Translations under genes and position numbers: made by a program
Origin: Podarcis muralis
Lineage: Eukaryota
Reading direction: 5' to 3'
Length of the DNA stretch: 64,000 nucleotides
Assembly (NCBI RefSeq): GCF_964188315.1
Contig: NC_135655.1
Span: 48,546,001-48,610,000, forward strand
The notes under the pieces: generated by a model
Told to the model about the DNA's origin: nothing
The model's database searches: none
What the model saw: only the letters and a program-made list of their open reading frames with translations
Shown: piece by piece, positions 1 to 64,000 of the stretch
How the letters are laid out: the number at the start of each line of letters is the position of its first letter
Position numbering within the stretch: position 1 is the first letter of the stretch

Positions 1-542
1 AGGCAGGGGGAGCAAAGACTTTCGCCCCCCACCCGCCTTCAGAAGAGGTCTAGGACCTCTTCTGAAGGCGGGTGGGGGGCGAAAGTCTTTGCCCCCCCCC
101 GCCTGCCTTCAAAAGCCGTCTGGGACAGCGGAGAAACACGCTGCGTTTCTCCACTCTCCCGGGAAGGCAGGCAGGGGGGAGCAAAGACTTTCGCCCCCCA
201 CCAGCCTTCAGAAGAGGTCCAGGACCTCTTCTGAAGGCGGGCGGGGGGCGAAAGTTTTTGCTCCCCCCCGCCTGCCTTCAAAAGCCGTCCGGATAGCGGA
301 GAAACGAAGGCTGGCGGCGGGAGGAGGTCTCTCCGCCCGCCGCCAGCCTTTGGAGGAGGTCCGAGGACAGTGGGGAAGACGCGCTGCGCTTCCCCACTAT
401 CCCGGAGATTTCCCTATGGGCTTTCGTCTTGCAAAGGAAGCCCATAGGGAAATTCGTTTTGCGAAGCGCCTCCAAAATGGAAAACCCTTTCGTCTAGCGG
501 GTTTTCCGTCTTGCGAGGCGTTCGTCTTGCGGGGCACCACTG
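1..542. mobile_element. Non-autonomous Tc1/mariner-type DNA transposon (MITE), right part; left end lies outside the window
   Basis: Ends TTCGTCTTGCGGGGCACCACTG followed by TA (543-544). Bases ~410-542 are nearly identical to the right end of the element at 47595-47708. The interior is made of GC-rich palindromic units. Confidence 0.8.
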
Positions 543-557
543 TATATCTATATATCT

Positions 558-558
<1 letters not shown>

Positions 559-596
<38 letters not shown>
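559..596. repeat. (GATA)n microsatellite
   Basis: Direct reading; abuts the TA target site of the MITE. Confidence 0.95.
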
Positions 597-597
<1 letters not shown>

Positions 598-762
598 ACA
601 GACTGAATTTTCTTTTTTCAACAAAAGAAAAATCAGTCTGGTTTTTTATAATAATGCTCTAGTTGTAGACCAGGATGGGTCACAGCCCCACAAATCCCCA
701 CAATCACAGACATGAAGTTCTGAAAGAGGGGAGCAGGTTTTCTTATATTTTCTTCACCTCAC

Positions 763-3700
763 CTGGCTTTGGCCTTTGAGACGGGCTGTGCCTCCTCTTT
801 GAGCCGGACCCCCTGGTTAAGTTTCCACATGTTTTACTGGGAACACGTTGACCTCCTAGAAGAGCAACAGTCAGCTACTGCGTTGGGACTCCATTATTTA
901 TTTCAGTCACAGCACACATTCAACGCAAGCAACAACAGCATAAAGTAACCATGCAAGTAGAAGGTAGAAGCTAGCATCTCACACATTCCTAGCTTAACAC
1001 ACTGAATAAATCCCAAGTTCTCCTCCAAGTATAAAACCATTAAATGATGGAGAAAGATGCATTAGTGGGCGGTAGGTATAAAAAGGTTGACTACCCCTGG
1101 TTTACCCAATAGCCTCAATGTTGTGGCTAGAAACCAGGGGTAGTCAACCTTTTTATACCTACCGCCCACTAATGCATCTTTCTTGATAGTAAACTTTTGT
1201 TACCGCCACCAGTGCTCAATGGAAGGAGGATTCAACTTGTGGCATAGAACCCCCTACTGCCCACCTAGAATCCTGAAAGGCCCACTAGTGGGTGGTAGGG
1301 ACCAGATTGACAACCCGGTGTAAACTGACACATTTGACTTCTGGATGGGCAATAAGAGCTACGTTTTGCAGAGCTCAGGGAATTTACGAAGGGACCTGAA
1401 CGGTGAGAATTTGTGGCAGATAAGCTAAAAAGAGCACTGGGAAACACTGGAATGGGCTTACTGACAACAGAGAAGCACCTTCTAATGCAGTCTCACAGTA
1501 AGCTGCCTAGAATTAGGGACAACCATCAAAAATAATGATGGTTACGCTTGACTTCGGCCGGTGAAACTATTCTGGGCAAACCACATCCACCTGTCCTAGC
1601 CCCAGAGTAATACATTACCTGCCCCAGGTGTGGGGCAGGTAAGGGCTTTGCCAAAAAAGGCATTGCAAGTGCTGCCATCTGAAACAGCTGCTATAACAAA
1701 GGCAGGGGCCTTCATTATAGGCATCTTGCTGCCTGTGAGATGCTGGCCCTGCCCACCTGTCAAACTGGCCCCACCCACCCCTCTCAAGGCACATCCTAAT
1801 AAGGATCTACCCCATGGAGCCATGAACATGTGCTCTATTTCTTCCCTGGCTCCTTGACGGTATGAAGACTCTTGCCGCTTGCTTGGCCATTTCAAAGCCC
1901 CACTGAAGTAGTAAACCACTTGGAACCCCTTACCTGCATTTCTGTTGCTGAGCACTATTTTGTGCCGCCACTGAGCTTCAGAGAGGTACTTGGAGAGCAG
2001 CTGCACACGACAACCAAAGCCGTCTCTGTTAACAGACACATTCAAGCAGTCCAGCAGTGCAAGCTCCTCCTGAGCCACATGCTTCGAGTCCCAGGGGGAA
2101 GAGCCCTCCATTTCTTTCAGATGGTCCTGGAGCATGTTGAGAATGATCTCCATTGCTACATCATCCGCTAAAAACCCAGAGGTGTCACGGACGAAATGCT
2201 TCAAATCCAGATGGCTCCAGCTGAAGGACTCACGTTTGTTGCTATCTGACTGCAAATCTTGCAGCTTTGGGATGCTGAGATGCTCGTGAGAGGTACCGTA
2301 GACAGTGCATGTCTCAGGTCTCCTTCCGGGCTCTGCCGAGTGCTGTGGACTCGCCGAGGTGGAAGAGCCTTGGCTAGCACAACGCTCAAGCCTCCTGACA
2401 GCACAGTTCTTTTTCTCGAGGACAGACTCTTCTGTGTTGTCCTCCTCGTGGGGATCATCACTGCAGAGGTCGCTGTAGGAGACAAAGAGCAAGGAGAAGA
2501 TGTTCTCCAGGAGTTCCAGGCGTAGAGGAACAGGGACAGTCCTTAAAAACTGCTGGCACTTGGCAAGATACTGAGCAAAGAGACCTGCATAATCTGCATT
2601 TGGGAAAACAAAACATTAGAAACAGATTTACTATTTCCTGTGCTCTCCTCATCCAAGGACTAGATGCTCAAGATAAAGGTAACTATGGAACTATGGGAGT
2701 CATGCACCCTGACCTCTCTAGCCCTGTCTTCTTCCACTTCTTCCTCCTCCAGCATTTTCTTCTACCCTTTCTACCTCCTCCCCCATCACATTTTTTGACT
2801 TCCCTAGGAAACCTATCATATCTGTTCTTTGCAAAGCAACATAGACACACAGATGGTGCAGAATATATAGAAACCTCTTTACATAACAAACCTCTGTAGC
2901 CATGCCAATATCCAGTATAAATATCATTTATTTCTAACTCCATATAAAAAGAATATGTATGATAAACTTTTATATTGTTTACAAAAACAAAACTCAAGAG
3001 GGGGAAAAGCTTCTAACTTTAATGTTTGCCTGCTGAATATGCAGAAATATAAATGCGCCTGAAAATTAGGCAACATTCATATCCCAGCCACTTGTCTTAA
3101 ATGCCCTCAGCTTAAAAACTCTCCTGAGGGTTTTGATACAGCCACAGAATAAAGAAGGTAGCATTTAGTCGGACATTCAACATCACTTAGGCAGCACTGG
3201 CCGTTTCCATAAACAGAATGCAGGCTGTGCCTTATACCAAGTCAGAGAGTCAATGCGTCTAAGTCAGTGACTGGCAGCTGCTCTCCAGGGTTTTCAGGGA
3301 GAGGGCCCTTGCCAGCCCTAGAGACTCCAGGGATTGAACCCGGTACCTTCTGCATGCAAGTCATGTGCTTTACCACTAAGCTACAGCTCTTGCCCTGACA
3401 CATTAGCCCATCTCATCCAGATAATAGAAGCAGGGTACAGAATTAGACTAGCAGCACTAGGACAAGGGAGTCAAAGAGAAGGAGTCTACGGATTCATGTC
3501 TAACTCAATCTGTAAATAAAACCCGAATGCTATCCTCAACTATGAGCCCATATTAAATAATTCAATTCACAGCTTATCAGGAAACAGTTAACATTTTGAC
3601 CTAGTGCAGCAGCTATTTTACACACTTGTAAAAATACAGAAAGATGTAATTGCTCCTACAGTAAGGGTGAATTCTCAGCACAAGGCCTCCACAAATCAGC

Positions 3701-5091
3701 CCATGGGTATACCCAAACCTTCTACATATGATTGCAACTGCCAAGGTAAACTTTCCTCAGCTTGAAAAGGATTTTTATGTAACTGTAAAGGGATTTTAAA
3801 AAAAGGGCAATATGCTGTAATACTTCCCTATACGTTATGGTCCACCTATTCCAGTTTGTGCACTCATAAAGTCTCCTTGTAGCAGCAATGAATGGCTTTA
3901 GGGAGGGTGGAAGAAAGAGAAGTGCATGTGGCACCTGCCCCTCCATAAAGGCTAACAGCTTAGTGGGCCAGAGTATGGTACCTCTGGGGCAATGCCTTGC
4001 TACTTTGGAGCACCCTACACCAGTGATGGCCAAACTTGGCCCTCCAGCTGTTTTGGGACTACAACTCCCATCATCCCTAGCTAACTGGTCAGGAACGATG
4101 GGAATTGTAGTCGCAAAACAGCTGAAGGGCCAAGTTTGGCCACCACTGCCCTACACTTCTAGAAATCACTTACTGATCCTATGGACTCCTTTCCATACCA
4201 TTATCCATAAATCCTTACTTGGTGATCGTCTTCTTCCATAAATCCCACCTTTCCCCTACGAAGTCTGGGCCAGTGGAGATATCACTGCCAAAGAAATTGA
4301 TGGGGCAAAGGAACAAAAGCACACCATCTCAACCGATCATGGAACATGGTGAAATGATGGCACAGCAGATTACAATCTCTCCTGCTGCACCAGCATTACA
4401 GTTCTGGAAATAAAACCCTATTCAGGTGTGTCTTGTTCTGCAGAAAGAAGTAGATGAACACCAAATAAAAAGCAACAATGACTTTTGTTACAAGGTATGT
4501 GGAAGCTACCAGACCTGGGCAAAGGGGCTGATCTGCAGATTGGCATTCGCCAGGCATCTCCTCAGGGAGGCCATTGACAAAAAAGTTCCTGCAGTCTTTG
4601 CAATGTGAATCTTTGTGTGCATTGACACAGAGGGCGTATATGGCATATTTCATGGCACAAAATGCCTGGAACAGAATGAGATTGCGACGCAGACTCAAAT
4701 GACTGGAAGCTGCCATCGCCGTTGAATCTAAAAAAAAAGAAAGAGAAAGTGGGAAATGGGAAATGGAAAGTTAAGTTTGCTCAGCTGTAGGGAAGTTATT
4801 AACATTTCCGTTGTTTGTGGAGCCTGGAATCAGTGCTCCCACCCAGTCCCAAACAAGGTTAGAGAAGCTGCAGATCAACAACTGGTGTAGCACATGGGGT
4901 TGTGTGTGTGTCTGAGGGAGAGAAGGAAAAATAGAGAAACAGGTTGGGGCTGTATTGTGAATGGATTTGGGCTTTAACCTTTTACTCTCATTGCAGCCCC
5001 AACAGGAACTGTCCCAGCCTATAACCTTCATTTCACAATGAGAAGAGAGCTTTGAATTGTACCAATGGGAGATTCTGCCCCCCCCTCAAAC

Positions 5092-5140
<49 letters not shown>

Positions 5141-8100
5141 TTCCAATTAGGACCACAGCAGGGGCAAAGGCTTGCAGTTCACTTCCCCACATGCCACAGT
5201 CCCCATCTGTCTCATGCCCCAAAAAACCATGGACACCACTTCATGATTTGCTTTCAGTTTCAAAGAATCATGGCCTGGCATTCTGTACAAACCAGAGACT
5301 TTAAACAATCTCTGGTTAGTTTCTAAACAAGCCAACATCAAACTATGTGCTATGAAGCTGGCTTCTTTAACTGAACGTAGTTTTCTTCTCTGGTTCGTAG
5401 GCAACACTAAGCCAATATTCTTAGAAACTCAAAAGAAAATGCTAGCAAAGCTCTTCTTGCCATGACAAACAATAGTATATCCAACAAACAGGTTAGATGG
5501 AAACTTGGTCATATCTACAGCCATCTCTCCCCCCGCCCCCCAATTTACCTTGAGCTTGTTCTGTGTCCCTGGCTGGAATTCCCTGAAGAAGTTCAGTGAC
5601 AGCTTCTTCGTTCAGGGCCACAAGATTAGTAAGGTGGTGCAGAAAGTAAAGGGATGTGTGGGACTCCAAACTGTGCAAGTGCTGCAGAAGAACCTTCTCT
5701 GGGATAATATTACTGCAAGAGAAAAGAAGCCTAGTTTCAATGGCAGCAAGATTAGGTTGTAACCTCACATTTTTTCAAGTGAAAGATTCACAACACTCTG
5801 ATTCAGATTTGTCTGCATGAAGTCTTTTATATACCTGTTAAGGGGAATGTAAGTTGAGTGCTTAATGTGCGTAGCAACTGGCCATTGCACACATTCCCCA
5901 GGCCTCATGGACATCAACCATGACGTGCACATCCATCCTCGCTGAACATGTGTATATCAAATGAATTTTATGCTTTCTCCAGCCATTGTGCATAATTCTC
6001 AACAGGTTTCCCCACCACCACCATGCTGTTACCTATTCTGTTGAATACACCATTCAAGAACTTCCACTTGGGCACACAGTCCATCACAGAAGTCTTTTAA
6101 TACTGAGTCATTGTGGAGTCCCTGTTAAAAAGAAATAGGTTTGCATCCATTCAAAGCAAAAAAAAAAAAGCCCTCCAATTCCTCTTCTTAAGAAACTGAC
6201 TGGAATCAAAGCAAGGAAAAACATTGTGCCTCCCCTCACAGGCTTGATGAGGCCTGACGTACCTGAGATTTGTGAAGAGTCCACAGCAGCATTTTTGCCG
6301 ACTCTAAACTGTGACACTGAGTCCACCCTAACAATATCAGGAGGCGACTGAGGTGGCTGAATTCTCGCCGTAGTAAACTGTTGAGGCTGGAGAAGTCTTC
6401 CCTTTTCAATAAAGTTAATGCTGTACCCTAGAGAAAAGAACCACTTGTTTGTTTTAAGACTGTGGAATGCCTGAGTGGGAAGGAGAGTTAAATTTAAAAG
6501 TTAAATTTGCAAATGTTAAAAACAGTTCTAAGAAATTTTTCATGTTCTGTTCCTCTGGCCTGTAGGGAAGCAGCCCCTGGAAAATGTATGGATAAAACGT
6601 GCTATAACTACCCCTCTCTCTTAGTTTCAAATGACTCCTTCAGCATTTTATGTAGACACAAATCATTCTAGCATAATGATGATCCAAAACCTGTACTGGG
6701 CATGGACCAATTCAAAGGGACTACGGCTATGAAGAATGCATGCCTTGTATGTGTTAAGGTTCCATGTTCAATCGAGAGCATCTTGGGTACAAAGACCCTT
6801 TACTGAGATCTAAATTGGGTTGGGCAGTACTTACAGTGGGCGTTCAGCCTGACTCCACAGAAGCAGATGCTAATATCTATATTAAGTACTTCAACTCACT
6901 TAAATCCCATTCACCTTTATACACTATTTACACTCTTGTTTCAGACCTTTTCAAAGGCACCATTTCATAACATATGAAGGGTGTTACCCATAGCAAGCCC
7001 CTTGATTTAGATAGGCAAGCCCACCTTCAAAAATAAACAAATCCAAGAAAGAAATACCTAAATTACACCATGAATCAGAGTAAGCATGTACATGAAGCAC
7101 ACTGAGTTCTAGTTTGCAGTTCACTAACCTAACTATTAAGCCACTAAAACTGCAGCACATTTGCCAAAGATATTGATGATAATGCTGGTAGTGAGTTCAC
7201 AAAGTTCTTTGCCTAACTCAGAAACAATGGCAGCCACATGATCCATTACTCAACTCCTATGTGAATGTCTCATAAGTGATTTACCAGAATTTGTTCCAAA
7301 AAGTGCTTGTTGCTGCTCAGGCAGTAGAAATAGGCAGCTTTCCAAGAAGGAGCGTGTTCACGATCCAAGAACAATGCCATCACTGCCCGCTCTACATCCA
7401 GCTGTTCAGATGTACCTGAAACACCCATAAGTTGGGTTAATTCAAATATAGTTAAGAAACAGAATAGCACCAAGATGGGCAGGCTCTCTATACATTTTAG
7501 CTACAGTCACCAATTATCTCCTGGTTAAACTAAGCCAACAGTTATCATTGCACAGCAAAGAGAACATGCAAATTTAAACAAACCTTTGCCAGGTGACTTC
7601 AGTCCCAGCAGCTTCTCTCTCATCTTCTCAATGAATACGCTGCTGAACAGATTGAGCAAGGCATGGCTGTCTTTCCTAAGCAGACAGCCAAGCAGCCTCT
7701 CTTCTTTCAGCGGGCTCCGCTCAGCCCAACAGGCATCCAGAAGTTCTCGGCAGAGAAGCCGTAGCTCTCCAGTCTGATTCTCCACCTCCAAATTTAACAT
7801 GCCAAGGGCACAATAAATTTCATCCACGGCCTCGCTCCCACCAGATTCCGACAACTCTGGATTTAGCTGGAGGCGCTTCAGATATTTTAGGGACTCCCAG
7901 AGAAAGTCAACGAAGATGTGTTGTGGAGAGCCGCTGTGTGAGAGCGAAGAGCTCTGCTCGGCAGAATCTCTCTGGAGAAGCTCCAAGATGGCTTGCAGCT
8001 TCCGAGGAGCCTGCAACAGCATCTTTTGGAGAGCAGAGAACACCTCGGCACTGAACAGCTGCACGGCTCCATCTCTCGGCTTCCTATTTGGCCCATGCCT

Positions 8101-11100
8101 GTTTCCAAAAGCTTCATATAGTTCCTGGGGAAATAGCTGGATTAACAGAAGATTCTTTCCACAAATACAACTGAGAGACATAAAGAGGTAAGCAGATATA
8201 TAAAATATGGAGGAACTGTCAACAGCATTGGCCCAGTTTACACTGGTGGTCTAAGAGAGCCCCAAATATAGTTAAACATCTGCAGCTGGACAGCCCCATT
8301 TCAGTTCTATCTGCATACTGCAGCCACCTCCTACCTGCTTTCTCATCATCCATGGTACAAGGATTCTTCATGGAGCACCAGAGGAGAAATGATGTTGTTG
8401 GGTCCCTGAGACTTCCTTGCTCCTCTCTGGTGCTACAAGAAGTATCCCCTAAGTGGCAGAGAATGCATGAGCTGATGGTGATAGAACAGAGAGAAGACTG
8501 GAATTAGGTTCTCTAGATCAGTGTTTCCCAACCGGTGTTCCGCGGCACACTGGTGTGCCGTGAGACCTTGCCTGGTGTGCCGTGGGAGGGAGGCGGGAGA
8601 GGCGGGGCGGCGGCGGCATCTCCTGCTGGATGCAAATCCAAACATGGCGGGCGCCTCCCTCGCTCCTTTGTAGGCGGACCATCGAGAGAGAAAGAAAAGG
8701 AGGCGAAAGAGCGAGAGAAGGCACCTGCGCGGAAAGAGGAGCGAGCAGTGCGCCTGCGCGCCGCGGCGCCCGAGATCGCTTCTCCCCACCGCCCCTTGCT
8801 TCAAAAGAGGTCCGGGGACAGCGGGAAGCGCAGCGCTTCTTCCCCGCTGCCCCCGGACCTCTTTTGAAGCAAGGGGCTGCGGGGAGATCGCTTCTCCCGG
8901 TGCTCCGAAGCGGGGCGGGGGGCGGGAACAAGAGACTTGCGGAACGAATTAATTTCGTCTTGCGAGGCACCACTGTACTTTTTATATAGTCAATATAGGC
9001 ACAGAGTTAAATTTTTTAACATTTTCTAATGGTGGTGTGCCTCGAGATTTTTTTCATGAAAGAAGTGTGCCTTTGCCCAAAAAAGGTTGGGAAACACTGC
9101 TCTAGATGACTGTAGAACCAATAGCTGCTACAGCGAAGCAGAGATGTCTGGCCACAGTGAGGATCTTTTTAATTCTCCTGTGTGAACTGGGCCATTGTCT
9201 GCTATCTAGGCCAAAGAACAAAAACTGCAAACACTATTAATGCTCATAGCTATTGAAAAGAAGTCAGTAAGAAGATGCAAAATTGACAGAAACAAGAGGA
9301 GAAATAAATGATGGGATGGTGATGCTGTCTAGCAATTAGAGGGCCAAAGATTCCCCACCCCTGCAGTGGAGAAACTCCCTTTCTCCCCATGCTGCTCCTG
9401 CTGATAAAGGTGAATTATCGGGTTATTATAACCCCCACTCCCAATCAGAGACACTCTATCCCACTTGTCACACTCTGGTTAGATTTCCTTCATTTTTGCC
9501 AGGAAATAGCTTCTTTGCAAGAAAACTTATGAACATGACTGTTAAACAAGTAAAGGGCAGAATGAGCATCAAGCATTTCATTATCAAAATATTTTCACAT
9601 GTGCTAGCCTTTCTTGTAAATTTATTCTACACCTAAAGAGTAGGCCAGGGAGCACTTTAAAATCAAAGCAATAGTTATCAGTTTTAAATCATGAAGTGAA
9701 GGTTTCAGAAGGCCATATCAAAGGGAAGCTAAACCAGCTGCATCTTGTACAGAAAGCTGCATGATTTTCTCTTCTTCTTTCAGTCCTATTTAAGTGGTTT
9801 CTCACCACAGCCATTATGTAGCTGGTTACAGATGTCTGAGTCACATGAGTTTCTGACTGCATTTTGTTAAATGATCCTATTTTGTACACATGATCCTAGA
9901 GCACCTTTCTGTTCCACAAACATTCACTTTCTTTAATGAAGGTAATATAGGATGCAATAATATCAAAAATAAACTGGTGACCTCTCAAAACAAGTAGAAC
10001 TCATAAACCGTGTTCCTGAAAAAAATTAAATCAATTGAACCATTTGGTATTTGATCTCAGGTTGACGATATCCAGTCCAGAACCGAAAGCAAAGCACTTA
10101 CAGAAAAAAACTGAGAAGCCTATGAGTTTGACACTAAGACTCAGAACTTTTCCTATTACATAGACCTTTGGGACTAGAAGACAGAGCTATGCAGATCCAC
10201 GAGCAGTCTGAACAATACTTCATTATGGACCTTAAAACTGAACAACTTTTCCAGAATTGACATGGGCCTAACAATTTTACTACACAAAGGCAGGCAGTTT
10301 CCCAACTGTTGTTTATGAGTTATGTTGGGAGGTCCAGAATCCAACATCTAAGACATATTAGGTTAAAAACAAACAACCATCCATCAACCTTCACAAGAGA
10401 GGTGACAAAGTGATAATAAGATAAAATCGGAACATAGGAATATATTTTATACCAAGTCAGACCACTGGGCCATCAAGCTTGGTACAACCCACACAGACTC
10501 CAGAGTTTCAAGCAGGATTCTTTCCCAACCCTTTCTAGAGCTGCCAGCATTTCAACATGGGGCCTTTTGCATGAAAAGCATGTGCTCTCCCACTCAGCTT
10601 GGCCCTTCCCCAAATTAATGCATCCAAAGTATGACTCTTCCCCTTGAAGGGATCAGTGACATTCCCAATAATCAGTCATCTTCAGAAGGCTGGAGCTGAC
10701 TGGCAATAAACTTAAGCATAAGGGGGAAGCCTCACTGGCAAACATCCACAGAGGTGACAATCAAAACACTCAAGAAAATGAGGTAACATAGGTTATATTT
10801 CTTTAACAAGCCACACAAAGTTCACTTAAATATGCATGGATTCGGATCAACAACTGAAGTGGTGCCGGTCATCTGAATCACAGCTAGCTAACTCCTGGAT
10901 CACCCCACATTTCATATGAATTCCAGGAGTTGGAATTATCTCAGGGCTGTACTGCTCAGCTGAATTCACTGTGCATACACGAGCTTTGCACACATAAGAG
11001 CAACATTAAATGTAACACCTGTTGAACCAATTTCACCCTCAAGAAGCAATCACACCTTGAGAACAGCATGTGAGACATCCTTTTCTAGTTCTTCTAGGAG

Positions 11101-13339
11101 AAGCAAGAACTCAGTTTCTCTCTGGAGAGCTTCTGGAACTGTTTTCTGGAATGATTGGAGGAGAGAGAGAAAAGAAATTGGAGTGATATGTATTAGAATA
11201 GGTATGCAAATAAAATACCGTGCTTTCCCATGTATAACCCCCCCCCCTCCCGTGTATAACACAACCCCTATTTTGGGGGACTCAAATTTATGAAAATGGG
11301 GGAAGACGACCCCCGTTTTTAACATTATTTTAGAGTAAAAAAACCTAGTCTTATACACAGAAAAGTATGGTATATCTAGCGAGAGCTTCTTGGTAGACAT
11401 TTTAGATGTTTTAAAGCTTTTAGGAGCTGGGGAGAGATTGCAACTTATTTCCCAGTCTACTTTGATACGTCCTGCTCAAATAGACTAATTTCAAATAGAC
11501 AGGCATTCAGCCAACAACTTTTACTTGCCAATACTTCTAAACCAAATATTTGGTTCAATTAGTTTTTAAAAATGACAGGTACAATCTAAGGAAACAATTT
11601 GTGGGAAGCTTGCAGAGAGCTGGAGGGTGGTGCTTTGGGGGGGGGGGGCATTGCCAAATCTAAAAGAATTTTTTTGCCCCACTGATTCAGTAAGACTGCC
11701 AACTTTCTTACTGAGTCAACTCCTATGACTATACCAGCTGCTTAGCACACAGAAACGAAGCAGAAGATTTTCTTATCACTTTATCCCCATGTCAGAATCT
11801 ATATCTGTGTAAGTTCTGCATGTCAGTCTGCCTTTCAATGCACAAGGGCAGGAACATCAAAACCTAGAACTGCCACTGGTGTTTTGCAAGAATTGAAAAG
11901 AAAGCATCATTATATGCATCATTTTGCTATTTGAACAGAGCTAGCTATTTTGGATTGTGGCCTATCCATTCAGAATATCAACAGGACTTGCACTATCAAA
12001 CTAATTGAAGAAGAGCATAATGTTACAGTCATAGCCAGGCATAGGCAAACTCAGCCCTCCAGATGTTTTGAGACTACAGTTCCCATCATCCCTGACCACT
12101 GGTCCTGTTAGCTAGGGATCATGGGAGTCATAGTCCCAAAACAGCTGGAGGGCCGAGTTTGCCTATGCCTGGTCATAGCCAAAGCCTTCTTTAATAGCAT
12201 TCTGATTATTATTTTTTGTAATTACTAAAACAGCAGCAATTATCAAACTTCATTGGGTGCTACAAAATTTCTCAAATTAGAAGTATTTTCTTATCTGGAA
12301 TGGAACAGATTTTTTTTACCTGCTCCCATGCGAGCCACGTCTGCAAAACAAGGAGCCAAAACCAAGCAAGTTTTTGAGGACTGTGTTTCGATCCACACCT
12401 ACAAGGAGACATCCCCAAATTAGTCATTTTTCATACTAAATTCATTTATCTAGAAATCTCAGTAACTTTTGAACTGCTTTGAACTGCAGCCCTAGCAAGA
12501 GCAGCTCATAACCCCCCAAAGCTCTACCACAATCAAATCCATTCTTGAACAAAGGAAATTCAAAGGGAGACTGTAAGATGAACGCAGTAAATGTCAGTAT
12601 ATCAAGAGGTTCAGTACTATTGCTTGTCTATGGAATTGCCACAATCATTTGTCATCACATTACATGTGGTAACTGACTTACAAATGTCAGGATACCTGTG
12701 TTTTCAAACATTGTTTTTTCTGAAGCGTCCCTGCTATGTAATTCTTACCATCTTCACATTTCTGCATTCCACTTCCTTCTTTCCTCAAAGTTCACAATCA
12801 CTCTTCCCCTCTGCAAATATCTATGTTCCTGCTATTCAGGATAACACTTCATGTATCCAGTGGTGAACTGGAGTTGACAGAAGTCGATATCATAATAAAT
12901 TTGTTAATCAATAACCTTTATTATTTGTGTTGCAAAAGATTAACACTGCTGCCCTTTTGAAATTAATAAGGAACACACTCAAAACATACTTTAAGGCTGC
13001 ATTCACCTACCTGGGAATAAGCCTCACCGAAAATAATGGGACTTTCTTTGGAGCATCTATGTACAGGACTACACTGTAATATTTTAAAGCTTGCAACTTT
13101 TTCACACACTTTCAACTGTTAGTTACCAAAAGTCAATGTAGTGCTCACCTTAGATGAGAAGGGCAGACTATTAGAGCATGAAGGATCCTTTCCACTTTTT
13201 CACAGCCATCTTCCTGCCACCGGTGTAACTGAGGAATGCAGGCCTGTGCAAGTTCCCAGTCTTCCCTCTTCACACAATCACAAAAAAACCAGAAGAGCCG
13301 TTCCAGGGATGCAGATTCCTCCTTACCAAATGGATGCAT
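763..13339 (-). CDS. ZFYVE26: Zinc finger FYVE domain-containing protein 26 (spastizin/SPG15), 5' part, 11 coding exons; gene continues beyond the left edge
   Basis: Exons on minus: 13339-13149 (MHPFGKEE...), 12398-12320, 11145-11056, 8124-7584, 7415-7285, 6427-6263, 6121-6033, 5712-5549, 4727-4515, 2593-1934, 855-763. All have AG/GT boundaries and continuous phase. Peptides match human spastizin as recalled (WELAQAC, AYFYCLSSNKHFLEQIL, FCAMKYAIYALCVN, LSEAQWRHK). Exon 855-763 is the least certain (right phase and Arg-rich, but low similarity). Confidence 0.95.
1051..1317. mobile_element. hAT-type MITE (1135-~1317) with an inverted copy of its left end at 1051-1103
   Basis: Left terminus CAGGGGTAGTCAACC at 1135; degenerate right terminus GATTGACAACCCG near 1305-1317; 1051-1103 is the exact reverse complement of 1131-1183. 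Confidence 0.65.
3206..3390 (-). mobile_element. tRNA-derived squamate SINE
   Basis: Minus strand reads GCTGTAGCTTAGTGGTAAAGCAC...GGTTCAATCCC (A and B box-like head), then the body CCCTGGAGAGCAGCTGCCAGTCA...CTGACTTGGTATAAGGC shared with the copy at 19258. Confidence 0.8.
4021..4148. mobile_element. Short hAT-type MITE
   Basis: TIRs CAGTGATGGCCAAACTTGGCCC / GGGCCAAGTTTGGCCACCACTG; perfect 8-bp TSD CCCTACAC at 4013-4020 and 4149-4156. Confidence 0.9.
5095..5138. repeat. (CA)n microsatellite
   Basis: Direct reading. Confidence 0.95.
8519..9099. mobile_element. hAT-type non-autonomous element with a GC-rich interior containing one mariner-MITE terminus
   Basis: TIRs CAGTGTTTCCCAACC / GGTTGGGAAACACTG; perfect 8-bp TSD CTCTAGAT at 8511-8518 and 9100-9107; 8930-8975 is the reverse complement of the left end of the MITE at 46676. 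Confidence 0.9.
10428..10610 (-). mobile_element. Degenerate tRNA-derived SINE
   Basis: Shares the TTATACCAAGTCAGACCA tail and tRNA-like head remnants with the copies at 3206 and 19258. Confidence 0.55.
11216..11372. mobile_element. Degenerate Tc1/mariner-type MITE
   Basis: Imperfect TIRs TACCGTGCTTTCCCATGTATAA / TTATACACAGAAAAGTATGGTA with TA ends. Confidence 0.6.
12036..12171. mobile_element. Short hAT-type MITE (same family as 4021-4148)
   Basis: TIRs CAGGCATAGGCAAACTC / GAGTTTGCCTATGCCTG; perfect 8-bp TSD GTCATAGC. Degenerate relatives occur near 17700-17825, 20725-20860, 22480-22640, 29130-29260, 49670-49920, 59895-59970 and 61400-61530. Confidence 0.9.
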
Positions 13340-14656
13340 CTTCCTGCTTCAAAATGCAAACAAAAGACTAGAACTCATCAGATCCTATTCTTAAATCATA
13401 TCTGTCAAACATTCATTTACAATGCACTTCCTAAAATGAGAGATGGAAATTTACATAAAGATTCATGTCTAGAAGTGGAACTTTAGTCTTTCCCTACACA
13501 AAGTTAGAATGTCTAGCAGGACAGACAGCTAACCTAATACACTTGCACTTTTATAAAATAACAAGAATAGCAATTGTCTTGTTTGCCCATTGAAAATCTG
13601 TCAAAACATCTGCAGGTAAACAGGTGAGAGTGAAAACAGGAAAGTGGAAACTGCAGCTGACTAGCCTTCCCTCAGACCTAACAATAACAAGTTGAGAGAC
13701 TAAGCTAATCTTGAGTGGAAATACAGGGGACAGTATGGATGCAAGGGAAGCTATAAAAAGGGGTCAAATCTTTGTGAGGATATGGAAATCTCTGAGGGGG
13801 CTGGGGCTGAGCCTAAGCCAGAGAGGGTTAGCAAATTCTGCATTAAGATGAGCAAAACCTTTTAGCTCAGCAAGAATAATTCCTGCAGGTTAAAAAACTC
13901 CCCAAAAACTTTAAGTCATCTAGTGGACTCATTAATAAACCAGGGCTCATTTATTATACCTGAACAGTTCTTATGGTGCCACATTCGACTTACCTGCTCT
14001 GTGGGAAACTTTCCACTGCCAAATAAACTTTGCCCAGCTAATCTATGATGAATCAAGCTCCCCTTGATCATGCAGCTGCTCCAATTCACATTTCAGTTTC
14101 TTAAAGAAGTACCTTGAGAGGCACTACTATTCAAGTATCAAGCTTAAAAGTAGGTACCTTCACTCAGAATTACGTCCCACCAAACAAGCTCAGTAGAGCT
14201 GACTCCAAAGAGGGCAAAGGAATGTAGCACTGACGTTCCGTGGCTGCTTTTTATACTTGACAACTTTGCTAAAAGGTTACTCTTATCACGTGGGCAATTG
14301 TTAATTTAAAAGCCTGGCTGTATTTAAATAACCACCCGCAACAGTCTACTAGTGCCTTCCTCGCTTGTCTCGGCAAGCAAGCTGCCGTGCCCATCTCATG
14401 TGAACTTCTCCGCCTAAATACCCCCGGCAGGAGGCTCTCCTGCGTCCTCCTCCGAGTCTCGTCTCACCCAGCGGAGTTTTTCCTTTTCGCCCCCACACTT
14501 TCCTCCCCACACTTTCCTCCGGCATGCAAAGGCAGCGCAGGCAGGGAACCAGCAACTCGTGCCTCGCATAGGACCCACCTGGAAGAGAGGTCCAATCACC
14601 AGTAGAATATACACTCGCCTCGCCTCAGGAGCTTATCCTGCTGTCATCAGCGCTAC

Positions 14657-14830
14657 CTGCACTCCCAGACAGAATCAAGTCCGGTTGCCGCGGCCATGTT
14701 GAAAAGCTAATCAGGTGATCGAAGCGACAGGCGGAACAACCGGCTTATTGGGCAAGGGGGACGCCATCTTTCTCTAGGGCATCGAAGCCCAACAGTTGCC
14801 ATCTCTGAAGCGGGCAAAAATATCACGTGT
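14657..14830 (-). promoter_or_regulatory. ZFYVE26: ZFYVE26 first exon and CpG-rich promoter
   Basis: Minus-strand donor AG|GTAGCG at 14657/14656; CCAAT (ATTGG 14747-14751); YY1-like AAGATGGCGT (14761-14770, minus); E-box TCACGTG at 14823-14829; local CpG enrichment. Exact TSS not determinable. Confidence 0.65.
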
Positions 14831-16305
14831 CTGGAAAGAAAGGCGCTCGTAGTCCGCATAACGTACATTTATTTACTGATTTTTAAAATTTTGTATTCAT
14901 CCGAAGATCACGTTCTCCTTCATCCTCTCTAGTTCGGTTGGCTGGGATTTACCCAGATTTACCATACAGTGCTCCTTTATTCCACTAGCTGGCCGGATCC
15001 CTAGCTTTCGTTATATAAAATAAAATAAGCTAGTGTCTCATCAGGCAAAACGTGTAGGCCTTCCGAGCCATTCTTTTTTTAAAAAAAGCTACTGTAGCCT
15101 GCTGTCGTATTTTAATGTTGGTAGCCAATGAAGCAAGTAGCAGCTGTGACTGACATTTAGGAAAGCAAAGCACACAGACTAAAATGTTAGACTGACACAC
15201 CTACTGTCTGGAACTTCTTGATTCATTTTGAAGTCTGGAGGCGACTTCAACGGAGAAATGGTTGTGGCCCTATAGAAAACAATTCTTAAATTTAGGATTA
15301 TTGCGTAACTGTGATTGGGCCTGTGCACCCAAAAACAAAAGGTAGTAAGTCTCTCCAAGTCATCTTTTACATCAAGAAAACGGGTCACCCCAACCTTTGC
15401 AAACATATTAAACAGTTAACATGCCAATACTTAATGCTAATAAAATTAATCATTAAGAAAATGTGGGGTAATTTATATGGCAAAGTGGTCTAATATTGTT
15501 ATACTCATATTGCTAAGAGGTGGAAGAGAGTACAGTAGTTTACTACAACCCTGCAGTGCAGTTCAGAGAATCCAGGACTGGTATATTTCAGGAAATACCT
15601 TTGTGGGACCTACATTACACGTGAATGCATCTAGTCCCTTTGGAGGGAGGTGACTCTTTTATAGTGTTTCTTATTAGAGCTTCTAATAGCAAATAACCCG
15701 TTAGGTCAATGAAGACTGCAATCTCTCTTACCTGGGAGTAAGTCCTGCAGAACTGAGTGTTACTTGCTTCTGACTGTATAAGATTGTGATGTGTAGGGTG
15801 AAAAAACTTGTTATATTTTCATTTCATTGGGTGCCGTTTACTTCACCATTCAAGTCTGATCGTGAACTAATTTACTTCAGCCTTATTGTCAGTCCTAGTG
15901 CTGTTCAACACAATGAATTTCATGTACTTCCAGGCATTATTTATTTATATGCCATTGTATACAAGTATATCCTCTATTATATGTGTATAAAAACTGTTGT
16001 TGTCTTTGCACCTCTGAAGCCAGTCTTTGAAACTTACTGGTTGATCAATGGCAAAATGTACAAATCCCCCTATTCCCAAAGCATTATGTCAAATATTCTT
16101 CCCTCTTACTCTGTCCATCCATCTGAAGATGTTGACTGTTGTGTGACTCAGCTATCTGCATGGGTGGTGTCTAACTGGTGTTTGCTAGAGATAATGTTCC
16201 CCACTACATCCTCTATTCTGGCTCTTTTGTTTGTTTTGCTTATAGGCAGGAAAAGAACAAAACTTTTTCCATAGACTTCTAAGAAGTGTAACAGGCCAAA
16301 AAAAC

Positions 16306-19300
16306 ATGACGGAAAATGACAGGTGCACAACTGTAAGTATTGAAAAACCTACTTTCTACTTTCTTGCAAGCCTATTTATTTGTGTAAGTATGTAAAGAGG
16401 AAGAGGCGAATGAGTTTTTATTTAACTTATTCATTTTAATGTTACATCTCTTAGAATCCTGAAAAAAAATATCAGATATGGATTTGCCTGCCAGTGCTAT
16501 TCCTGTAAATGTCTTTCTTTGGCTGCAGCATCCACATTGCTCAGACAGAGTGCTATTAAATTCTTCTGATGCACTGAAATCACAAGCAGAAAAAGAGGGC
16601 TCAGAGAGTGGGAGGCCAGACAAACTGAACCAGTCTGTTCCCCTCTGCGAGTATAGCAGCATACATTTCCCCCAATTACCATATTGTAAATAAGCCAAGC
16701 GATTCTCTACCCATTTTAAGTGACTATGTCAGTGAAAGGTATCAGTCAAGGCTGCGGTTCCTGCCAACCATGAAATTATTAGTTGTGAGATAACATGATT
16801 GTTTTAGATGTTTGAAACTGTTTTAAGTCCGTTTTTATTTTTCGTTTAAAAAAAACCACTTGCCGCCTTAGCAAGAAGGACAGGATATAAATTTAATAAT
16901 AATAAATTGCCACGGAATGCAGTTAGACTTACTTCTGAGTAAATCCATTGAGAACCAGGCTGCACAAGAAAAGCTACTGCAAAGTACTTCTACGAATGGC
17001 ATTTTAAGATTAAGATTCTGCAGAAATAACTGGTTAAATTGAAAATGTTTTGCAACTGCGAGGCTTTAGCATAACCAATGACGGTCATGAAAACTTTTTA
17101 AAAATGCATATCAAGTAACCACACCCATCCTTGTGGATGGCAGGGCCAGGAATCAATCTAGATTGAAAGCAGCATGCTAAAGACAAGCATGAACAATTCC
17201 GGACTGAGAAAACACTATATTTTTGTGCTACAAATGGCTTGGTGTTTGTGCAGGCATTGTGGTGCAGTGCAGAATCAATCTGCAAGGAGCTTTTATGTTT
17301 GGAATGAAGCACTTTTCAGGAGCAAATAGTAGATCTAGATTGTTTGTGTACTATGTAGAGAAAAACAAGCACTCAGTCTCCTTTGAATCTAGAATAAAAT
17401 GTCATGTGCACAGCTTAAGAGTCATCCAGTACAGTACATTTTTGTACTGGCAGTTCATTATTGCTCTGGGAGGTCTTTGGACACACATTTCAAACATTCC
17501 AGATTACATTCCATTCTGTGATCAGTGCTTTTTCATTGTCTAGCGAGTATTCATGCAATCCATTCACTCCATCTCTTCAAAGGACTGGAGGGAAAGAGGG
17601 AAAGAGTTCGAAGTTAGGCCTGAATACGAGATTAGTGGTTTTGTCCTCGGAGTATTCAAGAAGGTTTCAGTGAAGGATTGCTATGCCTGTAGTGAGCAAG
17701 GGATGTGGCACCTTTGACCCTCCAGATGTTGTTGGACTCAAGAGCTCCCATCAGCTGCAGCCAACATAGCCAATGGTCATTTTAATACATCAACATCTGG
17801 AGGGCCACAGGTGCATTATCCCTGCTGAGTAGCCATCTCCCTTAAACAGGATTTGGCAGTGGGTGTAGGGTGGGAGAAGATTGTAATGTTTCAAAAACTA
17901 GCAAAGTATTTACAACCAGAGACCATGCTTTAGCATATAAATAAAAAACAATAGTTCTGAAATAAGAGGCATATTGTTATGTGCTACCCCAATCTCTAAG
18001 TGGTGAGAAATTCCAGGAGTTCCAGTGCTTACCTAGGGTTTGGCTTCCTTGAAATGAAAGTCAGTGGAGACGACACTTTCTTTAGGATCAGGGGTAGCAT
18101 TTCCCATTTCATCGCTTGTGTCCTCCCCTGCAGTTTTATCCTCACAAAAGCCCTTTGAGGTAGCTAAGGAAGAGAGAGATGGGTCACCTAGTGAGCTTCA
18201 TAGCTTAGGATTTGACTCCGGGGCTGTGTATACACCATACATTTGAAGCACTTTACCTCTCACAGAACCACAATTTCGAGCACCCTTAATAAACTACAGT
18301 TCCTAGATTCTTTGGGGGGAAGTCATGTGCTTTAAATATATGTTGTGTGTACACAGCCACAGGTCTCCATTTCCAGTCTGACATTGTAAGCATTGTATTA
18401 CACTGACCGTTCACTACACATTTATTAAGTCTAGAGCAGGGGTCAGCAACCTTTTTCAGCTGTGGGCCGGTCCACTATCCCTCAGACCATGTGGTGGGCC
18501 AGACTATATTTTGAAAGAAAATATGAATGAATTCCTATGCCCCACAAATAACCCAGAGATGCATTTTAAATAAAAGGACACATTCTACTCATGTAAAAAC
18601 ACCAGGCAGGCCCCACAAATAACCCAGAGATGTGTTTTAAATAAAAGGACACATTCTACTCATGTAAAAACACGCTGATTCCCAGACCGTCCGTGGGCCG
18701 AATTGAGAAGGCGATTGGGCTGCATCCGGTCCCCGGGCCTTAGTTTGCCTACCCCTGGTCTAGAGTAACCCAAGTGTGAAATGAGGTTATTCAACCTTTT
18801 CGGCCTTGAGGGTACATTTGGAACTGTTGGAGGTACCATAAATATCCATTTCATGGAAGAAAAACAGGTGATGCTCACCCACCCCTATAACATGCAAAAC
18901 ACCTAGTCCTCTCCGCAAACTCCCCCAAATAAAACCGAGACCAAAAAAAGCAGGCAATCTTTCGAAAAGTCAGCTCCCCAACCAACCAAAAGCCCAAAAA
19001 ACTACTTTAAAAAATTGAGAGGGGTCAGGGCCTTGACAAGTGCCAAGAGGGCTGTCTGAAAATGATGTAGTGCCCACATTGTGGGCCCCAGGTGTAAAGA
19101 AATGCTTTCATGAGGCAGCGCAATCCTCAGCAAGACCTACGGTCCAAGGTATCACTCTTGTGAACAGCTATCTGGGTGTAACCCTCAGTGAACTCCAGTT
19201 AAAAGGTTTGAGCTTCACACCCATTTTCCTTTCTCCTGCAGGGTGGCTCTTTGGATGAAAGGCTGTAGCTCAGTTGTAGGTAGAGCACTTGCTCTGCATG

Positions 19301-21779
19301 CATAAGGTCCCAGGGTCAAACCCCAGCATCTCCAGAGAGGACTGGGAATGTCCGCTGTCTGAAACCCTGGAGAGCCACTGCCAGTCACATTATTCCAGTA
19401 CCGAGCAAGATGGACCAATAGTCTGACTTGGCATAAGACAGATTTCTATCTTATTTTTAATGCAGAGCTTAAAAGACAGGTACAACTAGGAAGAAAACTC
19501 CTGTGTACGTATAGTATTAGTAATAGATAAATATGCAGCTTTGTATTTTATTGTACAGATGTCATTTTCAAACGCATATTCAGAATTATTGTTTCCCCCA
19601 TTAGGTGGAGAAATACGTCGGTGAGATTAAAGGAGGACTGAGGCCAACCATGAAAATCACTATCATGGGGGTAATATGCCCTGCCCCCAAGAGGCAAGTG
19701 TGTCAGCCGGCATTCTAGCAGCTGCTTCATGGATGTATCTGGCGAAAATTGCTCATAGGTGCAGATCTATTGAGGAATAGCATTAGCTGGGCAAAAAGGG
19801 AGAGATAGTATTGTCAATATGGAGAACATCAGAGGAGCACTGAACATAATTCACTATTTCTGAGCACTGTAGCTCAGCAGAGCATAACTGACCATTCTTA
19901 GCTCACACATCCAGAAACCAGTCCCTTCCAATTCTAATATTCTATGGTTCCATAATTAAGTCTCCTGTGAACCCAAAGTAATCCCAAAGTAATCACTCAA
20001 AAATATGGCTGCCTGCTGGAACTCTGCATGCTTCTTCCAATTCACCTTCGCTGGGGATGGGTAATCCTGCTGACCCATCTCTGCTTCAGTTGTGGCTGGA
20101 GCACTGAATCATCCTGATTCATCACAGAATTGCCTCTACTGTCACCAAGGCTCCCTATTGCCCCTCCGCATGAGCCAGTGCTGTGTGCTTCCATCCTTCC
20201 CATTGGGAGGGCAGGGGAAAGGGGTCGTAATTTTGCTATATTTGTTTGTTTGACTGGATCATTCCAACACTTCTGATGCAAAGATGGAGGAGAAATAGCT
20301 GTTCCCAGAGGAGGCATTCCCAGAATAATGCCCCATGCACAGAGCCAGCCCTACCAGTAGGCAGAAAGCGGGAACCCAACTGTTCCTTCTGTTGCTGTTT
20401 TGTTCTGCCTTGTCCCTCTAATCTGGCCTGCTGCTTTATGTGCAGTGCAAGAAGCTATCCCATCACCCCTGGTGCTGAAGGAAAATTAATCTGCATGTCT
20501 GGTCAGCTGTTTAAAATTTGCTTAAGTAGCCACGCACAATGCATCATCGCCTCATATATCTGTGCTGTTTCTTACAGAGCACTATGATGATGTCACACTA
20601 AAAAGGCAGGCTCTGTGTCATTTCTGATGTATGTTTCTGGACAGCTCTCATAATGCTTTTTCAGCGTCTAGGCCAGTGCAGTTTAGCTACTTTTCTCCAA
20701 TTGCAGCTGGAGGTAAGCATTTAATGCAGGGTTGGAGAACCTGTGGCCCTCCAGAGAAATTGCTGGGCTCTCACCAACCCCAGGCTACATGGCCCATGGT
20801 GAAGGATGGTGGGAGCTGCAGTAACAGCATTTGGAGGGCCACAGGTTTCACATCCTTAGACTAGGCCATACTTACCCTGGAAACAAATATGACATTATAA
20901 TGCCACAGCATGTGATAAATGAGCTCACTATCATGTTAGATTGTTGAATTGTTACTTATCGCATGTTCATTCCTTCAAGTTTTTCAGTGACTTTGCTCTG
21001 TGACCCCATGGATGCCAATCTGGACATTGGGCTGTTGTTTGCAGTCAGCTTTCTTGAGAAATCCATTGTGCGAAATTCACGGATTGCTGGGAAATGGGGT
21101 AAAGAGGAAAAGACCATTCCCTACTTCCCATTTACAACAGGGGAGTCATTTAAGGTAATTTTACTTGCTAGTATGGGAGACAGATATATAGACAGAGATA
21201 TAAACTGCCTAAGACCCTCTGGCCCAGTATTGTCTCCTTTGACTGACAGCAGCTCTCCAAGGCCTCAGGCAGATTTTCTCTTTCAACACTTCTGATCATC
21301 TAACTATAGGTGCTTGGAACTAAAGTTGTAGTCGTGTTTGTAATAAACATGTCCTCTATTTGCTCCATCTGTATTTACAGGATCAAAAGGAAGACCATTT
21401 ATTTATTTATAAAGATATTTCTAGACTGTCAAGTCATACTAAAATATGGTTGCCATTTAAGTACGGTAGATCTTCCAGTGTAATATTTCCAATTGATTTT
21501 CAAAAGCATCTACGCATAATCAAGTCCCATTGAAATCAATAAGCTTGCGACTCATTACTTTGTGGGCGCCCAACTTTATTGGGATTGCTGTCAGTCTCTG
21601 CCCCTGCCACCCATGGATCTCCTTTGTTTTTTCAGATGGAGCTCTTGTGTGAGCATCAGCAGATTCGGGTTTTGCTTGATGGACGTCAGCTCTGCAGTTT
21701 CACTCACCGCGTGCAGCCTATGCAAAGGGTGACAGCTTTACAAATCTCCGGAGACATCAAGCTCACCAAAGTGGCTTGA
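16306..21779 (+). CDS. Galectin-related protein, LGALSL/GRP-like paralogue, single CRD, about 144 aa
   Basis: Exons 16306-16332 (MTENDRCTT, donor GTAAGT; less certain), 19605-19693 (VEKYVGEIKGGLRPTMKITIMGV...; GC donor), 20980-21154 (FSVTLLCD...NSRIAGKWGKEEKTIPYFPF), 21636-21779 (MELLCEHQQIRVLLDG...ISGDIKLTKVA*). Phases join 0/2/0. Resembles recalled human LGALSL (GHIKGGMRPG, IPYFPF, EILCEH, INGDLQITKLG). Symbol left blank because orthology is unresolved. Confidence 0.88.
18222..18358. mobile_element. Small MITE with GGCTGTGTA termini (family unassigned)
   Basis: Imperfect TIRs GGCTGTGTATACACCATACATTT / AAATATATGTTGTGTGTACACAGCC; related fragment near 25850-25990. Confidence 0.55.
18437..18757. 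mobile_element. hAT-type MITE with internal tandem duplication
   Basis: TIRs CAGGGGTCAGCAACC / GTTTGCCTACCCCTG; perfect 8-bp TSD GTCTAGAG; a ~63-bp unit (CCCACAAATAACCCAGAGATG...CATGTAAAAACAC) occurs twice at ~18540 and ~18612. Confidence 0.9.
19258..19450 (+). mobile_element. tRNA-derived squamate SINE
   Basis: Head GGCTGTAGCTCAGT...GGGTCAAACCCC, body CTGAAACCCTGGAGAGCCACTGCCAGTCA, tail GATGGACCAATAGTCTGACTTGGCATAAG. Confidence 0.8.
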
Positions 21780-24223
21780 AGAAAAGAATATATAATCCCC
21801 TATCTCCCCTTGGTTGGTGAAGAAATGTCTCCTTATGCCATTGGATATTGTTCCTTACTTTTGCTCTTATGTGTGCTTCTTGAGATTTTAAATGAAGGCT
21901 GAGCTCTATAAATAGCCCTATTATACCTTGATAAGTTGCAGCAATATATTTCAATGTGCATTCTTTTCAAGCTGCAGCACTTTTGTCTATGGCTGTTTAC
22001 ACATCACCAGCTTAAAACTCAGATTCTTTTTCTCAATTCAGATTGAAGCTGGATTGAGGAGAAACGCATCAGAACACAGTATTTCATAAGAAATGACAGG
22101 ATAGATTTGAAGCGTAGCTATCATCATGTGTACACTATTTCTTAAACCAACAATGGGAGGATGTAGAGTTAATGAGACTATGTACACAGCCTATGATAAG
22201 CTACCATATGGTAAAAGGCAGCACATATGTAGTTGTACTTTTTCCTAGCTGTACATCACCTGATCTGAAGCATTTCTGGTGTGGACAGTCATGCAATGAC
22301 AACATGAAGAAAACAATGTGGTGCGAAAAAGGAGCATTCCTAATAAAGCAGTCCCTATTCCACATTGTGTGCATGCCCCCAACATAAGGGTGGATCAGAC
22401 TAAGAAGGCAGGACTTTACATGCACCTTTTGCCTAACAGTTGTATTTAAAGAAGCCAATATACAGAATTTATATGAATTAGCTTCAAGGTGCAGCTCTCA
22501 TCAAGCTTTCCTATGTGAAGGGGATGGTGAATATGGACTATAGCTCTCATCATCCCTGACCATTGGTTGTGCTGACTGGGGCTGAAAGAAACTGGAGTCT
22601 CACAACAGATGGAGGGCAACAGATTCCCCATCCTTGGTCTATGACTTCAGAGAAAACACACAGAATTCTCTGTGGGTGCATTTGGGATCTCGGCAAATGT
22701 TTTGGTATGAAAGGTTGGATGCACAGAAAATAGTAATTTTCAAAACTGAGTGGAGGGTTTCATATTATAGTGTTTAAAAATATATGCTCAGGCTTGAACC
22801 GGCAGCCAAATGCAGCAACTCTGCACATCATCTTTCCCTCTGGTTGTGACTGTTGAGTTTTATTATATAAAGTTGTTTTCCACAAACAACCAAATCCATA
22901 GGCCAAATTTAGGCTTGTCAGCAAGTCTCTTGTGCTTTTGAAATTATTAACATTTAAAGGCATACCACAAGTGTCTCATCACTGTTTATTTTTTTAAAAA
23001 AACAAACTTTTTTGCAATTTTACAGCTACAGAATAAATAAACAAATCAGAAATACAAACAAATCATAGAAAAGATCATACAAAAAAAATATGGAAGATCA
23101 TTAAAACATACCCCAAATATCACTTTTAAATATGGTAATTACCTTCTGTGAAACCTCAGTGTCAAAGCTTCTTAAGTGTTTTATGGGACATTTTTACTTA
23201 AAAAAGAAAAGAAAATACTATATTTGGCATGCAGTTCAAACTGTAGCAGTTACCCATCTTGAGACATCTGGCCTCACATTATCCTCTACAGAAATTAATT
23301 TCCCACATGTAAAACACAACATAAAAAATATTGGACCTGCCATTTCCCCCTTTCCTCTGCCTTCTGGCAGAAGGCACTTCTGCTTGTAAGAGGTGAACTG
23401 TTCTCAGGAACTCAAACTGGCCAGTGGGCTCTATACATGAACTTTCATATGGTCATACACAAATAGGCCTGCTTAAAAATGTATAATATGCTATTAAAAA
23501 ACCAGAACTGAAACTTAAAACCATCTAAAAGCTGACAATGAAATTATATTGATGTAAATCAGTAACACTATGAGAGGAATTCAGTGTTGCGCTGTGACGA
23601 ACCTTCTGTTTGTACAAGTACCAATATTTCATCTTGACAGGCAGAACAGTTTCCCCTGCTCTTCTCCCCCTGCATGCTATTCTGGGTGTTCTCTTGACAC
23701 ACATCCCCTAGGCAACTTCAGGGGGAATGGGAGGAGGAAAGGGGAGAAAGACCCATTGCACAAGTGGGAATCCTTATGCAGGGCTTCTGCTGATGGGGCT
23801 TGTTAGGCGAATCCCATCCTATATCCTTCCGGGCTGTAAAGGTGAATGGAAACGGATGGCAGAGGTCCAATTCAATTTCCAAGCTTGATGTCCCCATTCT
23901 AGGTTTGTTCAATTCTGTGTCATGTGATTTAGCTTTACTCAGATGAATGTACCTGGTTGAATATTCAGAATTCCCAGAATGATTCTAGGAAAATGATGCA
24001 TAAGTATTGTGGACCACATACAGGAACTGACTTATGAAAAAATCTGAATGTACAAGTCTTCAGATAAGGAAAGTGTGGTGAAGGCACGAGTAGATTTGTT
24101 GGATGCAGGCTTTCTGTTTGGCTGAAACAACTCACTCGTGCACCCCAAAAACCAACCATTATATTACCCCCAAAGCAATGATCCAAGTCAATGGTTTTGT
24201 CCACATAAGAAATTTGCAAATGT

Positions 24224-27200
24224 CTATGTTAGCTGTTTGATGGCTTCAATCCAGCTTGCCCTCTCTGCCTTGGAACTGGCCTGTATAAAGTAGTGAATGT
24301 CATTCTTTGTTATGATTTTGAAGAGGTTGCCCTGCACATTCCCTTTCACTCCTGCAACAAAAAGGAAAAGGGAGGGGAATGTTAGCAAGGCGCAGGGACA
24401 ACACAATTGCTGCAATAACAGCAAAATCTCACATGGGAGAGAGTTTGAGAACTCAACACAGTTTTGCTTTTGTTGAGAAGAGAGTGTACCACTGCATTGA
24501 TACGAATACAGGCTTGGATCTGGATCCAACTAACCCGGTGTGCTAACAGAAGCTAGTGCAAGGGCTCCCGCTAACACAGTGGGTTTCTTCCCCCTCTCGT
24601 CTGCCTGAACACTCACACACCTTGCCAAATCTACTTTGGAGGGTTGGGAGAATCCCTAGAACAGTAGAAGGGGAAAGGGTGTACCATTTCATCTGAAAAG
24701 CAGAAATGCTTGCACTGATCAGAAGAGTGATGTGATGTTGAATTCTTCCCTTTATCTTTACATGACCTCCCATCCACACAAGTGGCATGAAAGGCCAAAA
24801 AGGCAACACTTATTTTCTCCATGCTATACTGTCCTTAATCTGGCGATATGGCTGCTTGAGCCAGCTATTTATAATCAAGAGAGCTACAGCCAGTCCTATT
24901 GTCACAGTTTTTCAAGGTGCCCTAATTGGAGCTCAGACTGGAGAAGGGGCAAACAGGGCCTGCCCCCCTGGCCTTTATGACAATTTTCTAAACTACTGTT
25001 TTTGGAAACCTACAAGGGAGGTGTGATTTGGCTAAAATAGTAGGGTGTGGAATTCATGGATTTCATTATGCCCACCACCATTACCATTTAATCTCCCATA
25101 GCTGGGAGCCCAGGCCCTAAGATCTGAAATGGCTTCAGCTTTCCCAGTGTAAGCAGCTGATTCACACTAAACTTTATTCATAAATAAGAAAGGAACATGT
25201 GAAGAGCCCCACAACCGAAGGAACTGCTATGTTCATACTTGCCTGTTGGGACTCCATTATCTTCCAATGCTGAGACAAGGCAACCACGGAGAGAGAATCC
25301 CCCAACTGGTCGGTTATCTTCCTATGGTGGGTGGAAAGAGTCCAAAGGGAGAAGTAAGGAATATGAATTATATGTTCTATGCAACACATTTTACTTTGGC
25401 AAGACATGCAGTAGCTGGCCACATCAGCATAACATGAATCTTGTCCCAGCCTGTTCCTCTTTGGGATAGGCCTTTGGAGGTTCTAGGTGTTAATTATGTA
25501 AAGAGGTAGTATCTTAATTTTAAAAAATTATACATGTCTTCCCCAAAGTGTTTTAATAACAGATGAATTCTAAAGACAAGGGGGCAATTATAGGAACCTA
25601 GGAAGCTGTCTTATACTGCATCAGACAGTTTGTCCATCTATTATTTATTATTATTAGTTGATTCCATTTATGAATTGCCTTAATAAAAACATTATCTAGG
25701 CAACATACACAGCAAGATCAAAAAACCAACACATATTATATAATTCAATGAAATCATAAATAAATGGATAAAATCAACCCAGCAGTGTCATAAATCCAAT
25801 CTAGATCAAAAACAGGCTGTGAATTATATCTTTGAAGCAGATTTCCCCCCTCAAATAAATTCTGGGCACCATAGTTTCTTAAGGGTTGCTGGAAATTATA
25901 AATCTGTGAGGAGTAAACTACGGTGCCCAAAATTCTTTGAAGGAAATAATGTGCTCTGAATGAGCTTTAAATATATGGTGTGCGCACAGCCACAGACCAA
26001 ACTCCAGCAACCAACCTAATTAGCATAAGAACAAAACACCACACCATGTGCGCCATCTTGCCCCTACAATTGAGGGAACTGGGGCACGACATGCACACAC
26101 ACCCCAGGATGCCACATTTGTTGAGCACAAGAGGTTTAGTTTCAGCCTCACATGATTCTAACTTAAGCACACAAAAATTCAAATCTATTTTACCAAAAAG
26201 TTACACACAAGACATGAGATAGTTTTTGTATTGGGAGTCCATCATCTCACCTTTGTGGGGTCATAATAGTGTAGGAAAGCAGGGTCAGCCCTCAGGACAA
26301 AGCGCCTCACCTTCCAGTTTTTCCTCTTGTGTCCCTAAAAGTTGAAAAGATTAATAGATCCATTTCACCTTCCATTTCTCAGTTTGTCCTTCTGAAATGG
26401 CCTGTAGATCTGCATACACTGAGACATTTCTCGTTATCTGTTTTACCACATTTTATCTTCACAATAGCCCTGTGAAACAGGTTTAGCCGAGAGGAATAAT
26501 TGTCATAGCCAAGTAAGTTAGACAAAGAAACATTGTCAGAGGCAGAATTGAAGTCATTGTGCATTTTGCTAAGTCACTAAATCAACTTACTTTCCTAGCT
26601 CAAACAATTAAAGGCAGAAGTGTCTGAATAGTAACTGTAGGCTAGATTCGACTGCTTGTCTTTGAGAACCAAATTTGCTTCAGAATCAGAATATAATAAT
26701 GTACACAGTGGGACCGCTGTTTCATAGAAGAGACCATCTGGTTTTAGTGCAAATTATTTTGGAATTCTGCTGAGAATGACAATTCAAAAGGATCACTTGG
26801 CGCACAAATCCTTGTGGGGGATTCTGACCTCACTATTCACCAAGGCACTTCACAATGGTCTCTTAATTCCATTTTAACTTTCAGTGCACTGAAGTGTGTG
26901 GGGGAACAACCTGATTTACAAAACTATTTGAAATCAGTATAGATAGTTCTGTGTCCGGGGGGGGGGGGGGATCAAAGGCTTTCCTGGTCAGAAAATTGTT
27001 TTTGCCTATTATGATTTGAAAAGCATTTCTTATGTCACACAGAAAGCTAAACCATACATTCAGAAATATCACAAGGTCCAGTGCTTTTTGCGTTGTACCA
27101 CATCAGGTGAAAGATTGTGTTAATCAATTATTCTCCACCTCAAACATTATTTGCTAAAGGAAAGCTAGCATATCTGCAAGAAGGATTCCAGTTAGTGTAC

Positions 27201-30200
27201 TAAAGGTATATATATATTTCCTACTGAAGTATTAGGCATAGAACACCACATTTTTTTCTCTATACATTTGGTCCTATGTGCACTCTTTTGCAACACTGTT
27301 CATGTGATTGTGATCTTAGGGTTGTATTCAACAGTATGTCAGCAGACTTCACTTCTCCTCTCTCTCCTCTCCTCATGTGCCCCCCTCAGATCTGCTCCAG
27401 ATCTTCCCCCAATGCACTGGAGCAGTTTTCGAGCATGGGCATGAGCAGAAGAGGAGAGAGAAGTCCGTTGGACAAGTGGAAGTTTATTGTACAAGTAGAT
27501 ACAACCCATATTGTTTAATTTTATTACCCAACTTTCTTCTTTAAAAAGAGCTTAAGAAGACACTAAATACAGCATTGCCCAGTCTCCCATTCTCCACTTG
27601 CCAACATGATTCAGAAGTCATGGTCACCTGTTTTATTAAAAATCCTTGTTTTAAAATGGTGCCACTCAGTTCAATAATGTTAAGATGAATATTTTCTTTG
27701 GAGGTGGTTCTCTTCTTATAGTTTTCCGCCTGCAATAAAAATTAAAGATATTGGGGAAATTGGGGGTAGCGGTAGCAAAACAAGTACAAAATACACAAGT
27801 GTTCCTTTCCTCCTTTAACATGGAACTTTCATTCCTCAGTCACAGAAACTTCCATCTTCAAAGCAGTTTTTTTGCCAGACACGATAAACAGGAGGGATGG
27901 TCTCAGCACCCAGTATCCTCAGGCAGTTGCCAGGACCCCAGTGCTCTTAAAGGGCCCACCACTACTGATGTCACCCCTAGGCAGGTGGCTCACAACCACC
28001 CATTGCAGGTCTCAGCACTGCTGCCACCACTCCCAGCAAATAATGCTGCTGGAGAGGCCCAGAGGGCCTTTTGCTGCCCCCTCACTAATAAACAGATACA
28101 GAAGTGCATAAATTAAGTTTCATTATGGCAGGTACAATGAGCTGTACCCATATTGCATCCAGATAAACACCAGACTGTTCCTGTTGCACATCCACACCCA
28201 ACCCAAAGTCCAACTGCTGCATTAGTCAGATATAACTTGGAAAGCATTAGAAAGATTTTGCCCAAGTTATCTTTTGGCCTGATTTGCATTTGCCTGATTT
28301 GCATTTGCTGCAGATCTTTCCTATCAGTCTCCCCAATGCATATGCACACTGTGCCCCCCATTTTTTAGTGTCCTGATATGCAGAAAGGAGACTTCCAGAA
28401 ATCTCATCACTTACAAATGTGTACAGAGCTGTAGAGTCATCCAAAAACTGCTCCGTCAAATCACCATTCCTCATGGCTTCAACACTGCGGGCTCCCATAG
28501 GCTTAATGAAATTTTCATCCACCAGCACAGAGGCCAGGGTGACAGCCTCTAGACGGGAGGCTGCAAATCTATTGGAAATCAGCCAGTCAACCAGCACAGA
28601 GCCTGAAATAATAAAGGCAGCTGTTAAGGTGAGCAAAAACAGCATGCAGCCAGTCAATTCCCAAGGAAGGTAGAGGTTTTCAGTACTCATCCTCTAATAG
28701 AGAAATGAGTCTTAAATTGTAATCTAACCTGACTGAAGAGCAGACATTTGCATGCACATTTTCATAAACTTGGCAGGTTGCACTGTCTTTCTGGATAACC
28801 TTATTCTCATTCTAGGCCAGCCCAAGACATTTTGCAGGCAAAGGGGACCCTTTCAATTCTACAATTCTGTGAAGCACACACACACACAATTCATAAATGA
28901 TACCTAAAATTAGAGGTGTTTGGGCTCCAGACTGTATTTTTCCCTTACATTTTAATCGTGCCTTTCCTTTAAGGAGCATAGTACAGTGTAGACGGGTCTC
29001 CCTCTTTCATTTCATCCTCATCACAGCCCAGGGAGGTAGATTAGGCTGAGACGCCATGATTGGCTCAAAGTCACCCAGTGAACTTCACGGCCAAGTAGGG
29101 AATTGAACCCAAATCCCCTGGTCCTAAAGCAATCAGGAGTAGCCAATGTAGTGCCCTCCAACTGCAGTTGGACCAACTGCAATCACCTCTAGACATTTGT
29201 TTAGCTGGCTGGGGCTGATGGAAGTTGTAGTTCAACACCATATGAAGGGCACCATGTTAGCTACCCACCCCACACTTCAAATACTAGGTTTGGAAGCCAC
29301 TCACACTAATGTTTAAGTATCTCCATCTAATCACCAGCATGTGAGGTCCGGCTGTAGCTATTAGTGGGAGAGAAATCACTGAAGATGTGCTCTTATTGTT
29401 CATGTCCCAGGGCTGTGCCCTAATAATGAAAACAAGGTTCTGAAGCTGCACCATGGTGGGCCCTGGGAGAAAACAACATTCCTTTGCATCAGATTATATT
29501 GAAGTACTAGGAGGCTAGTAACATGAGGTTTGCCTACCTGTAAAACTTTCTTTATATGTGCTGCCTTGTTCTGTGTTGGGTGTGAGCTTAATTCCACTGC
29601 TGCTGTCATGCATTTTGTCCACAATGTGACTGGAAAAAACCCAGCAAAAAGGTTAATGTTTAAGAAAACAGAGAATCCGGTTTTGTGAGGGGACTCAAAT
29701 CCCTCGGTCTCAATTCATACAGCCAATAAAGAGCACAGTTTCGATCGAAAGTACCTCAGGCATGAATGGAAGGCAATTCCAGTTACACACAGGAGAGTAC
29801 CATTGATTTCTGCCCCTTCAGTCCTCTATCCTTGATTCAATCAAGTAGTGGCGTAGTGGTGGGGGGCATGGGGCAATTGCCCTGGATGCACAATCGGGGG
29901 TGGCAGGCGAACCAGGCTGGGGAATGCGGGTGATGATATTCACCCTCCACATGTCCCTCCCCCACCTGACATGTGAGTGCCTGCCTGGTGGCAGTGGCAA
30001 GGGCCAGATGAGCGCACTGTACACCCGCCCTGGGTCCTGGCAAACAGCGCTATGCCCTTGCTTGAATGCATCTCATTCTATGTTGCTGTCAAGTAAGCTC
30101 AGTTTTGGGACTTAATTATATTCCAGTGGGGTCCCTCTTTAGATGGTAAGGCGTATTACTTCATTTTAAAATGCGGTAAGCCAGCTTTGCTGCGTTTGGG

Positions 30201-33200
30201 CGTCCTCCTGGTCATTCTATGAAGTGGGGCTCTGAGCTTCTGCCCCAAAGTCCTGCCCTGATGGCACCACTGTCCAGAGAGTCCCCTGAGCCTCAGGTCT
30301 GTAAAAACATAAGAGCAGCCCTGCAGAATCACACAAAAGGTCAACCTAGTCCAGCATTTATTCTCCTGCAGTAGCCAAGCAGATGACCATGGGGAGTCCA
30401 CAAACTTCTCATCCTTAATAAACCATGAGTGGTTAGCCCAAACAAACCTTGGGTACAACTTATGGTTTGTCTGAATTGAGACAAACCACAATCTTGGATC
30501 CAGACATAATGTTAAACTAAACCATGGCTTAGCTTCAGGTAGCACAGCAGCAGAACTGGGGGAGAAGTGAAGCAGCCATGACATTTGCTATGAGCATGTT
30601 CACATTTAGCCACAGTCTGGCTTAGTGTTATATACAAACTGGGCTACACACACCCCACAAATTGCAGGAAAGCAGATGGAGGAATTATTTAACACTTACT
30701 TCAGGCTGATATTTGAGGGCAGTTTGAAGGAATTTTTCATGCGGTGAAGTTGCTGGACTTGCACTGGGTTGCCAGCATGAATAGCACCAGTTATATCCAA
30801 CGCCCAGGCATCACGCTCTTCTCGAGAGCAGAAATCGAGGAAATACTCTGTGTTTGTTTTTGTCTTCAGTTTAATAACCAACTACAAATAAACCCACAAG
30901 AAACAACAATACATTATTTGCTAGAAATTATTAGTGCATCTCTCATAAATTCTGAAATTGAGAGACCTTGAACAGCTTAACTTTCTGGTCATAAACAGAT
31001 GTGATCAAACATTTTCACAGGTAAAACTACATGATAAATCTACCTGTGTTTTATTTATCACATCTATCTATATCAAGTGTTTCAAGGTTTCAAGTGTGCT
31101 GCTTTGAAGTGTGAGTACTGTAATATGTTCAATTTTTAAAAATACAGTATGATAAAGTTGTATATCTATCACTTGCCTTCCCTAGCTAAACTAGAGAAAA
31201 TGTGTAAGATTTGTGATAGGATCTCACAACATTTTTCCAGAGCTTAGAAGTAGCCAGTTTCAACACTGCTCTTCACCCCTAGCTAAAGGGAGAATGTCCT
31301 AGCTAATATGACCCACACATACATGGTACCAGCACTGCCCCTTCTAATATGTTCCATTTTCTAGAGCCAAAACAGCAACAGTAATTTATACCAAATGGGA
31401 AGAGAATTGGACATACCGGCCTGTTATACTCCAAACATGGACAAGTCATTGTGCAGCCATCCAAAATAATCCTGCCCTTTGGAGAAGACTCTTTCTTTCC
31501 TCCCACAACTTTATAATAGAGCAGTCTGTCCTGGAGAAGAACAAACCATCTTGCTTTCCAGTTGTGGACAACATGTCCCTGCAAACAAAAAGTGTCAATC
31601 TTAGGTGCATCTTATAAACAACATTTATTACCTGCTTTTGTGTTGCATACTCATGAACTTCTTACTCACTGCACTCAGTTGATAATTTATATAGCCTCTA
31701 ATGTGCTCTCATCTGGTAGGACTTTAAACCGAGTTCTTACCTTCTTTCCACAAATCCAAGGTTTCCCCAGATGTATTTTAGTGATTCCACAAGTGAGCTT
31801 TTTGCAACGATAGCACATTTCCCCAGGCAGTCATTATAGGTATATGATCACAATAACCTGGTGCCAGTACTGAGTAGCCTAGTATCCCCGGGGAAAAGCA
31901 CTAACTACTATTATACAATGGGAAAGATGCTGATTCGCCACAACTAATGAAATAGATTTGTCTCACTCAGATCCAAATTCAGTTTTACAGTCACTAGGCA
32001 TGAGTGGTTCTCAAAAGGTCCTACCCTACCATGCAGCAAGGTAGGGCAGTAGATTTTTATTTATTTTTTGCAATAGATTTTTTTTGGGGGGGGGGGGGCG
32101 GAATCCAATACTTTTTGAAGTGGTGGGCCCTAGCATGGGGGAGGCATCATTTGGTACTCTGCCTCAGGCAGCGACATGTTTTTGGTGTTGCTCAACTTTG
32201 ACTTTTACAACAGAGAGGATTCAAACCATACATAGCATGGGGTGGGGTTCTAGCTTTAAAAACCCAGATTTCAGACAATGCTCTCAAGTCCCATACAGCA
32301 GTTCTCATCTGTTTTTAGTTTACCCAACATATTGCTATCTCAAAAACATGACAGGACATTTCAGGTGTTGGGAAGCACAATGGACAGAGATGTCCCGCTT
32401 GCAGGTTTCCCATAGACATCTGTCAGGCCACTGTGAAAGCGAGATGTTGGACTAGCTGGGCCTTTGGCCTGATCCAGCAGTTCTTTGCTTTTGTTCTTCA
32501 CTCTACCCCCAAGCAGACGGCTCTGTCAGCCAACTGCAGTACTACCTAGTCTCTGTTCTGTTTTCCCTGTTTTCCCCTAGTGGGGCTAATGGAATCCTCT
32601 GGGAGCAACTTAGATCAGGGAAAGAGCATGGTGGGGAGGAGAAAGAATAAATGCCCAATCAAACTAGGAACTTTGTGGCATCTCTGAAGTAGAGAAAAGA
32701 AATTCATTCATTAATCTCCTGCATCATGTGCAATTTGGCCCTTAGACATGAGCATAGAAAAAGCACATTGGACTGGATAAATTGTTAGAAATTAGGGCCC
32801 TTCTGAAGATCCGATAATGACAGATTAAGAGAGGTGGTATATTTCAGATATTGCAAAAGGATAATTTGAATAACTCAGGCTACATTTTGAACCTGGAGCC
32901 CTCCTAACATAAATTGAGTGTGCACAATAAAAGGCAAAAGATCAAGATTGAGCAGACAGGTAGAGCAAGAAGAACTAGATTGTTGCTCTGACCTGTTGCA
33001 CCCTAGGTCAGAAGGGCAGGATATAGGGAGAGCTGCTTGAAAAGCAAGACAAGAATAAAAGATGACAGCAGCGGTGGATCTTGAGGAGATCTGCATGCAT
33101 GCAAGACAGGACCTGACAGTGAATAAGGTGCTGCAGGTCAGAGCAAGAGAGGAATGTTAGCAGAATGTTAGCACAGCACTCTAGAGCAGTACAGTATCTA

Positions 33201-33670
33201 AACTTTATACATCCTTTGCCCAGCTATGGGAGACATTCATGTTGGAAAAGTAATAATCTGGCAAGATGTATTTACTTCTGACATTTATAGCTCACTCTCT
33301 TTCCCAAACGAGGGCAAACACATTTTTAAAGAGGAGGTTGAGAGTCTGAAACCACCTAGAGATAAAACTGTGGCTGCACATTACAACCGTGGCCGTGTGT
33401 GGTCTCCCATTCATTTACTCTGCCTCCGGGACTCTCACACCACTGATTTGGAAAGTGGTGTACACATGCCATTAGCCACAATCCATATCTATCTTGTCGT
33501 TCCTTATGAAACATTGCTTATTGATGCTTTCCCCCCCAAACCAGCAAGAGAAGCTGAGAAAAAGAACAAACTAGTTGTGTTTTAAGCTGGTAATGTACAC
33601 ATCGCCTGTGACTGCAGCTTACCTTTTTGACAAGAAAGCCTTCCTTCAGAATTCCACTCCCTTCCTCCAT
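24224..33670 (-). CDS. PLEK2: Pleckstrin-2 (PH-DEP-PH), 9 coding exons, 354 aa
   Basis: Exons on minus: 33670-33623, 31578-31417, 30881-30700, 29629-29538, 28602-28415, 27729-27628, 26334-26251, 25321-25243 (GC donor), 24351-24224; total 1065 nt with continuous frame. Peptides include GHVVHNWKARWFVL, VDWLISN, QFLDDSTALYTF, GHKRKNWKVRRFVLR, ASSKAERASWIEAIKQLT*. Confidence 0.97.
29000..29130 (-). mobile_element. MIR/L2-related SINE or LINE tail fragment
   Basis: CATCCTCATCACAGCCCAGGGAGGTAGATTAGGCTGAGA...GTCACCCAGTGAACTTCA...GAATTGAACCC motif; similar decayed fragments near 18100-18220 and 26420-26570. Confidence 0.5.
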
Positions 33671-34137
33671 GCTGATCCAGTAGGAGGTGAATGTGCCTTC
33701 CAAGACGTCTGCGGGCAACTGCAAGCCGATCCCTCTGCATGAGGAGTTTTAAAACAGTGACTGTTTTCTTAACCACCTCCTCCTCTGCTGTGACGTCTAC
33801 TCCCCTCCCTACCCAGGAGACAATAGGCAAATAGTGAGCTGGCACTGGGAGATCACCTGTCCTTAAGGGAATACAAAACAGGGAAAGTTTAACAAGGTAA
33901 TTGTACCATAGCAGTACTTCCCCTAGAACTGTGAATGGTTCAAGCTCATTGAATGACTCAGAAGACATTAGTCAGCCATCCGGATTATACAACACAGGAA
34001 GGAGACAGACCTTCTGTAGATAGAAGCCAAGGACTGAAGGTTCCCATGTTTGGTTCACTGGGCATTTCCATTTTTAATATATTGTTTATTGTTATCTCCA
34101 TGTACTACAACATACTAGGGACAAACACTGTGGCTAC

Positions 34138-34472
34138 CACAGGACTTGGACTCGGTCCAGTATACCTGAACGAACGTCTCCACCCACATTGTTCAGCCAC
34201 ATTGTTCACTGAGGTCCAGCTCCGAGGGACTTCTGGCAGTTCCCTCACTGTGAGAAGGTTACAGGGAACCAGGCAGAGGGACTTCTCAGTAGTGGCACCC
34301 AACCTGTGGAATGCTCTCCCATCAGATGTCAAGGAAATAAACAACTATCTGATTTTTAGAAGACATCTGAAGGCAGCCCTATTTAGGGAAGTTTTTAATG
34401 TTTGATGTTTTATTGTGCTTTTAATATCCTGTCAGGAGCCACCCGGAATGCCTGGGGAAACCCAGCCGGATA

Positions 34473-34518
<46 letters not shown>
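34138..34518 (+). mobile_element. L2-clade LINE 3' fragment ending in (TTA)n
   Basis: Translates LGPVYLNERL...FSVVAPNLWNALP...FRRHLKAALF, typical of the L2 ORF2 C-terminus, followed by a 3' UTR and (TTA)n at 34477-34518. Confidence 0.8.
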
Positions 34519-34520
<2 letters not shown>

Positions 34521-37500
34521 AATAGCTGCAGGGAAAAGGAGCAATGTAAGTGAACTGAAAGGAAAAATGAAAAACTTGGGGAATCAAAATACAAATATTT
34601 CTCTATTCTATGAAAATATTTTCAATACCAATGAATTTACTATGCAGTGGCTGTGACCCTTACCAAGCACATGTGTGCACCAAATCAACATGTATGTTAG
34701 GGTTCTTAAGCTACATTAGTCCCATCAAGTGCACACAAACACATTCCAGTCTCCTACTAAGTCATAAACTTGTTTTTAAAACAACAACAACACTAAAACA
34801 AAAAGCAGGTTTATAGTTTGACATAGGGTCAGCTCCTGTGATAAAAATGGCTGAAAATGCAAAAACACATTGTGCTTGCATAATCTCTTATACATACATT
34901 GGTCATTGTTTGGATTTGTAGATAAGAGTAGAATCTAAAGCCTATAATGTGCATGGGTTTCTATGAAGGAAAGTTCTAGCATACAAAAATCACCTGATGA
35001 GAAAGGACACAAATGTTGTTGTTGTTGTTGGCATCTGTCCGTCTCAAGAGACAATGGAGTGTTTCTCCGGAGGCAAAGTCTGCATTAGCAGCACCCTGGG
35101 GTGCAAGCCCGGGCAGTGTGCATGGAAGTCCAAGGACATATTGGGGCTGCTGGCTCATGGTCCACAATCCAGTAGATCCAATGTACACACATGGGCTCCA
35201 AAAACGCACAGAGGGCTTCTGTTTGCACAGGGACATTTCTCATAACCTCAGACCCAGGGACATTTCTAACATTGGACATTGACATGAACAAGGAAGTCCT
35301 AAATTGTATAGAGTTCTGTATTTTTTGTTGTTTTGAATTTACCAACATGTTCTGTATTTTGTATATTTGTATATTAATTGTTCTCTATTTTAATGTTTGT
35401 TTGCTGTAAGCTGCTTTGGGTCCAGATTGTTATGGAAAAATCGCACATATAAACAACAATCACTCAATATGTGCACTGGAGCCTTATGGATCCATAGAGA
35501 AGGGTGAAAGTCTTTAGAAAAGTGGCTAACATGTGGGCCTCCAGATGTTGCTTTACGTTAGCCTTCCTGCTTTAGAAACACCTTTAGGCTCAAGGCTAGC
35601 AACATTCTTCCGTGCTATTGTGAGGCTTACCAGTCTCCTAGATCACTGTCTGGCAGAAAGCAGGCTTTGTTGGTCAAAACATATGACTTAAAGTAGGATC
35701 ATAGAGATAAGAATTCAGTAAGGGCAAAATTCATGCCATGCTTGTAATACTTCTGAAATACTTGCTGTTGTCCCGCTTGAGATAACAATCTGAACTCTAA
35801 CAGCGTGAGTCACAGGATAGGAAACATTAGTCACCACATCATCGTCCCACATAGTATCCAGGCTATGGGCACACAGATGATTGTGGAGTGGGTAGGAGAC
35901 AAATAAGAAGGCATTTCTTTTTCCCTTTATAGAGCACTGATCGAATGATCTGGTATAAGAAGTCAACCCAACAACTTGCTCATTCTCTTGGCCAGGGGTG
36001 GCCAACTTCTGTATTCCTAGAGACACCTTTCAAACACTGAACTTAGGGCTGGAATGATCTGTATATTATTCTAGTCAGCTGCACTGGCTGCCTGTTCCCT
36101 TCCAGGCCCACCTACCCACCATGTGAACCTGCCTGAGCCCTGGGTTCAGCTACAGCAGTCCTGCTTGTATGCTGGTAGTAGGGGTAGTTTCATTTATTTT
36201 TATTTCAAGCTCTTTTATAACTAAGATGATAGGTTTCCGATTTTGCTATTTTGTTATTATGCACAGGGAGAAAGGAGAGGGAGAAGTTCCATTGCGCTAA
36301 AAGAATTACTTTGTGGATATCATCCTATGGTTTTCAATGCAAATGAGCAGTGTGCTGGCACATACTGAAATTGTGGCTGCTTTGCTTCTACCCTGCTGTT
36401 TGTTACATAGCCAGGGAACAAGTGATGGTCTAGCGTGTCATGCTGTCTGAAAACAGCCTTGTGGTATGTTTCTTTCTAAATAAGCCAATGACAAACCTTG
36501 GTTACCACTCATAATTTGTTTGGAAAGAAACAAACCACAGGGTTTGATGTAACAAGTTAGTCTATGGCTTGTTTCCTGGTAGCGGTTGCAACAAAGTGCC
36601 CACTGCCTCAGCACCGGCATGCTCTTAATTCACATGAAACCGGTTTAACTATGGCTGTGATGTGCAGTCAGGTCAGTGATTGTGGATTAGGGTTTGCATA
36701 GTTAAATCTTTCTTGAAATGGTTTTACTGCTCTATTTATATTTTGATTTTCTTGTTAATTTTAAAATGTTTTTACTGTGCATTGTGTATCACTTTGGGAA
36801 GATATTTGTAGCCTGAAAGGTGACTAAGAAGTTTATCAAATAAAATAAATAAAGCAAACTCTAATGGATGATAAGGCTCTAGAAGTTATCACTGAGCGGC
36901 AAGGACTTAAAAAATGCAAATACTGTAATGGATAGTGGGAAGTCATAAGGGCGTGTGTATCAGGGAAAAGGGTTACACAATGAATGTGTTTCCTGAACGA
37001 TCCCTCACAGATCCTTTCTAGTGTACTTCCGAAAAAGCAATTCAGCAAAATGTACATTCAACAAACGTGGAAAGCCAACATTACTTTTCCTAGAAGAGAA
37101 ATGGGGTTCAAAATCTTTTACCACACATGTTAAACTTAAAGGTTACCAAGAACCAGATTTTTTAAAATAAAAAAAACCCACTACTCTGGGTTTCTTTTCT
37201 AAAATAAAGCAGTAAATAAAGTTTATGAAATAAAATAAATAAATAAAATAAGCTTGTATTCCTGCTCTCAATACAGCAAAACAATCACTGGGGGGAAAGG
37301 GTTTGAAGTCCTGAAAGTTTTCTGTAAGGAACAAATCTTCACAATTAAAGGAAGTGACTAGATAGGTTTGTTTTGAATGCCAGGGACTCAGAAGGGGTGT
37401 TGTGGTGGTGCAAGGAGTCTAGAAACCCTCTTAAGGTTATGCCTAAGAGCTCTCAGACCTCCCTAGCTATAGGAGGCTGTTGTTACAGCCAAGGGTCAAT

Positions 37501-39388
37501 CGATAAGAGAGCGGGAAAATACCATTTAGAATCTTTAATACAATTAAAGATTGATATATACTAATTATTTCTAGTGTCTGCTGTGTGGTGGTTTTTAATG
37601 AGGTAGTTCTAGCTTTCATATTGCTTTGTGCTGCTTTCAGATCTTAGTATTGAACTTTACTGTACTATTGTGCTTTAATCTTTTTATATTGACTTACTGT
37701 ATGCCACCAGGAGTTTCAAGTAACCAATATAAAACACACACATTACCATGTACATTATAGCATTCCACACACAAACAAGGTGGAGGCTGAATATTTGAGT
37801 GTAGGTAAGAGTTCAAAGCAGAGATCTGATTTTCAGCATTGCTTAACTTGTCATCACAAGCAGCTCCAGATTTAGTAGTAAACATAACCTCATGTCACAG
37901 AAGACAGGTAGAAGCCTGTATGCGTGTAAGACTCAACACAGACAGTGATGTCAGGCTCATGAAAACAGACATAGCTGCAGGATCTAATCAGAACCAGGTG
38001 TTTGCTCTTTGTCCTGTAGACCACCCACATCAAGAGAGGGAGAAGTGAGAAGTCACCTGTCTGAGATTTCTGTCAGAACTTTTCTGAGGTCCTCAAGATT
38101 TCCTTTGGTGGGGAAAAGTTTGCAGCCGTATTTGTATTGTGTGCCATAGGCCTAAGCATTAAATTTATCAGCTACAGGTCTTAATGGTCATCAACACTGG
38201 AATACAACCATTTTCGTTTTCTACCATAGGAGCAGAAAAGGCTATTTTCCCCAGTGACATCCCTCCCAGTTGGGATTACTGGGAAATACAAAATTACACG
38301 TGAAGGTTCTCAGGATTTCTCTGTTCCACAAAAAGCTGCTGTGAAAATGAAACACGTGATTGTAATCTATGTAGAATTTTTAGGTGTACTGCAACATGTG
38401 TGCACTTCTCAATGCTTCCTAAATTGTTCCTATAATACTGAATCTATAATACTGTTGAATCTGCATGTTCACTATCTACATTTCCCCTCTCATGAAATAA
38501 GGGAACCCCTACATGACAAATTGGCCTTATACCTTCACTTAAACATCAAATGATTAACTTAAAATGATGGCAGGATTCCTAACACCTCATTCAAATTTGT
38601 AAGTTAAGATACCTTCTTTCTGTAGCAACACTTAAACCCAACAGCCGTAAACAGAGTATCTGGGTTTTCTGATGCACGACAATGAACACAGAAGCTTAGA
38701 CGTGTAGAGTTGGGTCACGTAGTTCAACCACCTGCAATGCAGGAATCACATCACTGATGTTTCTTGGGGCAGTTGTGAGCTAGCCCAAGACACTTTGTTG
38801 CATCAGGCAAAGGACAAAATGGTGCCCTCTGCATCTCCCTTCCCCAATTCCACATTCAGAAGCTGACTGGACTGGCAGTTAAATTGACTTGATTTCTATC
38901 GCCTTTAGCAGCAAGACCTTTGCCCCATGTGCATTAAAACTCTCTTAAGAATGTGAAAAGAGGAAGAAGAAAAACCTAGACAAATATCCAAGAAATTTAT
39001 CGAATATTTGCATGAGTACAGTCGGCGGAGGAATACTGGTTTAATTTCCAGAAACCTCACTACCAGACATACTGAATGGTTTCCCATCTTGATTTGTTAG
39101 ATATGAAGATAGTAAATACAACCTTTAGACAATGCCTGGTTTATTGTGGGGAAGGGAATTACATCTTCAGAGAGAAGCATCTTCCCTTTGAGGAAGTTAA
39201 GCAGCACTTTTGAAGCAGATAGCAGATGTTTTCTTGTCTCTTCAAAATTTGGTCTCATCAAAATTCGAAAATATTAAAGTCTTTTCTTGTGGAGTTTTCA
39301 ATATCAAGACACCTTATCACTCAAAGGTGTTGTCACTGGCTGGTGTTTGTTTGTATAACTGCAACCCTTTTCTTTAATCCCATGCAAT

Positions 39389-50613
<11,225 letters not shown>

Positions 50614-51279
50614 TTATATCGAGAGACAATTTATTCATTTGTAACAGCCCAAACCGAATCATGATACAGCGAACAGTAACATCTGTTCTGGTACCGGAAA
50701 AAATTCCCATTTTCCTGCAACTGGCAGAAAAAAAGGAAAACATACCAGACACGCATGTTTGCAGAACGCTGCTTAGAAACCTCCTTGTCACTCTCTGTGT
50801 TCTGGGCCGACATTATGGTCGCCGCAACAACTACATCGCTATGAAACCCTCTCGTTTTTCTCCGTCCAGTTTCCCCCCGGACGGTTATTGCCTAGTTCTC
50901 CCCCCGAAACACCAAACGTGGGGGCTGTGTGTGTGACAAAGCGCAACTTAAAGAGAGGCGTCGCGGCCGTGTGAGGAGGGGACGGGGGTCCTTTTGTGAC
51001 ATAACCCGCACCTCACCGAGGGAGGCCTGTGTCCCAAGAGAAGCGCGGCCGGGAAGCCGATGCCTCACGTCGGAAGAGGCCCCGCGGTCCCCTCGCGCGG
51101 CAGCCGAGGAACAGGATGGGGAGGCTCCGTCTCGGCCTGCCAGGCGCGCCCCGCGAGTTTCCCGCATGGCGGAGGACACCCACCCACCCCCTCGCCGCGG
51201 CCGGGCGTCGGTCACAGAGCGGCCCTCTTCTTGCTCGTAGGCCGCCCCGGAGCGGCCGGCCCTCCGGCCGCTTGCTCAC

Positions 51280-51440
51280 CTGTCTCTTCCACAGGCCGCG
51301 CTCTCTGCGCTCCGGGCTGGAGTCTCGGCCGACTGCTCGTATCCGCCTCTGGTCACAGCGTGTACCCCGCCTCAAAATGCGCAGCCGCCATCCCGCCTCT
51401 TCCGGAAGCATTTTCGGGAAAAGTAGCCGGAAGCATTTCT
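51280..51440 (-). promoter_or_regulatory. EIF2S1: EIF2S1 non-coding exon 1 and core promoter in a CpG island (~50930-51620)
   Basis: Minus-strand donor CAG|GTGAGC at 51280/51279; the exon 2 acceptor lies 1 nt before the ATG (50605); palindromic ETS site CTTCCGGAAG at 51399-51408 and a second CCGGAAG at 51427-51433; YY1-like GCCGCCATC near 51384-51392. Confidence 0.75.
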
Positions 51441-51667
51441 ACCCAGCTGCTCCCATAAGTCTTTGGTTGCCCTGATAGACGGGAGGGCGGGAAGGAAAGG
51501 CTCGCGCGACACGACCGCCAAGCCTTATTAGCGCCTCCCGCCCACAGCGGACTTGCTTCTCTGCAGAGATAGAAAAGGATAGAATGATCACAACGGCTAT
51601 TTGTATTGGGAAGACGAGGCGGAATGCAAGGATTTCTCAGGTTGCAGTCAGACTTGTACATTTACCA

Positions 51668-51902
51668 TACAGATAGGTAGCCGTGTTGGTCTGCCATAGT
51701 CAAAACAAAAAAAATTCCTTCCAGTAGCACCTTAAAGACCAACTAAGTTCTTGGTATGAGCTTTCGTGTGCATGCACACTTCAGATACCTCAGGTATTCT
51801 TCAGGTATCTGAAGAAGTGTGCATGCACACGAAAGCTCATACCAAGAACTAACTTAGTTGGTCTTTAAGGTGCTACTGGAAGGAATTTTGTTTTGTTTTG
51901 AC
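51668..51902. mobile_element. Penelope-like element terminal fragments in inverted (palindromic) arrangement
   Basis: Begins GGTAGCCGTGTTGGTCTG...CCTTCCAGTAGCACCTTAAAGACCAACTAAG, resembling reptile Penelope/Neptune ends as recalled; arms ~51692-51790 and ~51803-51902 are reverse complements. Confidence 0.75.
51804..51843 (+). ncRNA. Minimal type I hammerhead ribozyme motif (Penelope-associated)
   Basis: GGTAT (stem I) CTGAAGA A GTGTG-CATG-CACAC (stem II) GAAA GC TC / ATACC (stem I partner); predicted cleavage after C51838; stem III reduced to palindromic AGCT. Confidence 0.7.
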
Positions 51903-52807
51903 ATTTACCATAGTTAGAGGTGGAGCTGAGGTTCGTTTGGCCTTCCAATCCGCGCCCCCCGCCGCCAAAAAAAGAAATTGCATGCAAGGGTGCTGCGTAT
52001 TTAAATATTTCAAAACTTAAAAGAAAGCAAATAAATCTTATTTTACACAAGCTCTCCCTGCTGACCCGTAATATTGGACCCTGTTTTATTTGAATCCTCT
52101 GAATCTTTTGCTTTTATACTGTTGCTTTAATGGGTTTAAGTTGTACTCTTGTTTTAATGGATCTTGACTTGTTTCCAGTGCCTTAAAAAAAAATACTTAA
52201 AAGCGGGGGAGGGGGGGGAATCGAAATTTTGCGCACGAAATAAGATCCGGTTGTGAAACTGCAGCGACTCCTGTTACTGGTAATATCGCAGTGGCTGATG
52301 TGCAGTGGCACACTGTGCAGCCACGGTTAAGCTCAGCTCGTGGAGGTCTCCGCACAGCTCTCTCTCTCTCTCTTCTGCCCCAGAATACCAAATAAATAAA
52401 TAAGGAATTTGGACCGCCTGTGTGAGCCTAAGGTACAACAACAAAGGCAAAGGATAAATGGATTGTATCATTAAAAATCCAAGGGATGGAGCAGCGCCAC
52501 AATGGGGAATTAGAGCATGTGGCGGATTTCCACTTCTGCTGGATCCGTTTCTCTGCGACGTACAGCCGGCGAGTCCTCCGCAGTTGCACTTATCTCGGAA
52601 GTCAGGGCTTTGGACCATAGAGTTTTTGCCAATGCTCTCCTGTCTAGCATTCTGGCTCTATGCCTTTTCACGCGGCGCCCGCCGGGCTACGCGCCCAGAC
52701 GAGCCGAGGAGGAGGAGGTGCCTCCTCGGTGACGGGCGGCGTGGAGGGCGGGGCTTCGTGGTTGGAAGCGGAACTGGAGGCCGCGGTGCCCTTGGTAACC
52801 AAGAGGA

Positions 52808-52817
52808 GTCACGTGAC
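52808..52817. promoter_or_regulatory. Perfect CLEAR element (GTCACGTGAC) in the ATP6V1D promoter/5' UTR; CpG island ~52480-53110
   Basis: Exact 10-bp palindrome ending 84 nt upstream of the ATP6V1D ATG; matches the TFEB/TFE3/MITF CLEAR consensus. Confidence 0.7.
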
Positions 52818-52900
52818 AGGAGCCGGAGCCCAGCTGAGAGAAGGAAGCGAAGGAGCCAGCGGCGTCTCGCGAGCAATCTCCGCCGACCACCCCGGGCAAG

Positions 52901-55900
52901 ATGTCAGGCAAAGACAGGATCGAGGTTTTCCCTTCGCGGATGTGAGTGGCGCTTCCTGGTCCTTTCGGGGCCTCCCTTGGGCGGTGGGGAGCCCCGGTCA
53001 GTTCCTTCCCTGCGGCCCCACAGCCGGACACTGTGCGCTGGGGGGTGTTGAGCTCTCAAACTCAAGCTGCCACGGATCAGCCACAAACACCCTTTAGCCG
53101 CCTTCACGGGGGTGCATTTTCTCACCCTTGTACCTTGTAATTCTCAAAGGAAGGGTGCGATCCGTTTTCATAGGCCTTAAGAGCCCAATAGAATGGTAGT
53201 TATTTTGGATTGCTTCAATTCGCGTTGAATTTGGAGAGCGCTTTGGGGTGCAGAATTTGATACTCAACAAATTCTGTTTCGAATCCCATAACTATCACCA
53301 ATGTATTGATTGGCGTTGGTTAAGCTTACAAGGGGTTGTGGGAGGAATGCGTTGGAATAAAAAGGTGATGTTATTACCTGTCATATAAGAGTCTCTCCCC
53401 CCCCCCCCCCCATTCAGACAAGTCAGACTTGTAGGCTTAAAAAATGGGGAAGTGAAATGTGAGTTGTTTCCAGGTCAAAATAGCAAATGCTTTGTCATTT
53501 GGTCAGATGTCTTTGACAACTATGGAACAAGGTTGTCATTTTATCGGACTATGCAATGCTTGAAATGTCTCCTATTATTATTAATATGTTTGTATTAGAG
53601 ACACTTTTTACTAGTCAGAGGATGGTAGGAAGGGGCAGTACTAAAATATGGGGAAAAAGAGGAAAGTGAAGCCTCAAAATGATGCTCAAAAGTAGAAAGC
53701 TTATTCTAGTACATAAGATTGCAACCTTAGTAATTTCAAAATAGAAACTTATTAATAACAAACAACTGTGTTCAGCTTTCAAACTGAATTTTGAGAGGGA
53801 GAACTGAGTTTCCTTATGAGCACTCATATTTTGAAGGCTGTAAGTCTTCTGTTTCTTTTAAGTGCCATAAAATTAATTGTACTTCTAGTGCCTAGCTTGG
53901 CAGTTTCTCATTTTCACACATTTCCATACTGTTGTGTTAACTTGGAAGTCCCACTGATTTCAGTGGAATTTTCTCTAGGCAGGTATGCATTAAATTTCAC
54001 CCTTTCAGTACAATCATATGCAGAGTTTTTATGATGAGTATAGATTCCTGCTCCTTACATAGATCAGCCATATTTCCAGTATGTTTGCTGAATCTGGCAT
54101 GGCATTCTTGATAGTAAACAGAGGCATGTTTAGTATCCACACACAGTTTTGCTGAATCTTGTTCCAACTAGTAAATGAGTTAGTCTGACATAGAGAGGCA
54201 GTGGTGCAAGCCAGTCAGTGCAGGAATACGGACACCAGACCTTCCCTTCATTTAAAGAAGTTCCAGTTCTCTTCCTCAAGTTGTTTTCCAGCTTAGGCGG
54301 TTCCTGGGAGACATATTATAAACTCTCTAAGGAATTGCCATGAAATCTCCTTATTCAATATTTCTAGTACTGCCCAAAATTAGTTTGTTCTTATGTTTCC
54401 AATTACTTTTCCTTGGAGATCATGGGAATCATGGGTGGACACAGCAATTACTGAACAGGCAAAAACCATTGAATTCAGGCAAATCCATAGAGTGAGCACA
54501 GACCGTTGTTTACTGTGTGGCAGCTGCTTGCTACCATTCTTTGAGATAATTGCAAGCATGTAGAAAGCAAGTTGTGTCTAGCCGTTAGGTGAAGCCAATG
54601 TTATTGCTTCTTGCTACGATTATAAAAGTGAGGCAAGGGCCTGCAGTGGTTGTCTCGTTATGTGCCAGTTTTCAAATATCCACCATTTGTCATAGGATTG
54701 CCTCTGTCCATGCTGCTGTTCATACATTACCAGGTAGCTCCCTTTTCTAACCTGGAACTTCATATTGAGAAAAGTAGTATGTGATGTGATTTGGTTTGTG
54801 TTGAATGGTAGAAGAGACAGCTCATAATGCAAAACAAATTATTGAGTTTCCAGTAAGGAACTTAGCTTATGATATGGTTTCGATATTTCTAAAAGTGAAA
54901 ATTCGGACACAAAGATTGCTGATCTTCTTTTGGCAGAGTGAACGAATTCTAAAGTTCTCTTGTCAGCACTTCCATAGCAGCCTCCCCATAAATCTGGAGT
55001 TTGTCATCTTTGTTTATTTGGTATGGGGATGCAAACGTGTTTAGAATTGCAGCCTAAAGGTTATAAGCTTATTTCTTCTCCTTCTTCTCCTTCGGCAATC
55101 ACTCATAGCCAAGTAAGATTGTCTTCCATGAACACAGTCTTAACAGTGAGTCCATAAGTGACTGTGGAGGCCAGTTCTGGATCCACAAGTCCTTCTACAG
55201 TGGAGACATAGGTTTCCAGGCAGGAGTTGATCGTGGTGAGGGTTTGCCAAGCATGCCTTCCTCTTAGCTCGTTTCTCCCTTTCGTCCTGAGTTCGAGCAT
55301 CTTCAAAGTCCATGACACCTTTGGTAAAGGCTGTTCTCCAATTGGACACTCGTAGGCCAGTGTTCCCCAGTTGTTGGTGTTTATACTACATTTTTTAAAG
55401 ATTTGCCTTGAGAGATTCTTTAAACCTCTTTTATGATGTACCCTTCAGCGCACAGTAGGTATTATTACAGAGTAAACAAGCATAGGATTAGACTGTCAGA
55501 CATGTGTTGTAAGTGTATGTTCAAGTTATGTGAGCCAAATAATATTTCCTCTTGTTTTTAGGAATGTGCCTTTTCAGGAACAATCTTCTCTTTCTCCCAG
55601 ATCATCTCCAGTGACAAGATCAAAAGTATTTATCACTTTTTTGAATTTGACAGGGCTCAGACCATCATGAAGGCCCGTTTGAAAGGAGCCCAGACAGGTC
55701 GCAACCTTTTGAAGAAGAAATCTGATGCTCTGACTATGAGATTCCGGCAGATTCTTAAAAAAATTATTGAGGTAGGGTGTTTTAATGTACTGAATTTACC
55801 TGTGAAATAAAGCTAAAGAATTTCCAATGTACGAACCATTATAATAGCAGGAATGAGTTTTGCTCTTTTTAAAACAAGAACAAAACAGGCCCATTCCAGA

Positions 55901-58900
55901 CTTAACTCTCAATTGTAACCTGTATATTGGTTTCAGAAAATGTCCTTTTTTTGGGTTGTGTTTGCAGACAAAGATGTTGATGGGTGAGGTGATGAGAGAA
56001 GCAGCCTTTTCTCTTGCTGAGGCAAAGTTCACAGCTGGAGACTTCAGGTAAACCACACAAATGGGTGTAGTTGAGGGAACTTCTGTGTGAGACATTTGGC
56101 CTTCCTCAAGAGGTGAACCATTCCTTTCTGTTTATGGGGGAGATTGGGAGGAAAATGAAAATTCTGCAGCAGATCCTTTAAGAGGAAAAGGTAGAAAGCA
56201 AAGCCCATAGGAAATTAAATATATTTCCAGAGTGTCTGCAAAGATAAACGAGCAGAAGAAAAATATGAGGGCAGGAAATAACACTAAAGTTGTGATAGAC
56301 TCCACAGTGTTCTAAATATTACTACCTACCTTCATATTTTAGCTTCTTCTAGTTGACAAATGACTCCTTGAGTTTCTGTGACTTTGTGTTCCAGTAGCAG
56401 TCATTGATTACTCTTTAAAACAAATTACCACTGCATTGCCCACAGCGCATCAGAGCATGTTTTGAAGACTGATCAGCATGGTTTGCTGTGGTCACTGCTT
56501 TGAACATTATAAAAATGGCAGTTCACTAATCATGATTTCAGAAACGTTTTAGGAATAAATTGTAGGAATGTTTTAAAATGCAACGTCCCATTTCACAGGC
56601 ATAAAACATTTCTGTTATCACATTTATGAATCAGAAAAACAGCAGTGCATTTTTATTGGCTCAAGAGCTGGAACCTTTAATTCAGCTTAGTACTGTATTT
56701 GGGGGAAAAACAGAACCTCTAGTACTTTTCTGCTTTATAGGATACCATGATGTTGTGTTATGTATACACTGTCCTGGGATTAAGCCTCACAAGTGAGACT
56801 TGCTCTGAGAAAACATACATGGAATTGTGCAGCAGGTGCTAGGACCAGGTTTTACATTTCTATGTATGCTGCTGTGTTCGCATTAAACATACTTCATGAA
56901 AACTAAGAAAATATACTGGCAATTGCTTCCTCAAATCCGTTGAATACGTACTGATAGATATTTGTTTCTGCAGTACAACTGTGATTCAGAATGTGAACAA
57001 AGCTCAGGTCAAGATCAGAGCTAAGAAAGACAATGTAGCAGGTGTGTATCTTTATGCTGTGCATGATATAATTATTTTAAATTCTATTTATTTAATTATT
57101 TAAGTCATGGAGAAACTACCACATTGTTCAGTGCGGCTTATAGTAGAATCAAATAGTTGGAGTGGACTTTGAAGGTTATCGAGGTCCAATTCCTGTTCAA
57201 TGCAGAATCTGATAGATTGCTATCCAGCCACTCTTTAAATGCCTCCAGCACTGGAGAGCCCACCACTTCCCAAGGCTGTCTGTGATACTGTTGAAACAGG
57301 AGGAAGCTTCTCAAGTTTATCCAAAATGTGCTTCTCCGCCATTTTCACTTGTTTGTTCTAGATTTGGAGCAATAGATAATAACTGTTCTATATTCTGTGA
57401 CAGCCCTTCATATATTTGAAGCCTGTCATGTCTCCCCTTAAATACTTTTTCTGAAGCCTAAATATACCCAGCTCTTTCAGCTGTTGCTCATAGGATGGTT
57501 TCCTGACTTTTCACACTACTGCTGGCCCTGCTCTGGGCGCACTTCAGTCTGTCAGTGTTTTTATTAAAATGTGGCTCATTTTATAAACTGAGCTTCAGAG
57601 GATGTGTTCTGCTTCATTTATGCCATCATTTCTCATGACATCTGAACTTGGAAACTGTGATTTAAGTGCTCCCTATAAACCAGAATCAAATTGGCTTTAG
57701 GTCCCAAAGGGTGTGGTCATGAGCGTTATGAGAAGAAGATGGCAGCCAGAATAGAAATTAGGAAGTGGAATTCATTAATTGCACAAACTGCTGTGTATCT
57801 TTTACAGGTGTGACCCTGCCAGTTTTTGAACATTACCAAGAAGGAGGAGACAGTAAGAAGTGATTTTTTCCTTTCCTTTCCTTTTCTTTTCCTTATCTCA
57901 AGAGGTTTTGATGTGATCTTAGCTTTAATATGCCATGTTTGAGACCCTTGAAAACTGTGTCTTCTGTAACTGGCCAGTAGTATAATATAATAGCAATGGT
58001 TATGTGGACTATTTACAGCTTCTCTGTAAATGTTTAGGGGAGAATTTAACATTGCACTCTTCTGATCATTCTGTCAAGTGCAAGTATTTCTGCTTGCCTG
58101 ATGAAACAATCCCCCCTCTCTGCATCTGTGTGCTGTTCTGAGGGTTTTCCCTGCCTTCCATGACAGACTTTTTTTGCGGGGGGGGGGGGGGGGAGTCCCT
58201 TTACACTAGCAGGAGCCCTTGCACCGACTTCTGCTAGCACTCTGGTACTAGCCCTCAATTTTTTAAAAATCAAGGGTTGCTTTTATATACTGGAGGAGAG
58301 GTTAACACGTGAAAGACCACATGGTGTCTTTTAAAATGCAATCCTGAGCTTTGGGATGTTACAGAAACTCATGCTGTTTACTTTAGTAGGGTCAAGATTG
58401 TATTCTTTGGGCAATATCACTTGTGCGATGGAACTTCCCCTTCCTTTTGTAGTCCTACCTCCACCCCACTCCCAAATTTGTTCTGGAGGGTTCTCCAACC
58501 CTCTGGATCAGACTTTTGAGGGTACAGGGATTGGAGAGGAAGGGGAAATTCTACCACGCTGGTGGAAACCCATGCTGCAAGTGTCCTCCTGACACCATCA
58601 GATATATCCCTTTACAACTATTTGCATTTTCCATATTAGAAGTGGAAGCTGAGATGAGTGGCTTTGCAGCTGTCTCATGCTTGGAACCATCCTCCACCCT
58701 ATAGTAAATATTCTGATGGTTTAGTTTTCTGTTTGGTGGTTGATTTTTTGTTGCTGCTAAATGTTCTGGATGAATTCTTTCAGGTTATGAGCTGACTGGT
58801 TTAGCCAGAGGTGGGGAGCAGCTGGCCAAACTGAAAAGGAACTATGCCAAAGCAGTAGAACTCCTTGTGGAATTGGCCTCTCTGCAGGTAGGTGGAGAAA

Positions 58901-61900
58901 GAAAACTATTAAAAGGACCTCTGGTATGGCTGTATATATAATAATTCTTTGTGAGGTCTTTTTAAAGTATCTGCTTCCTTTTCTAATTGATCATCCGTAG
59001 TTGTTTCTAAGATATACTTTGAGGACAATAGGAACTGCATATTGTGCTCTGACCTGAAGTCGGGGGTGCATGGTGGTGGCCAGGGAGTGGTTTTGGGGTA
59101 GGTGTAGCTATATGACTTTTGTTTAAGGGAAAATTAGATTGCAGCCTTTGGACTTGGCTTCCAAAACACTGATGAGCTGACAGTTGCACAGAATCCCACC
59201 TTGTTGCAATAAGTTTGTGCTATTCTCTCAACTTCTTTGAAAGGAGCACACAGCTGGGTCTTTTTGTTGAGTTGCTGAATCTGAATTATCAGCCTGGTAG
59301 AACTTTGTGTGCTCACTTTTGTGTGCGCTTGTGGATGTACACATTGTACAATAGCCCCTTCCCTTTGCCACTAACAGTATATAGGCTATAGTTTGCTGTG
59401 CAAGAATTAGCAACACACCCCGTTTTCCACCTTACAAATTAACACTAGAATGAGGGTAAATCAGCACTAGGAGTGCGGGCAGCCTGTTTCTATTTTGCCA
59501 TCTCCTAATAGTAGGCTGGTGCAAAAACAAAACAAAACAAAACACAAAAACAACTGCTAGTAAGTTTGGAAGACTGAGCTGTCAATAAATACTCTATTTA
59601 GGGAAACTTGTATGTGAAATACCAAGTGAGTGACCAAGCCTGCATGATGCCAGATCAATTTATCTTTCTTAGCAATAAAAGTCCCATATATTTGCTGACA
59701 TGTCTCTGCTCAGGGTTGAGGTACAAAGAGCTAGTGCATCATGCTTTTTTCGCACAAATATCTTATTTCCTGCTCATTCTTTTCCCTTTCTATAGACTTC
59801 GTTTGTTACACTAGATGAAGCCATCAAGATAACCAATAGGCGTGTGAATGCTATTGAGCATGGTGAGTCAAAGTTAACTTAAGTTAGCCTCGTTCAGCCT
59901 GATACCTTCCAGATGTTTTGGACTACAACTTTTGGGGATGATGGGAGTTGTAGTCCAAAACATCAGTGTGTTCTAACTATGGTGAATGAGCTGGTTTGCA
60001 TAACAGGGCGAGCAATATGTGGGCTCTCAGATTGCAGCTGCTTTGCTCCTCCTCAGTCCATTTGGCTTAGGGTCTCTTCTGAACCAGGTCCAAATGGAGA
60101 GCATAACCAAAAAATACTGCCCACCATAAATTGGGTAGTAAATGAAGCTTCCTAATATGCATCCTAATACCATGATGTGATTCAGAGCTGTGCTGATGGA
60201 TGGTTTTTCCAAGGCCCCATCTCATAGTATTATCTTGGAAGAGGTCAGAATCTAGAAGAACCATCTCCCTAAGATGACCCTTTCCCCCCACAACCACTAT
60301 GTTTGTGGCCCCTGGAACACCACATCACTGTGAAGTCTTTTTCCTTTTGCTCTGTCACACTCTGGGCATCCTGTGTAGTGCTTAAATTACTGTGCCATAC
60401 AACGAACTATGCATCTAACTCAGGGGTTGACAACCTGGGCACCCCTTGGCAGGAGATCAGACTATACACATATCTATGTATGTTCAAAAACATAGATGGC
60501 AATCACCAGAATAACTTTTGCGTGGCTGCCCTCCTTGTATTTATAGAATCATACTTACTAATAGCAATTTCTTTTTATAGTGATTATTCCCAGGATTGAA
60601 CGTACACTCTCTTATATCATAACTGAGTTGGATGAGCGAGAGCGAGAGGAGTTTTACAGGTGAGTGAATTGGCCATCCAAAAATAGGAAATTATGAATCT
60701 GGAAAATATTGTTGGTATTGTGCAGATGTTAAGTGTGGGGTAAGAAAAATATGTCTAAGACCTTCAGCCTAAGTCATTATGCCAGTCTGGTTATTCAGAG
60801 CTTGGAGTTGCTTCAGGAAAGTTTGCTTTAGCAGGAGGCTCTGCTGATTATTGTTGTTGTAGACCACTTCAAAAACACTTGTTGGGAAGAGGTTTATAAA
60901 CCCTTAAATGAAGAACATTTGTATATTTTTTTAAAGTACATATATTTTCTCCTGAGCACTTACTTTTGAGTATCCTCAGGAACAGAATTATGTGGAGAAA
61001 TAAAAATGTAAACTGAGTTGCATATGGGTATAGCCAATGGCTGCTGACACCATTTTCCAGAATCACAGTTGCACTTTTTTTGCCCTCTGTGATCTTAGGA
61101 ATCGCTGCTAAGCACTGTGAGTGGAATCAAAATAGCTGCCCTGGGATGGAGTCTTTTGAGCCCACAAATGCCTCTGTTAACCAGAGAGGAGGGGATTTTT
61201 GCACACTCAACGTTTTTCCTGCAGCTCCACCACCAGTTTTCATCCTCATTTTGTAAGGTCTCCCAATTCTGTGGAGTCTATTGGGGTGGGAACCTGCAGT
61301 GAGGAAGAGTTAGCAAAAATGGCCTCCCCCTTCTTGGATTCCACTCTGTACGAGTGTGCAACCTAGTTCATACTGATCCCCCCCCCCAACAGTCCTGGCT
61401 AACCTGATGTCCTCCAGATATTTTAGACTACATCTCCTATCAACCCACAGGCAGGTTGGCTGGGACTAATGGAAGTTGTACTCCAAAAGATCTGGAGGAC
61501 ACCAGGTAGTTCCTTTTCTTACCCCTGCTCTAAGCAATAACCTCACTTTTTCTAGGAAGACATTCAATTTTTAAATAATTGTGCCAAAAGAAAGCAGGTG
61601 TTTAGGGCTGCAAACAACTTTCAAACCTACAATGGAAAGTACACCTCCACCTCCAAATGTTGGTACATTTTGCCCTTAAATTTTCAGGTAAGTTCCACCG
61701 AATTGATGGCCCATTACTGTCAACTATTTGAAACAAAATTAAAAAAAAATTCCTTCCAGTAGCACCTTAGAGACCAGCTAAGTATGTTATTGGTATGAGC
61801 TTTCGTGTGCATGCACACTTATCTGAAGAAGTGTGCATGCACACGAAAGCTCATACCAATAACAAATCTTTTGTTTTGACTACGGCAGACCAACACGGCT

Positions 61901-62402
61901 ACCTGCCTGTAACTGTCAACTATTTCTCATTGGAATAGAATACAAATGTATATTAACTTATGTTTACCAAAGCCTTCAAGTGCGGTGTGTCAAATGGAAC
62001 AATTTATCATCTAAGGGGTGGTACACTGGGACTGCGACACCCACACATAAGTTTCCTCTCCTTCTGGTGCGTGGGAAAGCACTCAGTGCACCAAGCCATT
62101 GCAGGGGATGAGAAGCCCTAGCTTTTCCCCAAACTTTGTGAAATTGGAAATAAAATCCCGATAATGGCTGTGTCACATTTCGGGGTGGGGTGTGGAATGT
62201 AGGAATGACCTGCTATCTGCACACCAGCTTTACAATAATTTGCACTATTTTTCTCTGTAGATTAAAGAAGATCCAGGAGAAGAAGAAGATACTGAAAGAA
62301 AAGAACGAAAAACTGAAAGAGTTGCAGAGGGCTGCTGGACAGCTGCACGAGCCTGCTAATTTGCTTGCGGAGGAAAAGGATGAGGATCTTCTCTTTGAAT
62401 AG
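52901..62402 (+). CDS. ATP6V1D: V-type proton ATPase subunit D, 9 coding exons, 247 aa
   Basis: Exons 52901-52941, 55654-55771, 55968-56047, 56974-57041, 57808-57852, 58784-58887, 59796-59862, 60581-60659, 62261-62402; total 744 nt, all [18 protein letters not shown]...[16 protein letters not shown] candidates at 62776 and 62962. Confidence 0.99.
55074..55360 (-). mobile_element. RTE-clade LINE 3' fragment
   Basis: Minus translation NWRTAFTKG...[21 protein letters not shown] (C-terminal zinc-finger-like end of RTE ORF2) followed by a GAA-rich tail. Confidence 0.75.
57140..57590 (-). mobile_element. CR1 LINE 3' fragment
   Basis: Similar to 45960-46350 (TGTGACAGCCCTTCA.ATATTTGAAG, AAATATACCCAGCTC) with a TAGAATC-type terminal repeat at ~57143. 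Confidence 0.7.
61730..61911. mobile_element. Second rearranged Penelope-like terminal element with a plus-strand hammerhead core (61820-61857)
   Basis: Same family as 51668-51902; forward part to 61820, then inverted parts; core CTGAAGA at 61823-61829, stem II 61831-61844, GAAA GC TC ATACC to 61857. Confidence 0.75.
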
Positions 62403-64000
62403 CTGTGGATATCTGTTACAATGCAGGACTCAGAACAGTGAGTTTGAGATACAGTTCTGGACACATTGTGATGCTTTTGTGGCTCTTCATTTGGTGTATT
62501 AGCCTGTGCTATCCAGTCTGGATTTCTTCCAGGATTTTTTTCTGTTGTGGAAAATAGCTGGTTTGTCCATTGAACACATGCATGAAGCAGAAACATTTCC
62601 AGTTCTACATATCTCCATTTAATTTAGTTGGCAGAGAAGTATTGCCACTTCTGCTTCTGCTGTTCTCTCAGCTGTACTTAACTTCATTTTCCCCACATAC
62701 TGCCAAATTCTTGTGAGCAAAGTTCCTTGTTTTGACCTGCTTTGTGTTCACAAGTGACAGCAACTGTAATAACTTATTAAATGAACAGGCTTTTTTCTCC
62801 AAAACGCAATTTAAAAAAAAATCTGTGTGATCTCATTGTATCTTTTTGTTTCTAAAAGAAGGAATGGTTTCCATTTTATGTTGTATTTGCCAACTCATCT
62901 GTGCTGTAAAATCAGTAAAGGAACCTGTGTCTAAACTTGTGTCATTTTTTGTAAAACATCTATTAAATCTTCAAACCAGGTAGGTGGGAACTAGTTGAGT
63001 GAACAGGATTTCTCTTTTGCATCTGAACAACTATTCTATAGTTACTTGAACTCTGAAGCAGCTGAAAAAGGCATCCTCTTGTCAAAATCTTCCTTACTCA
63101 GTGCATGCTTACTTGTCCTGTCCTGCAATTTGACAGAAAGCTGGCCCTAACAAGCAGGCTGAAAAACATTTTATAATATCATGCCAATGTTAGGATCATC
63201 CTACATACACTGTCATGTGATAGACAACAATCCCATGACTGCAAACATGGAGCAGGAATCCTAACAGCCATATGGTAAGTAATCCTATACAGTACAAGGC
63301 TATTGTTCTTAATGGAATAGGAGTTGAACATAGTGTTTTTGCCCTTGGGCTGTTATCAGAAAAGGAGCAACCATTTCCCTATGCAACTGGTGTGTTTATA
63401 TGGGCTGCCATAGGTGGCACCAGCCTCTCTCTACTCCATAGGGGTTTATAGTTTCCTCAGTGCTGCCTACCTAACACAGCTATGGTTGTGTCCTGTGCTG
63501 CATGCATTTAGCATTCATAGTCTTCTGAATTAAGAATGTGGGAAGTTCTTGGGAGTAGATGTGGTTTAGCTCCTGAAGGATGCCTGGATAGGGATTCCCC
63601 AAAAGATGTAACCAAACTTTTAACTTGATTCTAGCAAGTGTCTGGAAGCACCTAATGATTTGAGACAGACATGACTACTCATAAAGTTCCACACCAGCAA
63701 AGAATTGATCCACTTAGTGAACAGTTAAGGAAATCACTATCCCAGCACTTAAAGCAGCAACTAATGGTGACCTAACATAACTTAGAACAGTTCCACTCTT
63801 GAAATAAGCTTGTAATAATGGTTAAACTGGTAAGTCTACAATTTTAGAAGTGTAAGGCAACATTAGTATTGGTTTACTGAAGCAAGAATGAGTCACTGGA
63901 GTTAAACTTTCAATTTACCTTGTACATCATACTTCGCTTTGCCTTCAAACATAGCCAAACAGCACCCAGCAGGACTGAAATCCCCCCATCAGCTTGATAA

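Follow-up and report, generated by a model that had tools for sequence, protein, structure and literature searches.

The closest described relative of the gene analysed here is LGALSL2, also called LGALSLA, which was named by Günther and Galuska in 2023 (PMC10343441). These authors call LGALSL2 an ohnologue, report its loss from mammals, and place it in synteny with zfyve26, plek2, and vti1b (Table 1, PMC10343441). In their model, LGALSL2 goes back to the tandem-repeat member of a double galectin locus, as the counterpart of LGALS8 minus the N-terminal domain, and LGALSL pairs with LGALS3. In the chicken, as Günther et al. (2026) later reported, the gene is active chiefly in testis and epididymis, and the protein stains vesicles rich in carbohydrate; a broad glycan array showed no significant binding, with very weak signals for a few fucosylated glycans (PMC13696195). 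With a name given in 2023 and a chicken study of 2026, LGALSL2 is not new: earlier papers cover the gene and its age, neighbours, mammalian loss, and altered sugar site, and an annotation of the lizard copy exists.

We analysed a window of 64,000 nucleotides from the lizard Podarcis muralis and conclude, with a probability of roughly 0.85, that the gene at positions 16306-21779 is the P. muralis orthologue of LGALSL2 (LGALSLA, "galectin-related protein A"), the nearest relative of which is LGALSL (GRP/HSPC159). What is added here is independent support for the gene, from trees with two clades, estimates of selection, and the conservation of neighbouring genes. In addition, the sequence phylogeny groups LGALSL2 with LGALSL and not with galectin-8, a modest point for galectin specialists; the discovery value is small. 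An initial annotation, made from the raw sequence, had read the gene as a second galectin-related protein gene with a remodelled sugar site, and the results given below support that interpretation as essentially right and its reasoning as sound.

Gene structure, neighbours, and selection

The features of the window that bear on the gene are as follows.

6306..13339, minus strand: 5′ part of ZFYVE26 (FYVE and TPR_ZFYVE26 domains), continuing towards the window start
16306..16332, plus strand: LGALSL2 coding exon 1, 9 codons, with the start ATG and a GT donor
16333..19604, plus strand: LGALSL2 intron 1, with interspersed repeats
18539-18673: 71-base unit in 1.9 copies, within LGALSL2 intron 1
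19605..19693, plus strand: LGALSL2 coding exon 2, 29 codons and 2 bases, followed by a GC donor (AG|gcaagt)
20980..21154, plus strand: LGALSL2 coding exon 3, 1 base and 58 codons, strands S3 to S6 with the remodelled sugar-site columns
21636..21779, plus strand: LGALSL2 coding exon 4, 47 codons and TGA, strands F3, F4, F5, S2, and F1
24224..31779, minus strand: 3′ part of PLEK2 (PH-DEP-PH, 354 aa), continuing beyond; DEP exon at about 28250-28690
43315..43665, minus strand: EIF2S1 exon in an open frame (PF07541, 4.1e-6), the next gene along

The four exons, on the plus strand, are free of stops, as had been read from the sequence at first, and encode a product of 144 residues with a single galectin domain. 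The joined translation equals, residue for residue, the NCBI protein [quoted passage not shown] (P0001, 144 aa), a name close to the one that the initial annotation had guessed, and the stretch 16306-21779 is identical, base for base, to the gene stretch of that record's locus. With the exons searched singly, Pfam PF00337 matches exon 3 (7e-12) and exon 4 (2.9e-10). The N-terminus encoded by exon 1, MTEND or MADND, is conserved from sharks to lizards, and an alignment of exons 2-4 between skate and lizard has no gap. The exon layout is of the C-terminal-domain type and common to the orthologues. GT-AG signals bound introns 1 and 3, and intron 2 splits a Ser codon as AG|T.

Only the two lacertids, Podarcis and Zootoca, have the GC donor in intron 2; in the skink, gecko, alligator, eagle, and skate, the donor is GT. 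Functional introns of the GC-AG type are known, as a minority class. One might take this non-standard donor as a sign that the lizard gene is a decaying or unexpressed relic; however, the same donor occurs in Zootoca, where the frame is intact too, and the frame in Podarcis is likewise whole. Moreover, dN/dS is 0.13-0.24 for all sauropsid pairs and 0.14 between Podarcis and Zootoca, with 5 nonsynonymous and 10 synonymous changes (Fisher p 2.8e-4; the statistics are sums over exons, with the split codon omitted). A neutral ratio, named beforehand as evidence against the initial reading, is thus not what was found. From these sequence comparisons, the lizard gene is under purifying selection, and a relic copy is very improbable.

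The gene lies between PLEK2 on one side, as first noted, and ZFYVE26 on the other, so that two members of the published syntenic trio are present; VTI1B was not identified in the window. Zootoca, Lerista, Eublepharis, and two eagle assemblies share the order ZFYVE26(-)/LGALSL2(+)/PLEK2(-), and in Alligator, PLEK2 is the downstream neighbour, so that neighbours are conserved in six further sauropsid assemblies. No neighbours were seen within 10 kb at the skate LGALSL2 locus or at the P. muralis LGALSL locus.

Orthology and a probable pairing of LGALSL2 with LGALSL

The window protein falls within the LGALSL2 clade, beside Zootoca (support 98/98; 100/98 in a second tree), and the branching of this clade is approximately that of the species tree. 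The protein resembles the LGALSL2 of other species in clade, length (143-144 aa), exon layout, neighbours, absence of the S4 triad, and possession of the Trp, and it is 72-78% identical to the bird orthologues that were fetched, a set without chicken. Orthologues close to 144 aa in length are present in squamates, tuatara, turtles, crocodilians, birds, frogs, salamanders, caecilians, the coelacanth, gar, one teleost, sharks, and rays. Among 101 relatives of the window protein found by word search, there was no mammal, and mammalian LGALSL was found at once. LGALSL2 is kept in every jawed-vertebrate group sampled but mammals. The original proposal of retention in reptiles and loss in humans, therefore, stood as to the absence from mammals, in a comparison set without human sequences, and was too narrow in naming reptiles, since the gene is retained from sharks to birds.

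Could the window gene be a true LGALSL with a shortened tail, the sole gene of this type in the lizard? The NCBI names would allow such a reading, as they are inconsistent within one clade ("A-like", "B", or plain "galectin-related protein"). It is refuted, however, by a separate P. muralis LGALSL of 171 aa (P0373), 39% identical to LGALSL2, which lies on OZ076956.1 of the same assembly, with the window gene on another chromosome, OZ076954.1. This LGALSL falls in the other clade (support 99/96; second tree 100/99), and the claim of a second gene beside LGALSL is borne out.

Since both clades span ray-finned fishes and tetrapods, with cartilaginous fishes also in the LGALSL2 clade, LGALSL and LGALSL2 separated before the radiation of jawed vertebrates, with mammals alone having lost LGALSL2. 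This timing is the one expected of a whole-genome-duplication pair. Regions of human 2p and 14q are paralogous. Going by this paralogy and the published synteny (PMC10343441), the event that separated the two genes would be the genome duplication itself. The ohnologue reading of the initial annotation thus gains support from the early split and from the published status of the gene (PMC10343441).

A different matter is which galectin is the partner of LGALSL2. In the trees, a single clade (100/100), on a stem of 1.08 changes per column, unites LGALSL, LGALSL2, and two cyclostome proteins and leaves out the C-terminal domains of galectin-4, -8, and -9. Placements of the cyclostome proteins are not told apart by the AU test (p 0.48), so that the duplication is compatible with either the first or the second genome duplication. 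A tree constrained to join LGALSL2 with the galectin-8 C-domain is worse by 36.4 log-likelihood units and is rejected (AU p 1.15e-6) in a sampling with a single, long-branched galectin-8 and no galectin-3. A large representative search returned mostly many-domain galectins, with no galectin-3 among the matches.

The published pairing, in which LGALSL2 is the shortened counterpart of LGALS8, LGALSL pairs with LGALS3, and LGALSL2 is thus no direct duplicate of LGALSL, has a positional argument in its favour, as peli1 lies beside LGALSL and peli2 beside LGALS3 (Table 1, PMC10343441). Against it stand the 100/100 clade, the rejected constraint, and the fact that LGALSL and LGALSL2 both lack the S4 triad and are each other's closest in fold, and we regard it as rather unlikely. 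The trees, from which galectin-3 is absent, favour the pairing of LGALSL with LGALSL2 over the published wording. We lean slightly towards the view that LGALSL and LGALSL2 are direct duplicates, the single-domain members of two ancient double-galectin loci. If so, the galectin that corresponds to galectin-8 in shortened form would be galectin-3 instead of LGALSL2, and the pairing of the 2023 model would have to be revised. Since the phylogeny pairs LGALSL2 with LGALSL and not with galectin-8, sugar binding was probably lost once, and the loss would date from before the LGALSL/LGALSL2 split.

LGALSL is the nearest paralogue of LGALSL2, and it also provides the nearest solved fold (5it6 from chicken; 2jj6 and 3b9c from human). 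The two share the lost S4 triad, a single domain, the absence of a signal peptide, and the last two exon breaks, which in P. muralis fall at identical alignment positions. LGALSL differs in its location on another chromosome, in its retention in mammals, and in its N-terminal tail before the domain, which is 38 residues long in the lizard's own LGALSL and 12 in LGALSL2, so that most of the LGALSL tail is missing, as the initial annotation had stated.

Sugar site, fold, and possible function

LGALSL2 is a leaderless protein of 144 residues with one galectin-type β-sandwich. The structure prediction that had been suggested as a check, an AlphaFold2 model, gave a galectin fold with a mean pLDDT of 89.9; among solved structures, the closest to it is that of chicken GRP, 5it6 (TM 0.88/0.94, rmsd 1.2 Å, 39% identity). 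The canonical C-terminal-type domains (the C-domains of galectin-9, -4, and -8, galectin-3, and rat galectin-5) have the same β-sandwich (TM 0.83-0.87) and a short middle exon of the same type, with Val, Asn, Trp, and Glu in common with LGALSL2; identity to them is 28-35%, and LGALSL2 has other residues for the S4 His, Asn, and Arg and Lys for the final Arg.

Set against a canonical domain (…HFNPRF…VRN…WGNEER), the His, Asn, and Arg of strand S4 become Leu58, Ala60, and Ser62 in the lizard protein, Val69, Asn71, Trp78, and Glu81 are retained, and the last Arg is Lys83, just as the initial annotation had it. The lizard protein, therefore, does not have the full classical set of His, Asn, Arg, Val, Asn, Trp, Glu, and Arg. 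In 43 LGALSL2 sequences, the His, Asn, and Arg of the three S4 columns are absent throughout, and these columns differ among lineages (Leu/Gln/Glu, Thr/Ala/Val, and Asn/Ser); the Trp of strand S5 is present in 43 of 43 and Asn71 and Glu81 each in 41 of 43. The retained Trp had been offered as a contrast with LGALSL. This is correct for mammalian LGALSL (ERGEEQ), which has Arg where LGALSL2 has Trp; however, since lizard and chicken LGALSL also have the Trp (GEWGEEQ), it is no mark against reptile LGALSL.

By analogy with the chicken orthologue, the lizard protein is probably not a classical β-galactoside lectin. More likely, it interacts with another protein or with an unusual ligand within cells of the male reproductive tract, because chicken LGALSL2 is found mainly in testis and epididymis. 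Nevertheless, the retained Trp, Asn, and Glu may, to judge from sequence, leave room for a sugar ligand absent from the array. LGALSL2 could then still be a lectin for a glycan other than β-galactosides, held through Trp78, Asn71, and Glu81 on the concave face. The near-invariance of these three residues is consistent with such a role, as are the vesicle staining and the very weak fucosylated-glycan signals of the chicken protein (PMC13696195). On the other hand, the same broad array gave no significant binding (PMC13696195), the galactose-holding S4 residues are missing clade-wide, and their columns vary by lineage, unlike a fixed sugar site. We consider a surviving lectin function rather unlikely, and a protein partner or unusual ligand the likelier object of binding.

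The F-face is, according to a published claim, the conserved face; in a comparison made at the level of strands, with inward and outward residues taken together, conservation was 0.78 for the F-face versus 0.73 for the S-face (p 0.23). Finally, the lizard protein and gene differ from other LGALSL2 only in lacertid details, namely the GC donor of intron 2 and Ser at the former Arg column, where Asn is usual; this Ser is common to other squamates.

Identity of the wall lizard gene

The galectin-related gene of the common wall lizard is LGALSL2; this observation is confirmed, and its interpretation in the initial annotation, as an ohnologue kept in reptiles and lost in humans, is supported. The gene was named LGALSL2 (also LGALSLA) by Günther and Galuska in 2023, who treated it as an ohnologue, syntenic with vti1b, zfyve26 and plek2, that is present in all Gnathostomata but lost in Mammalia (PMC10343441). 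The finding is real and the inference was correct, but the gene is already known. A full-text literature search turned up just two other papers mentioning lgalsla, and no study of reptile LGALSL2.

Coding exons of LGALSL2 in the window
16306-16332, plus strand: exon 1, stop-free translation
19605-19693, plus strand: exon 2, stop-free translation
20980-21154, plus strand: exon 3, stop-free; PF00337 at 7e-12, profile positions 29-85
21636-21779, plus strand: exon 4, stop-free; PF00337 at 2.9e-10, profile positions 86-130

The exons, which were searched singly, bear out the intact four-exon reading frame read earlier from the sequence. Joined in order, their translations equal P0001, the 144-residue NCBI record [quoted passage not shown] reached by a word search with exon 3, so that the gene had indeed been annotated under such a name, as was suspected. 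The locus of this record is identical to the window, base for base, over the gene stretch, and all whole-protein analyses were made on P0001.

That this is a second galectin-related gene holds as well, since LGALSL and the window gene lie on different sequences of one assembly, GCA_964188315.1 (OZ076956.1, 119.95 Mb, and OZ076954.1, 48.56 Mb). LGALSL of P. muralis (P0373, XP_028577711.2, 171 residues) shares 39% identity with LGALSL2 over 133 residues, and the breaks of the last two coding exons coincide in the alignment of the two genes. The galectin domain begins at residue 39 of LGALSL but already at residue 13 of LGALSL2, which accordingly lacks most of the N-terminal tail, as had been noticed.

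Distribution and descent

A word search with P0001 gave 101 relatives, the near-full-length ones of about 144 residues, from squamates, tuatara, turtles, crocodilians, many birds, frogs, salamanders, caecilians, gar, sharks, skates and rays; a representative search added coelacanth and one characiform "galectin-related protein A". None of the 101 is mammalian, in agreement with the proposed loss in humans and the published loss in Mammalia (PMC10343441). A profile search with LGALSL recovered mammalian LGALSL at once.

In a 38-row maximum-likelihood tree, the LGALSL2 clade (support 98/98) roughly tracks species relationships and places the window protein beside Zootoca, and the LGALSL clade (99/96) includes the lizard's other gene. 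Because ray-finned fishes and tetrapods occur in both clades, and cartilaginous fishes also in that of LGALSL2, the split predates the jawed-vertebrate radiation. Databases name the members of the LGALSL2 clade inconsistently, as "A", "A-like", "B", "B-like" or simply "galectin-related protein" (database proteins P0078, P0052, P0061 and P0071); the gar protein is labelled "B", and teleost proteins called "lgalslb" belong to the LGALSL clade.

One modest point goes beyond the papers, namely, which galectins pair with which. The 2023 model proposes the double loci LGALS8 plus LGALSL and LGALSL2 plus LGALS3, with LGALSL2 having lost an N-terminal domain and being the counterpart of galectin-8 (PMC10343441). 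We added the C- and N-terminal domains of galectin-4, -8 and -9 in a 49-row tree, which holds a single, long-branched galectin-8 and no galectin-3. Here LGALSL and LGALSL2 group with two cyclostome proteins in one clade (100/100), whose stem measures 1.08 changes per column, and forcing LGALSL2 to join the C-domain of that one galectin-8 lowers the log-likelihood by 36.4 units (AU p 1.15e-6). Together these results, on sequence grounds, favour the pairing of LGALSL2 with LGALSL, as first suggested, and an early loss of sugar binding that happened once. The cyclostome members, from lamprey (P0155, 210 aa) and hagfish (P0226, 152 aa), are GRP-like single-domain galectins, and the AU test assigns them to neither the LGALSL nor the LGALSL2 side (p 0.48).

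Sugar site, selection and possible function

Exon 3 was aligned to the canonical galectin domain (...HFNPRF...VRN...WGNEER). The His, Asn and Arg of strand S4 are replaced by Leu58, Ala60 and Ser62, Val69, Asn71, Trp78 and Glu81 are retained, and the last Arg is Lys83, exactly as initially described. In 43 LGALSL2 orthologues, the three S4 columns never hold His, Asn or Arg; Trp occurs in all 43, and Asn71 and Glu81 in 41 each. The galactose-holding triad was lost before sharks and bony vertebrates parted.

The retained Trp had been held to distinguish the gene from human LGALSL. The motif given for it, ERGEEQ, is right for mammals, but chicken and lizard LGALSL read EWGEEQ, and the Trp therefore sets LGALSL2 apart from mammalian LGALSL only. 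Published work likewise places the Trp-to-Arg change of LGALSL from monotremes onward and finds Trp in all LGALSL2 proteins (PMC13696195).

LGALSL2 has a single domain and no leader, and purifying selection on it has been steady. With dN/dS, the measure proposed in the initial annotation, taken from Nei-Gojobori counts per exon (split codon excluded), values were 0.13-0.24 in all sauropsid pairs; Podarcis and Zootoca differ by 5 changes at 310 nonsynonymous sites and 10 at 92 synonymous sites (Fisher p 2.8e-4). Exons 2-4 align from skate to lizard with zero gaps.

In an AlphaFold2 model from a 49-row alignment (mean pLDDT 89.9), the strands follow the order of a galectin domain. Among solved structures, the model matches best chicken GRP, that is, LGALSL (5it6; TM 0.88/0.94, rmsd 1.2 A), and human GRP; galectin-5, -9C, -4C and -7 come next. 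Conservation is reported to be concentrated on the convex F-face (PMC13696195); in our crude, strand-level comparison, F-face and S-face scored 0.78 and 0.73 (p 0.23).

[quoted passage not shown] 2026; PMC13696195). By analogy, lizard LGALSL2 would not be a classical lectin and would more probably attach to vesicles in cells of the male reproductive tract through a protein partner or an unusual ligand.

Neighbouring genes and introns

Genes flanking LGALSL2 in the window
6306-13339, minus strand: ZFYVE26, upstream of LGALSL2
24224-31779, minus strand: PLEK2 (PH-DEP-PH), downstream of LGALSL2; DEP exon confirmed by Pfam
43315-43665, minus strand: EIF2S1 exon, Pfam-confirmed

The order in the window is ZFYVE26(-), LGALSL2(+), PLEK2(-), EIF2S1(-), and the galectin thus lies beside PLEK2. 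ZFYVE26(-), galectin(+) and PLEK2(-) recur in this order in Zootoca, Lerista, Eublepharis and two eagle assemblies, and in Alligator, too, PLEK2 follows downstream. In human, several genes (TMEM229B to RDH12) lie between PLEK2 and ZFYVE26, and PLEK2 and EIF2S1 are on opposite strands. Given these differences in order and strand, LGALSL2 may have been lost in mammals at a breakpoint of rearrangement.

The splice signals of introns 1 and 3 are GT-AG. Intron 2, which splits a Ser codon, has a GC donor (AG|gcaagt), found in both Podarcis and Zootoca (window 19692-19699; locus L002, 13976-13985); the corresponding donor is GT in skink, gecko, alligator, eagle and skate. The pattern therefore suggests a GT-to-GC change specific to lacertids, in a gene that purifying selection maintains. 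Intron 1 also carries a 71-base unit repeated 1.9 times (18539-18673, 96% match), enclosed by an element whose ends (~18440 and ~18765) resemble, by eye, short inverted repeats that the repeat tool did not report. Palindromic repeat copies at 17699-17823 (intron 1) and 20726-20755 (intron 2) have in common ...CCCTCCAGATGTTG / CATCTGGAGGGCCACAGGTG...
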